This document shows, piece by piece, positions 1 through 64,000 of a DNA stretch of 64,000 nt (positions are counted from its first letter, which is position 1; the number at the start of each line of letters is the position of its first letter). Below the pieces are notes generated by a model that saw only the letters and a list, made by a program, of their open reading frames with translations, made no database searches and was not told the origin of the DNA. Position numbers and translations under genes: made by a program. Where the stretch lies: NCBI GenBank assembly GCA_963841755.1, contig CAWJDX010000010.1:73808-137807 (forward strand). Direction: 5' to 3'. This DNA is from an uncultured Candidatus Rokubacteria bacterium (lineage in GTDB: Bacteria; Methylomirabilota; Methylomirabilia; Rokubacteriales; CSP1-6).

Positions 1-207
1 GACGTCTACGAGGACGAGCCGGTGCTGGGGGCCACGCATCCGCTGCTCAAGATGGACAACGCGATCTGCGTGCCGCATCTGGGCTACGTGGAGCGCGACG
101 GCCTCGAGCACATGTTCGACACCATCTTCGATCAGATCCTGGCCTACGGCGCGGGCAAGCCGATCAACGTGCTGAACCCCGAGGCGCTGGCCGCGGCCAA
201 GTCATGA
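1..207 (+). CDS. C-terminal fragment of a D-isomer-specific 2-hydroxyacid dehydrogenase-like protein (5' end outside window)
   Basis: Frame 1 is open from nt 1. The tail ...NAICVPHLGYVERD...GKPINVLNPE resembles 2-HADH C-termini. The stop overlaps the next start (ATGA). Confidence 0.55.
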   Translation, partial: DVYEDEPVLGATHPLLKMDNAICVPHLGYVERDGLEHMFDTIFDQILAYGAGKPINVLNPEALAAAKS

Positions 208-1373
208 GCCTCCGCGACCGAGCCTACGTCGTCGGCGTCTTCGAGCATCCCACCCGCAAGGCGGACGGGATCTCGCTGGCCCAGCTGCACGCGGAGGTGG
301 CGCGCGGCGCCCTCGCCGACGCCGGCCTCACCAAGGACGACGTCGACGGCTACTTCTGCGCGGGCGACGCCCCCGGCCTGGGCGGGCTCTCCATGGCCGA
401 CTACATGGGCCTGCGCCTGCGGCACATCGACACCACCGAGACCGGCGGCTCGTCGTACGTGGTGCACGTGGCCCACGCCGCCGAGGCCATCGCGGCGGGC
501 CGCTGCGACGTGGCCCTGATCACCCTGGCCGGCCGCCCGCGCGCGGAGGGCATGGCCACCGGCACCGCGCCCCGCAACTACGGCGCGACCGCGCCCGACG
601 TGGCGTTCGAGGCCCCGTTCTCGCCCACGGTGGTGAACCAGTACGCGATGGCCGCGATGCGCCACATGCACGAGTTCGGCACCACCAGCGAGCAGCTCGC
701 GTGGATCAAGGTCGCCGCCTCGCACCACGCCCAGCACAACCCGCACGCGATGCTGCGCGAGGTGGTGACGGTGGCCGACGTGGTCGGCTCGCCGATGATC
801 TCGGACCCGCTCCACCGCCTCGACTGCTGCGTGATCAGCGACGGCGGCGGCGCGGTGATCGTGGCGCGCCCCGAGGTGGCGAAGCGGCTCAAGCGGCCGC
901 TGGTCACGGTGCGCGGGGCGGGCGAGGCGGTGAAGCACCAGATGGGCGGGCAGGTGGATCTCACCTACACCGGCGCGCGCTGGTCGGGCCCGGCCGCCTT
1001 CGAGATGGCGGGCGTGACCCCGGCCGACATCAAGTACGCCTCGATCTACGACAGCTTCACGATCACGGTGCTGATCACCCTCGAGGACCTGGGCTTCTGC
1101 CCCAAGGGCCAGGGCGGCCGCTTCGTCTCCGACGGCAACCTGATCGCGGGCACCGGCCGGCTGCCCTTCAACACCGACGGCGGCGGCCTCTGCAACAACC
1201 ACCCCGCCAACCGCGGCGGCATGACCAAGGTGATCGAGGCGGTGCGCCAGCTCCGCGGCGAGGCGCACCCGGCGGTGCAGGTGAAGGGCTGCGATCTCGC
1301 GCTCGCCCACGGCACCGGCGGCTCGCTCGGCACGCGCCACGCGAGCGCGACCCTGATCATGGAGAGGGCCTGA
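204..1373 (+). CDS. Thiolase-like protein (SCP-x / lipid-transfer-type thiolase)
   Basis: Intact 389-aa ORF with thiolase-like N- and C-terminal halves (…GGSSY…, …NTDGGGLCNNHPANRGGM…). It is followed 3 nt later by its usual DUF35 partner. Confidence 0.8.
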   Translation: MSLRDRAYVVGVFEHPTRKADGISLAQLHAEVARGALADAGLTKDDVDGYFCAGDAPGLGGLSMADYMGLRLRHIDTTETGGSSYVVHVAHAAEAIAAGRCDVALITLAGRPRAEGMATGTAPRNYGATAPDVAFEAPFSPTVVNQYAMAAMRHMHEFGTTSEQLAWIKVAASHHAQHNPHAMLREVVTVADVVGSPMISDPLHRLDCCVISDGGGAVIVARPEVAKRLKRPLVTVRGAGEAVKHQMGGQVDLTYTGARWSGPAAFEMAGVTPADIKYASIYDSFTITVLITLEDLGFCPKGQGGRFVSDGNLIAGTGRLPFNTDGGGLCNNHPANRGGMTKVIEAVRQLRGEAHPAVQVKGCDLALAHGTGGSLGTRHASATLIMERA

Positions 1374-1376
1374 TCA

Positions 1377-1774
1377 TGGCGGACGCGACCCGGAAGATCT
1401 TCGCTCCCACGCCGAGCCCCGAGACGGAAGCGTTCTGGGAGGCGGCGGGGAAGGGCCGGCTGCTGCTGAAGCGCTGCACCGCCTGCGGCCGCGCCGCATC
1501 ACTACCCGCGGCCCATCTGCCCGTTCTGCGGGAGCGATCGCACCGAGTGGACGGAGTCTCCGGGGCGCGGCGTCATCTACTCCTTCAGCGTGATGCGCCG
1601 GGCGACGCCGCCCTACGTCATCGCCTACGTGACGCTGGACGAGGGCGTCACCATGATGACCGGCCTGGTGGACTGCGACTTCGACGCGCTCCGCATCGGC
1701 CAGCCGGTGCGGGTGGTGTGGACGCCCACCGACGGCGGCCCGCCCGTGCCGATGTTCACCCCGCGCTACTCCCT
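1377..1774 (+). CDS. DUF35-type OB-fold/Zn-ribbon protein, frame-disrupted
   Basis: MADATRKIFAPTPSPETEAFWEAAGKGRLLLKRCTACGRA, then a -1/+1 shift near 1495 to HHYPRPICPFCGSDRTEWTESPGRGVIYSFSV... (ORF 1590..). The 3' end is uncertain: the TAG at about 1772-1774 is reached only after another shift. Confidence 0.65.
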
Positions 1775-1777
1775 AGC

Positions 1778-2755
1778 TCACTCGATCACCTGGTCTGCCC
1801 GCTGCAGGAGCGAGGGAGGGATCGTCAGGCCAAGGGCCTGGGCGGTCTTCAGGTTGATGACGAGCTCGAGCTTCGTCGGTCGCTCGACCGGGAGGTCCCC
1901 CGGCCGAGCGCCCTTGAAGATCTTCTCCGCGAAGCTCGCGGCGCGGCGATAGTGGTCGGGGTAGTTCACTCCGTAGATCATCAGCCCCCGGATGAACTCC
2001 CCGGAGGCGTATACCGCCGGTAGGCGATGCTTCGCCGCGAGGTCGACGATGATCCGCTGGTTCGCCTGCGTGAGGGTGTCCTGCCCCACGACGAGCGCGT
2101 CCGCCCGCTGCCTGACCGCGCTCGCGAAGGCGGCCCCCAGGTCCTCGGCCTTTCGCACGTCGAGTAGCTGCGGCTGGATGCCGAGGGATCGGGCCGCCGT
2201 CTCGATCTCTTTCCAGGCCGGCGGGAGAGCCGGGCTGCTCATGTTCAGGAGGGCCGCGATCCGGGTGGCTTTCGGAACCACCTCCCGGAGCAGCTCGATC
2301 CGTTTCGCGTAGATCTCGGTGACGATGGCGCTCACCCCGGTGATGTTCCCGCCGGGGCGGGCGAGGCTCGCGACGACGCCCTGACCCACCGGATCGGCAA
2401 GCCCGGTTATGACCACCGGAATGGTCCCGGTCGCGTGCTTGGCCGCCAGGGCCGCTTGCGTCCCTCTCGTCACGATCAGGTCGACCTTCAGTCGAACGAG
2501 CTCCGCGGCCAGGCCCGGGAATCGCTCGTCGCGGCCGTCGGCCGAGCGGTACTCGATCACGAAGTCCTTCCCCTCGACGTACCCGAGATCTCGCAGCCCT
2601 TGCCGGAAGGCGTCGAGGTTGGCCGCATTGATCGCAGGCGACGTTCTCTCGAGCATGCCGATCCGGTAGAGCTTTCCCGCCGGCTGGGCCTGGAGAGCAA
2701 GGGACCGGGAGAGCAGGCCGAGGGTGATGCCGGAGATGAAGGCGCGACGCTCCAT
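1778..2755 (-). CDS. ABC transporter substrate-binding protein (ABC_sub_bind / PF04392-like)
   Basis: 325 aa starting at MERRAFISGITLGLL (signal-like) inside the long ORF 1778..3817. Its ATG overlaps the stop of the upstream LLM gene (TGATG at 2753-2757). Confidence 0.8.
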   Translation of the reverse strand: MERRAFISGITLGLLSRSLALQAQPAGKLYRIGMLERTSPAINAANLDAFRQGLRDLGYVEGKDFVIEYRSADGRDERFPGLAAELVRLKVDLIVTRGTQAALAAKHATGTIPVVITGLADPVGQGVVASLARPGGNITGVSAIVTEIYAKRIELLREVVPKATRIAALLNMSSPALPPAWKEIETAARSLGIQPQLLDVRKAEDLGAAFASAVRQRADALVVGQDTLTQANQRIIVDLAAKHRLPAVYASGEFIRGLMIYGVNYPDHYRRAASFAEKIFKGARPGDLPVERPTKLELVINLKTAQALGLTIPPSLLQRADQVIE

Positions 2756-3817
2756 CAGAGGCGCGCCATCACCCGATCCGCGAAGTCCTCGATCACGCGA
2801 TACTGCCGGTTGAGCGGCGGGTAGAGCATGATCTGGCTCAGCCCCTGGCTCTCCAGCTCCTTCAGCTGCTCCACGATGCGCTCGGGCACGCCGGTGAGGC
2901 AGGTGGCCTCGATCAGCGCGGGCGTCAGGAAGCGCGCCTCCTCCGGGTTCACGAAGCTGTAGTGGCTGCCGTGCAGGCGCTGGTGCCGCACCTCGGGCGG
3001 CCCCTCGTTGAGCCAGTCGAGATACGCTCTTCCACACCGGCCGCGCATAGGCCGGCGGCTCCGCGCCGGTCTCCAGGTGCTGCGCGACCAGATAGTGGAG
3101 GCCCGTGATCACCGCCGCGCCGCACTCCGCGATGATGCGCTCGGAGTTGGCGGCCTCGCCCGGCTGGAGCAGCGCCACGTTGACCATCGCCGAGGTATGG
3201 AAATCCGCGGGCACCACGCGGCCGGCCTTCTCGGCGCCGCGGCGCACGTTGGCGAGCATCTCGGGCACGGTGCCCCCGCGCGGCAGCCCGGAGATGAGCC
3301 CGTCGCCCAGCTCGCCGGCCAGGGCCTGCGCCTTCGGGCCGAAGCCCGCGATGTAGACCGGGATCGGGTGGTCGAGGTCGATGAAGCGGTGCTCGCGCAT
3401 CTGGAAGCGGATCGGATGCGTCTCGCCGTTCAGCGTGTAGTCGACCTCCTCGCCGCGGAGCAGCGCCCGCACCGTCTGCACGTACTCCTTGAACGGGGCG
3501 AGGCGCATCGGCTTCTGGCCGAGCGTGCGCATCGCGGTGTGGCCGGTGCCGAGGCCGATGAAGCAGCGGCCGGGGGCGAGCCGGTTGATGGTGGCGATGC
3601 CGTTGGCCACCACCGGGGCGAGCCGCAGGCCGGGCACGTTCACCCCGGTGCCGAGGCGCATGCGGCGCGTCTGCTGGGCGGCCAGGGCCAGCACCGCCCA
3701 GCAGTTCGACCGGATCATCTGGCTGTCGGTGACCCAGCAGTGCGAGTAGCCGAGGTTCTCGGCGTGGGTGATGTAGCCGATCTCGTCGATCTTGGCGTGA
3801 ACGATGCCGAAGTCCAT
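2755..3817 (-). CDS. LLM-class (luciferase-like, F420/flavin-dependent) oxidoreductase, one apparent frameshift near 3030
   Basis: N-terminal part MDFGIVHAKIDEIGYITHAENLGYSHCWVTDSQ... lies in ORF 1778..3817. The C-terminal part ...YLDWLNEGPPEVRHQRLHGSHYSFVNPEEARFLTP...RVMARL lies in ORF 2755..3048. Confidence 0.75.
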
Positions 3818-3841
3818 GGGCCCGGGATGGCGTCGACTCCG

Positions 3842-5463
3842 CTACTTGTCGAGCCAGACCTCCTGCATGCGCCCGTAGTTGTAGAGGGCGTTGTGGGGCA
3901 CCAGGTTCTTCACGTACGGGTACTGCGCGAAGTACTCCTTGCGCCAGCCCGAGCATGGGCCGGGCGACCTCGGCCTCGAGGGTGCGCTGGATGTCGGCCA
4001 CCATCTTGAGACGCTTGGCCCGGTCCAGCTCCTGCGACTGCGCCTCGATCTGCCGGTCCATCGCCTCGTTGCAATAGTCAGTGTAGTTCCGGGAAGACCC
4101 GCACTTGTAGTTCTCGACCAGGTACGCGTCCGGATCGTCGAAGCCGCCCGCGGTGAGGTTGGCCGCGATCTGGAACTCGCGCCGGGCCAGGGCGGGAAAC
4201 CACGCCGAGGTATCGAGCTGCTTGACGGTGGCCTCGACGCCCACCAGCCGGAGCTGGTCCACCGCGTAGGAGGCCAGGTCCACGTAGATCGGCGAGGTGC
4301 GGGTGACCATCTCGAGCCGCAGCGGCTTGCCCGGCCCGTAGCCCGCCTCCGCGAGGAGCTTCTTGGCCTCCGCCTTGTCGCGCGCCGGGTCGCGATAGCC
4401 GGCCAGGGTCCGGAGATCCGGCTCGCCCAGGCCCCAGAAGCCCATCGGCCGGGGCATGAGCGCGGCGCCGACGACCGCCCCGTCCTGCCGCACGCTCTTG
4501 ACGTACGAGCGCCGGTCCAGCGCGAGGTTGACCGCCTTGCGCACGAGCGGGTTGTCGAACGGCGCGCGCTTGTGGTTGATCAGCACGTTGTCGCTGCCGT
4601 TCTGCCCGATCTCGGTGATGACGAGCGCCGGGGTGACGCTCTTGGCGGTGTCGGCCATCGCCTTCGTCATCTCGAGCGGCACGAAGGCGTCGAGCCGCCC
4701 GGCCTGGAGCGCGGCGAGGCGGGTGCCCCGCTCGCGGATGATGGTGTAGCGGATGCCGTCGAGGTAGGGCCGGTCGGGCACGAAGTAGTCGGGGTTGCGC
4801 TCCAGCTCCACCAGCTGACCCCGCAGCCACTCCTTCTGGCGAAACGGCCCGGTGCCGACGCACTTCTGGCGCAGCTCGTTGAGCGGCACGTGGGCGGGCA
4901 GGACCGGCGAGTAGCCGGAGGCCAGCATGAGCAGCAGCGAGGGCTGGGGGCGCTTGAGGTGGAACACCACCGTGTAGGGCTCGGGCGCCTCGATCGAGGC
5001 GATGTTGGTCCACCACTCCTTTCGCGCGCTGAGCCGGAAGCGCGCGGTCGTCTCGGGCGCCTCGCGGGCCACGTCGAAGGTGTACTTCACGTCGGCGGAG
5101 GTGAACGGCTTGCCGTCGTGCCACTTCACGTTCTTGCGGAGGAAGAACACCAGGTTCCGGTAGTTGTCCTGCCACGACCAGCGCTCGGCCAGCTCCGGGA
5201 TCACGGTGTCCACGCTCTCCTGGCCCTTGAGCGGGTCGAAGAAGACCAGGTTCGAGTAGCACGGCGACATCGGCCACGTGTTCGAGACGGTGGCCGACTC
5301 GTGGATGATGAGGCCCGGCGGATCCTCGATCAGCACGGTGTTGAGGACGCCGCCGCGCTTGGGCTTGGCGCCCTGCGCCTCGGCCGGCGCCCAGACGCAG
5401 GCCACCGTGGCCACGAGCAATGGCGAGCCCGAGGGCGACGGAGCGGAGCGGACGTCTCGGCAT
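3842..5463 (-). CDS. ABC transporter substrate-binding protein, family 5 (peptide/nickel/opine type), frame-disrupted at both ends
   Basis: The core is in ORF 2949..6032 (…GGVLNTVLIEDPPGL…FHLKRPQPSLL…VGTGPF…). The C-terminus GWRKEYFAQYPYVKNLVPHNALYNYGRMQEVWLDK* is only in another frame (shift near 3945). The ATG at 5463 (MPRRP) is out of frame with the signal peptide SPLLVATVACVWAPAEA. Confidence 0.8.
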
Positions 5464-5488
5464 GAAGGTCTCCATGGGACGGGTGGGC

Positions 5489-6268
5489 TCAGTACATCAC
5501 GAGGCCACCGGTGACGTTGATGGCCTGGCCGGTCATGTAGGACGACTTGCTCGAGGCGAGGAAGCCCACCACGTTGGCCACGTCCTCCGCCTTCTCGATG
5601 CGCCCGAGCGGGATCTGCTCGACGCGCTGCTTGAGGTACTCGCCGGGCTTGAGGCCCATGAGCCCCTCGCCCGCCTCGCGGTCCACCTGGAAGATCATGT
5701 CGGTCTCCACGATGCCGGGGCAGACGCAGTTGGCGCGGATGCCGTCGGCGGCGTGGGCCAGGGCCAGGCTCCGGGTCATGCTGATCACCGCGGCCTTGGT
5801 GATGCCGTAGACCAGCGAGGTCTTGAGCCCCATCTTCCCCGCCATCGAGGCCAGGCTGATGATGTTGCCGCGCTTGGCCTTCACCATGTGGCGCAGCACC
5901 GCCTGGCTCGCGAAGAACACGCCCTTGGCGTTGACCGCGAGCAGCCGGTCCCAGTCCGCCTCGGTCACGTCCGCGGTGTGCGCGGACTTGTGGATGCCCG
6001 CGTTGTTCACGAGGATGTCGATGCGCCCCCACTCGGCCACCGCGCGGTCGGCCATCGCCTGCAGGTCGGCCAGGCGGGTGACGTCGGTCTGGAGCGCCAT
6101 CGCCCGGCGCCCGCGCTTGCGCACCTCCTCGGCGGTGCGCTCGCCGGTGGCCCGGTCCACCTCCGCCACCACCACGTCGGCGCCCATGCCGGCCAGCTCC
6201 AGCGCGATGGCGCGGCCGATGTTGCGCCCGGCGCCGGTGACGATCGCGGTCTGCCCTTGCAGCTCCAT
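5489..6268 (-). CDS. SDR-family oxidoreductase (FabG-like)
   Basis: Intact 259 aa with TGAGRNIG Rossmann motif, NNAG, and a Y-x3-K (YGITK) catalytic motif. Confidence 0.9.
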   Translation of the reverse strand: MELQGQTAIVTGAGRNIGRAIALELAGMGADVVVAEVDRATGERTAEEVRKRGRRAMALQTDVTRLADLQAMADRAVAEWGRIDILVNNAGIHKSAHTADVTEADWDRLLAVNAKGVFFASQAVLRHMVKAKRGNIISLASMAGKMGLKTSLVYGITKAAVISMTRSLALAHAADGIRANCVCPGIVETDMIFQVDREAGEGLMGLKPGEYLKQRVEQIPLGRIEKAEDVANVVGFLASSKSSYMTGQAINVTGGLVMY

Positions 6269-6284
6269 CTAGATCGCCTCCATC

Positions 6285-6701
6285 TCAGCAGCAGCCGCCC
6301 GCGATGGACGCCTTGCTCCGCTGGATCAGCTCGAGACGGACGTCGTCCGGGGCCTGGACGAAGCAGATGCGCGGGCCGCCCGGGATCTCGATCGGTCCTT
6401 CCAGCAGCTTCGCGCCCAGCCCCTCGAGCCGCTTGATGTCGGCCTCGAGGTTCTCGGAGTCGAAGCCGAAGTGCTCGAGGCCGTGATGGGCCCGGGCGTC
6501 GCCCGCGCCGAGCTTCTCGTTGGTGCGCGCGCCCGAGATGTTCACCGGGGTGCCGTCCTCGCTCTGGCAGCGCACGAAGCGGTCCCCGAACACGCGCGTC
6601 TCGTCCGAGACGATCTTGAACGCGAAGGCCTTCACGTACCAGTCGGCGGTCTTGCGGGGGTCGGAGGCCTTCAGGTGGATGTGGTTGATCCGGTAAGGCA
6701 T
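6285..6701 (-). CDS. VOC/glyoxalase-family protein
   Basis: Start chosen at MPYRINHIHLKASDP (aa 53 of ORF 6285..6857), preceded by AAGGA. HIHL...GLEHFGF is a VOC metal-ligand-type pattern. Confidence 0.75.
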   Translation of the reverse strand: MPYRINHIHLKASDPRKTADWYVKAFAFKIVSDETRVFGDRFVRCQSEDGTPVNISGARTNEKLGAGDARAHHGLEHFGFDSENLEADIKRLEGLGAKLLEGPIEIPGGPRICFVQAPDDVRLELIQRSKASIAGGCC

Positions 6702-6755
6702 GGCGGTGTCCTTTCGGCTGAGGTATCGTCGGGGCCGCGCCCGCGGCGCGGCTAG

Positions 6756-6784
6756 AGAATAGTAGGACCCGACCGCCGGTTCAA
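6756..6784 (-). promoter_or_regulatory. Candidate sigma-70 promoter for the VOC-SDR-SBP-LLM-SBP operon
   Basis: The minus strand reads TTGAAC-17 nt-TATTCT, about 50 nt upstream of the 6701 start. Confidence 0.35.
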
Positions 6785-6813
6785 GGACCGGCGCATCCCG
6801 GAGGCCATCACGC

Positions 6814-7701
6814 ATGGACATCGGCTGCCACCTTCCCAACCAGGGCCCCCTCGCCAACGGCGAGTCGCTCGTGCGCTTCGCGCGCGCGGCCGAGGAGCGC
6901 GCGGTCGCCTCGCTCTGGGTGAGCGATCACGTGATCTTCCCGCGCTCCGCGACCGGGAGCTACCCGGGCGGGCGCTTCCCGCATCCGCCCGACAAGCCGT
7001 ACCTCGAGCCGGTGACGGTGCTGGCCGCCGCCGCGGTGTGCACGACCCGGGCCCGGCTCGGCGCCTCCGTGTTCATCCTGGGCCACCGGCATCCGGTGGT
7101 CATGGCCAAGATGCTCACCAGCATCGACGCGCTCTCCAACGGCCGGCTCATCTGCGGCGTCGGGGTCGGCTGGTGGAAGGAGGAGCTCGAGATCCTGGGC
7201 GTGCCCTTCCACGCCCGCGGCCGCCACGGCGACGAGATCCTGCGCGCCTTCAAGGCCCTGTGGACCGAGGAGAACCCGCGCCTCGACGGCGAGTTCTTCC
7301 GCTTCCGCGAGCTCGGCTTCGCGCCCAAGCCGGTGCAGAAGCCGCACCCGCCGATCTGGGTGGGCGGCGACAGCCCCGGCGCGTTCCGGCGGGTGGTGAC
7401 GCTCGGCGACGGCTGGCACGCGACCTCGAAGGACCCCGATCAGCTCCGCGAGGGGCTCGGCCGCCTGCGCGCGGTCGCGGACCAGCACCGGCGCGACATG
7501 AAGACGATCGACATCTCGGTGCGCTACAGCCTGAGCGACGGGATGCTGGGCAAGGGCGCCCAGATGGTGATCGACCAGCTCGGGGAGTACAAGCGCATCG
7601 GCCTGAGCCACGTCCTGATCGACTTCCGCCGCGACGACCTCGCGAAGATGCTCGAGCTGCTCGACCTGGTCACCACCACCATCCGCCCCGCGGTGGCGTA
7701 G
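6814..7701 (+). CDS. LLM-class F420-dependent oxidoreductase
   Basis: Intact 295 aa: …SLWVSDHVIFP…GVGVGWWKEE…KPHPPIWVGG…, typical of the F420-dependent LLM subgroup. GGAGG lies upstream. Confidence 0.85.
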   Translation: MDIGCHLPNQGPLANGESLVRFARAAEERAVASLWVSDHVIFPRSATGSYPGGRFPHPPDKPYLEPVTVLAAAAVCTTRARLGASVFILGHRHPVVMAKMLTSIDALSNGRLICGVGVGWWKEELEILGVPFHARGRHGDEILRAFKALWTEENPRLDGEFFRFRELGFAPKPVQKPHPPIWVGGDSPGAFRRVVTLGDGWHATSKDPDQLREGLGRLRAVADQHRRDMKTIDISVRYSLSDGMLGKGAQMVIDQLGEYKRIGLSHVLIDFRRDDLAKMLELLDLVTTTIRPAVA

Positions 7702-7707
7702 ATGCTC

Positions 7708-7792
7708 GGGGTCAGGTCTTACATTCCGACATTTTTCCGGCGGTAGCCGAGACGCTCGCGTGGCAGAAATGTCGGAATGTAAGACCTGACCC

Positions 7793-7793
<1 letters not shown>
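7708..7793. repeat. REP-like palindromic element, family A (27-bp perfect inverted repeat, 32-nt spacer) at a convergent gene junction
   Basis: GGGGTCAGGTCTTACATTCCGACATTT (7708-7734) is the exact reverse complement of 7767-7793. The outer 17 bp recur at 21336-21375. Confidence 0.85.
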
Positions 7794-9209
<1,416 letters not shown>

Positions 9210-9213
<4 letters not shown>

Positions 9214-10371
9214 GTCGAGGCGGGGACCGCGACCGCCGGCTCCCGGAGGCCGCAGATCTCGTAGAGCGTCTGGCGCTGGCGGATGCCCTTGAGGTGCGGC
9301 CGGCCGAGCTCGCGGGCGTCGACGAGATGATTCACCTGGTTGAAGGTCTCCTCGCCCACGATGATATGCGCGTCGAAGAGGCGTGTCATCCGCTGCATTC
9401 GCGACGCCGCGATCATCGCGCGGCCCACCACGATGAGCTCGCGCCGGCGGTCCGAGCCGATCGTCCCCGCCAGCACCCGGCCGGAGCTGATGCCGATCCC
9501 GATGTCGAAGGTGGGCCGCCCGTCGGCGGTCCAGCGCGCGGCCAGCCGCCGCACCGCCTCCACCATGTCGGCGGCGGCCCGGACCGCCCGCAGCGCGACG
9601 TCGGCCCCCGGCTCCGGGACGCCGAAGAGGGCGACGATCTCGTCGCCGACCAGCTGCTCCACCGTGCCCTGGTGGCGGAAGATCACGTCGATCATCTCCG
9701 CGAAGTACTCGTTGAGGAGCTGGATCACCACCGGGGCGGTCGTCGACTCGATGAGGCGGGTGAAGCCGCGGATGTCCGCGAAGAGCACGGTGGCCTCGCG
9801 CCAGTCGCCCGGCAGCTCCAGGATGCCGGGATTGGCCACCGCGAGGTCGACCAGCCGGGGCGACACGTAGCGCTGGAGCTGCGAGCGCACCGACGCCTCG
9901 CGGATCAGATCGTCCTGGGCGTCCGCGCAGGTGGGTCAGCGCCTGCTCCAGCTCGACGTTCTTGGCCGCGAGGTTCCCCAGGAGCGTCTCGCGCTCCCGG
10001 CACAGCCGGTGGTGCTCGACCGCCCGGCCCACCACGTGACGGAGCTCGTTCGGATCCCACGGCTTCAGCAGGAAGTGGTAGACCCCGGCCGCGTTGATGG
10101 AGTCCATCAGGGCGTCGGTGTCGGTGAAGGCGGTGAGGAGGATGCGGACCGTGTCGGGCGCCACGTCGCGGCTCCGGGTCAGGAGCTCGGTGCCGGTCAG
10201 CCCGGCCATCCGCTGGTCGCTCACCACGACCGCCACGTCCTCCTCGCGGAGGTGGCGGAGGGCGATCTCCGGGCGCTCCGCGCGCAGGATGCGGTGCTCC
10301 ATCGCGAGGAGCGCCTCGAGCGCGTCGAGGACGCGCGGCTCGTCGTCGACCAGGAGGACGGTGGCGGGCAT
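9210..10371 (-). CDS. Response-regulator receiver fused to a class III adenylate/guanylate cyclase domain, one apparent frameshift near 9905-9935
   Basis: REC: [12 protein letters not shown]…[12 protein letters not shown]…KPWD. Cyclase domain in ORF 9210..9890: …[12 protein letters not shown]…[10 protein letters not shown]…[15 protein letters not shown]…. Confidence 0.8.
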
Positions 10372-12654
10372 CAGGGACTCGCGGGGCGGCGGCGGGCGTC
10401 GCCTCGGTGGGCTTGCCGGCCCGGGCGACCGGCAGCCGCAGGGTGAACACCGCGCCGCCGCTCGGGCGGGCTCTCGGCCCGGATCTCGCCGCCGTGCTTG
10501 GTGACGATCTCGTAGCTGATCGAGAGGCCGAGCCCGGTGCCCTCGCCGACCGGCTTGGTGGTGAAGAACGGATCGAAGACGCGGCGGAGCACGTCGGGCG
10601 GGATGCCGGGGCCGGTGTCGGCGATGGCGATCACCGCCATCGGGCCCTCCCGGCGGCGTCTCGATCGTGATCGTGCCGGGCCCCGGGATCGCCTGGGCCG
10701 CGTTGGCGAGCACGTTCAGGAAGACCTGGTCGATCTGCGACCGGACGCACTCGACCGGGCCGAGCGCGCCGTACTTGCGGATCACCGTGACCCGATCCTT
10801 CAGCAGGTGGTTCAGGAGGGTCAGGCTCGACTCGAGCTCCTCGTGCAGGTCGACCGCCTGCCACACGTCGTCCGGGGTGCGGGTGAAGACCCGCAGGTCG
10901 CCGACGATCTTGCGGGTCCGGTCGGCGCCCTCGCGGATGCCGGAGATCATCGAGTCGAGGTACCGGAGCGCGTAGTCGACCTGGAGCTCCCGCCGGCGCG
11001 CGTCGATCCGGGCCCGGTCCGCCTCGGGCAGCGCGGCCTCCTGGTAGGTCTCGAGCATGGCCCGCAGGCGCTGGACGAAGTCGGCGAGCGTGGCCACGTT
11101 GGAGGAGATGAACCCGATGGGATTGTTGAGCTCGTGGGCCACGCCGGCCACGAGCTGGCCGACCGAGGCCATCTTCTCGCGCTGGATGAGCTGCAGCTGC
11201 GTGGCCTGGAGGTCGCGGTAGGCGGTCCGCAGCTCCTCGTTGGCGGCCCGGAGCTGCTCGGTGCGGACCCGCACCTTGTCCTCGAGGCTCCGGGAGAGGT
11301 CCTCGATGGTCTGGAAGCTCTGCGGCCCGGTCGATGGCGAGGGCCACGTGGCTGGCCACCGCGGTGAGCAGGTCCACGTCGCCCTGATCGAAGCGTCCCG
11401 CCTCCGTCGCGGTCACCGCGAGCACTCCGAGCACCTGCTCGCGCACGCGGAGCGGCGCCGCCACGAGGCTCCGCACCCGATGCGCGCGGCTCAGCGCCCG
11501 GTGCACCGGCTCGGTCGCCGTCTCCACGTCGTTGACGAGCACCGGCTGCCCGGTGATCGCGGCCCGCGCGCTCGCGCTGGTCGCCGCCTCGAGCGGCAGC
11601 TCGACGCCCTCGAACGGAGGCGGCGTCGGCGTCGGCGCCCGCGGCTCGGTGCCCGCGGAGCACGCGGCGCTCGCGGTCCACCAGGAGCAGGTAGGCCCGC
11701 TGGTACGGCATCCGGTGGACGAGCCGGCTCAGCGCCTGGTCGTAGATCTTCTCCGGGTCGAGCGTCCCGCTCACCGCGGCGCTCAGGTCGGTGAGGAGCG
11801 AGAGCTGCTCGATCCGCGTCTCGAGCTCGACGAACTTCTTCTCCAGCTCGCGGTTCGAGTAGATGATCTCCTCGGACTGCAGATCGAGCAGGCGCTGGGT
11901 GTGGCGGCGCTGCTGGCCCTCGCGGAGGGCGTAGCCGAGCGCGACGCCGGCGAGGAGCGGCAGCGGCGCCGCGGCCAGGAGCGGCCAGCCCCCGCCGGGG
12001 GTCGCGGCGACCAGGCCGAGGAGGACGGCGGCGCCGCCGCCGATCAGGCTCGGCGCCCAGAAGCGGACCCCCCGCGACGGGTTCTTCCAGCGGACGTCCC
12101 AGCGGCAGGCGTCGGCGACCGCGGGCCGCGCACGTGCTCTCGAGGATGCGGGCGCGCGGCAGTCCCCAGTTGGTCGGGAAGCGCTCGAACTGGACCTTGC
12201 GCCACGTGCAGCTCCAGACCGGAATGGCCTGCCCGGGCACCGGCGTCCAGCGGTAGCGGGCGTGGCGGCGGCCGACCTCGAGGACGTCGAGCCGGAAGAG
12301 GCCGCGGCTCTGCTGCTCGTAGATGGTGGCCACCCGCTGGTAGGCCGCGCGCGGGCTGCCGATGCCCATGGAGTAGGTGCCGAGATAGGAGCGCTCCTCG
12401 CGGGGCTTCCAGTCCATGAAGGACTCGCCGTAGCGCCGCGCCCAGCGGTCCTCGTCGGGCTCGTGCATCAGGTCCTGGCAGACCGCCACCATCTCGCTGG
12501 CCACCGCGAGGGGAATCCAGTTGTGGTCGGCCATGAGGTAGTCGCGCGACCGCCCCGCGACGCGGCAGATCGTCGCGACCCCCTCGGGGCCGACCTCCTT
12601 CTCCACGAAGGGGATCAGCGCCTTCGTGAAGATGCAGTTGATCTCTCCCGGCAT
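10371..12654 (-). CDS. Sensor histidine kinase (V4R-like N-terminal domain, 2 TM helices, coiled coil, GAF, HisKA, HATPase_c), at least 5 apparent frameshifts
   Basis: Pieces lie in at least 5 frames. They are: [22 protein letters not shown]…[10 protein letters not shown] / …[10 protein letters not shown] (V4R-type E-x2-C-x3-G-x3-C-x-W end); [15 protein letters not shown]…[11 protein letters not shown] (TM); GAF …[12 protein letters not shown]…LGVLAVT…; HisKA …[19 protein letters not shown]…; HATPase …IADTGPGIP…[16 protein letters not shown]…. Confidence 0.75.
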
Positions 12655-12699
12655 CTCCGGCCGCTCAGCTCCGCTTGTGCACGAACGTCGACGTGATCT

Positions 12700-13227
12700 T
12701 CACGGGTTCGCGAGGGTATCGGCCACCGGCGACTTCCGGTCGATCGTCTCCTTGCATCGCCGCACCTGCTCCTCGGAGGCCGGGCTCTGGATGGTGACCG
12801 TGTAGCGGATGTCGGTGAAGCCGTTGCGCACCGACTTGTCGTGCCCGAGCACGCCGCGGAAGTCGATGTCGGCCTCCAGGTCCACGCTCAGGGCGTCGAT
12901 GGGCACGTTGAACAGGGCGGCGTTGGCCGCGATCCCCGAGGTGATGCAGCCCGCGAGGGCGGCCAGCAGCGTCTCCGCGGCGGTCGGCGCCGCGTCCACG
13001 CCGCCCAGCCCGGCCGGCGCGTCCATCGTGACGAAGAAGCGTCGCGTCGGGGGTGTCGCCACCTTGCCGAGGATCTCCTGGGTTCCGATCTCGACCAGGG
13101 CCTTGACGCCGCGCTGCCAGGTGGAGCGGAGCTTGACGGTGCGCTTCCCGAGCGCGGGATTCTCGCGGACCTTGCGGTCCATTTCCTTCATGCCGTCGAG
13201 GTCGACGTCGTTCAGTCCGAGTGCCAT
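12700..13227 (-). CDS. OsmC-family peroxiredoxin-like protein
   Basis: Intact 175 aa with OsmC-like …PTAAETLLAALAGCITSGIAANAA…. GAGGAGG lies upstream of the ATG. Confidence 0.85.
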   Translation of the reverse strand: MALGLNDVDLDGMKEMDRKVRENPALGKRTVKLRSTWQRGVKALVEIGTQEILGKVATPPTRRFFVTMDAPAGLGGVDAAPTAAETLLAALAGCITSGIAANAALFNVPIDALSVDLEADIDFRGVLGHDKSVRNGFTDIRYTVTIQSPASEEQVRRCKETIDRKSPVADTLANP

Positions 13228-13291
13228 TGGTGTCCTCCTCTGAGGTTGCGAATGTTCCAGGTCGAGCGTTGGCGCCGGGTGTCGACGGCGC

Positions 13292-15374
13292 TCAACGCCT
13301 TGCTCCGTCCAGCAGCGGCGCGATCAGCGCGGCGGCCCGGCGGGCCCCGTCGGTCTCCACGTCCCGGTAGGCCACCGGGCGCTTGAGCCCTTCGGCCACC
13401 GCGTGCGCGAGCGTCTCCGGATCGGCTTCCGCATAGTCCATGCGCACCCCCGCGCCGTAGCGAGCGAGCCGATGCGGCACGTGGACGCTCTGCTCGAAGT
13501 GGCGCCGCAGCGGGAAGTAGATGAATGGCCGCCGGGTCGCGGTCAGCTCCATGCAGGTGCTGAGACCGCCCTGCACGATCGCGAGGTCGCACCCGGCCAG
13601 GTGGCCGTACAGATCGGGCACGAAGCTCCGGTACTCGACGCCCGGCGTCGGCGGGAGCGCGGCGGGGTCGATCCGCGGCCCGGTGACCACGATCAGCCGG
13701 AGATCGGGGACGCGCTGCCTCATGTGCGGGAATGCGGCCACGACCTTCCGCAGCAGGTGCCGGCCGACCGCGGTCCCGCCCACCGCCGCGAGGACGACCC
13801 GCTCGTCGGCCCGGAACCCGAGCCGCGCCGCAGGCCGTCGCGGTCCGCGAACTCGGCGGGGTCGAAGGGCAGGACGTAGCCCGGGAAGTCGTAGTGCGCG
13901 CCGGTCCACTCCCGGATGCCGGGGAGTCCCGGCCCGAAGGGGCGATCCACCACGTCGTCGCGAGATCCACGAAGAGGGCCCGGTCCCGGACACGGGGAAA
14001 GCGCGCGACCTGCTCGATCATCTCGGTGTTGTAGTCGGCGGCGAGCCGCGCCTCGGAGGAGGCGGGATCGCCGTCCACCGGCAGCCAGCCCACGAAGTCG
14101 GTGAGCCAGGCGAACGCGGTGCGCTTCAGCTCCGGGTTCTCGTGGAGGTAGTAGTCGGTCTCCCAGGCCTCGTCGCCGATCACGAGGTCGTGGGGCTCGG
14201 CCTCCAGCACGTCGTGCAGCACCATGAAGTTGGCGAGCAGGATCTCGTCCATGTTCCGCCAGGCTGGAACACGTGGAGGTCGTGCTCGCCCGCCTCCGAC
14301 TCGATGTGGGCGGACTCCCCGCCAGGAGCCGGCTCGCGGGATGGACCGTCTCGCTCGCGCCTCCAGGACCCGCGTGACCGGGTCCTGGGCGAGCCACTGG
14401 ATCTCGAGGTCGGGCTGGAGCAGGCGCAGCTCGCGGGCGATCGCCACGTCGCGCAGCGAATGGCCGAGCCGATCGGGCTCGAGACGATGAGCGCGCGCCG
14501 CGGCCGGGTCATCGCCCGGCGCCAGGGCCGTCGCGCGGGCGCCGGCGGATCCAGGAAATCGCGGACGGCCAGGTTGTAGCGAACCGGATCGCGGACCTGC
14601 GGGCAGTGCCCCGACCCCTCGAAGGGCATGAGCACCGACCCCGCGATGGCGGCGTGCGCGCGCTCGGCCAGCCGGAACGGCCGCACCGCGTCCTTCGTGC
14701 CGTGGATGATGAGGGTGGGCGCGTGGATCCGGGCCAGCAGGTCGGCGGCCGAGGACCGGCACGACCACTCGCGGGCAGTCGCGATGAGGACCTCGGGCGT
14801 GGTGCCGAGCGCCCACGCGAGGCCGTCCTCCCGGGCCTTCGACGAGTGCGGCTCCGTGAAGGTCTGGGCCATGAAGAACTCGAGGAACTCGCGGTAGTGC
14901 GCGCGCCAGTAGTGGGCGTTGTACTTGTTCCACCCTTCGTAGTGGTCGCGCGGCTCGAGGAAGCCCGGGGGGATCTGGACCTCGTCGTCGACGGTGGTGG
15001 CGGTGAGGACCAGCCGGTCGACGCGCGCGGGGTGCTGCGCGGCCAGGATGGCGCCGGGCCAGGTGCCGCGCGAGAGGCACACGAGCGACGCCCGCTCGAC
15101 GCCGGCCGCGTCCAGGACCGCGCGGGTGTGATCGGCCATGCGGTCGTGGTCGTACCCGGTCGCCGGCCGGTCCGAGCGCCCGTTGCCCGGCGGGTCGAAG
15201 GTCAGCGTCCGGAAGTAGCGGGCGAAGTAGGGCACCTGCAGCTTCCAGACCCGGCTGTCGACGATCTGCCACGGCGGGAGGAAGAGGACCGCGCGGGGGC
15301 CGCGGCCGTGCTCTCCAGAAGATCCGGACGCCGTGCGACTCCACGTGGCCTTCGCGGTCCGGCGCGCGCCGCAA
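13292..15374 (-). CDS. Alpha/beta-hydrolase::glycosyltransferase fusion, paralog 2, heavily frame-disrupted (about 8 or more indels)
   Basis: Collinear with the intact upstream paralog but scattered over 3 frames. Pieces: MRRAPDREGHVESHGVRIFW / …LFLPPWQIVDSRVWKLQVPYFARYFRTLTFDPPGNGRSDRP… / …SSPIG LGHSLRDVAIARELR… / …RADERVVLAAVGGTAVG…LAIVQGGLSTCMELTA…. Confidence 0.7.
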
Positions 15375-15387
15375 CGGATTGGGTCCT

Positions 15388-17457
15388 CTACAGCAGCCCG
15401 GCGATGAGCCGCGCGGCGCGATCGGTGCCGTCGAGCGGCACCTCTGCGGAGTGGACCGGCTTGCCGAGGTGCTCGAGCATCACGGCGCCGAGGACCTCGG
15501 GGCTGGTGTGATCGTAGTCGAGGCGCACCCCCGCGCCGAGGCGATCGAGGCGCCGGGCCACGTGCAGCTGCTGCTCGAAGTGATGGCGGAGCGGGAAGTA
15601 GATGAAGGGGGTACGGAGAGCGGCCAGCTCCATGGTGGTGGTGAGCCCGCCCTGGACGATCGCGAGATCGGCCGCCGCGTGGTGCTCGAAGAGATCGGGG
15701 ACGAAGGCGCGCACCTCGACCCGCGGCCCCAGGTTCGTCTCCAGCTCGGTGAGCCGCGGGCCCCCGACCAGGATCAGGCGGGCCTCCGGGATCTGGGCCG
15801 AGATCATGGCGAAGGCCTCCGCGCACTTGCGGAGCAGGCTCCGCCCGACGCGCGTTCCTCCGACGGAGGCCAGGATCACGCGCTCGTCGGCCCGGTAGCC
15901 GAGCTTCACCCGCAGGGCCGCGCGATCGCGCAGGGCCCGGGGATCGAAGTGGAAGGTGTAGCCGGAGAACCGGAAGTGCTCCCGCGCCCACTGCCGCATG
16001 TTCGGCAGATCGGGGCCGAACTCGCGGTCGAGCACGTCGTCCTCGTCGCCGACCAGGATCGACAGGTCGCGCACGTCGGGATGCAGGCGCAGGTGGTCGA
16101 CGTTCTCCGCGTTCTTCTCCCAGCAGCGGATGAACTCGGTGGAGGTCCGGTCCTCCCGCATCGGGAGCAGGCCGATGAAGTCGGTGAGGAAGGCGTAGGG
16201 GGCCCGCTTCAGGTCGGGGTTCTCGTGGAGGAAGTAGTCGAGGTCCCACCCCTCGTCGCCGACCCACAGGTCGTACCGCTCGCGCTCCACCACGTCGGCG
16301 AGGGTCATGAAGTTCGCGGTCATGATCTCGTCCATGTCCCACAGCGCGTTGAACGCGTGCAGCTCGTGATCGGCGGCCCAGCCCTCGAAGTGCGTGGTCT
16401 CGTTCTGGAGCAGGCGGGTGGCCGGGTGCAGGCGCTCGCCCCAGTGCTGGACGACGCGATCCGCGGGGTCGCCGGCGAGGAAGTCGACCACGACGTCCGG
16501 ATCGAGCGCGCGCAGCCGCCGGGCGATCGCGAGGTCGCGCTGGACGTGCCCGAGCCCGATGGGGCTCGAGAGCCAGAGCACGCGCCGCCGGCTGTCCCGC
16601 GGGGCCCGGCGGGGCGCCGGGGGCGGGTCGGCCGCGGGCACCGTCCGCTCGGTGGTGGGCGGGATCGTGGCCTCCGCGACCTCCTGCCCGAGCGCGAAGT
16701 CGCGGATGAGACGGTTCACCTTCACCGCGTCGCGGCCGAACAGGCCGTGGCCGCCGCGCGCGAAGGTGACCAGGCGGGCGCCGGGGATCGCCGCGACCAT
16801 CTTCTGGGCGTGCGAGTAGGGGACGATCTTGTCGTTGGTCCCGTGCAGGGCCAGGGTGGGCACCCGGAGCTGGCCGAGTAGCTCGTGCACGTCGATGCCG
16901 TCGATCGCGCGCAGCGACTCGATCAGGACCTCGGGGGTGGTCTCGCCGGCCCAGGTCACGCAGTCCTCGATCCCCTTGAGCGAGTGCGGCTCCGGGAAGA
17001 TGCGCTTGAAGAGGCGCGTCCGCCAGTTGTCGAAGTCGTCGCGGATCACCCGCGCGACGCGCTCCTCGAACGGCTGCGGCACCGATTCGGCGTACTGGCC
17101 GGAGAGCAAGATCAGGTGCGAGAGCCGGTCCGGATGGGCAACCGCGTAGCGGAACGCGAGCGGGGCCGCGCACGAGAACGCGACCAGGGCGATGGGCGGC
17201 CGCGCGACCTCGTCGAGGACGGCCATGAGGTCGCCGTACCGCGTGTCCAGGTCGTAGCCGGTGGGCGGCCGGTCGGATCGCCCGTTGCCGCGCGGGTCCA
17301 TCGTGATCACGCGGAAGTAGCGCGACAGGTACGGGATCTGGTGCTTCCACATCCGGCTGTACGTCACGACCTGACACTGGGGCAGCAGGACCAGATCGCG
17401 GGTCCCGCTGCCGGTGACCTGATAGAAGATGCGCGCGCCCGGCCGGTGAACGTACAT
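15388..17457 (-). CDS. Alpha/beta-hydrolase::glycosyltransferase (GT-B, MurG/GT28-C/Glyco_trans_1_3-like) fusion, paralog 1, intact
   Basis: Start at MYVHRPGARIFYQ (aa 48 of ORF 15388..17598) with GGAG upstream. Hydrolase half: …MDPRGNGRSDRP…HGTNDKIVP…GGHG…. GT half: …LSSPIGLGHVQRDLAIARRL…ILASVGGTRVG…LAIVQGGLTTTMELAA…. Confidence 0.8.
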   Translation of the reverse strand: MYVHRPGARIFYQVTGSGTRDLVLLPQCQVVTYSRMWKHQIPYLSRYFRVITMDPRGNGRSDRPPTGYDLDTRYGDLMAVLDEVARPPIALVAFSCAAPLAFRYAVAHPDRLSHLILLSGQYAESVPQPFEERVARVIRDDFDNWRTRLFKRIFPEPHSLKGIEDCVTWAGETTPEVLIESLRAIDGIDVHELLGQLRVPTLALHGTNDKIVPYSHAQKMVAAIPGARLVTFARGGHGLFGRDAVKVNRLIRDFALGQEVAEATIPPTTERTVPAADPPPAPRRAPRDSRRRVLWLSSPIGLGHVQRDLAIARRLRALDPDVVVDFLAGDPADRVVQHWGERLHPATRLLQNETTHFEGWAADHELHAFNALWDMDEIMTANFMTLADVVERERYDLWVGDEGWDLDYFLHENPDLKRAPYAFLTDFIGLLPMREDRTSTEFIRCWEKNAENVDHLRLHPDVRDLSILVGDEDDVLDREFGPDLPNMRQWAREHFRFSGYTFHFDPRALRDRAALRVKLGYRADERVILASVGGTRVGRSLLRKCAEAFAMISAQIPEARLILVGGPRLTELETNLGPRVEVRAFVPDLFEHHAAADLAIVQGGLTTTMELAALRTPFIYFPLRHHFEQQLHVARRLDRLGAGVRLDYDHTSPEVLGAVMLEHLGKPVHSAEVPLDGTDRAARLIAGLL

Positions 17458-18481
17458 CAGTCGTTTCTCCTCGAGGGGAGCGGATGGGCCAGCGGCCCGG
17501 GCGATCGCGCCGCGCCATCTCGTAGAGGACCAGCGCCGCGCCGCCGCGCACGGTGGCGCGCTTGTCGGCCGGCACCACGCGAACCGTCGTCGCGTCAAGC
17601 GTGGCGCCGAGCCCCCGGCGCCGGGCCCGGCGCAGGATGTCGTCCTGCAGCGGAGCCAGTGACGTGGCCACCCCGCCGGTGATCAGGATGACCTCCGGGT
17701 TCAGCAGGCTCACGAGCGCCCCGATGCCCATCGCGAGGGCCTCGCAGGCCTCGTCGACCACCACCCGCGCGAGGGGATCGCCGGCGGCGGCCTCCTCGAA
17801 CAGGAGCGGCGCGGCGATGCGCGCCGGATCGCCGCCGGCCCGCGCCAGCAGCGACGAGCCCGGGTAGGCCGTGAGCCGGTCCCTCGCCCGGTCCGCCATC
17901 ATGGCCCCCGCCACGTAGGTGGCCAGGCATCCGATGCTGCCGCAGAGGCAGCGCGGGCCGGTGAGGCTCACGCTCATGTGGCCGATCTCGCCCGCGCTGT
18001 GGTCGTGCCCGCGGACGAGGCGGCCGTCCAGGATCAGGCCGGCGCCCATCCCGGTGCCGATGGCCACCGTGACCAGCGAGGCGGCGCCCCGGCCGAGCCC
18101 GAACGTCCACTCGCCCAGGGTGAGCGCGTTCACGTCGTTGTCCACGAAGACGGGATGCCCGCTGCGGTCCTGGATGAGCGCGGCGAGCGGCACGTCGCCC
18201 AGCTCGGCGAGCCAGGCGAACGCCAGCGAGCGCATGGATCCCTTGTCGACATCGACCAGGCCGGGCAGGCCGACCCCGATCCCGGACACGCGAAGGCCCC
18301 GGTCCGCGGCGGCGGAGAGGGCGCGATCGATCAGCATGAAGATCGTGTCGACGGCCCCGCGGCCGCCCTGGGTCGGGGCCTGGGCGGCGACGAGCACGGT
18401 GCCGTCGAGGTCGACGAGCCCGGCCGAGATCGTCGAGGCTCCGACGTCCACTCCGACCACCGGATCGCTCAGGATCATCAT
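17457..18481 (-). CDS. ROK-family protein (sugar kinase-like), frameshift near the 3' end
   Basis: MMILSDPVVGVDVGASTISAGLV…DNDVNALTLGE…GHMSV…CLCGSIGCLATY (ROK Zn motif). The in-frame stop is missing. A TGA overlapping the next ATG (TGATG at 17455-17459) is reached only after a shift. GGAGG lies 6 nt upstream of the ATG. Confidence 0.8.
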
Positions 18482-18495
18482 GCGGCCTCCTCAGC

Positions 18496-18510
18496 GCAAG
18501 GCCTGTGCCA
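18496..18510 (-). promoter_or_regulatory. Candidate sigma-54 (-24/-12) promoter of the ROK/GT-fusion/OsmC operon
   Basis: The minus strand reads TGGCACaggccTTGC, an exact match to the TGGCAC-N5-TTGC core, 15 nt upstream of the ATG at 18481. Confidence 0.5.
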
Positions 18511-18553
18511 GCGCGGAAACCCGCTCAATATCGAGATCCACCCGGCGCGGGCT

Positions 18554-18568
18554 GCAAGGCGACCTTGC
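18554..18568. promoter_or_regulatory. 15-bp palindrome GCAAGGCGACCTTGC, candidate activator (UAS) site
   Basis: Perfect 6-3-6 inverted repeat centred about 52 bp upstream of the -24 GG of the minus-strand sigma-54 motif. A near-identical copy lies at 18808-18822. Confidence 0.4.
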
Positions 18569-18807
18569 GGAGCCGGCGCTCCCGCGCGGCAAGAGCCCGT
18601 CGACGCAGGGCGCCCGGCCCGCAAGCTGACATGGCGGGGCGTCCGGTCGAGCGTGCAAGGTCGCGATGCCCCGCGGCCGCCCGGCGGCGTCCAGCCGGTC
18701 CCCCTGCCGTCTGCTCTTGCGCGTGCATGGTCTCGAGGCGCCACGTCAGCTTGCGTTGCCAAGGTCGCGAAATCAAGCGCAGGCGGATCGCGGCGCCTCG
18801 ATCCGGC

Positions 18808-18822
18808 GCAAGGCGATCTTGC
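18808..18822. promoter_or_regulatory. 15-bp palindrome GCAAGGCGATCTTGC, candidate activator (UAS) site
   Basis: One-nt variant of the 18554-18568 site, centred about 50 bp upstream of the -24 GG of the plus-strand sigma-54 motif. Confidence 0.4.
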
Positions 18823-18863
18823 TTCCGCCGACGCAATCACCTGGAATTTCGCGGGTCGCCGCG

Positions 18864-18879
18864 GGGCACGGCGCTTGCT
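18864..18879 (+). promoter_or_regulatory. Candidate sigma-54 (-24/-12) promoter of the cupin/hydrolase/methyltransferase operon
   Basis: gGGCACGgcgcTTGCt: GG and GC have correct spacing and every core position except the first T matches. It lies 69 nt upstream of the ATG at 18948. Confidence 0.45.
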
Positions 18880-18947
18880 CGCCGACGGCGTGGCGCCGTG
18901 GCGCCCGAAGCGAACCCGCCCACCCCAACGAACAAGGAGAACCGAAC

Positions 18948-19412
18948 ATGCGTCGCATCGTACTCGCGCTCCTGATGCTCACCGCTCTCGTCGCACCTCC
19001 CGCGCACGCCCAGACGCACGGGCACATCGTCGTCCTGCCGGACACCCTCAAGTGGGTCGAGCCCGCGCCGCTCCCGGGGGCCCTGCTCGCGGTGATCCAC
19101 GGTGACCCGAGCAAGGAAGGGCCGTTCGTCTATCGGCTCAAGATGCCGGCCGGCTACAAGATTCCCGCGCACCTGCACAAGGCGAGCGAGAACGTCACCG
19201 TACTCTCCGGGGTGTTCTTCATCGGTCTCGGCGAGAAGCTCGACCAGGGCAAGGGAGAGGAGCTGCCGACCGGGGCTTTCTTCTCGGTGCCGCCGGATCA
19301 TCCGCACTACGCGTGGGCGGGCCGCGGCGAGACGATCGTGCAGGTGCACGGCGTGGGCCCGACCGATCTGCGGTTCGTGAATCCAGACGACGACCCGCGG
19401 AAGAAGAAGTAG
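18948..19412 (+). CDS. Secreted cupin-domain protein
   Basis: MRRIVLALLMLTALVAPPAHAQ signal peptide with AAGGAG 9 nt upstream. Cupin-like …YKIPAHLHKASENVTVLSGVFF…PPDHPHYAWA…. Confidence 0.75.
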   Translation: MRRIVLALLMLTALVAPPAHAQTHGHIVVLPDTLKWVEPAPLPGALLAVIHGDPSKEGPFVYRLKMPAGYKIPAHLHKASENVTVLSGVFFIGLGEKLDQGKGEELPTGAFFSVPPDHPHYAWAGRGETIVQVHGVGPTDLRFVNPDDDPRKKK

Positions 19413-19414
19413 CC

Positions 19415-20221
19415 ATGGCCACGATGACGCCCACCCGGGCGTACGTCCGCGAGGTGGGCACCGGCCCGGCCGTCGTCTGCATCCACGCGAGCGCCAGCTC
19501 CTCGGCGCAGTGGCGGCCCTTGATGGACCATCTGGCCGAACGCTTCCGCACGCTGGCGGTCGACCTCTACGGCTCCGGCCGGAGCCCCCGCTGGCCCGAG
19601 GATCGGCCGCTATCGCTGGCGGACGAGGTGGCCCTGCTCGAGCCGGTCCTCGCAGAGGCCGGCGAGCGGTTCCACGTGGTCGGCCACTCGTACGGCGGCG
19701 CGGTGGCGCTCAAAGCCGCGCTCGCCGATCCCGGCCGCCTCCGCTCGCTGGTCGTGTTCGAGCCGGTGCTGTTCTCGGTTCTGTTATCCGAGGATCCCAC
19801 CCAGCCCGCCGCGCGCGAGATCGTGGCGGTGCGCGACGACACCGTCGCCGCGGTGCGCATCGGGGACCCGCACGGATCCGGCGCGCGGTTCCTCGACTAC
19901 TGGATGGGAGCCGGCGCCTGGGCCGCCATGCCGGAGCTGCGGCGCGCCGCGGTGGCCACCGCGATGGGCGGCGTGGCCGCGGAATGGCACGCCGCGTTCA
20001 CGGAAGAGGCGCCGCTCTCGTCGTTCGCGTCGCTCGACGTGCCGACCCTCTTGCTCACCGGCTCCGACTCGCCGGAGTCCTCCCGAGGCGTGGCCCGGCT
20101 GCTGACGAAGGCCCTGCCGCGCGTGAGCGCGGTCGAGGTCGCGGGGGTGGGGCACATGGGCCCCGTGACCCACCCGGAGCGGATCAACGCGCTGATCGAG
20201 CGCCACCTCGACGCGCACTAG
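19415..20221 (+). CDS. Alpha/beta hydrolase
   Basis: Starts 3 nt after the cupin stop. Contains HVVGHSYGG (G-x-S-x-G elbow) and a C-terminal GHMGP. Confidence 0.85.
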   Translation: MATMTPTRAYVREVGTGPAVVCIHASASSSAQWRPLMDHLAERFRTLAVDLYGSGRSPRWPEDRPLSLADEVALLEPVLAEAGERFHVVGHSYGGAVALKAALADPGRLRSLVVFEPVLFSVLLSEDPTQPAAREIVAVRDDTVAAVRIGDPHGSGARFLDYWMGAGAWAAMPELRRAAVATAMGGVAAEWHAAFTEEAPLSSFASLDVPTLLLTGSDSPESSRGVARLLTKALPRVSAVEVAGVGHMGPVTHPERINALIERHLDAH

Positions 20222-20268
20222 CGGCAAACCCAACTCGAAGGGCCGATCGGCCCGGAAGGAGACACACC

Positions 20269-21330
20269 ATGGCACCCGAGCAGGCGACGCTGGATCCAAA
20301 CAAAGTGAACGAGTTTCTTGGCAAGGCGATCTCGGATGTGGCGGCCACGTTCCACGCAGGCCTCGTGCTCATCGGCGACAAGCTCGGTCTGTACCGGGCG
20401 ATGGCCGGCGCCGGCCCGCTGAGCCCGGCGGACCTGGCCAAGCGCACCGGCACCCGCGAGCGCTACGTGCGCGAGTGGCTGTCCGCGCAAGCCGCGGGCG
20501 GCTACGTCACCTACGAGCCGGCGACCGGCCGCTTCACGCTGCCGCCGGAGCAGGCGTTCCTGATGCTCGACGCGGACTTGCCGGGGGCGTTCCAGCTCAG
20601 CGTCGGCTCGGTGCGCGACGAGCCGCGGATCTCGGACGCGTTCCGGACCGGCGCCGGCGTGGGCTGGCACGAGCACGACACCGGAGTGTACGAGGGCTGC
20701 GAGCGGTTCTTCCGCCCCGGCTACGCCATGAATCTCGTCAGCCAGTGGATCCCCGCGCTCGAGGGGGTGAAGGCGCGGCTCGAGGTGGGCGGCCGGGTCG
20801 CCGACGTGGGCTGCGGCCACGGCGCGTCCAGCATCATCATGGCGCAGGCGTTCCCCCGCACGACCGTCACCGGCTTCGACTACCATCCCGCGTCCATCCA
20901 GGCCGCGCGGCAGGCGGCCGACAAGGCCGGGGTGGGGGACCGGCTGTCGTTCGAGGTGACCGCGGCCAGGGACTACCCGGGCAGCGGCTACGACCTGGTC
21001 ACCTTCTTCGACTGCCTGCACGACATGGGCGATCCGGTGGGCGCCGCGCGCCAGGTGCGGCAGTCGCTCGCCCCGGGCGGGGTCTGGATGCTGGTGGAGC
21101 CCTTCGCCAACGACCGGCTGGAGGACAATCTCAACCCGGTCGGCCGTCTCTACTACGCGGCGTCGACCCTGCTCTGCACGCCCGCGTCGCTCAGCCAGGA
21201 GGTGGGGCTCGCGCTCGGCGCGCAGGCGGGGGAGAAGCGGCTCCGTGAGGTGCTGACCGAGGCGGGATTCACGCGGATCCGGCGGGTGGCCCAGACCCCC
21301 GCGAACATGGTCTTCGAAGTCCGCGTGTAG
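20269..21330 (+). CDS. Class I SAM-dependent methyltransferase with N-terminal winged-helix-like dimerisation region
   Basis: VADVGCGHGAS (motif I) and DLVTFFDCLHDM. GGAAGGAG lies upstream of the ATG at 20269. Confidence 0.85.
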   Translation: MAPEQATLDPNKVNEFLGKAISDVAATFHAGLVLIGDKLGLYRAMAGAGPLSPADLAKRTGTRERYVREWLSAQAAGGYVTYEPATGRFTLPPEQAFLMLDADLPGAFQLSVGSVRDEPRISDAFRTGAGVGWHEHDTGVYEGCERFFRPGYAMNLVSQWIPALEGVKARLEVGGRVADVGCGHGASSIIMAQAFPRTTVTGFDYHPASIQAARQAADKAGVGDRLSFEVTAARDYPGSGYDLVTFFDCLHDMGDPVGAARQVRQSLAPGGVWMLVEPFANDRLEDNLNPVGRLYYAASTLLCTPASLSQEVGLALGAQAGEKRLREVLTEAGFTRIRRVAQTPANMVFEVRV

Positions 21331-21335
21331 CAGAA

Positions 21336-21375
21336 GGGGTCAGGTCTTACATGTTGGAATGTAAGACCTGACCCC
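21336..21375. repeat. REP-like palindromic element, family A, short form (17-bp stem, 6-nt loop) at a convergent gene junction
   Basis: GGGGTCAGGTCTTACAT gttgga ATGTAAGACCTGACCCC. The arms are identical to the outer arms of 7708-7793. Confidence 0.8.
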
Positions 21376-21380
21376 GTCAG

Positions 21381-22523
21381 TTACTTGATCAGGCCGTAGA
21401 AGCGGCCCGCGTTCTCGCAGGTCATCTTGTGCATGACCTCGGCGGGCAGGTGGCCGAACTGCTCGGCGATGTACTTGGAGGAATCGGGCCAGACGCCGTC
21501 GCCGTGCGGGTAGTCGGAGCCCCACATCAGTGTCTCGACACCCATGTCGTCGATCAGCTTGGTGCCGATGCGGTCGAACTGGAAGGTCGCCTTGCACTGC
21601 CGCCGCCAGTAGTCGCTCGGCTTCATCTTGAGCCCGAGGTCGGTGAAGCGGTCCTCCCACTCGAAGTCCATGCGGTCGAGCGCGTAGGGCACCCAGCCGA
21701 TGCCGGATTCGCCGAAGGCGATGCGCACGTTCGGATAGCGCTCGAGCACCGCGGCCCCGATGATCGCGGCCAGGATGTTGACCAGGTTCATCTGAAACGC
21801 GGAGACCACCGTGAAGAACGCGGCGCGCCGGGTGAGCCCCTTCTGCTTCTCCAGCACGTTGGGCGGCAGGGCCGGGAAGGTGTGGAAGTGGAGCGGCAGG
21901 TTGACGTCGTTGACCGCCTTCCACAGCGGCTCCCACGTCGGATGCCACATCGGCTCCATGTCCCACGAGCAGGAGAGCTCCATGCCACGCAGGCCGAGCT
22001 TGGCCACCCGGTAGACCTCCTGCACCGCGGCGTCGATGTCGCCGTAGGGCAAGCACGCGAGGCCGATGAAGCGGTCCGGGTCGTGGCGGCAGAAGTCCAC
22101 CAGCCAGTCGTTATAGATGTGGAACATCTCGGTGGCCGCCTCGTGGTCGTTCAGCCGGGTGGCCGCGCCGAGGATGCCGTAGATGACCTCGGCCTGCACG
22201 CCGTCGCGGTCCATGTCCTTGGCCCGCAGCGCCGGAGTGGTCGGCCGGGCGACCCCCTTCTTGCCATCGTCGTAGAGACCGGTCGCCGCCATCACGTCCA
22301 CGCGGTGGTGCTTGCCGGCCTCGTACTTGGAGCCGGCCGGCCCCACGCCGCCCCACAGGCCGAAGCTGGTCCCGTTCTTCGCTGTCCAGTAGGGCCCGTC
22401 GGGCCCATCCTTGACGTAGGGCATGCGGTCCTTCAGTGGTGCCGACGCGTTGGCGGTGAACAGATCGGGCGGGATCCAGGGCAGGTCGATGTGGCAGTCG
22501 GCGGAGATCCGTTGGTAGCGCAT
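21381..22523 (-). CDS. Amidohydrolase-2 family protein (PF04909/ACMSD-like metal-dependent hydrolase/decarboxylase)
   Basis: Start chosen at MRYQRISADCHIDL (aa 19 of ORF 21381..22577). Motifs: …SADCHID…, …LHFHTF…, …MWGSDYPHGDG…. Confidence 0.85.
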   Translation of the reverse strand: MRYQRISADCHIDLPWIPPDLFTANASAPLKDRMPYVKDGPDGPYWTAKNGTSFGLWGGVGPAGSKYEAGKHHRVDVMAATGLYDDGKKGVARPTTPALRAKDMDRDGVQAEVIYGILGAATRLNDHEAATEMFHIYNDWLVDFCRHDPDRFIGLACLPYGDIDAAVQEVYRVAKLGLRGMELSCSWDMEPMWHPTWEPLWKAVNDVNLPLHFHTFPALPPNVLEKQKGLTRRAAFFTVVSAFQMNLVNILAAIIGAAVLERYPNVRIAFGESGIGWVPYALDRMDFEWEDRFTDLGLKMKPSDYWRRQCKATFQFDRIGTKLIDDMGVETLMWGSDYPHGDGVWPDSSKYIAEQFGHLPAEVMHKMTCENAGRFYGLIK

Positions 22524-22624
22524 GGGGCCCCCTTTCGCGTGTGGAGAGAGCCTAGCCACCGGCGGGGGCGTCGTCAAGTTGCCTTGACTCGGGCTCCCGC
22601 CCGCGGCACCATGCCCGGGCCGCC

Positions 22625-23820
22625 ATGCTCCAGGGCATCCGCGTCCTCGATCTCTCCCGCGTCATCGCGGGGCCCTACTGCGCGGCCCTCCTGGGCGACC
22701 TGGGCGCCGACGTGATCAAGCTGGAGCGGCCCGGGCGCGGCGACGACCTGCGCTCCTTCCGGGGCGACGGCCAGATGAGCGCCTCCTTCGCGGCGGTGAA
22801 CCGCAACAAGCGCGGCATCGCGGTGGATCTGCAGAAGCCGGAGGGCGTGCGCCTGGTCTTCGAGCTGGCGCGGCGCGCCGACGTGGTCGTCGAGAACTTC
22901 CTGCCCGGCGTGGCCGAGCGGCTCGGGCTCGGCTACGCCGGCGGTCCGCGCGGTCAATCCCGCGGTGGTCTACGCGTCGGTCACCGGCTTCGGCCAGACC
23001 GGCCCGCTCGCGCGCAAGCCCGGCTACAACACGATCGCCCAGGGCATGAGCGGGCTCATGGCGCTCACCGGCATGCCCGGCGCATCCGCCGACGCGCGTG
23101 GGCGGCTCGGTCTCCGACGTGGCGGCGTCCTACATGGCGTTCGGCATGGTCAACGCGGCGCTCGTGCACCGCTTCCGCACCGGCGAGGGCCAGCACGTGG
23201 ACGTGAGCCTGGTCTCGGCGAGCCTCGGGCTCCTGCCCGATCCGGTCGCGATCTACTTCGATACCGGCGAGCGGCCGATGCGCGCGGGCAACCGCAACCT
23301 GAACCTCTCGCCCGCGGAGGCCTTCCAGGCCGGCGACGGCTTCGTCAACGTGGTGCTGCTGAACCCGGATCAGTGGGGCCGCTTCTGCGCCGCGCTCGGC
23401 GATGCGGCGATGGAGACGGACCCGCGCTTCGCCACCAATCCCGCGCGGCTCGCGAATCATGCCGCGTTCAAGGCGCGGGTGGAGGCCATCCTCGGCACCG
23501 GCTCCGCCAAGGAGTGGGTCGCGCGTCTCGAGGCGGCCGGCATCGCGGCGGGGCCGATCTACGAGTTCGACGAGGTGTTCGAGGATCCGCAGGTGCGCTA
23601 CCTCGGGCTCGTGGCCGAGGTGGAGCAGCCCGGCGCGGGCAAGGTGAAGATGCTGACGTTTCCCGGCCGCGCCTCCGCGACGCCGCCGCGCATCGACCGC
23701 CCGGCGCCGCTGCTCGGCCAGCACACCGCCGAGGTGCTCGGCGAGCTCGGGCTCTCGCGCGAGGAGATCGACCGCCTCGCCGCGGCCGGCGTGATCGTGC
23801 TGGGAGAGCAGCCCGCCTAG
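22625..23820 (+). CDS. Family III CoA-transferase (CaiB/BaiF-like), two apparent frameshifts (about 22945 and 23090)
   Basis: Spread over three frames: MLQGIRVLDLSRVIAGPYCAALLGDLGADVIKLERP…; …VVYASVTGFGQTGPLARKPGYNTIAQGMSGLMALTG…; …VSDVAASYMAFG…GPIYEFDEVFEDPQV…. Confidence 0.85.
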
Positions 23821-23917
23821 CCAGCTCCGTTAGACGCAGTCGCCCCGCCTGCTGTTTACACGTATTCCCGGGAATATGCGCCGCGGTCTCGCTCGTCTGA
23901 CCATGCATGAGGAGGAC

Positions 23918-24086
23918 ATGGTCATGCGACTGCTCTGGCTGATCGTGCCGGCCGCGCTGCTGCTGGCCGGCTGCGTCATCGTCCCGGTGGAGCCGTACGG
24001 CTACGCGCGCGCCCCGACCGAGCGTCACCTCCGTCTATCCCGTGTACCCCTACTGGTACGCGCCTCGCTACTACCGGCACTGGTAG
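23918..24086 (+). CDS. Small Tyr/Pro/Trp-rich lipoprotein, one apparent frameshift
   Basis: MVMRLLWLIVPAALLLAGC lipobox with GAGGAGGA upstream. After a shift near 24030 it ends …VTSVYPVYPYWYAPRYYRHW*. Confidence 0.45.
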
Positions 24087-24098
24087 TATCCTCGGCGG

Positions 24099-25486
24099 GT
24101 GCGCCGCCCGCCGCCCGGCTTCCGCTGGCTGCATCCCGCTGATCGGAGGCCTGGCGGTGCTGGCGGCGCCCCCGCCCGCCGGCCTCGCTCCCGAGGGCCA
24201 GCGTGTGCTCGCGGTGCTCGTGCTGGTCATCGGGCTCTGGGGGCTCGAGGCGCTGCCGCCCGGGGTCACCGCGATGGTCGCGATCGTGACCCTCGTCGGC
24301 ACGCGCGCGGTCGCGGGCATCCGCGAGGGCCTCGCCGGCTTCGCCGATCCCATCGCGTTCTTCCTGGTCGGCGTGCTCACCATGGGGGCGGCGGTGGCGC
24401 GGAGCGGCCTCGCGGAGCGCATCGCGCACCAGCTGCTCGCGCACGGGCGTGGGCGCGCCGGCGCGTTCTACCTGCACCTGCTGCTCGCGATGCCGGTGCT
24501 CACGCTGCTGCTGCCGTCGGCGAGCGCGCGCACCGGCATCCTCGTCCACGTGTACGACCAGGCCCTCGAGCTGGGCCGCGTGCCGCGCGGCGCCCCGCTC
24601 GCGCGCGCGGTCATGATGCTGCTGAACTCGGTGAACCGGCTCTCCTCCACCATCTTGCTGACCGGCGGCATCACGCCCATCGTGGCCGCCGGGCTCATCG
24701 GCACGATCTCGTGGACGCGCTGGTTCGTCCTCATGAGCGTGCCCTACGCGGCGCTGCTCGCGCTCGCCGCCGCCGCGATCTACCTGCGCTACCGCCGCGG
24801 CTTCCGCGCGCGCATCACGGTGCCCGCCGCGCCCGCGCGTCGCCCGTTCTCGGGCGTGGAGTGGCGCACGCTGCTCATCACCGGGGGCGCGGGACTGCTC
24901 TGGCTCACCGACGCCTTCCACCACCTGCATCCCACGCTGCCCGCCCTGATCGCCTGGATCTGCTTCCTGCTGCCCGGCATCGGCGTGCTCACCTGGCGGC
25001 AGTTCGAGCAGGAGGTGGGCTGGACGAACTTCTTCGTCATCGCCGCGTCGCTCTCGCTGGCCCAGGGCCTCGCGCGCTCGGGAGCGAGCGACTGGCTGGC
25101 CGGCGGTGGTGGTGGGGACCGCGCACGGAGTGGCCGAGTCGCCGTGGCTGGTGGTGGCGGTGCTGTTGGTGGCCTCGTCGGTGGTGCGGCTCCTGATCCC
25201 GAACATCACCGGCTTCCTGGCCACCACGATCCCGGTGGCGATGTCGGTGGGCACCGCGGCGGGGCTCAACCCGGTGCTCTGCGGGCTCATCGTCACGATC
25301 GCGGGCGACGCGGTCCTCTACTACCCGGCGCAGAGCGCCTCGTCGCTGGTGGTCTACGAGCGCGGGCACCTCGGGGCGGGGGAGATCTTCGGCTTCGGGC
25401 TCCTGATGACCGCGCTGGCCGCGGTGGTGGTGCTGGCGGTGGCGGTGCCCTACTGGGCGCTGATCGGCGAGCCGCTGATCCGCTAG
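24099..25486 (+). CDS. Anion permease of the ArsB/NhaD - DASS/SLC13 superfamily, frame-disrupted (N-terminus and near 25100)
   Basis: Multi-TM: …[27 protein letters not shown]…[13 protein letters not shown]…; C-terminal part in ORF 25106..25486 (…[20 protein letters not shown]…). The true start is uncertain. Confidence 0.65.
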
Positions 25487-25495
25487 CGGCCGGGG

Positions 25496-28237
25496 CTACG
25501 CGGTCGAGGACTTCGCGGACCTTGGCGAGCAGATCGGCGGGCGCGAACGGCTTGCCGAGCAGCACCGTGCTCGCGTCGCGCACCCCGTGGCGGACGATGG
25601 CGTCCTCGGTGTAGCCGGACATGTACAGCACGCGCATGTCGGGCCGGATGGCTCGCACGCGGTCCACCAGCTCGCGCCCGCTCATGCGCGGCATCACCAC
25701 GTCGGTGAGGACGAGGTCGATGTGGTCGCCCTCGGTCTCGTAGCGACGGAGGGCCTGCAGCCCGTCGCTCGCCTCCAGCACGCGGTAGCCCTGCCGCTCC
25801 AGCACCTCGCGGGCCAGCGCGCGCACGTCGTCCTCGTCCTCCACCAGGAGGATCGTCTCGCGCCCGCGCGTCTCGCGACCCGACGGTCTCGTCGACCCGG
25901 GCCGGCGCGACGGGGGCCGCGACCTGGGGCAGGTAGATCTCGAAGGTGGTGCCGCCGCCCACCACGCTGCGCACCTGGATCGCGCCGCCGTGCTGGCGCA
26001 CGACGCCGTGCACCATCGAGAGCCCGAGGCCGGTGCCCTTGCCGGGCTCCTTGGTGGTGAAGAACGGCTCGAAGATGCGCGCCTGGGTCGCCGCGTCCAT
26101 GCCGATGCCGGTGTCCATGACCGCGCAGGACCACGTACGGACCGGGCGGCAGGGCCTCCGGCCGGTCGGGCGGGGCCGCCTCGACCTGGACGCAGTCGGT
26201 CTCGACGCCCAGGGTGCCGCCGCGCGGCATCGCGTCGCGCGCGTTCACCGCCAGGTTCATGAGCACCTGCTCGAGCTGGCCCGGGTCGGCGTTGACGTGT
26301 CCGGCTCGCGGCCCGAGGGTCGAGGAGCAGCTCGACGTCCTCGCCGATGAGCCGCCGCAGCATCCCGCTGACGTCCGTCGACCATGGCGTTGAGGTCGAG
26401 GACCTTGCGCTGCAGCACCTGCTTGCGGCTGAAGGCCAGGAGCTGGCGGGTGAGGCCGGCGGCGCGCTCGGCGGTCTTCTGGATCTGCTCGACGCTGCGG
26501 CGGAGCGGGTCGTCGGCCTTGAGCCGGCCGAGCAGGATCGCGCTGCGCCCGGTGATGACGGTGAGGAGGTTGTTGAAGTCGTGGGCGACCCCGCCCGCGA
26601 GGCGCCCCACCGCCTCCATCTTCTGGGCCTGCCGCAGCTCGTCCTCGAGCTGCTTGCGCTGGGTGACGTCCATCATGGCGCCGATCATGCGGAGGCCCCG
26701 GCCGTCGGCGTCGCGGAGCACGTAGCCGCGGTCGTAGACCTGCGCGTACGAGCCGTCGGCGCGCCGGCAGCGGTACTCCGCGCTCCAGCTCGCGTCGCCG
26801 CGCTCGATCGCGGCGTGGATGTCGGTCACCACCCGCTCGCGATCCTCCGGGTGAATCAGCTCGTACCACCACGTGATGTCGGGGCCGATCTGCTCCTCGC
26901 GGTAGCCGAAGAGGGTCTGGATGCCCTCGTTCCACCAGAGCCCGTCGCTGACCAGGTCCCAGTCCCACACCGCGTCGTTGGTGGCGCGCGAGACGAACTG
27001 GAAGCGCTCCTGGCTCTCGCGCAGCGCGCGCACCAGCCGCTCGGCGGTGCCGCGCGCGAGCTGCTCGTCGGCGAAGAGCTGGGCGTTGCGGATGGCGAGC
27101 GCGGCCTGCGCGGCCAGGCGGACCAGGATGGCCTCGTCCTGGTCGGTGAAGGCGCGGGCCGCGCGGTTGTCGACGTAGAGCAGGCCCTCGACGCGGTCCT
27201 CGATGAGCACCGGGACCGCCATCTGGGCGTGGATGCCGAGGCGCTGGATGCGCTGCCGGTAGCGGTCGCCGATCCGCGCGATCGCGGAGGTAGTCGCTCG
27301 TGCGCATCGGGCGGCGCTCCGCGAGGACGTGGCCGCCGAGGCCCCGGCCGGGCTCGATGCAGGTGTCGGCCAGCTCGTCGTACCACGGGGCCGTCCAGTA
27401 GCGGAGGCGCACCGTGTCCGCGCCGGGCACGCGCAGGCCGATCACCGCCCCGTCGCTGCGGCAGAGCTCCTGGGCGGCCTCGGTCACGCGCCGGAGCACG
27501 GTCTCGAGGTCGAGCGTGCCCCCGATGGTGCGGGCCAGCTCGGCGAGGACCTCCGCCTCCCGCCGCCGGTGCTCCTCGTCGGCGAAGAGGCGCGCGTGCT
27601 CCAGGGTGAGCGCGGCCTGGTCGGCGAGCGCCTCCGCCATCTGCACCGCGCGCGCGTCGAAGACGCGTGCCGGTGGCGTTGCGCACCGCGAGCACGCCGA
27701 TGAGGCGATCCTGGGTCAGCAGGGGGACCGCGAGGATCGCGCGATCGGGGGCCTGCTCCAGGTGCGCGGCGGAGATCCGCGCTGGTCTCGATGCGCGGGT
27801 CCGCGAGCACGTCCGGCGTGGTGATGGTCCGCCGCTCGCGGATCGCGAGCCCGACCGCGCCCGAGCCGGGCTCGCGCACCGCCCGCCAGCCGCCCGACGG
27901 ATCGGTCGGGCGCGACACCGCCAGCGCGTGGAGGCTCTGCGAGTCCGCGTCGAGCCGATAGACCACCGCGGAGCCGCCCGCGAGGAGCGAGCGCAGGCTC
28001 TCCGCGATGCGCAGGCCCACCACGTCGGGCTCGAGGCGCTCGGAGAGCAGCCGGCCGATGCCGGCGAGCGCCCGGGTCTCCTCGAGGCGCGTGCGCTCCC
28101 GATCCAGGAGGCGCGCGTTGTCCTGCTCGAGGCGCGCGCAGCCTCGCGTGTAGCGTGTCGCCCTCGTGGGTGTCCGGGGTGCCGAGGGGCTGCAGCGGTC
28201 CCATCGCGTGTCGGTGGTGGAGCAAGGACCACGCCAT
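25496..28237 (-). CDS. Hybrid sensor histidine kinase (GAF-GAF-PAS-HisKA-HATPase_c-REC), at least 8 apparent frameshifts
   Basis: Segments in three frames: MAWSLLHH…; GAF1 …[22 protein letters not shown]…; GAF2 …[20 protein letters not shown]…[17 protein letters not shown]…; PAS …[18 protein letters not shown]…; HisKA …[19 protein letters not shown]…; HATPase …MDTGIGMD…[16 protein letters not shown]…; REC …[11 protein letters not shown]…[11 protein letters not shown]…. The 3' end is uncertain (25483-25498). Confidence 0.75.
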
Positions 28238-28410
28238 GGGTAAATAGCTGATTGGGTTGATGTTCCTGGGCGTGATGGCACGCGCAAAGTGTCAGCCCGC
28301 GTCGCAAAATGAGCACCCGGCCGGACCCGGAGAGCACAGGTGGCCGCCGCGGTGCTACCATGACGCGCTCACCGTCGCGAGCCGCTCAACCTTTCCCGGG
28401 AGATCCGCCC

Positions 28411-29771
28411 ATGACCACCGACGCGCAGGCCATCCGCCACCTCTGGACCCACAAGACGCAGGACCACCCGTTCCTGTCCGACCAGGAGCTGGTCATCGAC
28501 CGGGGCGAGGGCGTGTGGATCTGGACCGAGCAGGGCAAGAAGCTGCTCGACGGCTTCGCGGGCCTCGCGGTGGTCAACGTGGGCCACGGCCGCCGCGAGA
28601 TCGCGGAGGCGATCGCGGAGCAGACGGTGCGGCTCGCCTACTACCCGACCACGCGGCAGTTCTCCAACCGGCCGGCCGCCGACCTGGCCGCGAAGCTCGC
28701 GACGCTCGACGCCGGGCGACCTGCGCTACACGATGTTCGCGGTGAGCGGGTCGGAGGCCAACGAGCGCTCGATGCAGATCGCGCGGCAGTACTGGCTGGC
28801 CGCCGGGCAAGCCGGGCAAGCACAAGGTCATCTCGCTCCAGGGCGGCTACCACGGCGCCACGATGGGCACGTTCGCGGTGTGCGGGCTGCCCGCACCTGG
28901 CCCAGGCCTACCAGCCGCTCGAGGTGCCGGGCTTCGCCAAGGTGGCGCCGCCGCATCCGTTCCGCGACCTGGGCGACCGGCACCGAGGCCGAGCTGATCG
29001 CGCGCCGCATCGCGCGAGCTGCGCGAGGCCATCGTGCGCGAGGGGCCGGACACGGTCTCCGCGGTGATCCTGGAGCCGGTCCTCTCGTCGGGCGGCTTCA
29101 TCATGCCGCCCATCGGCTGGCTCCGCGCGGTGCGCGCGCTCTGCGACGAGCTGGACGTGCTGATGATCGCCGACGAGGTCATCACCGGCTTCGGGCGCAC
29201 CGGGCGGTGGTTCGCGGTCGAGCACGACCAGGTGGTGCCCGATCTCATGTCGGTGGCCAAGGGCATCACGTCGGGCTACATCCCGCTCTCGGCCAGCATC
29301 GCGCGCGGGCGGCTCGCCGACGCGTTCTCCGACACCACCACCCAGGAGAACGTGCACCCCAACACCTACGCCGCGCACCCGGTGGCGTGCGCGGCCGCGC
29401 TCGCGAATCTGAAGATCATGGAGCAGGACCGGCTGGTCGAGAACGCGGAGAAGATGGGCGACGCGGCTGCTCGACGGGCTGCGCGGCGCGGTGGGCAAGC
29501 ACCCGATCGTGGGCGAGGTGCGCGGGCGCGGCCTGATGGTCTGCGTGGACTTCGTGCAGCCCGACGGCTCCGGCAAGCCGCTCGACGCGCAAGCTGGTGG
29601 CCGAGCTCGACCGCAAGGCGTGGGACCGCGGCGCCATCATCTACGCGCGCGGCACCGTGCTCCGCCTCGCCCCGCCGCTCTGCATCACCCCCGCGGAGGT
29701 CGACGAGCTGGTGGCCGTGGTGGCCGACTGCGTCGACTCGCTCCAGCGCGACGTCGCGAAGTCGCGGCTAG
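28411..29771 (+). CDS. Class III (omega-type) pyridoxal-phosphate aminotransferase, at least 7 apparent frameshifts
   Basis: Spread over three frames: MTTDAQAIRHLWTHKTQDHPFL…DGFAGLAVVNVGHGRREI…; …FAVSGSEANE…; …ISLQGGYHGATMG…; …LMIADEVITGFGRTGRWFA…MSVAKGITSGYIPL…; …GEVRGRGLM…LRLAPPLCIT…. The TAG at 29769-29771 is reached only after a last shift. Confidence 0.8.
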
Positions 29772-31113
29772 CCGAGGAACTCGCGGGCGAGGGACTCCCA
29801 CATCATGGTGGAGAGCTTGAGGCTCTCGGTGTCCACGCGCTCGTTGTGGCCGTGGAACATGAGCGGGTACTCGGTGTAGGGGATGCGGAGCGACAGCAGC
29901 CCGAAGCCGTAGGCGGGGACGCCCTGCCAGCGCCAGAACTTGGCGTCGGTGCCGCCGGTGGTCATCTTGGGCACCACGCGGCTGCCCGGCATCAGCCGCG
30001 AGGTCACCCGCTCCATCGCGGCCACCAGCGGGGTGTCGTGGCTGCTCAGCGAGCCCTGCTGGCCGCGGCCCTGCTTGATCGGTCACCCGCGGGGCCAGGT
30101 CGCCGAGCGCCTCCCGCAGCATCGCGTCCACGTCCTCGGTGGTCACCCCCGGCAGCGCGCGGATGTCCACGTCGATCTCGACGCGGTCCGGGATCACGTT
30201 GGTCTTCACGCCGCCGTGGATGATGTTGGGCGAGAAGGTGGTGTGGGTGCAGGCGTGCGCCTCGCGGGCGAGGGCCAGGTTCTCCATGCCCGACGACCGT
30301 CTCCAGCACCCGCGCGGGATCGGTGAGGCCCTTCGTCAGCTCGGGGCCGAGGTCCATCGCCTTCACGTACTCGCGCCACACGTCGAGGATGCGCGCCTTC
30401 GGCTGGTAGGCCGCGATGCGCCGCACGACCTCGGCCGCGGTCACCAGCGCGTTGTCGGTGCGGAAGGGGCGCGAGCCGTGGCCCGGCGTGCCCGCCACCG
30501 TCAGGTGCCGCCAGTTGGCGCCCTTCTCGCCGACGGTGACGCCCAGCACGTGACCGTCGCGGGTGGGGATGGGCACGCCGCCGCTCTCGGTGATGACGTA
30601 GTCCGCCTTCACCATCTCGGGCCGCCGATCGACGAGATAGCCCGCGCCCAGGTTGCCCCCCGCCTCCTCGTCCGCCACCGCCAGATAGATGAGGGTGCCG
30701 CGCGGGCGGAAGCCGTCCTTGGCGAGGCGCCGGGTGGCCACCGCCATCGTGGAGGTGAGGTTCAGCATGTCGATGGCGCCGCGGCCCCAGACCACCCCGT
30801 CCACCAGCTCGCCGCCGAAGGGATCGCGCTTCCAGCCGTCCGGGCTCACCGGCACCACGTCGGTGTGACCCATCAGGAGCAGCCGCGGGGCCTTGGGGTC
30901 CGACCCCTCGATGCGCGCGATGAGGCTCTCGCGCCCGGGCTCCGAGGTGTAGCGCTCGCAGGCCACGCCCGCGCCGTTGAAGTACGCCTCGAGCGCGGCC
31001 ACGCTGCGCGTCTCCTGGCCGGAGGCCACCGTGCCGTCGTTGACGCAGCGGTTGCGGATCAGGGTGCGCAGCAGGTCGGTGGCTTCGGTCTCGATGGTCT
31101 GCTCGTCTCGCAT
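29768..31113 (-). CDS. M20-family metallopeptidase (ArgE/DapE/CPG2-like), 2-3 apparent frameshifts
   Basis: …LLLMGHTDVVPV…WGRGAIDMLN…LAVADEEAGG… (ORF 30046..31113), then …HTTFSPNIIHGGVKTNVIPD… (29685..30287), then …GGTDAKFW…MFHGHNERV… (29768..30025). Confidence 0.8.
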
Positions 31114-31123
31114 GATCTCCCTC

Positions 31124-32002
31124 TTACATGCCGCCGTTGGCGGCGAAGTTGCGGATGATCCAGCCCGCGATGGAGTGCCGCGCGGGGCCGACCGGCATCG
31201 CGTCGCTCGGGAACCAGCGCGCGTCCTCCAGCTCCTCGCGGTCGATGGTGATCTCGCCGCCCGCGTAGCTCGCCACGAAGCCGATCATGATCTGGCTCGG
31301 GAACGGCCAGTTCTGGCTCCCCACGTACTGGATGTCCTTGACGTCGACGCCGACTTCCTCCTTCACCTCGCGCGCCACGCAGCCCTCGAGCGACTCGCCG
31401 TTGTCGACGAAGCCGGCCACCAGCGCGTAGCGGCCCGGGGCCCAGATCGCCTTGCGCGCGAGCAGCACCCGGTTGCCGTCGCGCACCAGCACGATGACCG
31501 CGGGGTGCAGGTGCGGGTAGTGCTCGTAGCGGCAGCCGCCGCAGCGCTTGCCCCACTCGCCCTCGAGCCGGCCGGTGGGCGCGCCGCAGCGCGGGCAGTG
31601 CCCGCTGGTCGATTCCCAGTACAGGAGCTGCATGGCCATGCCGCCCACCGTGAGCAGATCGTCGGGCAGCCGCGTGCCCTGCATCGGCACGAGCGTCTCC
31701 GCCGCGAGCCCCTCGGGCACCGGCGCGTCCTTCGGGCGCGCGGCCACCCAGCACGGCGCGCCGCCCCACGTGCCGAGCCAGTGCCGCGGGCCCAGCCCGT
31801 CGAGCCCGCGCGGCGGGGCCTCCGGGCTCTCGCCCGCGGGCAGGCGGAAGCCGTCGCCCTCCGGCACCACGAGGAGCTTCTGATCCTGGACCACGAGCCA
31901 CCGTCCGACTCCGGCGGGCGGCCCGCCGCCCCGCTTGGCGGGCTCGAACTCGCCACGCAGGCAGTCCATGTTGAAGGGCAGGTAGACGGACAGCGGCGTC
32001 AT
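31124..32002 (-). CDS. nudC: NADH pyrophosphatase (NUDIX hydrolase with Zn ribbon)
   Basis: Start at MTPLSVYLPF (aa 96 of ORF 31124..32287). Contains CPRCGAPT…CGGC zinc ribbon, NUDIX box GFVDNGESLEGCVAREVKEEVGV, and SQNWPFPSQ (the NudC-type SQPWPFP-like motif). Confidence 0.8.
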   Translation of the reverse strand: MTPLSVYLPFNMDCLRGEFEPAKRGGGPPAGVGRWLVVQDQKLLVVPEGDGFRLPAGESPEAPPRGLDGLGPRHWLGTWGGAPCWVAARPKDAPVPEGLAAETLVPMQGTRLPDDLLTVGGMAMQLLYWESTSGHCPRCGAPTGRLEGEWGKRCGGCRYEHYPHLHPAVIVLVRDGNRVLLARKAIWAPGRYALVAGFVDNGESLEGCVAREVKEEVGVDVKDIQYVGSQNWPFPSQIMIGFVASYAGGEITIDREELEDARWFPSDAMPVGPARHSIAGWIIRNFAANGGM

Positions 32003-32126
32003 CAGCGGTGCCGAGTCTACCACGGGGAAAACGCGGTTGCGCTCCCGCGCCGGCTGGGCTACGACTAGCTCCTCATGAGCGACCTCCGCATGAGCGACCT
32101 CCGGCCCCCGTGCTATCCTCCCCGCC

Positions 32127-32627
32127 GTGCCCGACCTCCTAGCGTCCCTCGCCGCCTCGGTCGCCGCGCGCCTGGTCGCGCGCCGCGAGACGGTGGCGGT
32201 CTCCGAGTCGTCGACCGGCGGCCTGATCTCGGCCGCGCTGCTCTCGATCCCCGGCGCCTCCGCGTACTTCATGGGCGGCGGCGTCATCTACACCCAGACC
32301 GCGCGGCGCGGCCTGCTCCAGGTGCCGGACGACGCGATGCGCGGCATCCGCTCGAGCACCGAGGCGGCCGCGCGCCTGATGGCCCGCACGGTGCGCGAGC
32401 GGCTCGGCACCACGTGGGCCCTCGCCGAGACCGGGGCCGCGGGCCCGACCGGCAACCGCTACGGTGACGCGGCCGGCCACTCCTGCTTCGCGGTGGTGGG
32501 CGCGGTGGAGACCGCCCGCACGCTCGAGACCGGGCGCGGCGACCGCGAGGCCAACATGTGGGCCTTCACCCGCGCCGCCCTCGAGCTCCTCGACGCCTGC
32601 ATCCAGCAGGCCGGAGACAAATCATGA
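32127..32627 (+). CDS. CinA C-terminal-domain protein (PncC-like nicotinamide-nucleotide amidase)
   Basis: Intact 166 aa: …TVAVSESSTGGLISAALLSIPGAS…GGGVIY… is typical of the CinA/PncC domain. Confidence 0.8.
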   Translation: MPDLLASLAASVAARLVARRETVAVSESSTGGLISAALLSIPGASAYFMGGGVIYTQTARRGLLQVPDDAMRGIRSSTEAAARLMARTVRERLGTTWALAETGAAGPTGNRYGDAAGHSCFAVVGAVETARTLETGRGDREANMWAFTRAALELLDACIQQAGDKS

Positions 32628-33667
32628 GCGACAAGACGATCCGCGTCGGCTTCGTGGGAGCCGGCGCCAACACCCGCAAGCATCATCTCCCCAAGCTCAA
32701 GGCCCAGCCCGGCGTGGAGCTGGTGGCGGTCGCGAACCGGTCGAAGGAGTCGGGCGAGCGGGTGGCCCGCGAGTTCGGCATCGGCCGGGTGCACGACGAC
32801 TGGCAGGAGATCGTCGAGGCGCCCGACATCGACGCGGTGTGCATCGGCACGTGGCCCTACATGCACAGCGTGATGAGCATCGCCGCGCTCGAGCGGGGCA
32901 AGCACGTGCTCTGCGAGGCGCGCATGGCCATGAACGCGGGCGAGGGCCGGCGCATGCTCGAGGCCTCGCGCAAGGCGCCGCACCTGATCGCCCAGCTCGT
33001 GCCCGCGCCCCACACCCTCGAGGTGGACGCGACCATCCAGACCCTGCTCGGCGAGGGCTTCGTCGGCGAGGTGCTGGCGGTCGAGCTGCAGGCCTCGGGC
33101 GGCCGCTTCGTCGAGCCGGACGCGCCGCTCACCTGGCGGCAGGACATCGGGCTGAGCGGCCACAACATCCTCAACATGGGGATCTGGTACGAGGCGATGA
33201 TGCGCTGGCTCGGCCCGGCCCAGCGGGTGACCGCGATGACCAAGGTCGCGGTGCCGCATCGCAAGGACGGAGCGGGCGCCCCGCACGAGGTGCGCGTGCC
33301 CGACCACGTGGACATCCTGGCCCAGTTCCGCGGCGGGGCGGTCGGTCACCTGCGCTTCAGCTCGGTGACCGGGCTGGCTCCCGCCTCCGAGGCCTGGATC
33401 TTCGGCAGCGAGGGCACCCTGCGGCTCGAGGCCGACACGCTCCGGCTCACCGGCGGCCGTCGCGGCGAGTCCGCCCTGCGCGAGATCCCGGTGCCGCCCA
33501 AGACGCGCATCGGGTGGCGGGTGGAGGAGGAGTTCGTCAACGCGATCCGGGGCCGCGAGAAGATCGCGCGCACCTCGTTCGAGGACGGCGTGCGCTACAT
33601 GGAGTTCACGGACGCGGTCACCCGCAGCGCCACCACCGGCCAGACCGTCGACGTGAAGGACCTCTAA
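32624..33667 (+). CDS. Gfo/Idh/MocA-family NAD(P)-dependent oxidoreductase
   Basis: MSDKTIRVGFVGAGANTRKHHLP…VLCEARMA…. The ATG overlaps the CinA stop (ATGA). Confidence 0.85.
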   Translation: MSDKTIRVGFVGAGANTRKHHLPKLKAQPGVELVAVANRSKESGERVAREFGIGRVHDDWQEIVEAPDIDAVCIGTWPYMHSVMSIAALERGKHVLCEARMAMNAGEGRRMLEASRKAPHLIAQLVPAPHTLEVDATIQTLLGEGFVGEVLAVELQASGGRFVEPDAPLTWRQDIGLSGHNILNMGIWYEAMMRWLGPAQRVTAMTKVAVPHRKDGAGAPHEVRVPDHVDILAQFRGGAVGHLRFSSVTGLAPASEAWIFGSEGTLRLEADTLRLTGGRRGESALREIPVPPKTRIGWRVEEEFVNAIRGREKIARTSFEDGVRYMEFTDAVTRSATTGQTVDVKDL

Positions 33668-33676
33668 CCCCTCTCC

Positions 33677-33699
33677 CCCTCTCCCCTCAGGGGAGAGGG
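33677..33699. repeat. REP-like hairpin, family B (CCCTCTCCCC tca GGGGAGAGGG followed by CAGGGTGAGGGG) at a convergent gene junction
   Basis: 10-bp perfect stem with a 3-nt loop, 10 nt after the stop at 33665-33667. A near-identical copy lies at 42696-42718. Confidence 0.65.
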
Positions 33700-33748
33700 C
33701 AGGGTGAGGGGTGGTCGAGGTGGGGGCGGCAGGGTGAGGCGGTCGGGA

Positions 33749-35542
33749 TTACCCGAGCCGGTACCAGTAGGCGATCCGGCCGAAGATCGAGTCCCACGAG
33801 TTGTGCTCGATCCCGGCCAGGCTGTTGACGGCGGCGTGGAGCACGTTGCGCCACGTGACCGGGATCACCACCGCGCTCTGCACCACCATGTCGTTCATCT
33901 TGATGAAGAGCGCGGCCCGCTTGACCGGGTCCATCTCGTTCTCCGCCTTGCGCCACAGCCGGTCGAACTCCGCGTTGCGCCAGCGGGCGATGTTGCGGCC
34001 GTTCCACCCGTTCTCCTTGGTCGGGACCTCCCAGGAGGCGAACTGGGCCATGAAGAGCTGGGGATCGAGGCCGGTGAACACGGTGTAGGTCTGCAGATCG
34101 GCGTGGAAGCGGACGTTGGTGTCCACGTTGCTCACGTCGGACGAGAAGAACACCGAGGCCGGGATGGCCTTCACCTCCATCTCGATCCCGGCCCGGGCCG
34201 CCCCCTGCTTGATCACGGTCTGGATCTTCTGCACCGTGGAGTTGGCCGCGGCCTGGAAGAGCAGGCGGAGGCGCCGGGTGTCCTTGGCCCGCACCCCGTC
34301 GGGGCCGCGGAGGTAGCCGGCCTGCTCCAGCACGTCGTTGGCCTTCTCGATGTTGAACTCCCAGGTGCTGTTGTGGGAGCGGAAGCGGTCCGGCGCGTTG
34401 AGGAAGTTGGCGGTGATCTGCCCGGTGCGGCCGACGAGGTGCTCCTGGATCGAGGTGCGGTCCACCGTCAGGCTCAGCGCGGTGCGCACCGCCTGGTCGG
34501 TCAGGACGGGATGCGGGGCCTTGAGGCTCGAGCGCTCGCCGTCCACCTCGCGCCACGGGTCGGTCTGGTTGCACTGGATGAAGCTCACCGCGCTGCTCGG
34601 GATCGTCATGACCCGGCCCTTGCCGCCCTGCTCGATCCGCCGGAGCACCTCCTCCTCGATCAGCACGTAGTAGGCGAAGTCGTACTCGCCGGTCTGTAGC
34701 ACCGCGCGCGCCGCGCCCACCGCGTCGCCGCCGCACTTGATGTCGAGGCGGTCGAAGAACGGGCGATTCGGGACGTGGTAGCCCTTGTGGAGCTCGGCGC
34801 GGATCAGGTCGCCGGGCCGGAACTCGGCGAGCCGGTAGGGCCCGGTGCCGACCGCGGGGATCATGCCGATCGCCTCGCGCGCGCCGGCGCCCTTGACCGG
34901 TCTGGAAGATGTGGCGCGGCAGCAGGCCCCCGCCGGTGAACGCGGAGGCCCAGTAGGGCTGCGGCTTCTTGAAGATCGACCTTGATCGTGTACTGGTCGA
35001 GCCGCTCGATCCGGGTGATGTCCTCGTAGGAGGCGCGGGTGCCCGCCGCGGTGGCCGGATCGAGGGCGAACTCCCAGTTGAAGATGACGTCGTCCGCGGT
35101 GAACGGGGCGCCGTCGTGCCACACCACGTTGCGCTTGAGCCGCCAGATCACCCACTGGCCGTCCTTGGCGAGGCGTATTGGCCTTGCGGCTCGGGATGTC
35201 CTCGGCCAGCACCGGCACCAGGGTGCCGTCGGGCGCCGCGGCGGCGAGCGGCTCGTAGAAGATGCGCTGGACCGTGAAGTCGCGCAGGCCCCGGCCGAAG
35301 TGCGGGTGCAGCAGGGTGGGGGCGTCCCACATCAGGATCCGGAGGGTGCCGCCGCCGCCGCGCCGGGTCGGCGTGAACTCGGCCTCGCGGGGCTGGGCGG
35401 TCGCGACCCCCGCCGCGCCCAGGAGGGACCCCGCCATCGGGGCGCCGAGCCCGACCGCGGCCATCGCCTGCACGAAGCTCCGCCGGGTGAGGCGGCCGTC
35501 CTTCACACACGCGATCAGCTCGCGCAGCCTGTGCTCGTCCAT
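33749..35542 (-). CDS. ABC transporter substrate-binding protein, family 5, with Tat signal; internal segment out of frame (compensating shifts)
   Basis: Tat signal: RRSFVQAMAAVGLGAPMAGSLLGAAGVATA. The 597-aa ORF is open, but residues encoded around 34860-35190 are nonsense (…ANTPRQGRPVGDLAAQAQRGVARRRP…). The expected …WRLKRNVVWHDGAPFTADDVIFNWEF… is in ORF 34861..35151. Confidence 0.8.
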   Translation of the reverse strand: MDEHRLRELIACVKDGRLTRRSFVQAMAAVGLGAPMAGSLLGAAGVATAQPREAEFTPTRRGGGGTLRILMWDAPTLLHPHFGRGLRDFTVQRIFYEPLAAAAPDGTLVPVLAEDIPSRKANTPRQGRPVGDLAAQAQRGVARRRPVHRGRRHLQLGVRPRSGHRGGHPRLLRGHHPDRAARPVHDQGRSSRSRSPTGPPRSPAGACCRATSSRPVKGAGAREAIGMIPAVGTGPYRLAEFRPGDLIRAELHKGYHVPNRPFFDRLDIKCGGDAVGAARAVLQTGEYDFAYYVLIEEEVLRRIEQGGKGRVMTIPSSAVSFIQCNQTDPWREVDGERSSLKAPHPVLTDQAVRTALSLTVDRTSIQEHLVGRTGQITANFLNAPDRFRSHNSTWEFNIEKANDVLEQAGYLRGPDGVRAKDTRRLRLLFQAAANSTVQKIQTVIKQGAARAGIEMEVKAIPASVFFSSDVSNVDTNVRFHADLQTYTVFTGLDPQLFMAQFASWEVPTKENGWNGRNIARWRNAEFDRLWRKAENEMDPVKRAALFIKMNDMVVQSAVVIPVTWRNVLHAAVNSLAGIEHNSWDSIFGRIAYWYRLG

Positions 35543-35580
35543 GTGCCTCCGAGGGGTCCGCGTGGGTAGAGGGTCCGACA

Positions 35581-35609
35581 GCGATAACGCGAGGACGCCT
35601 CGAAGTCAA
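35581..35609 (-). promoter_or_regulatory. Candidate sigma-70 promoter of the 33749-35542 binding-protein gene
   Basis: The minus strand reads TTGACT-17 nt-TATCGC, about 40 nt upstream of the ATG. GGAGG is the RBS. Confidence 0.35.
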
Positions 35610-35777
35610 GGGCGCCTGTGTCCGGAGCCGCGAGACTCGGCCGCTCCGAGCAGCCGTCGCCGGTCGAGAGGCGAATAAAGTTGATCGGCAAATTCGTCCG
35701 AGCTGGGACGGCGACTCCTGAATTGCCGGGATGATACACGAACGTTACGCAGTGCGCAGCGACGCCTCCGGAAAGCT

Positions 35778-35793
35778 TGGCGATAAATTCGCT
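35778..35793 (+). promoter_or_regulatory. Weak sigma-54-like motif upstream of the beta-barrel-like gene
   Basis: TGGCGAtaaatTCGCt: GG-N10-GC spacing is correct but 3 core mismatches. It lies 40 nt upstream of the ATG at 35832. Confidence 0.2.
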
Positions 35794-35831
35794 CGGATCG
35801 TAGACTCGTCATAGAAGAACGCACGGCCCGC

Positions 35832-37224
35832 ATGATCATGACCCGCCCGCTGATCGCTTTCGCAACCCTGCTCCTCTCGCTGGCGCTGCCGGTCGGCATC
35901 GCGCACGCGGGCGAGGACTGGCCGGTCGATCCCGGCGTCGCGGAGCGCCCCCCGGATCTCCCGTCCTGGCTGATCGCCTCCCGGCTCGGCCGGCCGCTCG
36001 ACGACAGCTCCCGTGATGACGCCATGGGCGGCGGCGGCCTCAGCGACCTGGGCGCGGTGCTGCTGCGCCAGGGTCCCGGCGCCCCGATCAATCCCGATCC
36101 CCTCACGCTCCGGACGTCCGGCGAGGACTCGACCGACCTGCGCGCGCTCCTCGGGCGGGGCGATCGCTGGCACCTGATGAGCTTCGGCGCCGCGGCCGCC
36201 AACCGGCCGCAGGACATGAAGGTGACCGCGTACGGGGCCGTGGCCTATCTACCGGGCCTGTCGAGCTCCCGGCCCGACGGTAGTCTCGGCTTCGGGCCGG
36301 CCACCGCGCCCGGCGCGGCCTTCGGCCTCGGCCTGGACGATCCGGAGGAGCCGGTGTCGCTCGGCTTCAAGGGCGAGCTCGCCGGCCTCGGGCTCGAGGG
36401 CGGCGCGGAGTACCGCTCGGTCGGCAAGCGACTCGAGCGGGTCGTGACCGGGCCCGCTTCCCAGAAGGACCGGGAGGGCACCGAGGTCTGGCTGGCCCAG
36501 ACCCTCGGCCTGCTGCGGCTCAAGCTGTCGCAGTCCGATCTCTCCGACAACGTGGACCGGGATCCCGCGCTGCCCCGGACCACCAAGGTCCAGACCGCGG
36601 TCAGCGCGCAGCTCGCCCCGCGCGACTGGCCGATCTTCGGCCTCACCTACGCCACCGGGGACTCCGAGCGCACCTGGCTCACCGGCGAGGGCCGCACCCG
36701 CACGATCGAGCGCCAGACCTTCGACAGCGTGGCCGGGTCGGCGTACTACGGGGCGCGGTGGTTCGATCTCTCGGGGACCTCCACCTACAGCTACAGTCGA
36801 GAGCCCGGCCGATCCGATCGCGACATGAACTCGCTCTACCACGACCTGAGCCTCACCCTGCGCCCGGTCAACGTCCTGTCCGTCACCCCCTCCGTCAGCA
36901 GCGGGGTGGACCGGTACGAGTGGTCGTCCACCCGCTACCAGTTCGGCTCGGCCTCGCTCCTGCTCACCTACACGCCGCCCGCGAGCCGCTTCAGCCTGTG
37001 GACGCTCGGGGCCTACACCACGTCCCAGAGCACGGACCGCATCGGTGGACGGGCGCACCATGAGCGTGAGCGGGGGGCTGGCGTGCGGGCTCGGCCGGAT
37101 CCTCGGGGGACAGGCGAGCGTCGCGGTCCAGGCCGGCTACGATCGCTACGTGGACGGGATCTACCCCGACAGCTCGACGCGCGGGGCCTTCGGGCTGGTC
37201 CTCTTGAAGGTCGCCGCCTTCTAG
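35832..37224 (+). CDS. Hypothetical exported protein, possible outer-membrane beta-barrel, one apparent frameshift near 37045
   Basis: Signal peptide MIMTRPLIAFATLLLSLALPVGIAHA. Alternating-polarity segments (…SVAGSAYYGARWFDLSGTSTYSYS…, …SLLLTYTP…). After the shift the C-terminus is …GAFGLVLLKVAAF* (terminal Phe). Confidence 0.5.
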
Positions 37225-37254
37225 CCGTTCCCCGCCTCCGCGGGCGGCGGCGGG

Positions 37255-38085
37255 TCAGCCGTGCCGGAGCCGCGGATCCAGGAAGTCCTGCAGCGCGTCG
37301 CCGAGGATATTGAGCGACAGCACCACCACGAAGATCGCCAGCCCCGGCAGCAGCGCCACGTGCGGGCGCAGGATCACGAAGGTGCGCGCGGTGGCCAGCA
37401 TGCTGCCCCAGTCCGCGGTGGGCGGCTGCGTGCCCAGGCCGAGGAAGCTGAGCCCGGCGGTGGCGAGGATCTTGGCCCCGACGTCGAGGCTCCACGCCAC
37501 CACCACCGGCGCCAGCAGGTGGGGCAGGAGGTGGCGGCGCAGGATCGACCGGTCGCTGCTGCCGAGGGCGCGCGCCGCCTCCACGAACTCACGCTCCCGC
37601 AGGGAGAGGACCAGGCCCCGCGCCAGGCGCGTGTAGAGGGGAAAGCCCACGATCGCGATCGCCACCATCGCGTTCGCGAGGCCGGGGCCGAGGCCGGCCA
37701 CGATGGCGATGGCGAGCAGGATGTAGGGGAACGCCATCAGGATGTCGGTCAGGCGCATCACCACCGTGTCCACCCGCCCGCCCCAGTAGCCGGCGTGCAC
37801 CCCGAGGAGCCCGCCGACCAGCATCGAGACGCTCGCGGTGGCGAACCCGGCCAGCAGCGAGATCCGGCCGCCCCACACCAGGCGGGCCAGCATGTCGCGC
37901 CCGAACTCGTCGGTACCGAGCAGGTGGCCGGGGCTGCCGGGCGGGCGCAGCCGGTTGCGGGTGTCGACCGCGTCGGGATCGAGCAGCGGCAGGTAGGGCG
38001 CGAGCAGCGCGGCGAGCACCGCCGCGGCCATGACGAGGCCCGCGGCGAGGGCGAGCTGGTTGCGGAACAGGTGTGGAACTCTCAT
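37255..38085 (-). CDS. ABC transporter permease (DppC/OppC-like)
   Basis: Intact 276 aa: …HLLGTDEFGRDMLARLVWG… and EAA-loop-like …EAARALGSSDRSILRRHLLP…. Confidence 0.9.
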   Translation of the reverse strand: MRVPHLFRNQLALAAGLVMAAAVLAALLAPYLPLLDPDAVDTRNRLRPPGSPGHLLGTDEFGRDMLARLVWGGRISLLAGFATASVSMLVGGLLGVHAGYWGGRVDTVVMRLTDILMAFPYILLAIAIVAGLGPGLANAMVAIAIVGFPLYTRLARGLVLSLREREFVEAARALGSSDRSILRRHLLPHLLAPVVVAWSLDVGAKILATAGLSFLGLGTQPPTADWGSMLATARTFVILRPHVALLPGLAIFVVVLSLNILGDALQDFLDPRLRHG

Positions 38086-38095
38086 TCGGGGGAGC

Positions 38096-39046
38096 TCACT
38101 CGTAGCGAATGCGGGGATCCAGGAAGGCGTAGAGCAGATCGACGGCCAGGTTGAAGAGCACGAAGCCGAGCGCGATCACCAGCACGCAGCCCTGCACGAG
38201 CGGGAAGTCGCGCGCGAGGATGCCCTGGATCATCAGGGTGCCCACCCCCGGCCACGCGAACACGGTCTCGGTGAGGATCGCGCCGCCCAGCAGGTAGCCG
38301 GCCTGCACGCCCACCACCGTCACCGTCGGGATCAGCGCGTTGCGCAGCGCGTGGCGCAGCACGACCCCGCGCTCCACCAGGCCCTTGGCGCGAGCGGTGC
38401 GCACGAAGTCCTGGCGCAGGATGTCGAGCATGGTGCTGCGGGTGAGCCGCGCGATGATGGTCGTGGACGCGGCGGCCAGGGTGACCGCGGGCAGGGCCAG
38501 GTGGCTCAGCAGATCGGCGAGGCCGCCGGTGCCGTGCGCGCCGTACATCCCGGAGGCGGGAAGCCAGCCGAGCCAGAGCGAGAAGCACACCATGAGGACG
38601 AGCCCCAGCCAGAAGCTCGGCATGCTCGCGCCGAAGATGGAGCCGAGCGTGCTGAGCCGGTCCACGAGCGACCGCGGGCGCGCCGCCGAGAGCACTCCGA
38701 GCGCGATGCCGCATACGGTGGAGAGGAAGAGCGCGGTGGTGGTGAGGAGGAGGGTGGCCCGGAAGCGGATCAGCACCTCGCCGAGCACCGGCTGGCGCAG
38801 CCGGATGGACCGGCCGAGATCGCCCTGGAGCACGTGGGCCATCCAGCGCGCGTACTGCAGCGGCAGCGGCTCGTCGAGCCCCAGGTCGGCCCGCAGGCGC
38901 GCCACGTCCTCCTGGCTCGCCTGCGACCCCAGCATGATCTCGGCGGGATCCCCGGGGGACAGGTGCAGGACGAGGAACACCACCACCGAGACCCCGAGCA
39001 GGACCGGCACCAGCAGGAGCAGACGCCGGAGGAGGTAGCGTCCCAC
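38096..39046 (-). CDS. ABC transporter permease (DppB/OppB-like)
   Basis: Intact 316 aa: MGRYLLRRLLLLVPVLLGVSVVVF…TARAKGL…LDPRIRYE. Confidence 0.9.
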   Translation of the reverse strand: MGRYLLRRLLLLVPVLLGVSVVVFLVLHLSPGDPAEIMLGSQASQEDVARLRADLGLDEPLPLQYARWMAHVLQGDLGRSIRLRQPVLGEVLIRFRATLLLTTTALFLSTVCGIALGVLSAARPRSLVDRLSTLGSIFGASMPSFWLGLVLMVCFSLWLGWLPASGMYGAHGTGGLADLLSHLALPAVTLAAASTTIIARLTRSTMLDILRQDFVRTARAKGLVERGVVLRHALRNALIPTVTVVGVQAGYLLGGAILTETVFAWPGVGTLMIQGILARDFPLVQGCVLVIALGFVLFNLAVDLLYAFLDPRIRYE

Positions 39047-39056
39047 CGGGCGCCGG

Positions 39057-40625
39057 CTACTTGAGCGAGATCGTCTCCACGCGCAGGTCGAAGCTCGGGT
39101 GGAGCTTGAAGCCCTGCACGCGCTTGGCGAACGCGGCGGTCTGCACCTCGTGGTCGATGAAGATCCACGGCGGGTCGTCGTGGAGCAGCCGCTGGGCCTC
39201 GCGGTAGAGCTGGGCGCGCTTGGCCTGGTCGGTGGTGAGGCGCGCCTGGGTCAGCACCTCGTCGAAGCGGGGGTTCTTGTACATGGCCCGGTTCGGCCCC
39301 ACCGGGGTCCACTGGCTCGAGTGCAGCAGCGGGTACATCACGAGGTCGGGGTCCTCGGAGCCGGCCATCCAGGACAGGGCGAACATGTCCTGCTCCTTGG
39401 TGCGCAGCTTGGCCAGGAAGGTGCCCCACTCCATGGTCTGGAGCGTCACGTTCACGCCGACCGCCTTGAGGTTCGACTGGATGATCGTGCTCATCGCCAC
39501 CGGCGACTGCATGCCCGATCCCGACTCGGGCACCCACAGCGTGGTGGAGAAGCCGCTCGCGAGGCCGGCCTCGGCCAGGAGCTTCTTGGCGCGCTCCGGG
39601 TCGTAGGGGAACGGCTTGATCCCGCCCTCGTCGCCCCAGGTGCCGGGCAGCACCGGGCCCTTGGAGACGGCCCCGGTGCCCTTGAGCACGTCGCGGACGA
39701 TCGCCTCCTTGTCGACCGCGTAGTTGAGCGCCTGGCGCACCCGCTTGTCGTCGAAGGGCTTCTTCGAATTGTTGAAGCCGAGGTACCAGACGTGCGCGCC
39801 CACCTGCCGCTGCAGGGTCACCTTCGGATGGTTCTCGAGCTGGGCCACGAAGTCGGGCGGGGTGCCCACGATCAGGTCGAGGGCGCCGGTGAGCAGCTCG
39901 GTCAGCCGCGCCTGGTCCTCGGTGACCGAGCGGAAGATCACGCGGTCCACCTTGACCGGGAAGCGCCAGTAGGTCGGGTTCTTCTCGAGGACCACGCGCT
40001 GGCCGCGGTCCCACTGGACGAACTTGAACGGGCCGGTGCCGACCGGAGCCACCGCGTAGTCCAGGCCCGCCTTCATCGCCGCGGTGGGGCTCACGATCGA
40101 GGCCGCTCCCGCGGTGAGGACGGCCAGGAAGGAGGCGCGGGCCTCCTTCAGGATGAACCGGACGGTGGCATCGTCCATGACCTCGACCGCCTTGACGTTG
40201 CCGAAGAAGTAGGCCGCGAAGGGATACTTGCCGAGCTTGCTCGCGGGGTGCTCGGGGTTGATCTGCCGCTCGATGGAGAACTTCACCGCCGCGGCGTTGA
40301 ACGGGGTGCCGTCGTGGAAGGCGATCCCCTTGCGGAGCTTGAAGGTGTAGTTGAGCCCGTCCTTCGAGATGGTCCAGGACTCGGCGAGGCCCGGAACGAT
40401 CTGGGTGGACTCGTCCGCGAAGGCGACCAGGGTCTCCACGACCCGCCGGCCGACGCGATTCGAGTTGAGATCGGTGACCTGGGCCGGGTCGAGGGCCACC
40501 GGCTCCGCCACCAGGCCGACCACCAGAGTGTTGGCGAGCTGAGCCTCCGACGGCCTTTCGCCCGCCGCCACCAGGACGAGAAGCGCCACCGACAAAGCCG
40601 ACCACCACCGCGGTCCGAGTCTCAT
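39057..40625 (-). CDS. ABC transporter substrate-binding protein, family 5
   Basis: Start at MRLGPRWWSALSVALLVLVAAG (aa 30 of ORF 39057..40712) with GAGGAGG upstream. Contains …FKLRKGIAFHDGTPFNA…VGTGPFKF…. Confidence 0.9.
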   Translation of the reverse strand: MRLGPRWWSALSVALLVLVAAGERPSEAQLANTLVVGLVAEPVALDPAQVTDLNSNRVGRRVVETLVAFADESTQIVPGLAESWTISKDGLNYTFKLRKGIAFHDGTPFNAAAVKFSIERQINPEHPASKLGKYPFAAYFFGNVKAVEVMDDATVRFILKEARASFLAVLTAGAASIVSPTAAMKAGLDYAVAPVGTGPFKFVQWDRGQRVVLEKNPTYWRFPVKVDRVIFRSVTEDQARLTELLTGALDLIVGTPPDFVAQLENHPKVTLQRQVGAHVWYLGFNNSKKPFDDKRVRQALNYAVDKEAIVRDVLKGTGAVSKGPVLPGTWGDEGGIKPFPYDPERAKKLLAEAGLASGFSTTLWVPESGSGMQSPVAMSTIIQSNLKAVGVNVTLQTMEWGTFLAKLRTKEQDMFALSWMAGSEDPDLVMYPLLHSSQWTPVGPNRAMYKNPRFDEVLTQARLTTDQAKRAQLYREAQRLLHDDPPWIFIDHEVQTAAFAKRVQGFKLHPSFDLRVETISLK

Positions 40626-40690
40626 CACGATTGCCTCCTCAGTCATGGGAGCCGCCGAGCGCGCCGAGTATAGCATCGGGCGCGGCGCCC

Positions 40691-40719
40691 TTGACATCGC
40701 GGGCGCCCCCACCTAGGGT
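40691..40719 (+). promoter_or_regulatory. Candidate sigma-70 promoter of the tandem LLM genes
   Basis: TTGACA-17 nt-TAGGGT, about 28 nt upstream of the AAAGGAG RBS and ATG at 40747. A TATACT -10-like box for the divergent SBP operon lies at 40667-40672 (minus). Confidence 0.45.
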
Positions 40720-40746
40720 GTTGCCCGGCGAGCGAAAGGAGACCTC

Positions 40747-41744
40747 ATGGCCAAGCTCAAGTTCGGGGCGTGGATTCCCACCTACGCGTGGAGCGGCAAG
40801 AAGACGGATCCGAAGAACATGCAGCGGATCCGCGAGTCGATCGTGAAGTGCGAGAAGTACGGCATCGACGTGTGGGTGATCGACCACCTGCTGTCCGCGC
40901 CCGGACTCTACGGCAACGCCTGGCTCGAGCCGCTCTCCTCGCTCGCCTACGCGGCCGCCCTGACCTCGAAGGTCGACATCGCCACCGGCATCCTGGTGCT
41001 GCCGGTGCGCCATCCGGTGCTGCTGGCCAAGGAGATCTCGACGCTCTGCCACCTCTCGAACAACCGCTACGTGTTCGGGGTGGGCCCCGGCTGGTACGCG
41101 CGCGAGTACGAGGTGACCGGCTCCCGCATCCAGGAGCGCGGCAAGCGGACCGACGAGATCATCGAGGCGGTGACCCTGCTGCTCACCAAGCCGAACGCGA
41201 GCTACCACGGGAAGTTCTACCACTTCGACGACGTCACCATCGACCCGCGGCCCCCGAAGATGCCGAAGATCTGGGTCTCCGGCGGCTCGCGCGTGCCGGA
41301 CCCCGGCGAGCACGACGTGCCGGTGATCGCCACCACCGTGATGGACCGCATCGTGAAGGCGGGCAACTGGCTCTCGCGCTGCTCGGGCACCCAGGACTGG
41401 GTGAAGCGGGACTGGGGGCTGCTCCAGCAGCACGCGAAGAGCCTCGGGCGCGATCCGAAGAAGCTCACCTTCGGGCACTGCAACTTCATCCACCTGGTGG
41501 ACACCCCGAGCCACGCCAAGGCGGTGGCCGCGTCGAAGGCGCCCGTTCATCAAGACGATGGGCACCCACCGGACCTACGAGCACCTGCAGGAGTCCTACA
41601 TGATCGGGTCGATCGATCACATCAACACGCGCATCGACGATCTCGTGAAGGCGGGGCTCAAGTACCTCGTGCTGGGGCCGGTGACCGACGATCCGGCCCA
41701 GATCGACCTCCTGGCCAAGAAGGTGATGACCGCACTTCAAGTAG
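40747..41744 (+). CDS. LLM-class flavin/F420-dependent oxidoreductase (1 of a tandem pair), two apparent frameshifts
   Basis: MAKLKFGAWIPTYAW…VWVIDHLLS…GVGPGWYAREYE…KIWVSGGS…. Shift near 41545 to …MGTHRTYEHLQESYMIGSIDHI…. A single extra base near 41729 hides the typical end …KKVMPHFK* (TAG 41742-41744). Confidence 0.75.
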
Positions 41745-41757
41745 GCGAGCCGCCCCC

Positions 41758-42694
41758 GTGCGATTCGGCTTCTACCTGCCCACCCGCGGCGCCACCGCCG
41801 CGCCCGAGGCGCTCGAGACCCTGGTCGAGCGCGGGGAGTCGCTCGGCTTCTCCTCGGTGGTGATCGCCGATCACATCGTGTTCCCGGTCACGATCCAGTC
41901 GAAGTATCCCTACACGGTGAGCGGGGCCTTCCCCGGCCAGGGCGACGCCCTCGAGCAGCTCTCGCTCATGGCGTTCGTCGCGGGCAAGTCGCGGCGGCTG
42001 CGCCTGATCAGCAGCGTGATGATCCTGCCGCACCGCAATCCGGTGGTGACCGCCAAGATGCTCGCCACCATCGACGTGCTCTCCGGCGGGCGCGTCACGG
42101 TCGGCGTCGGGGTCGGCTGGCTGCGGGAGGAGTTCCAGGCCCTGGGCGCGCCCGACTTCGACCGGCGCGGGGCGGTGAGCGACGAGTACCTCCGCATCTT
42201 CAAGACCCTGTGGACGCAGGATCCGGCCACGTTCCACGGCGAGTTCTACCGCTTCGACCGCATCCACTGCCTGCCGCACCCGGCGCAGAAGCCGCACCCG
42301 CCGATCTGGATCGGCGGCCACAGCAAGGCCGCCCTGCGCCGGGTCGCGCGCCTGGGCGACGGCTGGCATCCGGTGGGCGCCAATCCGGCCGTCCCGCTGC
42401 GGCCGGCCGAGCTGCGCGCGGAGCTCGACGACCTGCGCCGTCTCACCGAGGCGGAGCGTCGCGACTTCTCGACCCTCACGATCTCCTACAAGGCGCCGGT
42501 CTACGATCCGGCGCAGGGCGTGGACGGGGGCGCGGAGCGGCGGCCGTTCTCGGGGAGCCAGCAGGCCATCGCCGACGACATCGGCGCCTTCGCCGGCCTC
42601 GGGGTGAGCGAGCTCATCTTCGACTTCCGCGCCGAGAGTCTCGCGCGAGAGCCTGGAGCGGATGGAGCGCTTCGCCCCCTTGATCCGCTCCTGA
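41758..42694 (+). CDS. LLM-class F420-dependent oxidoreductase (2 of a tandem pair), one apparent frameshift near 42645
   Basis: GTG start: RFGFYLPTRGA…VVIADHIVFP…GVGVGWLREEF…KPHPPIWIGGHS…. After the shift it ends …LERMERFAPLIRS* (TGA 42692-42694). Confidence 0.75.
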
Positions 42695-42695
42695 C

Positions 42696-42718
42696 CCCTC
42701 TCCCCTCCGGGGAGAGGG
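42696..42718. repeat. REP-like hairpin, family B (CCCTCTCCCC tcc GGGGAGAGGG followed by CAGGGTGGGGGG) at a convergent gene junction
   Basis: 10-bp perfect stem starting 2 nt after the LLM stop. Same core as 33677-33699. Confidence 0.65.
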
Positions 42719-42740
42719 CAGGGTGGGGGGAGGGGTGGGG

Positions 42741-43598
42741 CTACCCCCGCGGATCCAGCAGGTCCCGCAGCCCGTCGCCCAGCAGGTTCGCCCCCAGCAC
42801 CACCAGCGAGATCGCGACGCCGGGAATCGTGGCGAGCCACCACGCGTTCGAGAGATAGTCCCGCCCCTCGGCCAGCATCAGCCCCCACGAGGGCCGGGGC
42901 GCCTGGATGCCCATGCCGAGAAAGCTGAGCCCCGACTCCAGCAGCACCATGGTCGCGAACTGGCTCGAGCCGAGCACCAGGATCGGCGCGATCGTGTTGG
43001 GCAGGATGTGGCGGGCGATGATCCGGAGATCGCTGGCCCCCAGGGTGTAGGCGGCCTCCACGTACTCGAGGCGGCGGATGGTGAGCACGCTCGCGCGCAC
43101 CGTGCGCGCGTAGAGCACCCAGCCGCTCAGCGCGAGCACGCCGACCAGCGCGCCCGGGCTCGTGCCGATGACCGCCACGAGCGCGATGGCGAGCATGATC
43201 ACCGGGAACGCGAGCTGCACGTCGGCCGCCCGCATCAGCAGGCCGTCGAGCCGCTCGCCGGCCGAGCCCGCCACCAGGCCCACCAGGATGCCCACGAGCG
43301 CGGCGATGAGCACCGAGACGGTGGCCAGCGCCAGCGAGATCCGCCCCCCATGCAGCACGCGGGCGAAGATGTCGCGCCCCAGGTTGTCGGTGCCGAGCAC
43401 GTGCGCCGAGGTGCCGCCCAGGCCCCACGGCGGCGCGAGGCGCCGGCTGAAGGACGGCTTCACCGGATCGCTCGACGCGAGCAGGGGGGCGAGGACGCTC
43501 GCGAGCACCACCAGGGCCAGGAGCACGCCGCCCACGAGGGCGGGCGGGCTCAGGCGGCCGGCGTGCCGCGCCGCCTCGGCGGCGACCGGCGCGCTCAC
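42741..43598 (-). CDS. ABC transporter permease (DppC/OppC-like)
   Basis: The GTG start overlaps the upstream stop (GTGA at 43595-43598). Contains …HVLGTDNLGRDIFARVLHG…EAAYTLGASDLRIIARHILP…. Confidence 0.9.
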   Translation of the reverse strand: MSAPVAAEAARHAGRLSPPALVGGVLLALVVLASVLAPLLASSDPVKPSFSRRLAPPWGLGGTSAHVLGTDNLGRDIFARVLHGGRISLALATVSVLIAALVGILVGLVAGSAGERLDGLLMRAADVQLAFPVIMLAIALVAVIGTSPGALVGVLALSGWVLYARTVRASVLTIRRLEYVEAAYTLGASDLRIIARHILPNTIAPILVLGSSQFATMVLLESGLSFLGMGIQAPRPSWGLMLAEGRDYLSNAWWLATIPGVAISLVVLGANLLGDGLRDLLDPRG

Positions 43599-44515
43599 GA
43601 GTAGCGGATCCGGGGATCGATCACGGTGTAGAGCAGGTCCACCAGCAGGTTGATCACCACGAAGATGGTGGCGGACAGGATCAGCACCGTCTGCACCACC
43701 GGGAAATCGCGGAAGAAGATCGCGTCCACCACCAGCTTGCCCATGCCGGGCCACGCGAACACCGACTCGGTGATGACCGCGCCGCCCAGCAGGGTGCCGA
43801 TCTGCAGCCCCAGCACGGTGAGCAGCGGCACCGCCGCGTTGCGGAGCGCGTGCCGGAGGATGACCGCGCGCTCGGCCAGGCCCTTGGCGCGGCCGGTGCG
43901 GATGAAGTCGCGCCCGAGGATCTCGAGCATGCTCGAGCGGGTGAGGCGCGCCACCAGGGCCATCGGGAACGCGGCGAGGGTCACCGCGGGCAGGATGAGG
44001 TGGCGCCAGCTCTCGAAGCCCGAGGTGGGCAGCCAGCGCAGCGCGACCCCGAAGAGGAGGATCAGCATGATGCCGAGCCAGAAGTTGGGCAGCGACTGGC
44101 CGAGCACCGCCAGCACCGTGCTCGCGTAGTCGTAGCCGGTGCCGCGGCGCACCGCGGCCACGATGCCGAGCGAGACCCCGACCCCCACCGTGATCAGCAG
44201 GGCCGCGAGCGCGAGCTGCACGGTGGCGGCGAGGCGCTCGACGACCACCCGCAGCGCGGGGGCGCGGTACTGGAAGGACTGGCCGAAGTCGCCCCGGAAG
44301 ACGCTCTGGAGGAACAGGCCGTACTGCACGTAGAGCGGCTCGTGCAGGCCGAGCTGGCGGTTCAGCTCGTCGACCGCGGACTGGGGCGCGCCGTCGGGCA
44401 GGAGCATCTTGGCCGGGTCGCCGGGGACGACCCGCAGGATGACGAACACCAGCACCGACACGCCCACCAGGGTCAGGGCGGACTGCCACAGCCGGCGGAG
44501 GACGTAGGCCTTCAT
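43595..44515 (-). CDS. ABC transporter permease (DppB/OppB-like)
   Basis: Intact 306 aa: MKAYVLRRLWQSALTLVGVSVLVF…GRAKGL…IDPRIRYS. Confidence 0.9.
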   Translation of the reverse strand: MKAYVLRRLWQSALTLVGVSVLVFVILRVVPGDPAKMLLPDGAPQSAVDELNRQLGLHEPLYVQYGLFLQSVFRGDFGQSFQYRAPALRVVVERLAATVQLALAALLITVGVGVSLGIVAAVRRGTGYDYASTVLAVLGQSLPNFWLGIMLILLFGVALRWLPTSGFESWRHLILPAVTLAAFPMALVARLTRSSMLEILGRDFIRTGRAKGLAERAVILRHALRNAAVPLLTVLGLQIGTLLGGAVITESVFAWPGMGKLVVDAIFFRDFPVVQTVLILSATIFVVINLLVDLLYTVIDPRIRYS

Positions 44516-44547
44516 CGTCCGCGCCCCGCGGGGCGCGCGTCACCGGG

Positions 44548-46081
44548 CTACGCGATCGCGACGTCGCTCAGCAGGACGTAGTAGTCGCGGCGCGGCTCGA
44601 AGTTCCGCAGCCGGTCGCTGGTGCCGTAGATGGCGACACTGTAGTACGGCCAGATCTCCGGCGTCTTCGTCCCACAGGATGCGCTCGAGCTCCTCGTACT
44701 TCGCCTGGCGCACCTTGGGATCCGGCACGCGCCCCTCCGCGATGAGCTGCTCGACGCGCGGGTTGTTGTAGCGGGTGAGCTTCTCGGACCCGGCCTTGGT
44801 GAACCACTGGCCGAAGTACCAGTCCGGATCGTGCGGCATGTGGGCCCAGCCGGAGAAGAACATGTCGTAGGTCCCCGCGCTCCGCTGCTCCCGCGCCGTC
44901 GCGATCTCGAGGTTCTTGATGTTGACCTTGATCCCCACCTCGCCCAGCATCGCGGCCACCGCCTGGCTGATCTCGAGCTGCTTGGGATAGAGGTCCTTCA
45001 TGAGCACGAAGTCGAGCGTCACGTTGGAGTAGCCGGCCTGCTTGAGGATCTGGCGTGCCTTTTCGGGATCGTAGGCCTTGGCCGGCAGGCTGGTGTGTCC
45101 GATCAGCCCGGGCGGGACGGGGCTGTCCACCGGCCGCGCGTAGCCCAGCAGCAGATCCTTGATGATGGCGTTGCGGTCGATCGCGAGCGAGATCGCCTGG
45201 CGCAGCCGCTGGTCCTTCACCGGCTCCTTGGCGAGCTGGAAGACCCAGCGCTGGGCCTCCACCGCGGGCACGTCGAAGACCTTGACGCCCCGGCTGCCCT
45301 TGAGGGTCTCGACCAGGTCGGGAGTGACCCGGTCGATCACGTGGATCTCGCCCGCGCGCAGGGCGGAGGCCCGGGTCGAGAGCTCGGGGATGAACCGGAA
45401 GGTGAGCTTCTCGACCCGCGGCTGGGCCGGCTTCCAGTAGCTCGGGTTGGCCGACAGCACGATGTGGTCGCCGTGCGTCCACGACACGAAGCGGAAGGGG
45501 CCGGTGCCGATCGGCTTCTGGAAGAACGCGTCCTCGTTCTTGCCCGCGCCGGGCGGCAGCATGCCCAGCATCGTGAGATGCGCGGGCAGCGAGCCGAACG
45601 GCCGCTTCGAGGTGACCACCACCGCGAAATCCCCGTCCTTCTCCACCGACTCGATATCCTGGTACACGAAGGACTTGATGAGCTTGGAGTTGTCCTTCAC
45701 GCGCCGCAGGGTGTAGAGCACGCTGTCCGCGTTGAACGGGGTGCCGTCGTGGAAGGTGACGCCCTTCCGCAGCGTGAAGCGCCAGGTGGTGTTGTTGACC
45801 GCGCGCCACGACTCGGCGAGGGCGGGCACGAACTTCGAGTCGTTGGTGACGTCCACCAGCGGATCGAACATGTGCCGGTGCACCGAGGTGGAGGAGATCG
45901 AGTAGTGGTTGGCCGGATCGAGCGTGAGCATGCGCTCGGAGAGGCCCGCCACCAGCTCGCCGCTGCGCTTGCCCTGCGCGCGGGCCGCGCGGGGAAGGCC
46001 GGCGGCGGCCAGGCCGGCCGCGCTCAGGGTCAGGAACTGTCGCCGGCCGACGGGATGCGATGCTGCCGAGGTGTCGCGCAT
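44548..46081 (-). CDS. ABC transporter substrate-binding protein, family 5, Tat signal, one apparent frameshift near 44650
   Basis: Start at MRDTSAASHPVGRRQFLTLSAAGLAAAGLPRAARA (aa 19 of ORF 44540..46135). After the shift the C-terminus is …PEIWPYYSVAIYGTSDRLRNFEPRRDYYVLLSDVAIA* (TAG 44548-44550). Confidence 0.85.
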
Positions 46082-46163
46082 GGGGTCACTCCTCCTGTGG
46101 GCCTGGGTGTATGCCATCGCCGGGCTCGCTGTCAAGGCCGCGCCGGCGCGACGGGCCCATGAG

Positions 46164-46192
46164 TTGCTCTCGCGCGCGGACCCGTCTACTCT
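46164..46192 (+). promoter_or_regulatory. Candidate sigma-70 promoter of the 46222-57935 co-directional gene array
   Basis: TTGCTC-17 nt-TACTCT, about 30 nt upstream of AAGGAG and the ATG at 46222. A divergent TTGACA (46130-46135, minus) serves the SBP operon. Confidence 0.4.
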
Positions 46193-46221
46193 ATGGCCCG
46201 TCGCTCACAAGGAGACTCGCC

Positions 46222-46428
46222 ATGCCCGAGCTGCCCCCTGAGGTCACGCTGGACGAAGTGAAGGAGCGCGCCCGCCTCGCCGGCCTGCCCATCCCGGCGA
46301 GCCGCCTGCCCATGGTGCGCGCGTTCCTGGTGAACGCGCTGCGGCCGATCCGCGCGCTCGACACCCGCACCGTGCGGACGGTCGAGCCCGCGGTGACCTT
46401 CGACGCGAAGGGCGGAGGGCCACGATGA
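46222..46428 (+). CDS. Small AtzG/GatC-like (DUF4089-type) protein, probable amidase partner subunit
   Basis: 68 aa: MPELPPEVTLDEVKERARLAGLPIPASRLPMVRAFLVNALRPIRALD…. AAGGAG is the RBS, and the gene lies immediately upstream of an amidase-signature gene. Confidence 0.55.
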   Translation: MPELPPEVTLDEVKERARLAGLPIPASRLPMVRAFLVNALRPIRALDTRTVRTVEPAVTFDAKGGGPR

Positions 46429-46468
46429 GCGCCCGGGAACCGGGCGCATCCCGGTGGGAGGTCGCGCA

Positions 46469-47860
46469 ATGACCGCCGACGAGCTCTGCTACGCGGGCAT
46501 CCGGGAGCTCGGCGGGCTCTTCCGCCGGGGCACGCTGTCGCCGGTCGACTACGCGACCGATCTGCTCGGACGCGTCGAGCGCCTCGACAAGAGCCTCAAC
46601 GCCTACGTGACGGTCACCGCGGAGCGCGCGCTCGCCGACGCCCGCGCGGCGGAGGCCGCCATCCGGCGCGGCGACGCGGGCCCCCTCGCGGGCATCCCGA
46701 TCGCCTACAAGGACCTCTACGCGACCAAGGGCATCCGCACCACCGCGGGCTCGGCGGTCCTGGGCGACTGGGTCCCGGATTTCGACTGCACCTGCGTGAC
46801 CCGGCTCCAGCAGGCGGGCATGGTGATGCTGGGCAAGCTCATCACCCACGAGTTCGCCTTCGGCATCCAGTTCCCCGGTCACCGCTTCCCGCCCGCGCGC
46901 AACCCGTGGAACGTCGATCACATCCCGGGCGGCTCCAGCAGCGGCTCGGGGGCCGCGCTCGCGGCCGGCCTCACGGTGGGCTCGCTCGGCTCCGACACCG
47001 GCGGCTCGATCCGGGGCCCGGCCGCCTTCTGCGGCATCGCCGGGCTCAAGCCCACCTACGGCCGCGTGAGCCGCGCGGGAGTGGTCACGCTCTCGTGGAC
47101 GCTCGACCACACCGGGCCCATGGCCCGCTCGGCCGAGGACTGCGCGTTCATGCTGCAGGCGCTGGCCGGCCACGATCCGGCCGATCCGGCCTCCGCGCGG
47201 GAGCCGGTGCCCGACTACCTGGCGGGTCTCGAGGGCGGCGTGAAGGGGCTCCGGGTCGGGGTGGTGCGCGACTACTTCTTCGAGCAGGTCGAGCCGGAGA
47301 CGGTGGCCGCCTTCGAGCGGGCGCTCGCCGAGCTGGGACGGCTGGGAGCCACCGTCCGCGACGTCACGATCCCCAGCATCCACGCGACGCCGTCGTTCAT
47401 GGTCATCATGCTCACCGAGGCCTTCTCCTATCACGAGCGCGACCTGCGCGAGCGCCCCGAGCTGTACGGCGACGTGCTGCGCGAGAAGCTCATGGCGGGC
47501 GGGCTCTTCCGCGCCGACGAGTACGTGCAGGCCCAGCGCCTGCGCGCCCAGATCCGCGAGGACACCGCCCGCGCGCTCGAGTCGGTGGACGTCCTGATCA
47601 CGCCCACCGCGCTCGGACCCGCGCCCGCCTTCAAGGTGGTGCTCGACCCCGACTTCCCGTTCGCCAAGTCGAACATGGGCCCGTTCAACATCACCGGGCT
47701 GCCGACCCTGGCGATCCCGACCGGCTTCTCGGCTTCCGGCCTGCCGCTCTCGATGCAGATCTCCGGCCGGCCCTTCGACGAGGCGACCGTGCTGCGGGCC
47801 GGGCACGCCTACCAGCGGGCCACCGAGTGGCACCGCCGCCGGCCGCCGGTCTCCGCATGA
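46469..47860 (+). CDS. Amidase-signature family amidase (GatA/AtzE-like)
   Basis: Intact. Contains GIPIAYKD (catalytic Lys context) and GGSSSGSGAALAAG…GSDTGGSIRGPA (AS signature). Confidence 0.9.
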   Translation: MTADELCYAGIRELGGLFRRGTLSPVDYATDLLGRVERLDKSLNAYVTVTAERALADARAAEAAIRRGDAGPLAGIPIAYKDLYATKGIRTTAGSAVLGDWVPDFDCTCVTRLQQAGMVMLGKLITHEFAFGIQFPGHRFPPARNPWNVDHIPGGSSSGSGAALAAGLTVGSLGSDTGGSIRGPAAFCGIAGLKPTYGRVSRAGVVTLSWTLDHTGPMARSAEDCAFMLQALAGHDPADPASAREPVPDYLAGLEGGVKGLRVGVVRDYFFEQVEPETVAAFERALAELGRLGATVRDVTIPSIHATPSFMVIMLTEAFSYHERDLRERPELYGDVLREKLMAGGLFRADEYVQAQRLRAQIREDTARALESVDVLITPTALGPAPAFKVVLDPDFPFAKSNMGPFNITGLPTLAIPTGFSASGLPLSMQISGRPFDEATVLRAGHAYQRATEWHRRRPPVSA

Positions 47861-47867
47861 CGACCCC

Positions 47868-48734
47868 ATGAGCACGCTGGTCGGCCTCGACGATCTGAAG
47901 GCGCACGTCGGGCGGCGCGAGAGCGCCGACGACGTCGTCACCGCGGCGCCCGCGAATCTCCTCCGGCTCACCTTCGGCCGCGACGAGCCCGAGCTGGGGC
48001 CGGGCGATCCGCTGCCGCCCGGCTGGCAGTGCCTCTACTTCCTGCCGCGCTTCGCCCCGGACGCGCTGCGGCCCGACGGCAGCCCGCTCGACACCGGGGT
48101 GATCCCGCCGATGCCGCTGCCCCGCCGCATGTTCGCGGGCGAGCGCTTCCGCTTCCACCGGCCGCTCCGCATCGGCGAGACGATTCGCCGCGAGACCGAG
48201 CTGGCCGACATCTCCACCAAGGCCGGCGGCACCGGGACCCTGGTGTTCGCCACCGTGGTCCAGCGCATCTTCACCGCCGACGGGCTCGCGATCGAGGAGG
48301 AGCGGCGGACCGTCTTCCGCGAGGAGGTGCGGGCGGGCGAGCGCAACCAGGCTCCGCGCCGCGAGCCCGCCCCGGACGACGTGCCGTGGCGCCGCCGCAT
48401 CACGCCGGATCCGGTGCTGCTCTTCCGCTTCTCCGCGCTCACGTTCAACAGCCACCGCATCCACTACGATCGGCCCTGGGCCATGGAGCGGGAGGGCTAC
48501 CCCGCTCTTGTCGTCCACGGTCCGCTCACCTCCACGCTCCTGATCGACTTCGCCCGCGACCACACCCGCGGGCGCGCCCTCGCCACCTACGAGACCCAGG
48601 CCCGCGCGCCGCTCTTCGACACCGCCGCCTTCGAGCTGCGCGGCCGCCCGTCCGCGGACGGGGGCGCCGTCGAGCTCTGGGCGGTGACTCCGGACGGCAC
48701 GGTGGCCATGAGCGCCCGCGCCGAGCTCGCCTGA
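47868..48734 (+). CDS. MaoC/HTD2-like double hot-dog (R)-specific hydratase-like protein
   Basis: Intact 288 aa: …RRMFAGERFRFHRPLRIGE… and …FSALTFNSHRIHYDRPWA…GPL…. Confidence 0.65.
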   Translation: MSTLVGLDDLKAHVGRRESADDVVTAAPANLLRLTFGRDEPELGPGDPLPPGWQCLYFLPRFAPDALRPDGSPLDTGVIPPMPLPRRMFAGERFRFHRPLRIGETIRRETELADISTKAGGTGTLVFATVVQRIFTADGLAIEEERRTVFREEVRAGERNQAPRREPAPDDVPWRRRITPDPVLLFRFSALTFNSHRIHYDRPWAMEREGYPALVVHGPLTSTLLIDFARDHTRGRALATYETQARAPLFDTAAFELRGRPSADGGAVELWAVTPDGTVAMSARAELA

Positions 48735-48767
48735 CGATCTCTCCGACGACAGAAAGGATCAGCCACG

Positions 48768-49166
48768 ATGGCCGACGAGCAACTCGAGCTTCGGATGGAC
48801 CCCGCCTCCCTCTACCGGGAGGAGACCTTCACCGATCGACGCATCGGGGTCATCCGGATGATGACGCCGGTGAAGACGGACGGCTCGATCGATCTCGGCC
48901 GCCCGATCCTCTACGTGGGGGAGGCCCAGCTGCTCTCGCCGGTGGGCGCGCTGCCGATCACCTTCGAGATCGAGGCCACCTCGCTCGGCGACGCGGCCGA
49001 GAAGTTCTCGGCCGGGGCCAAGGTGGCGGTCGAGCGGGCGATCCGCGAGCTGCAGGAGCTGCGCCGCGAGCAGTCCTCGAACATCGTGATCCCGGACCGC
49101 ATGCCGCCGGACCTGGGCGGCCGGGGCGGGAGCGGGCCGCGGGGTCCCGGCCGCATCCAGCTCTGA
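48768..49166 (+). CDS. Conserved hypothetical cytoplasmic protein
   Basis: Intact 132 aa with coding-like composition: …LYREETFTDRRIGVIRMMTPV…GALPITFEIEA…ELQELRREQSS…, Gly-rich tail. No family assigned. Confidence 0.5.
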   Translation: MADEQLELRMDPASLYREETFTDRRIGVIRMMTPVKTDGSIDLGRPILYVGEAQLLSPVGALPITFEIEATSLGDAAEKFSAGAKVAVERAIRELQELRREQSSNIVIPDRMPPDLGGRGGSGPRGPGRIQL

Positions 49167-49179
49167 GCGGGCGCCGGCC

Positions 49180-49995
49180 ATGAACCTGCTGCGTCCGGTC
49201 GACCGCTTCGTATCGGTCAACGGCCTGCGCTTCCACGTGCTCGACTGGGGCGGGGAGGGGCGCACCCCGCTGCTCCTGCTCCACGGCTTCACCGGGCACG
49301 CGCACGCCTGGGACACGCTGGCCATCGCGCTCCAGCCGCACTTCCACGTTTACGCGCTCGACCAGCGCGGGCACGGCGACAGCGACCCCGCGACCGTCTA
49401 CGGGCCGATCGCCGCGTTCGACGATCTCGAGGGCGTGGTCGACCAGCTCGGGCTCGCGCCCGCGGTCATGGTCGGCCTCTCGATGGGCGGTCGCAACGCG
49501 ATCTACTTCACGGCCAAGCGGCCGGACGCGGTGCAGAAGCTCGTCATCCTCGACATCGGCCCCGAGATCAGCAAGCGCGCCTCCCAGGCCCCGCCGGGAC
49601 CGCCGGAGCCAGAGTTCTGGGACAGCATCGAGCAGGCGGCCCAGCACCTGCTCCGCGGCAACGCGTACCCCGGCATCCACTACTACCGGTGGGTGGCCGC
49701 CTCGAGCCTGCGCCAGCAGCCGGACGGCCGTCTCGTGTGGGCGTGGCATCCGAGCGTGAAGGCGCTGCGCTCCACCGTCGAGGTGGACTGGTGGGGCCTC
49801 CTGCGGTCGATCCCGGTGCCCACGCTGGTGCTGCGCGGCGAGGAGAGCCCGATCCTCGACCGCGACGTGGCCGAGAAGATGGCGCGCGAGCTGCCGAAGG
49901 GCGCCTTCGTCGAGATTCCCCGCGCGGTCCATACCCTGCACGAGGACAACCCGGACGCGGTGCTCGCCGCGCTCCGCTCGTTCCTCGGCTTCTGA
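49180..49995 (+). CDS. Alpha/beta hydrolase
   Basis: Intact 271 aa: LLLLHGFTGHAH…MVGLSMGG (G-x-S-x-G)…HTLHEDNP. Confidence 0.85.
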   Translation: MNLLRPVDRFVSVNGLRFHVLDWGGEGRTPLLLLHGFTGHAHAWDTLAIALQPHFHVYALDQRGHGDSDPATVYGPIAAFDDLEGVVDQLGLAPAVMVGLSMGGRNAIYFTAKRPDAVQKLVILDIGPEISKRASQAPPGPPEPEFWDSIEQAAQHLLRGNAYPGIHYYRWVAASSLRQQPDGRLVWAWHPSVKALRSTVEVDWWGLLRSIPVPTLVLRGEESPILDRDVAEKMARELPKGAFVEIPRAVHTLHEDNPDAVLAALRSFLGF

Positions 49996-50008
49996 TCGGA
50001 GAATCCCC

Positions 50009-51928
50009 ATGGCGGTCGTGAGACTCGAGGTGACGCGGCGCGAGCCGGTCCTGGGCGGGGCGCCGTTCGGCGCGGGCGGCGCCTACGAGAAGGTCGAGGG
50101 CGTCCTCCACTTCGCGGTCGACCCGTCGGCGCGGGTGCACGAGCCGATCGCCGATCTCGGGCTGGCTCCCCGCAACGCGCGCGGACTGGTCGAGTCCTCG
50201 GCCGACTTCTCCCTGCTGCGCCCGACCGGCGGCGGGAGCTGCCGCCTGCTGCTGGACGTGCCCAATCGCGGGCGCAAGATCGCGCTCGGCATGTTCAACA
50301 GCGCGCCGCGCTCGAACGACCCCGCGACCCCCGCGGACTTCGGCAACGGCTTCCTGATGCGCCACGGCTACGCGGTGGCCTGGATCGGCTGGCAGCCGGA
50401 CGTGCCGCGGCGCGACGGCATGATGGCGCTCACGGTGCCGCGGGTGCCCGGCGTGTCCGAGCGGGTGCGCTGCGAGTTCCGCCCGAACGCCCGCGTCGGC
50501 GTGCTGCCGCTCGCCGATCGCTACCACATCCCGCACCCGGTCGCGCGCCTGGACGACCCGGAGGCGGAGCTGCACGTGCGCGAGCACGCCGAGGCTGCCG
50601 CGGTCCCGGTGCCGCGGGGCGCGTGGCGATTCCCCGACACGGGCTCGGTCGCGCTCGACGGCGGCTTCGAGCCCGGGCGGATCTACGAGTGCTACTACCG
50701 GGCCGAGAACCCGCCGGTGGTCGGTCTGGGCTTCACCGCGGTGCGCGACACCGCGGCCTTCCTGCGCTGGGGGAGCGCGGGGGAGGGGAACCCGTGCGCG
50801 GGACAGATCGACCGGTCCTACGTGTTCGGCGTCTCGCAGAGCGGGCGCTTCCTGCGGCACCTGCTCTACCTGGGGCTCGACGAGGACGAGGCGGGCCGAC
50901 CCGCATGGGACGCGGTGGTCCCGCACGTGGCGGGCGGGCGTCGCGGGGAGTTCAACTGCCGCTTCGGCCAGCCCTCGCTGAACGCGGTGCACGCGGTCGG
51001 CAGCCTGTTCCCGTTCACCGACGGCGAGCAGGACGATCCGGTCACCGGCCAGCGCGGGGCGCTGCTCCACCGGCTCGCGGCCCGCTCCCGCCCGCCGCGC
51101 ATCTTCACGATCAACACCGCCGCCGAGTACTGGCGCGGCGACGGCTCGCTCGTGCACACCGACGTGGCGGCCACACGCGACGTGACCCCGCCCGCGTGGG
51201 TCCGCCAGTACTTCTTCGCGGGCACCCAGCACACCCCCGGCGCGATCCCGCCGCCGCCCGCCGATCCGAACACGGGCGGGCGCGGGCGCCACACCTTCAG
51301 CGTGGTCGACTATTCTCCGCTCCTGCGCGCCGCGCTCGTCAACCTCGACCGCTGGGTGAGCGAGGGCGTCGAGCCGCCGCCGAGCGCCGTCCCGCGCCTG
51401 GCCGACGGCTCCGCGGTGGCCGCCGAGACGACGCGGCCGGTGTACGCCGCCATCCCCGGGATGCGCTTTCCCGATCGCGTGCAGCGGCCGGTGCGGCTCG
51501 ACTTCGGCCCGCGCGTCGAGCAGGGCGTCGTCGACCTGCCGCCCAAGATCGGCGCGCCCTACGTCACGGTGGTGTCCGCGGTGGACGCCGACGGCAACGA
51601 CCGGGCCGGCATCCGGCCGCCGGAGCTGCGGGTGCCGGTCGCCACGTTCACCGGCTGGAACCCGCGGCACCCGGATCAGGGCGCGCCCGGCGATCTCATG
51701 TCGATGATGGGCTCCACCCTGCCGTTCGCGCGCACCGCGACGGAGCGGGCGACGAGCGGAGACCCGCGACCCTCTCTCGAGGAGCGGTACGGCGCCCGCG
51801 AGCACTACCTGGACCGGGTCCGGAGCGACGCGCAGGCCATGGTCTCGGACCGGCACCTGCTGGCCGAGGACGTGGAGGCGGTGGTCGAGCGCGCCGGAGC
51901 GCTCTGGGACTTCGTCTGCCCGCGCTGA
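50009..51928 (+). CDS. Large (639 aa) conserved hypothetical protein with a probable alpha/beta-hydrolase-type domain
   Basis: Intact. FGVSQSGRFL looks like a nucleophile elbow. No signal peptide. Family assignment is tentative. Confidence 0.6.
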   Translation: MAVVRLEVTRREPVLGGAPFGAGGAYEKVEGVLHFAVDPSARVHEPIADLGLAPRNARGLVESSADFSLLRPTGGGSCRLLLDVPNRGRKIALGMFNSAPRSNDPATPADFGNGFLMRHGYAVAWIGWQPDVPRRDGMMALTVPRVPGVSERVRCEFRPNARVGVLPLADRYHIPHPVARLDDPEAELHVREHAEAAAVPVPRGAWRFPDTGSVALDGGFEPGRIYECYYRAENPPVVGLGFTAVRDTAAFLRWGSAGEGNPCAGQIDRSYVFGVSQSGRFLRHLLYLGLDEDEAGRPAWDAVVPHVAGGRRGEFNCRFGQPSLNAVHAVGSLFPFTDGEQDDPVTGQRGALLHRLAARSRPPRIFTINTAAEYWRGDGSLVHTDVAATRDVTPPAWVRQYFFAGTQHTPGAIPPPPADPNTGGRGRHTFSVVDYSPLLRAALVNLDRWVSEGVEPPPSAVPRLADGSAVAAETTRPVYAAIPGMRFPDRVQRPVRLDFGPRVEQGVVDLPPKIGAPYVTVVSAVDADGNDRAGIRPPELRVPVATFTGWNPRHPDQGAPGDLMSMMGSTLPFARTATERATSGDPRPSLEERYGAREHYLDRVRSDAQAMVSDRHLLAEDVEAVVERAGALWDFVCPR

Positions 51929-52920
51929 ACGACCCGCTGATCGAGTGCCACGCGCACGTCCTGCCCGACGCGGCGCTGGCCCGGTTTCCCGACGGCGGCG
52001 ACCCGCGCTACGTGACCGCGGAGCGGCGGGTGCTCGGGCGGATGCTGGAGGCGCAGGAGGCCGCCGGAGTCACCCACGCCCTGGTCTCCGACTCCTTCTT
52101 CATGGAGTCGGCCGCGGTCGCGCTGCCCGCCTGGAGCCCGTCCGATCGGGCGCGTCTCTACAACGACACGCTCGCGCCGCTGATCGCACGATACCCCGGC
52201 CGTCTCCTCGGGCTGGGCTGCGTGGATCCCTTCGCGGGCGACGCGGCGGCCCGCGAGCTGGAGCGCATGGTGGACGAGCTCGGCTTCCTGGGCGCCCTCG
52301 TGAACCCGACCGATGCCCCGACCGGCGGCCGCCGCTATCTCGATGATGAAGCGTGCGTCCCGCTCCTCGCCGCCGCGGCGGCCCGGGGCCGGCCGCTCTT
52401 CGTCCATCCGTCGCGGGAGCTGCCCGCCGGCGAGCACTTCGACGACTTCGTGCTCTCGCTGATCGTCGGGCGTCCGACCCAGACCGCGGTGTGCGCGGCG
52501 CGCCTGATCTTCACCGGCACGCTCGATCGGCATCCCCGCCTGCCGCTCCTGCTCGCGCACGGGGGCGGCGTGCTCCCCGCCATGGCCGGCCGGCTCGACG
52601 CGACCTGGCGCGCCTACCGCCCGGACCGATGGCAGGGCCCGGACGTGCTCTCGTCGCCCCCGTCCACGTATCTGCGCCGCTTCCACGTCGACACCAATGT
52701 GTGGTCGGTCCCCGCGCTGCGTCTCCTGCTGGACGTGCTCGGCCCCGAGCGCCTCCTGGTCGGCAACGATCAGCCGCCGGTGTGGTTCCCGCTCGGCGAA
52801 TCGCTCGCGCTGCTCGACCAGCTCGCGCTGTCCGCGGCCGATCGTGAGGCGATCCGCTGGGGCAACGCCGCGCACCTCTTCGGGATCGGCGCGCCGCGGA
52901 CCGCGGCCGCGCGGGCATGA
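51925..52920 (+). CDS. Amidohydrolase-2 family protein (PF04909-like); start codon uncertain (possible CTG overlapping the upstream TGA)
   Basis: …LIECHAHVLPD…FVHPS…LLAHGGG…VGNDQPP… in the frame of ORF 50623..52920. No ATG or GTG lies upstream of the HxH motif in frame. Confidence 0.75.
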   Translation: MNDPLIECHAHVLPDAALARFPDGGDPRYVTAERRVLGRMLEAQEAAGVTHALVSDSFFMESAAVALPAWSPSDRARLYNDTLAPLIARYPGRLLGLGCVDPFAGDAAARELERMVDELGFLGALVNPTDAPTGGRRYLDDEACVPLLAAAAARGRPLFVHPSRELPAGEHFDDFVLSLIVGRPTQTAVCAARLIFTGTLDRHPRLPLLLAHGGGVLPAMAGRLDATWRAYRPDRWQGPDVLSSPPSTYLRRFHVDTNVWSVPALRLLLDVLGPERLLVGNDQPPVWFPLGESLALLDQLALSAADREAIRWGNAAHLFGIGAPRTAAARA

Positions 52921-53654
52921 GCGGCCTGCCGCGACCGGTGGCCGATCTGTGCACGGCCCTCGGTAGTCAGCGCGGCGTCCTCGCGGTGGCGCTCGGCGGC
53001 TCCCGCGCCTCGGGGCGCGCGGACGCGGCGAGCGACTGGGATCTGGGTCTCTACTACCGGGGAGAGATCGATCTCACGGTGCTGGCCCGCCACGGCGAGG
53101 TGCATCCGCCCGGCTCATGGGGACGCCTCATGAACGGCGGGGCGTGGCTCACCGTCGACGGGCTGAAGGTCGACGTGATGCTGCGCGATCTCGACGTGGT
53201 CGGGCACTGGAGCGCGGAGGCGGAGCAAGGACGCTACGAGGTCGACGCGCTGCTGGGCTACGTGGCGGGCGCGCCGACGTACGGCTTGATGGCGGAGCTG
53301 GCGGTGAGCCGGGCTCTGGCGGGAACCCTGCCCGAGGTCTCCGCCTACCCCGCCGCGCTCGCCGAGGCCGGCGCGCGCCGCTGGCGCGTCCACGCCGAGT
53401 TCAGCCTGGAGCACGCGCGCATGCGAGCCGAGCGCGGGGACGTGACCGGCGCGGTGGGTCAAGCCGCCAAGGCGGTGCTCGAGACTGCGCACGCTCGCGC
53501 CTGTCGCGAGCGCGTCTGGGTGCTCAACGAGAAGACGCTCGTGGAGCGAGCGGGACTGGCCGCGCTGCACGAGCGGTTCACCCGCACCCCGGCGGGGCCG
53601 GCCGCGCTGGTCGAGTGGGTGGGCGGGCTCCGCCGCGCGCTGGACGTCGTCTAG
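52917..53654 (+). CDS. Nucleotidyltransferase-domain protein (pol-beta-fold NTase with helical C-terminal domain)
   Basis: Intact 245 aa with LGGSRASGRADAASDWDLGLYY (G-S…D-x-D NTase motif). ATGA overlap with the upstream stop. Confidence 0.7.
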   Translation: MSGLPRPVADLCTALGSQRGVLAVALGGSRASGRADAASDWDLGLYYRGEIDLTVLARHGEVHPPGSWGRLMNGGAWLTVDGLKVDVMLRDLDVVGHWSAEAEQGRYEVDALLGYVAGAPTYGLMAELAVSRALAGTLPEVSAYPAALAEAGARRWRVHAEFSLEHARMRAERGDVTGAVGQAAKAVLETAHARACRERVWVLNEKTLVERAGLAALHERFTRTPAGPAALVEWVGGLRRALDVV

Positions 53655-53662
53655 GGGCCCGC

Positions 53663-54688
53663 GTGTCGGCGATCTCGGTGGAGCACCTGAGCCGCTGGTG
53701 GGGCACGACCCGCGCGGTCGACGACGTGAGCTTCGAGGCGGCGGCGGGGCGGATGCTGGTGCTGCTCGGCCCGTCCGGCTGCGGCAAGTCCACCACGCTG
53801 CGGCTCATCGCGGGGCTCGAGGCGGCCACCGCGGGGCGCGTCGCCATCGGCGGCGTCGACGTCACCCACCGGCCGCCCGCCGAGCGGCGCGTGTCCATGG
53901 TCTTCCAGTCCTACGCGCTCTTCCCGCACCTCTCGGTCGCGGAGAACATCGTGTTCGGCCTCCGGGTGCGTCGCGTGAGCGCCGCCGAGCGCAGAGAGCG
54001 GCTCGCCCGCGTGGCCGACCTGCTGGGGCTGACCGCGCTGCTGGAGCGCCGGCCCTCGCAGCTCTCCGGCGGTCAGCAGCAGCGGGTGGCCCTCGGTCGC
54101 GCGCTGATCGCGGAGGCGCCGGTGTGCCTGATGGACGAGCCGCTCTCCAACCTGGACGCCCAGCTCCGGCTCGAGATGCGCCGGGAGATTCGCGGCCTCC
54201 AGCAGAGCCTCGGCATCACCATGGTCTACGTCACCCACGACCAGACCGAGGCGATGACCATGGCCGATCAGGTCATCCTGCTGCGCGAGGGCCGCGTGGA
54301 GCAGGACGCGCCGCCCGAGACGCTCTACGCGCGCCCGGCCACCGCCTTCGCGGCGCGCTTCATCGGCACCCCGCCCATGAACGTGCTCGCCCTCGACGAT
54401 CGGCGGCGGCTATTGGGAATACGGCCGGAGGACATCCGGGTCGTGGGAGCGAAGGAGCCCGGCGCGGTGGAGGCCCTGGTGCGGAGCATCGAGTATCTCG
54501 GCGCCGACTCCATCCTGATGTGCGCGATCGGCCGTCAGGCGCTCGCGGTGCGCGCCCCCGGCCGCGTCGCCCTCGCTCCCGGCGCGCCCGTGTCTCTCGC
54601 GTGGGCGCGGGACGCGGCCCACGTGTTCGACGCCGAGACCGGTCGCCGTCGCGACGACGTCGCGGTCGACTCACCCATCTCTCGATGA
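53663..54688 (+). CDS. ABC transporter ATP-binding protein (MalK/UgpC-like, sugar type)
   Basis: GTG start. Walker A GPSGCGKST, signature LSGGQQQRV, Walker B LMDEPLSNLD, and a C-terminal TOBE-like regulatory domain. Confidence 0.9.
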   Translation: MSAISVEHLSRWWGTTRAVDDVSFEAAAGRMLVLLGPSGCGKSTTLRLIAGLEAATAGRVAIGGVDVTHRPPAERRVSMVFQSYALFPHLSVAENIVFGLRVRRVSAAERRERLARVADLLGLTALLERRPSQLSGGQQQRVALGRALIAEAPVCLMDEPLSNLDAQLRLEMRREIRGLQQSLGITMVYVTHDQTEAMTMADQVILLREGRVEQDAPPETLYARPATAFAARFIGTPPMNVLALDDRRRLLGIRPEDIRVVGAKEPGAVEALVRSIEYLGADSILMCAIGRQALAVRAPGRVALAPGAPVSLAWARDAAHVFDAETGRRRDDVAVDSPISR

Positions 54689-54702
54689 CGAGGAGACCAT
54701 TC

Positions 54703-55992
54703 ATGATCAGGACACTGCTCGCAGCCCTGCTGCTCGTCGCCCTCACCGGCGGCGCCTCGCCGGTGATCGCCCAGGCCCCGGTGGAGCTCTCCTTCTATTA
54801 CCCGGTGGCGGTCGGAGGCCCGGTGACGAAGATCATCGACGGCCTCGCGGCGGACTTCCAGAAGGAGAACCCCGGCATCCACGTCAAGCCGATCTACGCC
54901 GGCACCTACCAGGAGACGATCGTCAAGGTGCTCACCGCGCTCAAGAGCGGCGAGCCGCCCCAGATGTCGGTGCTGCTCTCGACCGACATGTTCACCCTGA
55001 TCGACGAGGACGCGATCGTCCCCTTCGACGACCTCGCCACCGGCGCGGAGGACCGGAGCTGGCTCAAGAGCTTCTTCCCCGCCTTCATGCTCAACAGCCA
55101 GACCGGGGGCAAGACCTGGGGCGTGCCGTTCCAGCGCTCCACCATCGTGCTGTACTGGAACAAGGAGGCCTTCAAGGAGGCCGGCCTCGACCCGAACAAG
55201 CCGCCCGCCACCTGGGCCGAGCAGGTCGAGTACGCGCGCAAGCTCACCAAGCGCGACGGCAGCGGCAACGTCACCCAGTGGGGGATCGAGGTGCCGTCCT
55301 CCGGCTTCCCGTACTGGCTCTTCCAGGGCTTCACCACCCAGAACGACGTGCTCCTGATGAACCAGGCCGGCAACGAAACCTACTACGACAAGCCGGCGGT
55401 GGTGGAGGCGCTCCAGTACTGGATGGACCTGAGCGGAAAGCACAAGGTCATGCCCACCGGCATCATCGAATGGGGCACGACCCCGAAGGACTTCTTCGAG
55501 CGCAAGACCGCCATGATGTGGACCACCACCGGCAACCTGACCAACGTGAAGAACAACGCCAAGTTCGAGTTCGGGGTGGCCATGCTGCCGGCGGGCAAGC
55601 GGCGCGGCTCGCCGACCGGCGGCGGCAACTTCCACGTCTTCAAGAAGAGCACGCCGGCCCAGCAGGCCGCCTCGCTCAAGTTCATCAAGTGGATCACGTC
55701 GCCCCAGCGCGCCGCGCAGTGGGGCATCGACACCGGCTACGTCGCGGTGCGCCCGGACGCGTGGGAGACGCCGGCCATGAAGCAGTATGTCGCCGGCTTC
55801 CCGGCCGCCGCGGTGGCGCGCGATCAGCTGCAGTACGCGGTCGCGGAGCTGTCCACGCACGACAACCAGCGGGTGACCAAGGCGCTCAACGATGGGCTGC
55901 AGGCGGCGCTGACCGGGGCGAAGCCTGCCGACCAGGCGATGAAGGACGCGCAGCGGGAGGCGGAGCGCATCCTGCGGCCTTACCGTCGCTGA
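54703..55992 (+). CDS. ABC transporter substrate-binding protein, family 1 (sugar/glycerol-phosphate type)
   Basis: MIRTLLAALLLVALTGGASPVIAQA signal with AGGAGA upstream. An alternative ATG at 54685 overlaps the ATPase stop. Confidence 0.9.
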   Translation: MIRTLLAALLLVALTGGASPVIAQAPVELSFYYPVAVGGPVTKIIDGLAADFQKENPGIHVKPIYAGTYQETIVKVLTALKSGEPPQMSVLLSTDMFTLIDEDAIVPFDDLATGAEDRSWLKSFFPAFMLNSQTGGKTWGVPFQRSTIVLYWNKEAFKEAGLDPNKPPATWAEQVEYARKLTKRDGSGNVTQWGIEVPSSGFPYWLFQGFTTQNDVLLMNQAGNETYYDKPAVVEALQYWMDLSGKHKVMPTGIIEWGTTPKDFFERKTAMMWTTTGNLTNVKNNAKFEFGVAMLPAGKRRGSPTGGGNFHVFKKSTPAQQAASLKFIKWITSPQRAAQWGIDTGYVAVRPDAWETPAMKQYVAGFPAAAVARDQLQYAVAELSTHDNQRVTKALNDGLQAALTGAKPADQAMKDAQREAERILRPYRR

Positions 55993-56009
55993 TGATGCTT
56001 GGCCTGGGT

Positions 56010-56184
56010 GTGCGGCGGGCGGGGCCGGCGGCGGGGGGGCGGGGCTCCCGGGAACACGCTGACTCGCGGTGCCTTGCCTGCACTCATGACGGGCCACGAG
56101 ATGTTGGTCTGGCGCTTCGGCAACGCGCAGAAGACACGGTTCCCGGGAGCCCCGCCCCCCCGCCGCCGGCCCCGCCCGCCGCAC
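56010..56184. repeat. 175-bp element: perfect 46-bp GC-rich inverted repeat flanking an 83-nt lower-GC spacer (MITE-like or intercistronic super-hairpin)
   Basis: 56010-56055 (GTGCGGCGGGCGGGGCCGGCGGCGGGGGGGCGGGGCTCCCGGGAAC) is the exact reverse complement of 56139-56184. It lies between the SBP and permease genes of one operon. Confidence 0.9.
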
Positions 56185-56232
56185 TGGGGTTGGAATGAGC
56201 GACTCGAGCAGCATTGAGCGACCTAAGCCGCG

Positions 56233-57138
56233 ATGCTTCCCACTCAGGCTGGCTCCGCGACTCCGCGTCAGTGGCGGGTGCACGTGCAGGGGTGGCTGCT
56301 CTTGTTGCCGGCGGCGGTGCTGCTGGTGACGTTCACGCACTACCCGGTGGCGGCGACGCTGTATCACAGCTTCTTCTCGAACCCGAAGCCGAGGCGGGCG
56401 GCGGTGTGGGTGGGGGCGGATAACTACCGGGCGATGGTGGAGGATCCGGTGTTCTGGCAGGTGGTGGGGAACAACGTGTGGTTCGCGGTGGGGACGATTC
56501 CGGTGTCGATCGCGCTGGCGCTGCTGATGGCGATCTGGGTGAACGGGCGCATCAGGGGGCGCTCGCTGCTGCGGCTGGCCTTCTTCACCCCGACCGTGCT
56601 GCCGATGATCGCGGTGGCCAACATCTGGCTCTTCTTCTACACGCCGGGCTACGGCCTGCTCGAGCAGATCACCGGCCTCCTCGGTCTGCCGAGCCACAAC
56701 TGGCTCGGGAGTCGGGAGACCGCGCTCGGCTGCCTGGTGGTGGTGACGGTCTGGAAGGAGGCGGGCTTCTTCATGATCTTCTACCTGGCCGCGCTCCAGT
56801 CGCTCTCGCCCCAGCTGGGCGAGGCGGCGGCCCTGATGGGCGCCGGGCCCTGGTACTTCTTCCGCCGCGTGACGTTTCCGCTCCTGATGCCCACGACGCT
56901 CTTCGTGCTGGTGAACGCGGTGATCAACTCGTTCCGGCTGGTGGACCACATCGTGGTGATGACCAAGGGCGGCCCCGACAACACCACCGCGCTGCTGCTC
57001 TACTACATCTACGACGTGGGCTTCAAGTTCTGGGACCAGGCCTACGCGGCGGCCCTCACCCTGGTCCTGCTCGTGATCCTGGCCGCGGTGGCCCTGGGGC
57101 AGTTCCTGCTGCTGGACCGGCGGGTGCACTATCAATGA
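56233..57138 (+). CDS. ABC transporter permease (MalF/UgpA-like)
   Basis: Intact 301 aa with 6 TM-like segments and EAA-type loop …EAAALMGAGPWYFFRRVTFPLL…. Confidence 0.9.
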   Translation: MLPTQAGSATPRQWRVHVQGWLLLLPAAVLLVTFTHYPVAATLYHSFFSNPKPRRAAVWVGADNYRAMVEDPVFWQVVGNNVWFAVGTIPVSIALALLMAIWVNGRIRGRSLLRLAFFTPTVLPMIAVANIWLFFYTPGYGLLEQITGLLGLPSHNWLGSRETALGCLVVVTVWKEAGFFMIFYLAALQSLSPQLGEAAALMGAGPWYFFRRVTFPLLMPTTLFVLVNAVINSFRLVDHIVVMTKGGPDNTTALLLYYIYDVGFKFWDQAYAAALTLVLLVILAAVALGQFLLLDRRVHYQ

Positions 57139-57935
57139 CCCGCGCGCTCGAGACGGCGGGCGCCTGGCTGCTCGGGGTGCTCTGGGCGCTGCCGCTGGCC
57201 TACGCGGTGTGGACCGCCTTCCACCCGGCCGAGTTCTCGACGCGCTTCGTCCCGGGCGCGCCGCTCACCCTCGAGAACTTCGCGAAGGCGTGGGCGGCCG
57301 CGCCCTTCGCCCGCTACTTCGTCAACACCACGCTGCTGGTGGCCATGATCCTGGCCGTCCAGCTCGTGCTCTGCACGCTCGCGGCCTACGCCTTCGCGCG
57401 CTTCGCGTTCGCGGGGCGCGCGGTCGCGTTCCTGCTGGTGCTGGTGCAGCTCATGATCATGCCGGACGTGCTGATCGTGGAGAACTACCGGACCATGAGC
57501 CGGCTCGGCATCCTCGACACGCTCTGGGCCATCGGCCTGCCCTACATGGCCTCCGCGTTCGGCATCTTCCTCCTGCGCCAGACCTTCAAGACGGTGCCGA
57601 AGGAGCTGGACGAGGCGGCGCGGGTGGAAGGCGCGGGACCGCTCGAGACGCTCTGGCGCGTCTACGTGCCGCTGGCGCGGCCGGTCTACATCGCCTACGG
57701 GCTGGTCTCGGTGAGCTACCACTGGAACAACTTCCTGTGGCCGCTGATCGTCACGAACTCGGTGCAGTCGCGGCCGCTCACCGTGGGGCTACAGGTGTTC
57801 TCCTCGGTCGATCAGGGGGTGGACTGGTCGATCATCACCGCGGCGACCTTGATGACCTCGGGCCCGCTGCTGGTGGCGTTCCTGCTCTTCCAGCGCCAGT
57901 TCGTGCAGAGCTTCATGCGCGCCGGCATCCGCTGA
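57135..57935 (+). CDS. ABC transporter permease (MalG/UgpE-like)
   Basis: The ATG overlaps the upstream TGA. Contains …ELDEAARVEGAGPLETLWRVYVPLARP…. Confidence 0.9.
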   Translation: MTRALETAGAWLLGVLWALPLAYAVWTAFHPAEFSTRFVPGAPLTLENFAKAWAAAPFARYFVNTTLLVAMILAVQLVLCTLAAYAFARFAFAGRAVAFLLVLVQLMIMPDVLIVENYRTMSRLGILDTLWAIGLPYMASAFGIFLLRQTFKTVPKELDEAARVEGAGPLETLWRVYVPLARPVYIAYGLVSVSYHWNNFLWPLIVTNSVQSRPLTVGLQVFSSVDQGVDWSIITAATLMTSGPLLVAFLLFQRQFVQSFMRAGIR

Positions 57936-57951
57936 CCGCGGGCCGCGCCGC

Positions 57952-59977
57952 CTAGCGGTCGCGCTCGCCGCGCGCACCGCCCTTCTCGCCGCCACCCTTC
58001 TCGCCACCGCCGCGCTCGACCGCGCCCCGCTCCGGGTTGCCGCCGCGCGCCGGTCCCTCGGCGCGCCCGGGATGCTCCGCCGGCTGGCGCCGGGCCTTCG
58101 GCTCGGCGTGCCCCGTCGTGGCCGGCTGGCCCCCCGGGGCGCTCTGGACGCCGGGGGCGGGTGGCGCGGGCGGCACCGCCTGGCGCGACGGCGCCGCTTC
58201 TCGCGCGGCGCCTCCGGGCGGCGCGGGCTGGCCCGCGCCGCGCTCCGCCCCGCCGCGGCCTCGCTCGCGACGCGGGCCGTCCTCGGACGTGGCGCGTCCG
58301 GCCCCGCCGGCGGCGCGCGGCGCTCCGCTTCCGCCCGGCGCAGCCTGCGGCGTCACGGTGCGCGCGGGCGCGGGCACGATGCGCTGCTGCGGCTGCGGTG
58401 CGGTGGCGGGCGTCGCGGCGGCCAGGCCCTCGGCCCGCAGCTCCGGCGAGAAGTCCCGCGGCGCGCGCGTCGCCACGACCGCGCGTGCGCGCACCGCCTC
58501 CGGCGGCCGCGCCGCCGCCGGCCCCGCGCCGGCGGTGAGGCTCGCGGCGACCGGCCGCACCTCGAGCGCGCCGCGCACCGGGGCGAGCTGGCGCACCTCG
58601 GCGGCATCCGTCAGACGGGCGGCCCGGACGCCGGCTTGACCGAAGCGGCCGGCCGGCACGCCCACCACCGCGTTGGTCACGTTCACGTTGCGATAGACGG
58701 TGATGTTGGTGACGTTGACGGTGGCGGTGCGGGCGATCACCACGTTGTTGACCACGCGCGGCCCGCCCCAGCCTCCCCACCACGCCACGCCCACGAAGCG
58801 CGGGCCGCCCCACCAGCGGATCACCGGCTCGCCCCAGCCGAGGGGAGCCCAGTAGACCGGGCGGCCGACCACGACCGGGCCGCCGAGGAAGACCACGAGC
58901 GCGGGTGAGTAGACGCGGACGCACCAGCACCGGGCCGGGCGCCCACGCCCAGTACGGGCCGACGAAGACCCAGCGGCCGTGATGGTACGGCGCCCAGCCC
59001 CAGGGCGCGTCGTCGAGCCACGTCCAGCCGAAGCGCGGATCCCAGATCCAGTGCCCGGTCGTGTAGGGCGACCAGCCCGACGGCACGCCGGCCGGCACCC
59101 AGACGCTGCCGTAGCTCTCGACGCTCCGCCAGCTTCCGTGCTGGTCGAGCGCCTCGGCACCGTAGACGCCCGCGGGAACGTACTTGGCGCTCGCGGGCTG
59201 GATCAGGTAGTCGGTGCGCTGGTAGTTCCAGCGGTCCCACGAGCTGAGCGGCGCGGCGGCTCCCGTCTCCACGCGAGGCGACGCGCCGCCCGAGATCACC
59301 ACCTGCTGGTTCGCGGCCACCGGCGCGGCGGCGCCGCCCGACGGCGTCATGGTGGCGCTGCCGCCCCGATGCGTGCGGAACGTGGTCGTGTCCGCCGAGA
59401 CCTCCGCGTGGTAGTAGCCGGCGCGCTCCATCGTGAACGCGCCGCCGGGCGTGTCGAGCTCGACCGCGTGCCCCGGCTGGAGCTCGCGCAGGTCCACCGC
59501 GGCGTAGCCGGAGGTGACGCGGAGCTGCACGAAGTCCGGCTCCTGGTTGTCGAGGCCGATCTGGGCGCCGTAGGCGGCGCGCACGAATGCGCGCGGTCCC
59601 ACCTGGATCTCCACGTTGCCGGCCGGGCCCGCGTAGAGGACGTCGCCCGGGGCCAGCGGCGTGTTGAGCGCGGCGGCGGTCCAGTCCTGCGCTCCCGGCC
59701 GCCAGAGGGAGACGTCGCCGTGGAGGTAGCTGACGCGGGGCGGCGTGGCCTCCGCCGGCTCTTCCGCTTGACTCTCCGTCGGCGCCGCCGGGGCCGTCTG
59801 AGTCGCGGGCGCGGGGGGCGCGGCCGGGCTCGGGGGCGCGGCCGGTGCCGCGGGGGCGGGGGGTGCCGCCGGGGCCGGCGGCGGTGGTGCGGTGCTCCCC
59901 GCCCCGACGGGGGCGACGCCGACCAGGAGAATCGCGAAGACGAGCAATCCCGCGCAGATCCGTCGTGTCGTCGCCAT
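57952..59977 (-). CDS. Membrane-anchored Pro/Ala-rich protein with FecR-like and Trp-rich (DUF6600-like) regions, one apparent frameshift near 58905
   Basis: MATTRRICAGLLVFAILLVGVAPVGAG anchor, then a PA-rich linker, then …YLHGDVSLWRPGAQDW…GDVLYAGPAGNVEIQ…, then …GHWIWDPRFGWTWLDDAPWGWAPYHHGRWVFVGPYWAWAPGP…. It continues in ORF 57952..59160 (…PVYWAPLGWGEPVIRWWGGP…). Confidence 0.55.
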
Positions 59978-60077
59978 CGTATGATCATCGTAACAGATGG
60001 CGTCCGAGGGCCTCGGGAGGATATGCTTGGAATGATGTAAACGAAGTCGGATCGACGCTCGTCATAACGAGGCGACG

Positions 60078-60422
60078 ATGAAAAAGACACTCTTGGTCCT
60101 TCTGCTGGTCGTCGGGGTTCTCGCGCTCACCGTCACCCCTGGCTACACCTGGGGCCACTGGCGCGGGGGAGTCTTCGTCGGGGTCGGGCCCTACTGGGGC
60201 CCTTATCCCTACTACTACTACCCGCCTCCGCCCCCGTACTACTATTCGCCGCCCACCGTGGTGATCGAGCAGCCGCCGGTCTACGTCGAGCAGCCCGCGC
60301 CGCCTCCGGCGCCGCAGGCGCCCACCGCGTTCTGGTACTACTGCTCGAGCGCGAAGGGCTACTACCCGACGGTTCCGAGCTGCCCGGAGGAATGGGTGAA
60401 GGTGCCGGAGCGGCCGCGGTGA
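60078..60422 (+). CDS. Small exported Tyr/Pro-rich protein with C-terminal WYYC…YYP-V--CP--W--VP motif
   Basis: Intact 114 aa: MKKTLLVLLLVVGVLALTV signal; …GPYWGPYPYYYYPPPPPYYYSPP…; …FWYYCSSAKGYYPTVPSCPEEWVKVPERP. Confidence 0.6.
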   Translation: MKKTLLVLLLVVGVLALTVTPGYTWGHWRGGVFVGVGPYWGPYPYYYYPPPPPYYYSPPTVVIEQPPVYVEQPAPPPAPQAPTAFWYYCSSAKGYYPTVPSCPEEWVKVPERPR

Positions 60423-61041
60423 ATCGGTTGACACCATCTCGCACCGGCGCCTCCGCGTCGATGCCGGGCCCGGCGCTCGCGTCCGTCATCGGGGCCGTGA
60501 TCGTCGCGCTGGTGGTGAGCGGGTGCGCCAGCGTCCCGACCGGGCCGAGCGTGATGGTCATGCCGGGCACCGGCAAGAGCTTCGAGACCTTCCAGGTCGA
60601 CGACGCGGTATGCCGCCAGTGGGCGGCGCAGCAGACCGGTACCACGACCAACAAGGCCGCCACCGAGAGCACGGTGGGGGGCGCCGCGATCGGCACGCTG
60701 GTGGGCGCGGCGGCGGGCGCGGCGCTCGGGGCCGCCGCGGGCAATCCGGCCATCGGCGCCGCCGCGGGTGCCGGCGTGGGACTCCTCGGCGGTACCGCGA
60801 TCGGAGCGAGCCGTGCCGACGCGTACGGCGGCTCGGTCCAGCGTCGTTACGACATGTCGTACACGCAGTGCATGTACGCCAAGGGCAACCAGGTCCCGAT
60901 GGCGCGCGGCTCGCGGGTCCAGCCGCCGGCCTATAGCGCGTCGCCGCCGCCCCCCCGCCTCCTCCGCCGCCCGCCGCGGTGGCGCCCAGCACGCCGCCGC
61001 CTCCGCCGGGCCCGCCGCCTCCTCCGCCGCCGACCCGGTAG
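60419..61041 (+). CDS. Glycine-zipper lipoprotein with poly-Pro tail, frameshift in a C7 run (60950-60956)
   Basis: GTGA overlap with the upstream stop (alternative ATG at 60461). Lipobox LVVSGC, Gly-zipper …GGAAIGTLVGAAAGAALGAAAGNPAIGAAAGAGVGLLGG…, and …YTQCMYAKGN…. After the shift the tail is PPPPPPAAVAPSTPPPPPGPPPPPPPTR* (TAG 61039-61041). Confidence 0.6.
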
Positions 61042-61147
61042 ATTCGCCGACGAGCTGATCGCTCGTCAGATCCAGACCGCTCAGCTCGCGCACGTCACCT
61101 CTCCGTCGAGCGACGCGCGTCCACCCTGTCCCGGCGCTACGGCCGGG

Positions 61148-61540
61148 CTACGGCCGCCGCGGCGGAGGGGGCGGCGGGACCACCGTCGTGCCCGCGGGCA
61201 CCCAGACCCAGTAGTACGGCGACGCCGTGGTGCCCTCTCCGTAGAGCTGATAGCGGCCGTCCGTCGTCGCGCTCGCGATACGGGCCGGCGGCGGAGGCGG
61301 CGGAGTCGGAGTGGTCCCGGCCGGCACCCAGACCCAGTAGTACGGCGAGGCGGTGGTGCCGCTGCCGTAGAGCTGGTAGCGGCCGCCCGGATAGTCGACG
61401 GTCGAGTTCGGCGCGCCGAGCACCGCGCCGGTGGTCGGCGGGTACGTGGGGTCCTGCACCGCGGTGCAGCCGCCGAGCAGGGCCACCGCGAGCGACGCGG
61501 GCACGACGAGACGCGTGGAGCGCTGGATCGCACGATTCAT
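61148..61540 (-). CDS. Lipoprotein with two tandem copies of a GRYQLYG-GTTASPYYWVWVPAGTT-PPPPPP module
   Basis: Intact 130 aa: MNRAIQRSTRLVVPASLAVALLGGC lipobox. GGGAGG lies upstream of the ATG. Confidence 0.65.
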   Translation of the reverse strand: MNRAIQRSTRLVVPASLAVALLGGCTAVQDPTYPPTTGAVLGAPNSTVDYPGGRYQLYGSGTTASPYYWVWVPAGTTPTPPPPPPARIASATTDGRYQLYGEGTTASPYYWVWVPAGTTVVPPPPPPRRP

Positions 61541-61567
61541 GATCGAATCCTCCCTGGCGCGGGAGAG

Positions 61568-61583
61568 AGCATGCGCTGTGCCA
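61568..61583 (-). promoter_or_regulatory. Candidate sigma-54 (-24/-12) promoter of the repeat lipoprotein gene
   Basis: The minus strand reads TGGCACagcgcATGCt (one core mismatch, T to A at -14). The -12 GC lies 28 nt upstream of the ATG at 61540, leaving room for the GGGAGG RBS. Confidence 0.45.
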
Positions 61584-61708
61584 CGCGCGGCCGCGCCGGG
61601 AAAATCACCGAAAAGAGAAGGAAAAGAGAGACGGCCGCCGACCCCGCTCCCATCCGGCCCGGGCCCCGCGAGGAGGATCTACCGGGCAAGGCTTACCGCG
61701 TTCGCGGG

Positions 61709-62209
61709 TCAGCGAAACGCGGGCAGCACCGTGGATTCGCGCCGACGATCTCCGCCGTCCGGCCGCTGAATCGGCAGCAGCACCAGCGGGACCGTGACCG
61801 TCCGCGCGAGATACCAGGCGCGGAGATGGTGACGGAAGCCAGGTCGCGCGGGAGCGGCCAGGCCGATGAGGTCCGCGCCCCAGGCGTGGGCCTCGACGGC
61901 CAGCTCGGTGGCGAGCCGGCCGAACCGCACGACCTGCTCGACCTCGACCTCTCCGAAGTCCCAGGCGAGCGCCCGCATGCGATCCTGCGCGATCTCGGTC
62001 AGCCGGACCATCTCGCGGTCGGTGTCCGCGACGACCCGGTCGTGGTGATCGACCCGCGGCGGCGGGAGCGGCTGCATCCACGCCATCCGCACCATGCCGC
62101 CGCTCTCGCGGGCCAACGCGGCCGCGCTGCGGGCCGCGCTCTCCAGGGCCGGGGCCACGGTCGGCGTGATCACCATCAGCACCCGCTTCGCCCGCCCGGG
62201 CGTGCTCAT
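61709..62209 (-). CDS. Universal stress protein (UspA family)
   Basis: Start at MSTPGRAKRVLMVITP (166 aa; C-terminal part of ORF 61709..62557). Contains …ADLIGLAAPARPGFRHHL… (G-x2-G-x9-G-S/T-like ATP motif region). ATGA overlap with the upstream gene. Confidence 0.75.
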   Translation of the reverse strand: MSTPGRAKRVLMVITPTVAPALESAARSAAALARESGGMVRMAWMQPLPPPRVDHHDRVVADTDREMVRLTEIAQDRMRALAWDFGEVEVEQVVRFGRLATELAVEAHAWGADLIGLAAPARPGFRHHLRAWYLARTVTVPLVLLPIQRPDGGDRRRESTVLPAFR

Positions 62210-62511
62210 GCGGGGTCCACCACGAGCTCGTAGTGGGCGGGCAGGCGTGCGATGACCGCGCCGGACACGCTCGCGATGAGGAACTCGTAGCCGCCGGGCG
62301 CGCTGATGTGCACGCGGCCGGACCGCCAGGCCACCCGCGGCTCCACGCGCACCGACAGGACCGACTCGCCTCCCAGCACCCGGTTCGCGGCCGCGCTGAT
62401 GTCCGCGCGCACGTGATCGGCCCGCCGACGAAGCCGATCCTGCCGTCCACTCCAGAGCAGCGCGCCCACCACCGGGCCGATGCCGATCAACACTCCCACG
62501 ATGTCGCTCAC
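62206..62511 (-). CDS. Small (101 aa) N-terminally membrane-anchored hypothetical protein
   Basis: GTG start preceded by AAGGAG (7-nt spacing): VSDIVGVLIGIGPVVGALLW TM helix, then a soluble beta-rich part …VLSVRVEPRVAWRSGRVHISAPGGYEFLIASV…. Confidence 0.5.
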   Translation of the reverse strand: MSDIVGVLIGIGPVVGALLWSGRQDRLRRRADHVRADISAAANRVLGGESVLSVRVEPRVAWRSGRVHISAPGGYEFLIASVSGAVIARLPAHYELVVDPA

Positions 62512-62532
62512 GTGACGTCTCCTTTTCAAAAG

Positions 62533-62566
62533 AAAAAACGCCGTCGCTCTGATGCAAGCGACGACG
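62533..62566 (-). terminator. Intrinsic-terminator-like hairpin plus U6 inside the 5' leader of the 62511 operon (possible attenuator)
   Basis: The minus strand reads CGTCGTCGC-ttgcatcaga-GCGACGGCG-TTTTTT, ending about 20 nt upstream of the AAGGAG RBS. Confidence 0.4.
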
Positions 62567-62607
62567 CTCGATTGGAGCCCCGCCCGGCGCTCCGGAAGAG
62601 AAAATTC

Positions 62608-62623
62608 TGCAGCGATCGTGCCA
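62608..62623 (-). promoter_or_regulatory. Candidate sigma-54 (-24/-12) promoter of the small-membrane-protein/USP operon
   Basis: The minus strand reads TGGCACGatcgCTGCa (matches TGGCACG-N4-TTGCW except one T to C), about 97 nt upstream of the GTG at 62511. Confidence 0.5.
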
Positions 62624-62813
62624 TGCGTCATCGCGCGCGAGCGCATGGCGCGTTCGACGTTACGGGGAGGCGAGTTAGCCGTACCTGCGTCACGCCAGGC
62701 CCGCCATCGGGCGAGGGCAGCGCGCCGCTCAGCGCGTGAGCAGATCGGCGCGACCGCGCCTGATTTTTTCTCACCCTGGCCTAGCCCGGGCGAATCGGCT
62801 AGCATCTGCTGCC

Positions 62814-64000
62814 ATGACGAGAGACGAGCTGAAGGGGCGGGTGTTCGCGGCGATCGACCGTCGCGCGACGGAGATCGTCGCGCTCGGCGAGCGGATCCGC
62901 AAGCACCCGGAGATGGGATTCAAGGAAGCGAAGACCGCCGGCCTCGTGCAGGAGACGCTCGGCCGCCTGGGCATGACCCCGCGTACCGGCCTCGCCATGA
63001 CCGGAGTGCGCGCGGAGGCGCGCGGGCGCGGGGGCGACGGCCCGACGTTCGCGCTGATCGGCGAGCTGGACGGCCTGCGCGTGACCGGGCACCCCGAGGC
63101 CGATCCCGCGACCGGCGTCGCGCACGCCTGCGGGCACAACGCGCAGATCGCGGGCATGCTCGGCGCGGCGATGGGTCTCTTCGACGCGGGCGCGTTCGAG
63201 CACCTCGCCGGCCGCGTGGTCTTCTTCGGCGTGCCCGCCGAGGAGGGCGGCGACATCGAGTGGCGGCAGGAGCAGATCCGGGCCGGCCGGCTCGAGTTCC
63301 CGTGCGGCAAGCAGGAGCTGATGCGCCTCGGCCTCTTCGACGACGTGGACCTCGCGATGATGATCCACACCAACTGGCGCGCGGAGGACGGCAAGGCGGG
63401 CGTCCCCGCGTCGAACAACGGCCGGGTGGGCAAGACCGCGCGCTTCATCGGGCGGGCCGCGCACGCGGGAGGCGCGCCCCACATGGGGGTGAACGCGCTC
63501 TACGCGGCGCAGATCGCGCTGGCCGGGATCAACGCGGTTCGCGAGACGTTCCGCGACGAGGACTCGATCCGGGTGCACCCGATCCTCACCCACGGGGGCT
63601 CGCAGGTGAACGTCATCCCCGGCGAGGCGCGCCTGGAGATGTACGTGCGCGGGAAGACTCCCGAGGGAGTGGCCGACGCGAGCCGCCGGGTCGACCGCGC
63701 GCTCCGCGCCGGCGCGCTCGCGCTCGGAGCCCAGGTCGAGATCGACACCCTGCCGGGACCGATGCCGCTCCGGTGCGACCGCACGATGGCCCGGCTCTTC
63801 GAGACGACCGCGCGAGGCCTGGTCGGCCCCGAGCACTACCGCGACATCCCGCATCGCTCCGGCTCCACGGACATGGGCGACCTGAGCCAGGTGATGCCGG
63901 TGCTGCATCCCTACATGGGCGGGGCCCGCGGGCCGGGCCACTCCGCCGACTTCGCGATCGTCGACCCGGACCTGGGCTACGTGCAGCCGGCCAAGGCCCT
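62814..64000 (+). CDS. M20D-type amidohydrolase/peptidase (AbgB / aminoacylase-like), 3' end outside window
   Basis: My own translation (not in the ORF track because there is no stop in the window): MTRDELKGRVFAAIDRRATEIVALGERIRKHPEMGFKE…AHACGHNAQIAGMLGAA…FFGVPAEEGG…HTNW…GRAAHAGGAPHMGVNAL…THGGSQVNVIPGEA…GSTDMGDLS…. Confidence 0.8.
   Translation, partial: MTRDELKGRVFAAIDRRATEIVALGERIRKHPEMGFKEAKTAGLVQETLGRLGMTPRTGLAMTGVRAEARGRGGDGPTFALIGELDGLRVTGHPEADPATGVAHACGHNAQIAGMLGAAMGLFDAGAFEHLAGRVVFFGVPAEEGGDIEWRQEQIRAGRLEFPCGKQELMRLGLFDDVDLAMMIHTNWRAEDGKAGVPASNNGRVGKTARFIGRAAHAGGAPHMGVNALYAAQIALAGINAVRETFRDEDSIRVHPILTHGGSQVNVIPGEARLEMYVRGKTPEGVADASRRVDRALRAGALALGAQVEIDTLPGPMPLRCDRTMARLFETTARGLVGPEHYRDIPHRSGSTDMGDLSQVMPVLHPYMGGARGPGHSADFAIVDPDLGYVQPAKA

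Follow-up and report, generated by a model that had tools for sequence, protein, structure and literature searches.

The 465-bp gap between the ROK sugar-kinase operon and the secreted-cupin operon of an uncultured soil Rokubacterium is well supported, by sequence comparison, as a conserved, mirror-symmetric and bidirectional sigma-54 control region. We consider it highly likely that the gap carries two outward-facing sigma-54 (RpoN) promoters and palindromes for an enhancer-binding protein (bEBP), which are served by the NtrC-type activator from the ROK operon. Direct observations of this analysis are the conserved motifs and the restriction of their co-occurrence to the phylum, together with the synteny of the activator gene and the presence of rpoN in the phylum. 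The sequence analyzed is a stretch of 64,000 nucleotides with a G+C content of 72%, here referred to as the window. In an initial annotation, the gap had been proposed to be a sigma-54 region that controls genes in both directions and has its own activator operator, and every comparative test that was run lent support to this proposal. Divergent sigma-54 promoters with activator palindromes represent an already known type of switch, which was previously undescribed in the Rokubacterial phylum; a literature search on sigma-54 or RpoN in Rokubacteria or Methylomirabilis yielded nothing relevant. The traits that appear unusual in the present case are a ROK promoter abutting the start codon and a conserved dyad array. 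Rokubacteria are abundant in soil, have large genomes and have not been cultured, and we know of no experimental work on transcription control in them. The locus would extend the canonical TGGCAC-N5-TTGC logic to this phylum. It constitutes a complete circuit that is accessible to heterologous testing, with two promoters, their operator sequence, candidates for the activator and the kinase, and a small regulon (sugar kinase, hydrolase-glycosyltransferases, OsmC-like protein, secreted cupin, and methyltransferase). The coordinates of all features are given in Table 1.

Table 1. Predicted genes and control elements at the ROK-cupin locus, in window coordinates.
Feature	Position	Strand	Remarks
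NtrC-family enhancer-binding protein	7793..9246	-	REC, AAA+ with GAFTGA, Fis-type HTH; proposed palindrome binder
Receiver (REC) + adenylate/guanylate cyclase protein	9210..10434	-	gene absent in L090
Sensor histidine kinase	10431..12693	-	N-terminal domain without assignment, 2 hydrophobic helices, GAF-HisKA-HATPase
OsmC-like protein	12700..13323	-	
Frameshifted paralogue of the hydrolase-GT28 fusion	13295-15343	-	
Alpha/beta-hydrolase + GT28-type glycosyltransferase fusion	15388..17460	-	
ROK-family sugar kinase	17560..18481	-	first operon gene; Pfam ROK E = 3e-49
ROK-operon sigma-54 promoter (predicted)	18496..18510	-	TGGCACaggccTTGC, TGGCAC-N5-TTGC; exact consensus
Partly conserved block	18511..18530	-	AGCGGGTTTCCGCGC; directly upstream of ROK -24 box; candidate bending/architectural site
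Palindrome 1, proposed UAS	18553..18569	.	TGCAAGgcgacCTTGCg; centre 18561, ~-77 from predicted ROK start
GCAAG half-site	18589..18593	.	between palindrome 1 and inner sites; on ROK strand CTTGC 93 nt upstream of -12 CTTGC
Inner site, left arm of 17-nt inverted repeat	18620..18636	.	CGCAAGCTGACATGGCG; GCAAG half-site + degenerate second half
Conserved block, innermost ROK-side site	18651..18672	.	half-palindrome GCAAGGTCGCGATGC (18655-18669)
Conserved block	18700..18732	.	CTTGC 18716-18720, mirror partner of GCAAG at 18655; absent in L007/L008
Inner site, right arm of 17-nt inverted repeat	18739..18755	.	CGCCACGTCAGCTTGCG; mirrors 18620-18636 about 18687.5
Conserved block	18756..18782	.	TTGCCAAGGTCGCGAAATCAAGCG; 13/27 columns invariant, also in L007/L008
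Palindrome 2, proposed cupin-promoter UAS	18807..18823	.	cGCAAGgcgatCTTGCt; centre 18815, ~-75 from predicted start
Cupin-operon sigma-54 promoter (predicted)	18864..18880	+	gGGCACGgcgcTTGCTC; GGCACG + TTGCTC invariant 11/11
Cupin operon	18948..21330	+	secreted cupin, alpha/beta hydrolase, wHTH-SAM methyltransferase
Secreted cupin	18948-19412	+	small, signal peptide, Cupin_2/Cupin_7
Alpha/beta hydrolase	about 19403-20221	+	
wHTH-SAM methyltransferase	about 20251-21330	+	

Sigma-54 promoters are described in PMC2831329 as having conserved elements around -24 and -12. Such a pair occurs at each end of the gap. On the ROK side the GG doublet lies at 18509-18508 and the GC doublet at 18497-18496, while the cupin-side core at 18864-18878 (+) reads GGGCACggcgcTTGC, a GGGCACG-N4-TTGC sequence with one mismatch to TGGCAC-N5-TTGC, namely a G replacing the first T. 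GG and GC are exactly 10 nt apart in both promoters, and both point outwards, one to the ROK gene and one to the cupin gene, in the correct orientation and position upstream of a gene. The motifs that had been reported at 18510-18496 (-) and 18864-18878 (+), as well as both palindromes, were confirmed in sequence. The cupin promoter is located 69 nt before the cupin ATG (18948), with a predicted start at about 18890 and a 5' UTR of about 58 nt that includes an AAGGAG Shine-Dalgarno sequence. On the ROK side, the -12 box is separated from the ATG (18481) by an unusually short distance of 14 nt (gctgaggaggccgc). The promoters resemble the canonical sigma-54 promoter in the TGGCAC-N5-TTGC sequence, the 10-nt distance of GG and GC and a putative upstream-bound AAA+ activator, but deviate from it on the ROK side, where the ATG follows the expected start after only about 3 nt. 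The exact TGGCAC-N5-TTGC motif is present once in the window compared to 0.03 expected occurrences in dinucleotide-preserving shuffles; the previous rough estimate had been about 0.1. With one mismatch allowed, four matches are found vs. 3.1 expected, a count that is not significant on its own. Overall, the sigma-54 motif pattern in the gap is not due to chance. Inner blocks were also considered as extra sigma-54 promoters and rejected, since their sequences, GGGCAT-N7-TTGC and GCCAT-N6-TTGC, are incorrectly spaced or contain no GG. A scan of the 465-bp region for intrinsic terminators gave no candidate.

Relatives of the ROK protein with 64-85% identity were found only in metagenome-assembled genomes (MAGs) of Candidatus Methylomirabilota/Rokubacteria. 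Ten orthologous loci were retrieved by this protein similarity and aligned together with the window by using MAFFT, which gave 11 regions; because retrieval relied on the protein, the DNA motifs were not selected for. All ten loci carry TGGCAC-N5-TTGC 14 nt before the ROK ATG and GGCAC-N5-TTGC towards the cupin gene. Among the 466 intergenic columns of the alignment 98 are invariant. On the ROK side these include all 10 columns of TGGCAC and TTGC and none of the five columns of the N5 spacer, and on the cupin side GGCACG (18865-18870) and TTGCTC (18875-18880) are invariant in 11/11 regions, with one of five spacer columns. The control-region spacings of the window were confirmed by the short-read MAGs. 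The 465-bp length, the many conserved blocks and the possible pairing of GCAAG with CTTGC might also suit a structured non-coding RNA or a leader in the intergenic region. However, Rfam gave no relevant match at E <= 1 over 17500-20000, nor at gathering score over the whole window, and what is conserved are blocks of sequence whose spacing is fixed, whereas the variable positions fall outside them. RNAalifold, applied to nine inter-promoter regions, returned an unfavorable covariation term of +2.96 kcal/mol, with the predicted pairs corresponding to the invariant pentamers. Because of this covariation term a structured RNA was rejected, and we regard it as extremely improbable. A tRNA scan was negative as well.

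Next to each of the two predicted promoters lies a palindrome, with cores GCAAGGCGACCTTGC at 18554-18568 (palindrome 1) and GCAAGGCGATCTTGC at 18808-18822 (palindrome 2). The initial annotation had placed a palindrome about 50 bp upstream of each promoter, in agreement with the measured distances of 52.5 bp (ROK side) and 50.5 bp (cupin side) between the palindrome centres and the centres of the GG dinucleotides. GCAAG-N5-CTTGC of palindrome 1 is exact in 10 of the 11 regions with a variable N5, and the consensus extends to TGCAAG-N5-CTTGCA. Palindrome 2 is less conserved, with zero to three mismatches and a deletion in L007/L008; stand-alone cupin loci contain exact palindromes at the same promoter distance. 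With up to two mismatches, GCAAGGCGAYCTTGC occurs eight times in the window (0.53 expected), and three of these eight matches fall into the 465-bp region. A further near-palindrome at 21580-21596 was treated as a chance match, since it is located inside a highly conserved amidohydrolase gene without a nearby promoter. The proposed UAS centres at about -76 are nearer to the start than most characterized enhancers. Between UAS and promoter only partial matches to an IHF site were detected, e.g., ATCAGCGGGTTT in L001, and none of them is clear.

The palindromes are part of a larger array. In the 466 bp there are 11 GCAAG/CTTGC pentamers compared to 0.69 expected (Poisson P = 2e-10), and other 466-bp stretches of the window never contain more than four. 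On the plus strand, GCAAG occurs at 18496, 18554, 18589, 18621, and 18655 and CTTGC at 18716, 18750, 18818, and 18874, with the remaining palindrome halves at 18564 and 18808. The array has a mirror axis at 18687.5, from which the half-sites are offset by +/-31 and +/-65, the palindrome centres by +/-127 and the -12 boxes by +/-189. These offsets are kept within 1-2 nt in nine genomes, with 357-361 bp from GG to GG; L007/L008 have 273 bp, a shortening by about eight helical turns that leaves the ROK-side half of the array intact. On the ROK side, the -12 CTTGC is preceded by co-oriented CTTGC sequences at distances of 58, 93, 125, and 159 nt, i.e., about three helical turns apart. The half-site at 18589-18593 is exact in 7/11 regions and has one to three mismatches in the rest. 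Further in, the two arms of a 17-nt inverted repeat (18620-18636 and 18739-18755), which form the +/-60 sites, are 94% complementary; in the left arm 10 of 17 columns are invariant, and L007/L008 have a perfect palindrome, GCAAGGTCGCCTTGC, at this position. The block at 18651-18672 matches the palindrome with two mismatches and is invariant in 14 of its 22 columns. The block at 18756-18782 contains the sole A/T-rich motif that is invariant, ATCAAG (read as CTTGAT on the ROK strand), and is unlike the palindrome. The inner sites may act as weaker activator sites that aid oligomerization. The direct repeats noticed before near 18655 and 18760 are indeed present (CAAGGTCGCGA at 18656-18666 and 18760-18770) but only partly conserved, and a dyad-symmetric array of GCAAG/CTTGC half-sites appears to be the better description of the region. 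The array of 11 pentamers, the constant inter-promoter distance in nine genomes and the invariant 14 nt between -12 box and ATG had been missed by the earlier reading.

The co-occurrence of palindrome and promoter was followed in 185,579 species genomes by scanning for the pattern GCAAG-N5-CTTGC, N36-48, KGGCAC-N5-TTGC. The scan identified 79 loci, about 28 of which belong to Methylomirabilota/Rokubacteria. All Rokubacterial modules are located upstream of a ROK homologue, a cupin orthologue or the gene directly upstream of ROK. The ROK homologues at these loci share 47-85% identity and head the same hydrolase-GT/OsmC/kinase cluster, and the genes just upstream of ROK encode a secreted TPR-like protein (L043) and a di-haem peroxidase-like protein (L047). 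Since the modules were found by pattern, the fixed positions of the 28 modules carry no weight. The palindrome-to-promoter spacing varies over a 5-nt range across them, and TGGCAC is followed by a purine in 27/28 modules, in line with the extended consensus. Within 357 kb of Rokubacterial DNA, TGGCA[CT]-N5-TTGC was found only in these modules and at one other site. GGGCAC-N5-TTGC together with the palindrome is also present in front of cupin orthologues away from ROK (L015, L035, L050, and L073). These cupin operons have their own palindrome and promoter, which suggests that the module is a portable unit. Judged from these sequence matches, the palindrome-plus-promoter module appears to be phylum-specific and, in Rokubacteria, to occur only before this gene set.

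The genes on the ROK side include a candidate for the palindrome-binding protein. The ROK protein itself, which scores below the cut-off of the NCBIfam ROK glucokinase subfamily, has no N-terminal HTH and is therefore suggested to be a kinase rather than a regulator. The product at 7793-9213, which had been put forward as a candidate bEBP, belongs to the NtrC family: it contains the Pfam domains Response_reg, Sigma54_activat, AAA_lid_14, and HTH_8 as well as a GAFTGA motif, and matches the solved structures of NifA, ZraR, and NtrC1, with ZraR 1ojl among the best (E = 3e-80). None of the NCBIfam equivalogs inspected for the activator (AtoC, NifA, NtrC, ZraR, NorR, GlrR, and others) scored above cut-off, the best being AtoC with 366 bits vs. 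a cut-off of 714. In the window the activator gene has two frameshifts, the histidine kinase gene is spread over several frames and the ROK gene lacks a stop codon, which may reflect either sequencing errors or real decay. L090 carries an intact activator gene and an intact kinase gene of 753 aa, and the ROK stop codon is present in L001. As the orthologues of activator and ROK are intact, the window probably carries indel errors.

A search with the repaired activator sequence yielded six relatives with 74-88% identity, all of them Rokubacterial, five of which are encoded in an intact ROK-to-kinase cluster. The activator gene is syntenic with the module in L090, L091, and L094 and with the cluster in L092/L093, and the same cluster occurs in the distant ROK loci L013, L021, L041, L047, and L051. 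In L091, GCAATGTAGCCTTGC is followed by TGGCAT-N5-TTGC and then by 19 nt to the ATG; L094 contains TGCAAGCCCACCTTGCA with an indel-damaged -24/-12 pair. The rearranged locus L095, where the activator is truncated and no module lies upstream of ROK, is the exception. Regarding the sigma factor, a full-length, 485-aa rpoN ORF with Sigma54_AID, CBD, and DBD domains was found by an RpoN-box DNA pattern on contig DATEDO010000153.1 of the MAG SMAG_U8709 (L249), where it follows an lptB-like gene. In this MAG, the module is also found in front of the ROK homologue (L041). At the level of the phylum, the concern that rpoN might be absent therefore does not apply. A tblastn search of the 64-kb window and the other collected loci with an approximate E. 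coli RpoN sequence as query gave no match.

As the activator gene is syntenic in nearly every sufficiently long locus, its product is the likely binder of the palindromes, presumably with autoregulation. It might also be that the promoters are sigma-54 promoters, but that another protein binds the palindromes and half-sites, i.e., a bEBP encoded elsewhere, a repressor or a factor wrapping the ~33-bp-periodic array. The co-oriented CTTGC half-sites at intervals of about 33 bp would equally suit a wrapping, Lrp-like protein, the block at 18756-18782 is conserved despite its different sequence, and the window has two more sigma-54-like promoters, which implies that the genome encodes additional activators. 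On the other hand, apart from L095, the activator gene accompanies the module in every sufficiently long locus, distant ones included. NtrC-type Fis-HTH sites are 17-bp TGCA-N9-TGCA inverted repeats, and the palindromes have this very layout; in addition, the sites are located upstream of the promoters and not over them, which suits activation rather than repression. We therefore regard a different binder as unlikely. With the NtrC-type activator as the palindrome-binding protein, the circuit would work as follows, whereby binder, direction of regulation and signal are inferred. The GAF histidine kinase would phosphorylate the activator, whose gene is the last of the ROK operon. Activator dimers would bind the 17-bp TGCAAG-N5-CTTGCA inverted repeats, whose centres lie about 76 bp before each start, and probably also the weaker half-palindromic sites further in, form an ATPase ring and remodel the closed sigma-54 holoenzyme complex at each promoter. 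The ROK-side promoter would drive the genes for the sugar kinase, hydrolase-glycosyltransferase, OsmC-like protein, GAF histidine kinase, REC-cyclase, and NtrC-type activator, and the cupin-side promoter those for the secreted cupin, hydrolase, and methyltransferase. Positive autoregulation of the circuit would follow, since one of the operons contains the activator gene.

The classical sigma-54 enhancer is that of NtrC at glnAp2, with TGCACC-N5-GGTGCA sequences and strong sites at -108 and -140. The sites described here resemble it in being 17-bp inverted repeats with outer TGCA (here TGCAAG-N5-CTTGCA), in having multiple sites, strong as well as weak, spaced by roughly three helical turns, and in the REC-AAA+-Fis-HTH architecture of the response regulator. 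They differ in the half-site sequence, in the position of the strongest site at about -76 and in the symmetric arrangement of the sites for two promoters; with 350 bits vs. a cut-off of 559, the activator also does not qualify as an NtrC equivalog. The closest known layout seems to be that of zraP/zraSR from E. coli, two divergent units with ZraR binding in the spacer, autoregulation and an exported partner protein (PMC8249747). Both systems share divergent units with an activator target in the spacer (predicted in our case), a two-component system in one unit and a small exported protein at the beginning of the other. However, the likeness is restricted to the layout: with 325 bits the activator stays below the ZraR equivalog cut-off of 760, the exported protein is a cupin (Cupin_2/Cupin_7) and not ZraP, and the kinase, with its GAF and unassigned N-terminal domain, is unlike ZraS. 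Furthermore, the Rokubacterial genes encode a sugar kinase, hydrolase-glycosyltransferases, an OsmC-like protein and a methyltransferase, and the control region is longer, its dyad array comprises up to roughly eight sites, and one promoter abuts a start codon. Judged by these scores and domains, none of the proteins appears to be orthologous to the ZraPSR or NtrC systems.

The start codon-abutting position of the ROK promoter bears on the nature of the motifs and on the transcript. With the usual -24/-12 geometry, as given in PMC2831329, transcription of the ROK operon is predicted to start at about 18484, i.e., 2-3 nt before the ATG, so that the transcript would be translated nearly leaderless. 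A start about 3 nt before the ATG would leave the GGAGG of the window outside the mRNA. A Shine-Dalgarno-like GGAG/GAGG 5-10 nt before the ROK ATG is present in only 5/11 orthologous regions, whereas on the cupin side the Shine-Dalgarno core CTCC (GGAG on the coding strand) is invariant. The excluded GGAGG, its counterparts in the five orthologues and the identity of the -12 box CTTGC with the palindrome half-site could be taken to mean that the -24/-12-like motifs are just further sites of a CTTGC-recognizing factor and that the genes are transcribed from unrecognized sigma-70-type promoters. A scan of the 465-bp region found no sigma-70-like promoter; it used E. coli-type hexamers, so that one may still be present. 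Moreover, at both ends TGGCAC/GGGCAC lies exactly 5 nt upstream of TTGC, faces outward, is invariant in 11 genomes and is followed by a purine, the ROK operon encodes a GAFTGA-containing activator that is able to act only on sigma-54, and rpoN is present in the phylum. Taken together, this makes such a factor very unlikely as an explanation of the motifs.

For the sigma-54 promoter on the ROK side, the short leader had been raised as a caveat in the initial annotation. The short leader itself stands as a prediction, but it loses its force as an objection, as the distance of 14 nt between -12 box and ATG is invariant in 11/11 regions. The sequence of this stretch is free, with 0/14 columns invariant, and the ROK ATG is the only conserved start codon, a downstream GTG being specific to the window. 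These alignments point to a ROK leader that is very short or absent, and a leaderless design would explain the invariant 14 nt despite the free sequence. To our knowledge, no sigma-54 promoter with this arrangement of -12 box and ATG has been described, and one search of the literature on leaderless sigma-54 transcripts returned nothing specific; the locus represents a natural case for asking about leader-free translation of such transcripts. More tentatively, and with less than even likelihood, the ROK promoter may deliver an obligatorily leaderless mRNA, or one with a leader of <=3 nt, and the array of about 380 bp may be a single enhancer-like assembly which could fire both promoters in a coupled manner instead of independent UAS-promoter pairs; in combination, these traits might represent a design of its own. 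In the distant ROK loci the -12 box is located 14-24 nt from the ATG.

Many genes of the window are broken over reading frames, including the activator gene, which is spread over three frames, as well as those for the kinase, the second hydrolase-GT fusion and a CoA-transferase. The ROK ORF of the window has no stop and remains open as far as position 14180, whereas its orthologue at L001, a locus from another genome, stops after 346 aa. Overall, the split genes look like the result of indel errors from long-read assembly; it could still be that they are real pseudogenes.

The sensor kinase starts with a part of about 190 residues that is rich in Cys, His and Trp, followed by two hydrophobic helices and then the GAF domain; residues ~1-190 matched no Pfam family. 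Among the NCBIfam families, the hydrolase-GT fusion weakly matched those of macrolide esterases and macrolide glycosyltransferases, with scores far under the cut-off, which hints at a role in small-molecule modification.

Two further sigma-54-like motifs are located in the window, both intergenic and in the correct orientation. TGGCACgatcgCTGCa is followed, ~95 nt downstream, by a GTG with an AAGGAG Shine-Dalgarno sequence; in the case of TGGCACagcgcATGC, a lipoprotein-like gene (MNRAIQRS...LLGGC) has its ATG 28 nt downstream of the motif. The GCAAG palindrome is absent upstream of both, which suggests a wider sigma-54 regulon that involves other activators. TGGAAGGTCGCCTTGCA, which differs at one position from the consensus of the 17-bp palindrome, falls within the highly conserved amidohydrolase gene; no -24/-12 motif lies close to it, and the match is probably due to chance. 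At the cupin promoter, the first base of a tandem duplication of GTGGCGCC coincides exactly with the predicted transcription start; the duplication was not found in the orthologous regions.

Features of the window and of related Rokubacterial loci (L-numbers, loci from other genomes)
Feature	Position	Strand	Remark
Activator gene	window 7793-9246		frame-split
Sensor kinase gene	window 10431-12693		frame-split
Sensor kinase, L090	4366-6627		corresponds to window 10431-12693
Second hydrolase-GT gene	window 13295-15343		frame-split
ROK ORF	window 17560-18481		no stop codon
CoA-transferase gene	window 22574-23817		frame-split
GTGGCGCC GTGGCGCC	window 18890-18905		tandem duplication
TGGAAGGTCGCCTTGCA	window 21580-21596		palindrome-like
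TGGCACagcgcATGC	window 61569-61583	-	one mismatch, at -12 T
TGGCACgatcgCTGCa	window 62609-62623	-	one mismatch, at -12 T
Extra gene, L043	1873-3581		secreted TPR-like protein
Extra gene, L047	1772-3443		di-haem cytochrome c peroxidase-like protein
Rearranged cluster, L095	8154-10810

Two Rokubacterial MAGs (L043 and L047) carry an additional gene between the palindrome-promoter module and ROK, or with a module of its own; L047 has two modules, 1.9 kb apart. The cluster is rearranged in one further MAG (L095), where the module is absent upstream of the ROK homologue (45% identity) and a partial hydrolase-GT is directly followed by an activator homologue, whose match is confined to residues 188-472.

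The composite pattern GCAAG-N5-CTTGC plus KGGCAC-N5-TTGC also occurs in several species each of Nitratidesulfovibrio/Desulfovibrio (L065, L067, L076, L081), Ancylobacter (L061, L074, L087) and Roseomonas (L049, L066, L088). These loci may represent sigma-54 modules that are unrelated but have a similar operator. Three of the Desulfovibrionaceae loci (L067, L076 and L081) carry a bEBP gene at most a few kb from the pattern.

Follow-up and report, generated by a model that had tools for sequence, protein, structure and literature searches.

A long palindrome that separates the genes of the binding protein and the permease in a Rokubacteria ABC transporter operon: a copy of an undescribed extragenic repeat family

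Background

The described elements closest to the one analysed here are the REP/BIME hairpins, which occur in transport operons of Escherichia coli and Salmonella, such as malE-malF and hisJ-hisQ, where they protect the upstream mRNA and contribute to differential expression. Other repeats that reside within transcription units include the ERIC/IRU elements of enterobacteria (ERIC being large imperfect palindromes with sequence-conserved arms, whose orientation is reported to influence mRNA stability) and the MIRUs of mycobacteria, orientation-specific intercistronic repeats that are non-palindromic and carry small ORFs. A long duplex around a conserved RNA is formed by the RNase III stems that flank the rRNAs, in which the sequence is variable and the pairing is kept. 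The attC sites of integrons possess outer R''/R' core sites (RYYYAAC ... GTTRRRY) and are found in co-directional cassette arrays. REPs are 20-40 bp long, with stems of 5-13 bp, loops of 2-20 nt and a GTAG or CGTC tag, and are located mainly between convergent or unidirectional ORFs, near 3' ends (PMC3733652). The Correia repeat enclosed elements (CREE) of Neisseria, often located 5' of genes and present in 120-250 copies, have a fixed 26-bp terminal repeat and a duplicated target, generate promoters and carry an IHF site; the co-transcribed CREE hairpin is bound or cut by RNase III, which changes the fate of the mRNA, and the element is a rearrangement hot spot (PMC2649163).

The palindrome described here is located in a 64-kb stretch of DNA from an uncultured Candidatus Rokubacteria bacterium; the whole of this stretch is referred to below as the window. 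It resembles the REPs in its setting, as an intercistronic palindrome placed precisely between the genes of a periplasmic binding protein and a membrane component, and the family to which it belongs is likewise found mostly near the 3' ends of convergent or co-directional genes, with outer termini 2-24 nt past stop codons, includes paired inverted units, and is presumed to protect upstream mRNA and to cause differential expression. It differs from the REPs in that the stem comprises 30-47 bp (46 at this locus), the loop (83 nt here, ~85 nt in the family) is the conserved part, and the copies are few. The GTAG/CGTC tag is also absent, the flanks being ...CCTGGGT/GTGCGG and CCGCAC/TGGGG and the family termini TGCCGGCAA.... 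Our search of the literature on repeats or non-coding RNAs of Rokubacteria retrieved nothing. A sequence-only reading of the window had proposed that the palindrome is either a MITE-like insertion or an intercistronic stabiliser or attenuator, and both suggestions are reconsidered here in the light of related genomes.

Results

The palindrome and its operon

The two arms are exact reverse complements, as first read, with all 46 positions of 46 paired and 83 nt between them, and both contain the motif CTCCCGGGAAC / GTTCCCGGGAG, which was found in the sequence (Table 1). The description of GC-rich arms around a lower-GC spacer is likewise borne out (GC content 0.91 in the arm, 0.64 in the spacer and 0.72 in the window), and the element is placed as had been claimed, with 17 nt between the stop of the solute-binding protein (SBP) gene at 55992 and the arm, and 48 nt from the other arm to the permease ATG. 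At the composition of the window, a perfect 46-nt inverted repeat within 400 nt has a chance expectation of at most 1e-13, and the RNA fold of positions 55990-56235 reaches -175.7 kcal/mol vs -121.8 +/- 4.7 kcal/mol for shuffled sequences (z = -11.4). Past the bulged A56056, the helix gains two pairs, C56057-G56138 and G56058-C56137; in the family alignment A1, the C-G pair is invariant (70/70) and the other one covaries (G-C in 60 sequences, A-U in 10). The earlier observation that the window holds no second copy agrees with the covariance model, which scores 122 bits here and only 15 bits (E = 0.17) for the next match, a non-member.

Table 1. Features of the palindrome and of the surrounding operon (positions in the window)
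Feature	Position	Strand	Evidence and remarks
ABC transporter ATPase (ABC_tran + TOBE_2), first gene of the operon	53651..54688	+	PF00005 2.2e-34, PF08402 1.2e-13; start codon approximate
Solute-binding protein (SBP), UgpB-like / CUT1 type	54703..55992	+	PF13416 4.4e-43, PF01547 1.7e-32
Short spacer, SBP stop to stem	55993..56009	+	17 nt, read from sequence
Left arm of closing stem	56010..56055	+	46 nt, 91% GC; 100% complementary to 56139-56184
Core block B1, CACGCTGACTCGC	56055..56067	+	Alignment A1; CACRCTGA and final GC near-invariant
Conserved bulged A	56056..56056	+	Alignment A1 columns 21-23, 110-111; mutual-information analysis agrees
Hypervariable segment Y	56068..56080	+	13 nt; 7/13 positions differ vs L001
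Core block B2, CACTCATGACGGGCCACGAGA	56081..56101	+	GCCACGAGA invariant; 0/21 differences vs L001
Hypervariable segment W	56102..56114	+	13 nt; 6/13 differ vs L001
Core block B3, CTTCGGCAACGCGCAGAAGACACGG	56115..56139	+	Alignment A1, RNAalifold consensus; 1/25 differs vs L001
Right arm of closing stem	56139..56184	+	46 nt; exact reverse complement of 56010-56055
Spacer, right arm to permease start	56185..56232	+	48 nt; sequence and promoter/terminator scan
ABC permease 1 (BPD_transp_1)	56233..57138	+	PF00528 1.3e-16; ATG at 56233
ABC permease 2	57135..57935	+	PF00528 4.1e-14; start overlaps permease 1 stop (ATGA)

The ATG of the SBP gene is preceded by a GAGGAG Shine-Dalgarno sequence, and homologues of the SBP, with identity of up to 96%, are annotated by JGI as sn-glycerol-3-phosphate SBP; when the proteins of the window themselves were looked up as exact sequences, no record matched. 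The gene order, with the ATPase first, is the same at orthologous loci. The SBP-permease junction is the sole expanded junction of the operon, all others being tight. Gene order, spacing and fold together place a stable hairpin between the SBP and membrane-component genes of one operon. At exactly this junction, related operons contain unrelated hairpins, including a 38-bp perfect stem in L014 (fold z = -10.6) and a fold with z = -2.6 in L013; the junctions that lack the element, at 81-90% SBP identity, carry other hairpins or nothing. The 17 nt upstream of the stem are probably a degenerate outer terminus, judging from a weak homology with the (CG)TGCCGGCAAWGCG that complete family copies carry at this place. 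The scan detected no promoter or terminator consensus at the locus, and the spacer in front of the permease contains neither a T-run nor a sigma70-like promoter. No U-tract follows position 56184, the terminator scan gave no site at the element, and the right flanks of the family lack T-runs; hence the element is not a canonical intrinsic terminator, and a Rho-independent terminator was rejected for a GC stem with no U-tract behind it.

The sequence-only reading had named two ways in which the palindrome could prove spurious, namely as an assembler fold-back artefact or as arms that form part of a conserved coding sequence. Extreme-GC palindromes do disturb assemblers: 7 of the 12 orthologous contigs terminate within this one, and the L005 contig carries a shortcut junction. 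Against an artefact, the same junction carries the element in independent JGI, ENA and NCBI assemblies (L001-4, L006, L025, L041, L141, L143), and many assemblies and projects independent of one another contain complete copies, with compensatory differences specific to the lineage. Against coding, the ORFs across the element have no Pfam match, spacer lengths vary by non-multiples of three, and the differences among orthologues consist of paired substitutions and of indels whose lengths are not divisible by three. Coding potential of the element was rejected on these grounds, and the artefact and coding-sequence explanations are both refuted, with next to no probability left to either.

A dispersed family with a conserved core

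A pattern derived from the loop motif retrieved 113 metagenome stretches and 20 stretches of GTDB genomes, mostly from Rokubacteria/Methylomirabilota MAGs, with 2-3 exact-pattern copies per MAG and one in the window, and the covariance model yielded 151 matches in ~1 Mb of fetched DNA. The number of copies in relatives, a check that had been called for from the outset, thus comes to ~150 at no fewer than 37 unrelated loci in the pattern and covariance-model searches combined. The copies fall into at least 37 flank clusters, and their neighbour genes are functionally unrelated; a tie of the family to ABC or SBP genes was therefore rejected. The family was collected by its core pattern, a bias that is partly controlled by L001 and by 13 copies found independently of the pattern. 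No family matches were found among IMG/VR viral contigs and PLSDB plasmids, a search of Rfam 15 at a permissive E-value returned only generic long-hairpin miRNA-precursor matches (23-45 bits vs thresholds of 90-168), and ARAGORN found no likeness of the element to tRNA or tmRNA.

Members of the family consist of imperfect outer inverted termini, a 30-47-bp GC-rich stem, the bulged A and an asymmetric apical core of ~85 nt, in which two hypervariable segments of 13 nt each separate three near-invariant blocks. Within the inverted repeats, only the outer TGCCGGCAAWGCG / CGGGCGGGG and the GGAAC-like inner stem ends are semi-conserved, and the middle parts of the arms vary freely. The sequence-only reading had overlooked that the lower-GC "spacer" is a core, conserved in sequence and strand-specific, and no mere filler. 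Among the 13 pattern-independent copies, B1 is also conserved, the GCCACGAGA of B2 is present in 13/13, and CAGAAG, which in B3 is invariant and accompanies a GC-UUCG-GC mini-hairpin, is present in 12/13.

Comparison of the window with L001 at the orthologous site provides an estimate of selection that is unbiased, since L001 was found via its protein and not via the core pattern. At 4-fold sites, 76/305 positions differ; the corresponding counts are 2/59 for the core blocks (p = 5e-5 vs 4-fold sites) and 9/92 for the arms (p = 0.001). The resident copy is thus under purifying selection, with core blocks and arms that are slower than 4-fold sites. The variable segments are faster than synonymous sites (13/26 differ, p = 0.01), and the 7/13 of segment Y compares with 0.25 at 4-fold sites; segment W also differs at 4/13 positions from L041, though the arms of L041 are the same as those of the window.

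The structure that could be assigned to the core is limited: RNAalifold, applied to both strands, recovered only the closing stem, a 3-bp CGC/GCG helix and the UUCG mini-hairpin, and an alignment-free partner-swap test gave no own-partner pairing among core segments (all p > 0.2). Y shows no preference for pairing with the W, X or Z segment of its own copy or with its own flanks. Complementarity between the hypervariable segments and the +/-1.5-kb flanks of the same copy is not in excess, and the idea that these segments serve as guides was rejected on this result. A CUCG/CGAG hairpin around an ACGGGCC loop, seen in many copies, was not adopted because its left half is lost in ~1/6 of them. 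K-turn, loop-E, hammerhead and hairpin-ribozyme motifs and sigma70/ECF promoters, sought by eye, were discarded for misfits in spacing or at invariant positions.

Position, orientation and pairing

The outer termini of the copies begin 2-24 nt past stop codons, and a gene end is located solely on the 5' side of the element in 19 contexts and solely on the 3' side in 3 (p = 9e-4), so that the copies are mostly in sense to the gene they follow. Convergent contexts number 15, tandem ones 12 and divergent ones 1, which indicates that divergent promoter regions are avoided. Adjacent copies, found between convergent genes, are arranged → ← in 19/19 pairs, and four more such pairs were seen; these pairs represent ~6-9 independent loci, and the members of a pair have different arms. 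Gene calls at related loci were made with a crude GC3-based caller, and orientation was scored by symmetric tests, convergent gaps scoring the same/opposite under either orientation. The place of the family just past gene ends makes the mRNA 3' end its most likely site of action.

The stems of the family are well maintained, with 95% of cells paired vs 30-52% when the partners are slid, and compensatory double changes are found in 18 of the 20 modelled stem pairs. In L001, five substitutions in the left arm are answered by four in the right, leaving one G.U pair and zero mismatches. Wobble pairs gave no signal as to the strand of action: G.U is no commoner than A.C among stem mismatches (95 vs 124), so that complementarity looks to be kept regardless of RNA wobble, which is compatible with either DNA-level homogenisation or a need for a perfect duplex.

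Signs of mobility

The copy at this locus is old, being common to orthologous operons at 4-fold divergence of 0.07-0.31. Target-site duplications were looked for as had been advised, and no consistent direct repeats flank the copies; the most that the flanks of the window copy offer is a weak TGGGT/TGGGG pair, which has no counterpart at the stem ends of L006. A flank-to-flank search for empty sites over all loci, likewise advised, gave only a block inversion and a deletion by arm-to-arm recombination between two copies. No autonomous transposase partner with the same termini was detected in ~1 Mb of fetched DNA, where 52/66 terminus matches are attached to family copies, and no RAYT gene is present among the 32 neighbouring genes scanned.

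Discussion

Relation to known elements

Beyond the REPs, the element has partial counterparts in several classes. With CREE it shares an inverted repeat that encloses an asymmetric directional core, within 100-200 bp, as well as co-transcription of the hairpin (presumed here, with a predicted duplex) and the character of a rearrangement hot spot; this is an architectural analogy only, since the sequences are unrelated, the hosts are Rokubacteria/Methylomirabilota MAGs and not Neisseria, the arms vary, no duplication was seen, and the copies are located 3' of genes, in sense. Like MITEs and REPINs (PMC3184786; for REP-RAYT, PMC3733652), the family is small, non-coding and dispersed, with long hairpin-capable inverted repeats and founder signatures, but neither target-site duplications nor empty sites nor a cognate transposase turned up for it in the fetched DNA, its interior is better conserved than its termini, the resident copy is under purifying selection, and its gene orientation is strict. 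The element can be likened to ERIC/IRU as a large imperfect palindrome, and to the MIRUs as an orientation-specific intercistronic repeat, inside transcription units; it differs from both in sequence, from ERIC in its variable arms and from the MIRUs in being palindromic. The rRNA processing stems are similar in that a long duplex of free sequence and kept pairing lies on either side of a conserved stretch, whereas the present element is multi-copy, is located behind assorted protein-coding genes, and has a core that is known from sequence and not as a stable functional RNA. Integron attC sites were considered because they too are inverted repeats at the 3' ends of genes, with a bulged base and with a structure that is kept while the sequence varies; they were rejected, as GGAAC/GTTCC is located at the inner and not the outer stem ends, and the → ← pairs lie between convergent genes and form no cassette arrays.

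Proposed role and alternative explanations

The best explanation of the data, which we consider moderately probable in its entirety, is that the 175-bp palindrome, genuine and inherited vertically, belongs to an extragenic family of Rokubacteria/Methylomirabilota, hitherto undescribed, whose members of ~190-220 bp act at the RNA level. The element would be transcribed together with the upstream cistron, behind which it lies, and its very stable stem would form in the RNA and might serve as a barrier to 3'-to-5' exonucleases, as a double-strand-specific (RNase III-type) processing site and/or as a factor-assisted partial terminator. In this operon, the SBP message would be protected and the permease message reduced or detached, giving a high SBP:permease ratio such as that associated with the REP hairpins of malE-malF and hisJ-hisQ. 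The stabiliser or attenuator suggested by the sequence-only reading is thus the better functional guess of its two, judging from position and orientation, with the lone expanded junction, the other hairpins found there and the location of the family at 3' ends in its favour; alone, it is insufficient. The strand-specific conservation of the core implies an additional sequence-specific partner, which may be a protein or an RNase, or else a role for the released loop RNA. Conversion of one arm by the other at the DNA level probably also contributes to the perfect complementarity of the arms.

The earlier suggestion of a MITE-like insertion stands insofar as the family is dispersed and multi-copy, with long inverted repeats, and fails on target-site duplications and clean empty sites, of which none was found, on the conservation of the interior rather than the arms, and on the age of the copy. 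In its more general form, this explanation holds that the palindrome is a selfish non-autonomous mobile element, MITE- or REPIN-like, that entered the SBP-permease junction in an ancestor and persists with no host function. Its arms would be terminal inverted repeats kept identical by hairpin-templated conversion, and the biases in orientation and position would stem from preferences at insertion or from the loss of harmful insertions by selection. In favour of such an element are the dispersal over no fewer than 37 loci whose neighbours are unrelated and the subfamilies with common arm sequences, in which one and the same C.A mismatch (CCGCGGACC/GGTCCACGG) recurs from locus to locus many times over, a founder signature of DNA copying; the stems, too, show no asymmetry between G.U and A.C. 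The outer termini, TGCCGGCAAWGCG ... CWTTGCCGGCA, are conserved, another palindromic element (X) has a similar terminal sequence, GGGCGGAGCTGGGGGT, and other repeat families colonise the SBP-permease junction too. We nevertheless regard a purely selfish origin as somewhat unlikely, because the interior is more conserved than the arms, because selection for mobility does not predict core blocks under purifying selection (2/59 vs 76/305), and because all pairs are → ← and single copies are in sense 19:3. The failure to find a target-site duplication or a clean empty site (as opposed to the block inversion and the arm-arm deletion), the lack of a transposase partner in ~1 Mb, the absence from viral contigs and plasmids and the low apparent copy number (2-3 exact-pattern copies per MAG, one in the 64-kb window) point in the same direction.

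Two further explanations differ in the molecule on which the element would act. In one, the stem is a processing stem as around the rRNAs, from which a double-strand-specific RNase excises the core out of the 3' UTR as a trans-acting, multi-copy small RNA, the invariant blocks serving as its scaffold or binding protein and the hypervariable segments giving each copy a specificity of its own. The long, mostly perfect duplexes, the largely unpaired conserved blocks, the sense position behind genes with no promoter of the element's own and the two segments that outpace synonymous sites would all fit, but the hypervariable segments have no excess complementarity to the +/-1.5-kb flanks, no Rfam family resembles the element, and hypervariability could be a mere lack of constraint, so that we rate this explanation as unlikely. 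Its fullest form, a new class of 3'-UTR-borne RNA genes in which a stem of free sequence delivers an RNA of ~85 nt with the three blocks as a protein-binding scaffold and the two 13-nt segments as guide-like parts, is quite improbable on present evidence. The other explanation regards the RNA hairpin as incidental and the element as mainly a DNA-level one, a site that forms a cruciform or binds a protein and either favours recombination or inversion or signals where transcription units end. Inversion of a whole element-bearing intergenic block between related genomes, recombination between the arms of neighbouring copies, the strand symmetry of the stem mismatch types and the frequent breakage of contigs at the element can be cited for it; a symmetric DNA structure, however, would not need a core orientation that follows the adjacent gene, the elements sit tight against stop codons (2-24 nt), and a recombination hot spot inside an operon would be hazardous, which makes a mainly DNA-level function very unlikely.

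Implications

The family, for which a covariance model and an anatomy are now in hand, is the first extragenic repeat or non-coding element family described for the uncultured, large-genome Rokubacteria of soil. Since its hairpins break short-read assemblies, as the orthologous contigs that end inside the element illustrate, MAGs of these bacteria are fragmented and the elements under-counted. The placement of a hairpin between binding-protein and permease genes, familiar from enterobacterial transport operons, recurs here in a distant phylum, and several unrelated palindromes have been recruited to the one junction. Should the RNA-gene class prove true, the palindrome of this operon would be host to a trans-acting RNA and not merely a local hairpin. 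Among bacterial palindromic repeats, the family is unusual in that the loop, and not the arms, is conserved and strand-specific; together with the purifying selection on resident copies, this gives the family less the look of junk than that of a good candidate for a genuine post-transcriptional signal or RNA gene.

The element and its operon

An exact inverted repeat, complementary at 46 of 46 positions, separates the genes for a solute-binding protein (SBP) and permease 1, as the sequence-only reading had described; the 83-nt spacer is, as also described, less GC-rich than the arms (0.64 vs 0.91, with 0.72 for the whole window). Such a repeat is expected by chance with a frequency of at most 1e-13, and the RNA fold of 55990-56235 reaches -175.7 kcal/mol, compared with -121.8 +/- 4.7 for shuffled sequences (z = -11.4). 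The element starts 17 nt after the SBP stop and ends 48 nt before permease 1, the sole expanded junction of the operon (ATPase, SBP, permease 1, permease 2), since all other junctions are tight or overlapping. A search of the 64 kb with the family covariance model yielded no second copy, in line with the single copy noted before.

Coordinates of the features in the window and in related loci
Feature	Sequence	Position	Details
ATPase gene	window	53651-54688	first in operon order
SBP gene	window	54703-55992	UgpB-like; PF13416/PF01547
Element, arms	window	56010-56055, 56139-56184
Permease 1 gene	window	56233-57138	PF00528
Permease 2 gene	window	57135-57935	last in operon order
Second palindromic repeat	window	7708-7793, 21327-21384	unrelated to the element
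Imperfect GC-rich inverted repeat	window	61008-61181	34 nt, 79% complementarity, 106-nt spacer
Imperfect GC-rich inverted repeat	window	31800-31947	35 nt, 74% complementarity, 78-nt spacer
Left arm joined to permease	L005	3247-3355	orthologue of window 56010-56331
Copy at both contig ends	L126	367-486 (+), 5607-5725 (-)	inverted orientation
Unrelated hairpin at the junction	L014	4303-4411	38 bp, perfect; CCCCCTCACCCGGCCCTCTCCCCCTCCGGGGGCGAGGG...
Element X (~300 bp)	L067	~12250-12560
Element X	L153	~560-880	reverse

SBP homologues with up to 96% identity occur in soil metagenomes, and the element occupies the same place in contigs with 93-94%-identical SBPs from several JGI and ENA samples, where substitutions relative to the window come in pairs across the arms (GTGC/GCAC to GCGC/GCGC, for instance, or GGGGC/GCCCC to GAGCC/GGCTC). 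The palindrome is thus not the assembly fold-back against which the sequence-only reading had cautioned, an explanation whose probability is now next to nil; the element is real and ancient at this locus. Seven of the 12 contigs encoding close SBP orthologues (L005, L007-L012) end inside it, 22-173 nt past the SBP stop. In L005, the left arm is joined straight to permease codon ~25 via an 11-mer (GCCGGCGGCGG) common to window 56028-56038 and 56307-56317, so that the permease start is lost together with the core and right arm; this junction reflects either a shortcut of the assembler or a true microhomology deletion. The contig ends and the L005 junction indicate that the hairpin, although real, breaks assemblies; hairpins of this family therefore fragment short-read assemblies and are under-counted in MAGs. 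The 6-kb contig L126, whose two occurrences of one copy have near-identical flanks apart from small indels, may itself be a fold-back artefact.

Anatomy and distribution of the family

The closing stem typically comprises 30-47 bp and is often perfect (46/46 in the window and L041, 47/47 in L116, 35/35 in L062 and L137). Its sequence varies among copies while pairing is kept: in the family alignment, 95.1% of stem cells are paired, vs 30-52% with partners slid, and 18 of 20 stem pairs have changed on both sides (one pair is GC 28, AU 16, CG 11 and UA 9 times). A conserved bulged A is followed by two further pairs, with covariation in one of them (G-C 60, A-U 10), and the apical core of ~85 nt consists of three near-invariant blocks (CACRCTGAnnnGC, CAcTCnnnAnnGGCCACGAGA and CTTCGGCAACGCGCAGAAGAYAYGG) separated by two hypervariable segments of ~13 nt each, Y and W; no convincing conserved fold was found in the core. 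Among 13 distinct copies lacking the exact search pattern, GCCACGAGA is present in all 13 and CAGAAG in 12. Complete copies carry outer inverted termini, (CG)TGCCGGCAAWGCGGCGGG ... CCCGCCGCWTTGCCGGCA(CG), starting 2-24 nt past a stop codon, of which the window copy probably retains only degenerate remnants. The element is structurally constrained.

A search pattern of two conserved loop motifs from the spacer matched 113 stretches of metagenomes, almost all of which share a spacing of 45 nt (six, without other family features, are chance matches), and 20 stretches in GTDB genomes, mainly MAGs of Candidatus Rokubacteria, Rokuibacteriota or Methylomirabilota, several with 2-3 copies each. The covariance model, built on 70 distinct copies, gave 108 + 43 matches in ~1 Mb of fetched DNA. 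The few matches in MAGs labelled Nitrosotalea, Verrucomicrobiia, Dormibacterota and Actinobacteria lie on high-GC contigs and are taken as binning errors, because some match the Rokubacteria-type SBP locus exactly; the family is phylum-restricted. GTDB records L143, L149 and L136 place this locus on high-GC contigs in MAGs labelled Verrucomicrobiia and Nitrosotalea, and SBP cluster P0002 carries the name Candidatus Udaeobacter, likely through binning or naming errors. No match was found to the loop-motif pattern in viral contigs, to the element in a BLAST search of plasmids or among Rfam families, and no paper describing such a family was found in the literature.

Position and orientation

Flank clustering distinguishes at least 37 independent loci. 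Gene contexts are convergent in 15 cases, co-directional in 12 and divergent in one (p = 7e-4 against 1:2:1), and gene ends within 170 nt of the element are confined to its 5' side in 19 non-redundant contexts, confined to its 3' side in three and present on both sides in nine (symmetric test, p = 9e-4). All 19 adjacent copy pairs, and four more likewise, are arranged → ← (~6-9 independent loci), so that each gene of a convergent gap has its own sense-oriented copy; because the arms differ between pair members, these are not recent inverted duplicates. The element is strand- and position-specific. The genes ahead of the copies vary widely in kind (luciferase-like monooxygenases, response regulators, ClpB, YceG, kinases, SBPs), and the family is not confined to ABC operons; the co-directional, intra-operon setting of the window copy is a minority context.

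More distant orthologous operons hold other features at exactly the SBP-permease junction: the hairpin of L014, an 86%-identical orthologue (z = -10.6), which probably belongs to a further repeat family, a long imperfect hairpin in L013 (z = -2.6), a 17-bp hairpin in L015-18, and a 13-nt gap without a hairpin in L019-22. REP elements first came to attention in the his and mal operons, where they lie between the genes for the binding protein and the membrane components, a placement that this pattern parallels. The reported positional preferences of REPs also match those of the Rokubacteria family (PMC3733652), and the architecture of the family matches that of Correia elements, which combine an inverted repeat with a directional core, are co-transcribed and serve as RNase III substrates (PMC2649163). 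The element is of a known kind, the large extragenic palindromic repeats.

Other repeats occur in the window. GGGGTCAGGTCTTACAT is found four times as two inverted pairs (0.03 expected by chance), is less GC-rich than the DNA around it, and appears to represent a REP-type family of this genome. The two imperfect GC-rich inverted repeats do not match the family model.

Selection and mobility

Between the window and L001, a locus retrieved via its protein and hence independently of the search pattern, 76 of 305 4-fold sites of the flanking genes differ (0.25), compared with 2/59 positions of the core blocks (p = 5e-5) and 9/92 of the arms, all answered in the opposite arm (p = 0.001). Purifying selection therefore acts on both the blocks and the pairing of the resident copy; a comparison with L006 gives 7/59 in the blocks vs 95/310 (p = 0.002). 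Y and W (56068-56080 and 56102-56114) differ at 13/26 positions (p = 0.01) and thus evolve faster than synonymous sites; in a near-identical relative the values are 5/26 vs 22/324 at 4-fold synonymous sites. Complementarity of Y and W to their respective flanks is no higher than expected.

Shared arm variants, among them one C.A mismatch that recurs at many loci, show that copies spread as DNA. Between the same two convergent genes, the whole block, which holds the family element together with a tail hairpin and X, a second palindromic element, is inverted between related genomes (L067/L137 relative to L153/L057/L120), and the inversion brings the family element alongside the other gene, in sense orientation to it. 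X, whose termini (GGGCGGAGCTGGGGGTGCCCGGCGGCGGGTAGCCGTCG ...) are similar to the outer arm seen in one of the family's subtypes, also adjoins family copies in L050 and L137. A single hybrid copy in L077/L117, where L038 has a → ← pair, is explained by arm-arm recombination.

Possible functions

We infer that the element acts in the transcript, where it would serve as a barrier at the 3' end, a site of processing or a partial terminator and, in this operon, would increase the ratio of SBP to permeases; no U-tract or promoter was found at the element. The sequence-only reading, which proposed a MITE-like insertion or an intercistronic stabiliser/attenuator, is supported in part. The spread as DNA is what a purely selfish MITE- or REPIN-like element would show; a flank-to-flank search for empty sites found no clean insertion, neither target-site duplications nor, in the ~1 Mb of fetched DNA, a transposase partner were seen, and the blocks are conserved in the resident copy, and this explanation appears unlikely.

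An alternative in which the stem serves the processing of a small RNA that acts in trans is regarded as improbable. In the stems, G.U and A.C mismatches are equally common (95 and 124), which suggests that complementarity is maintained also at the DNA level, in keeping with a cruciform or recombination site; set beside the strand specificity, a purely DNA-level role seems very improbable. Its core, conserved and strand-specific, and the consistent → ← arrangement of paired copies make the element a candidate that can be tested as a new post-transcriptional signal or RNA gene of an uncultured phylum.
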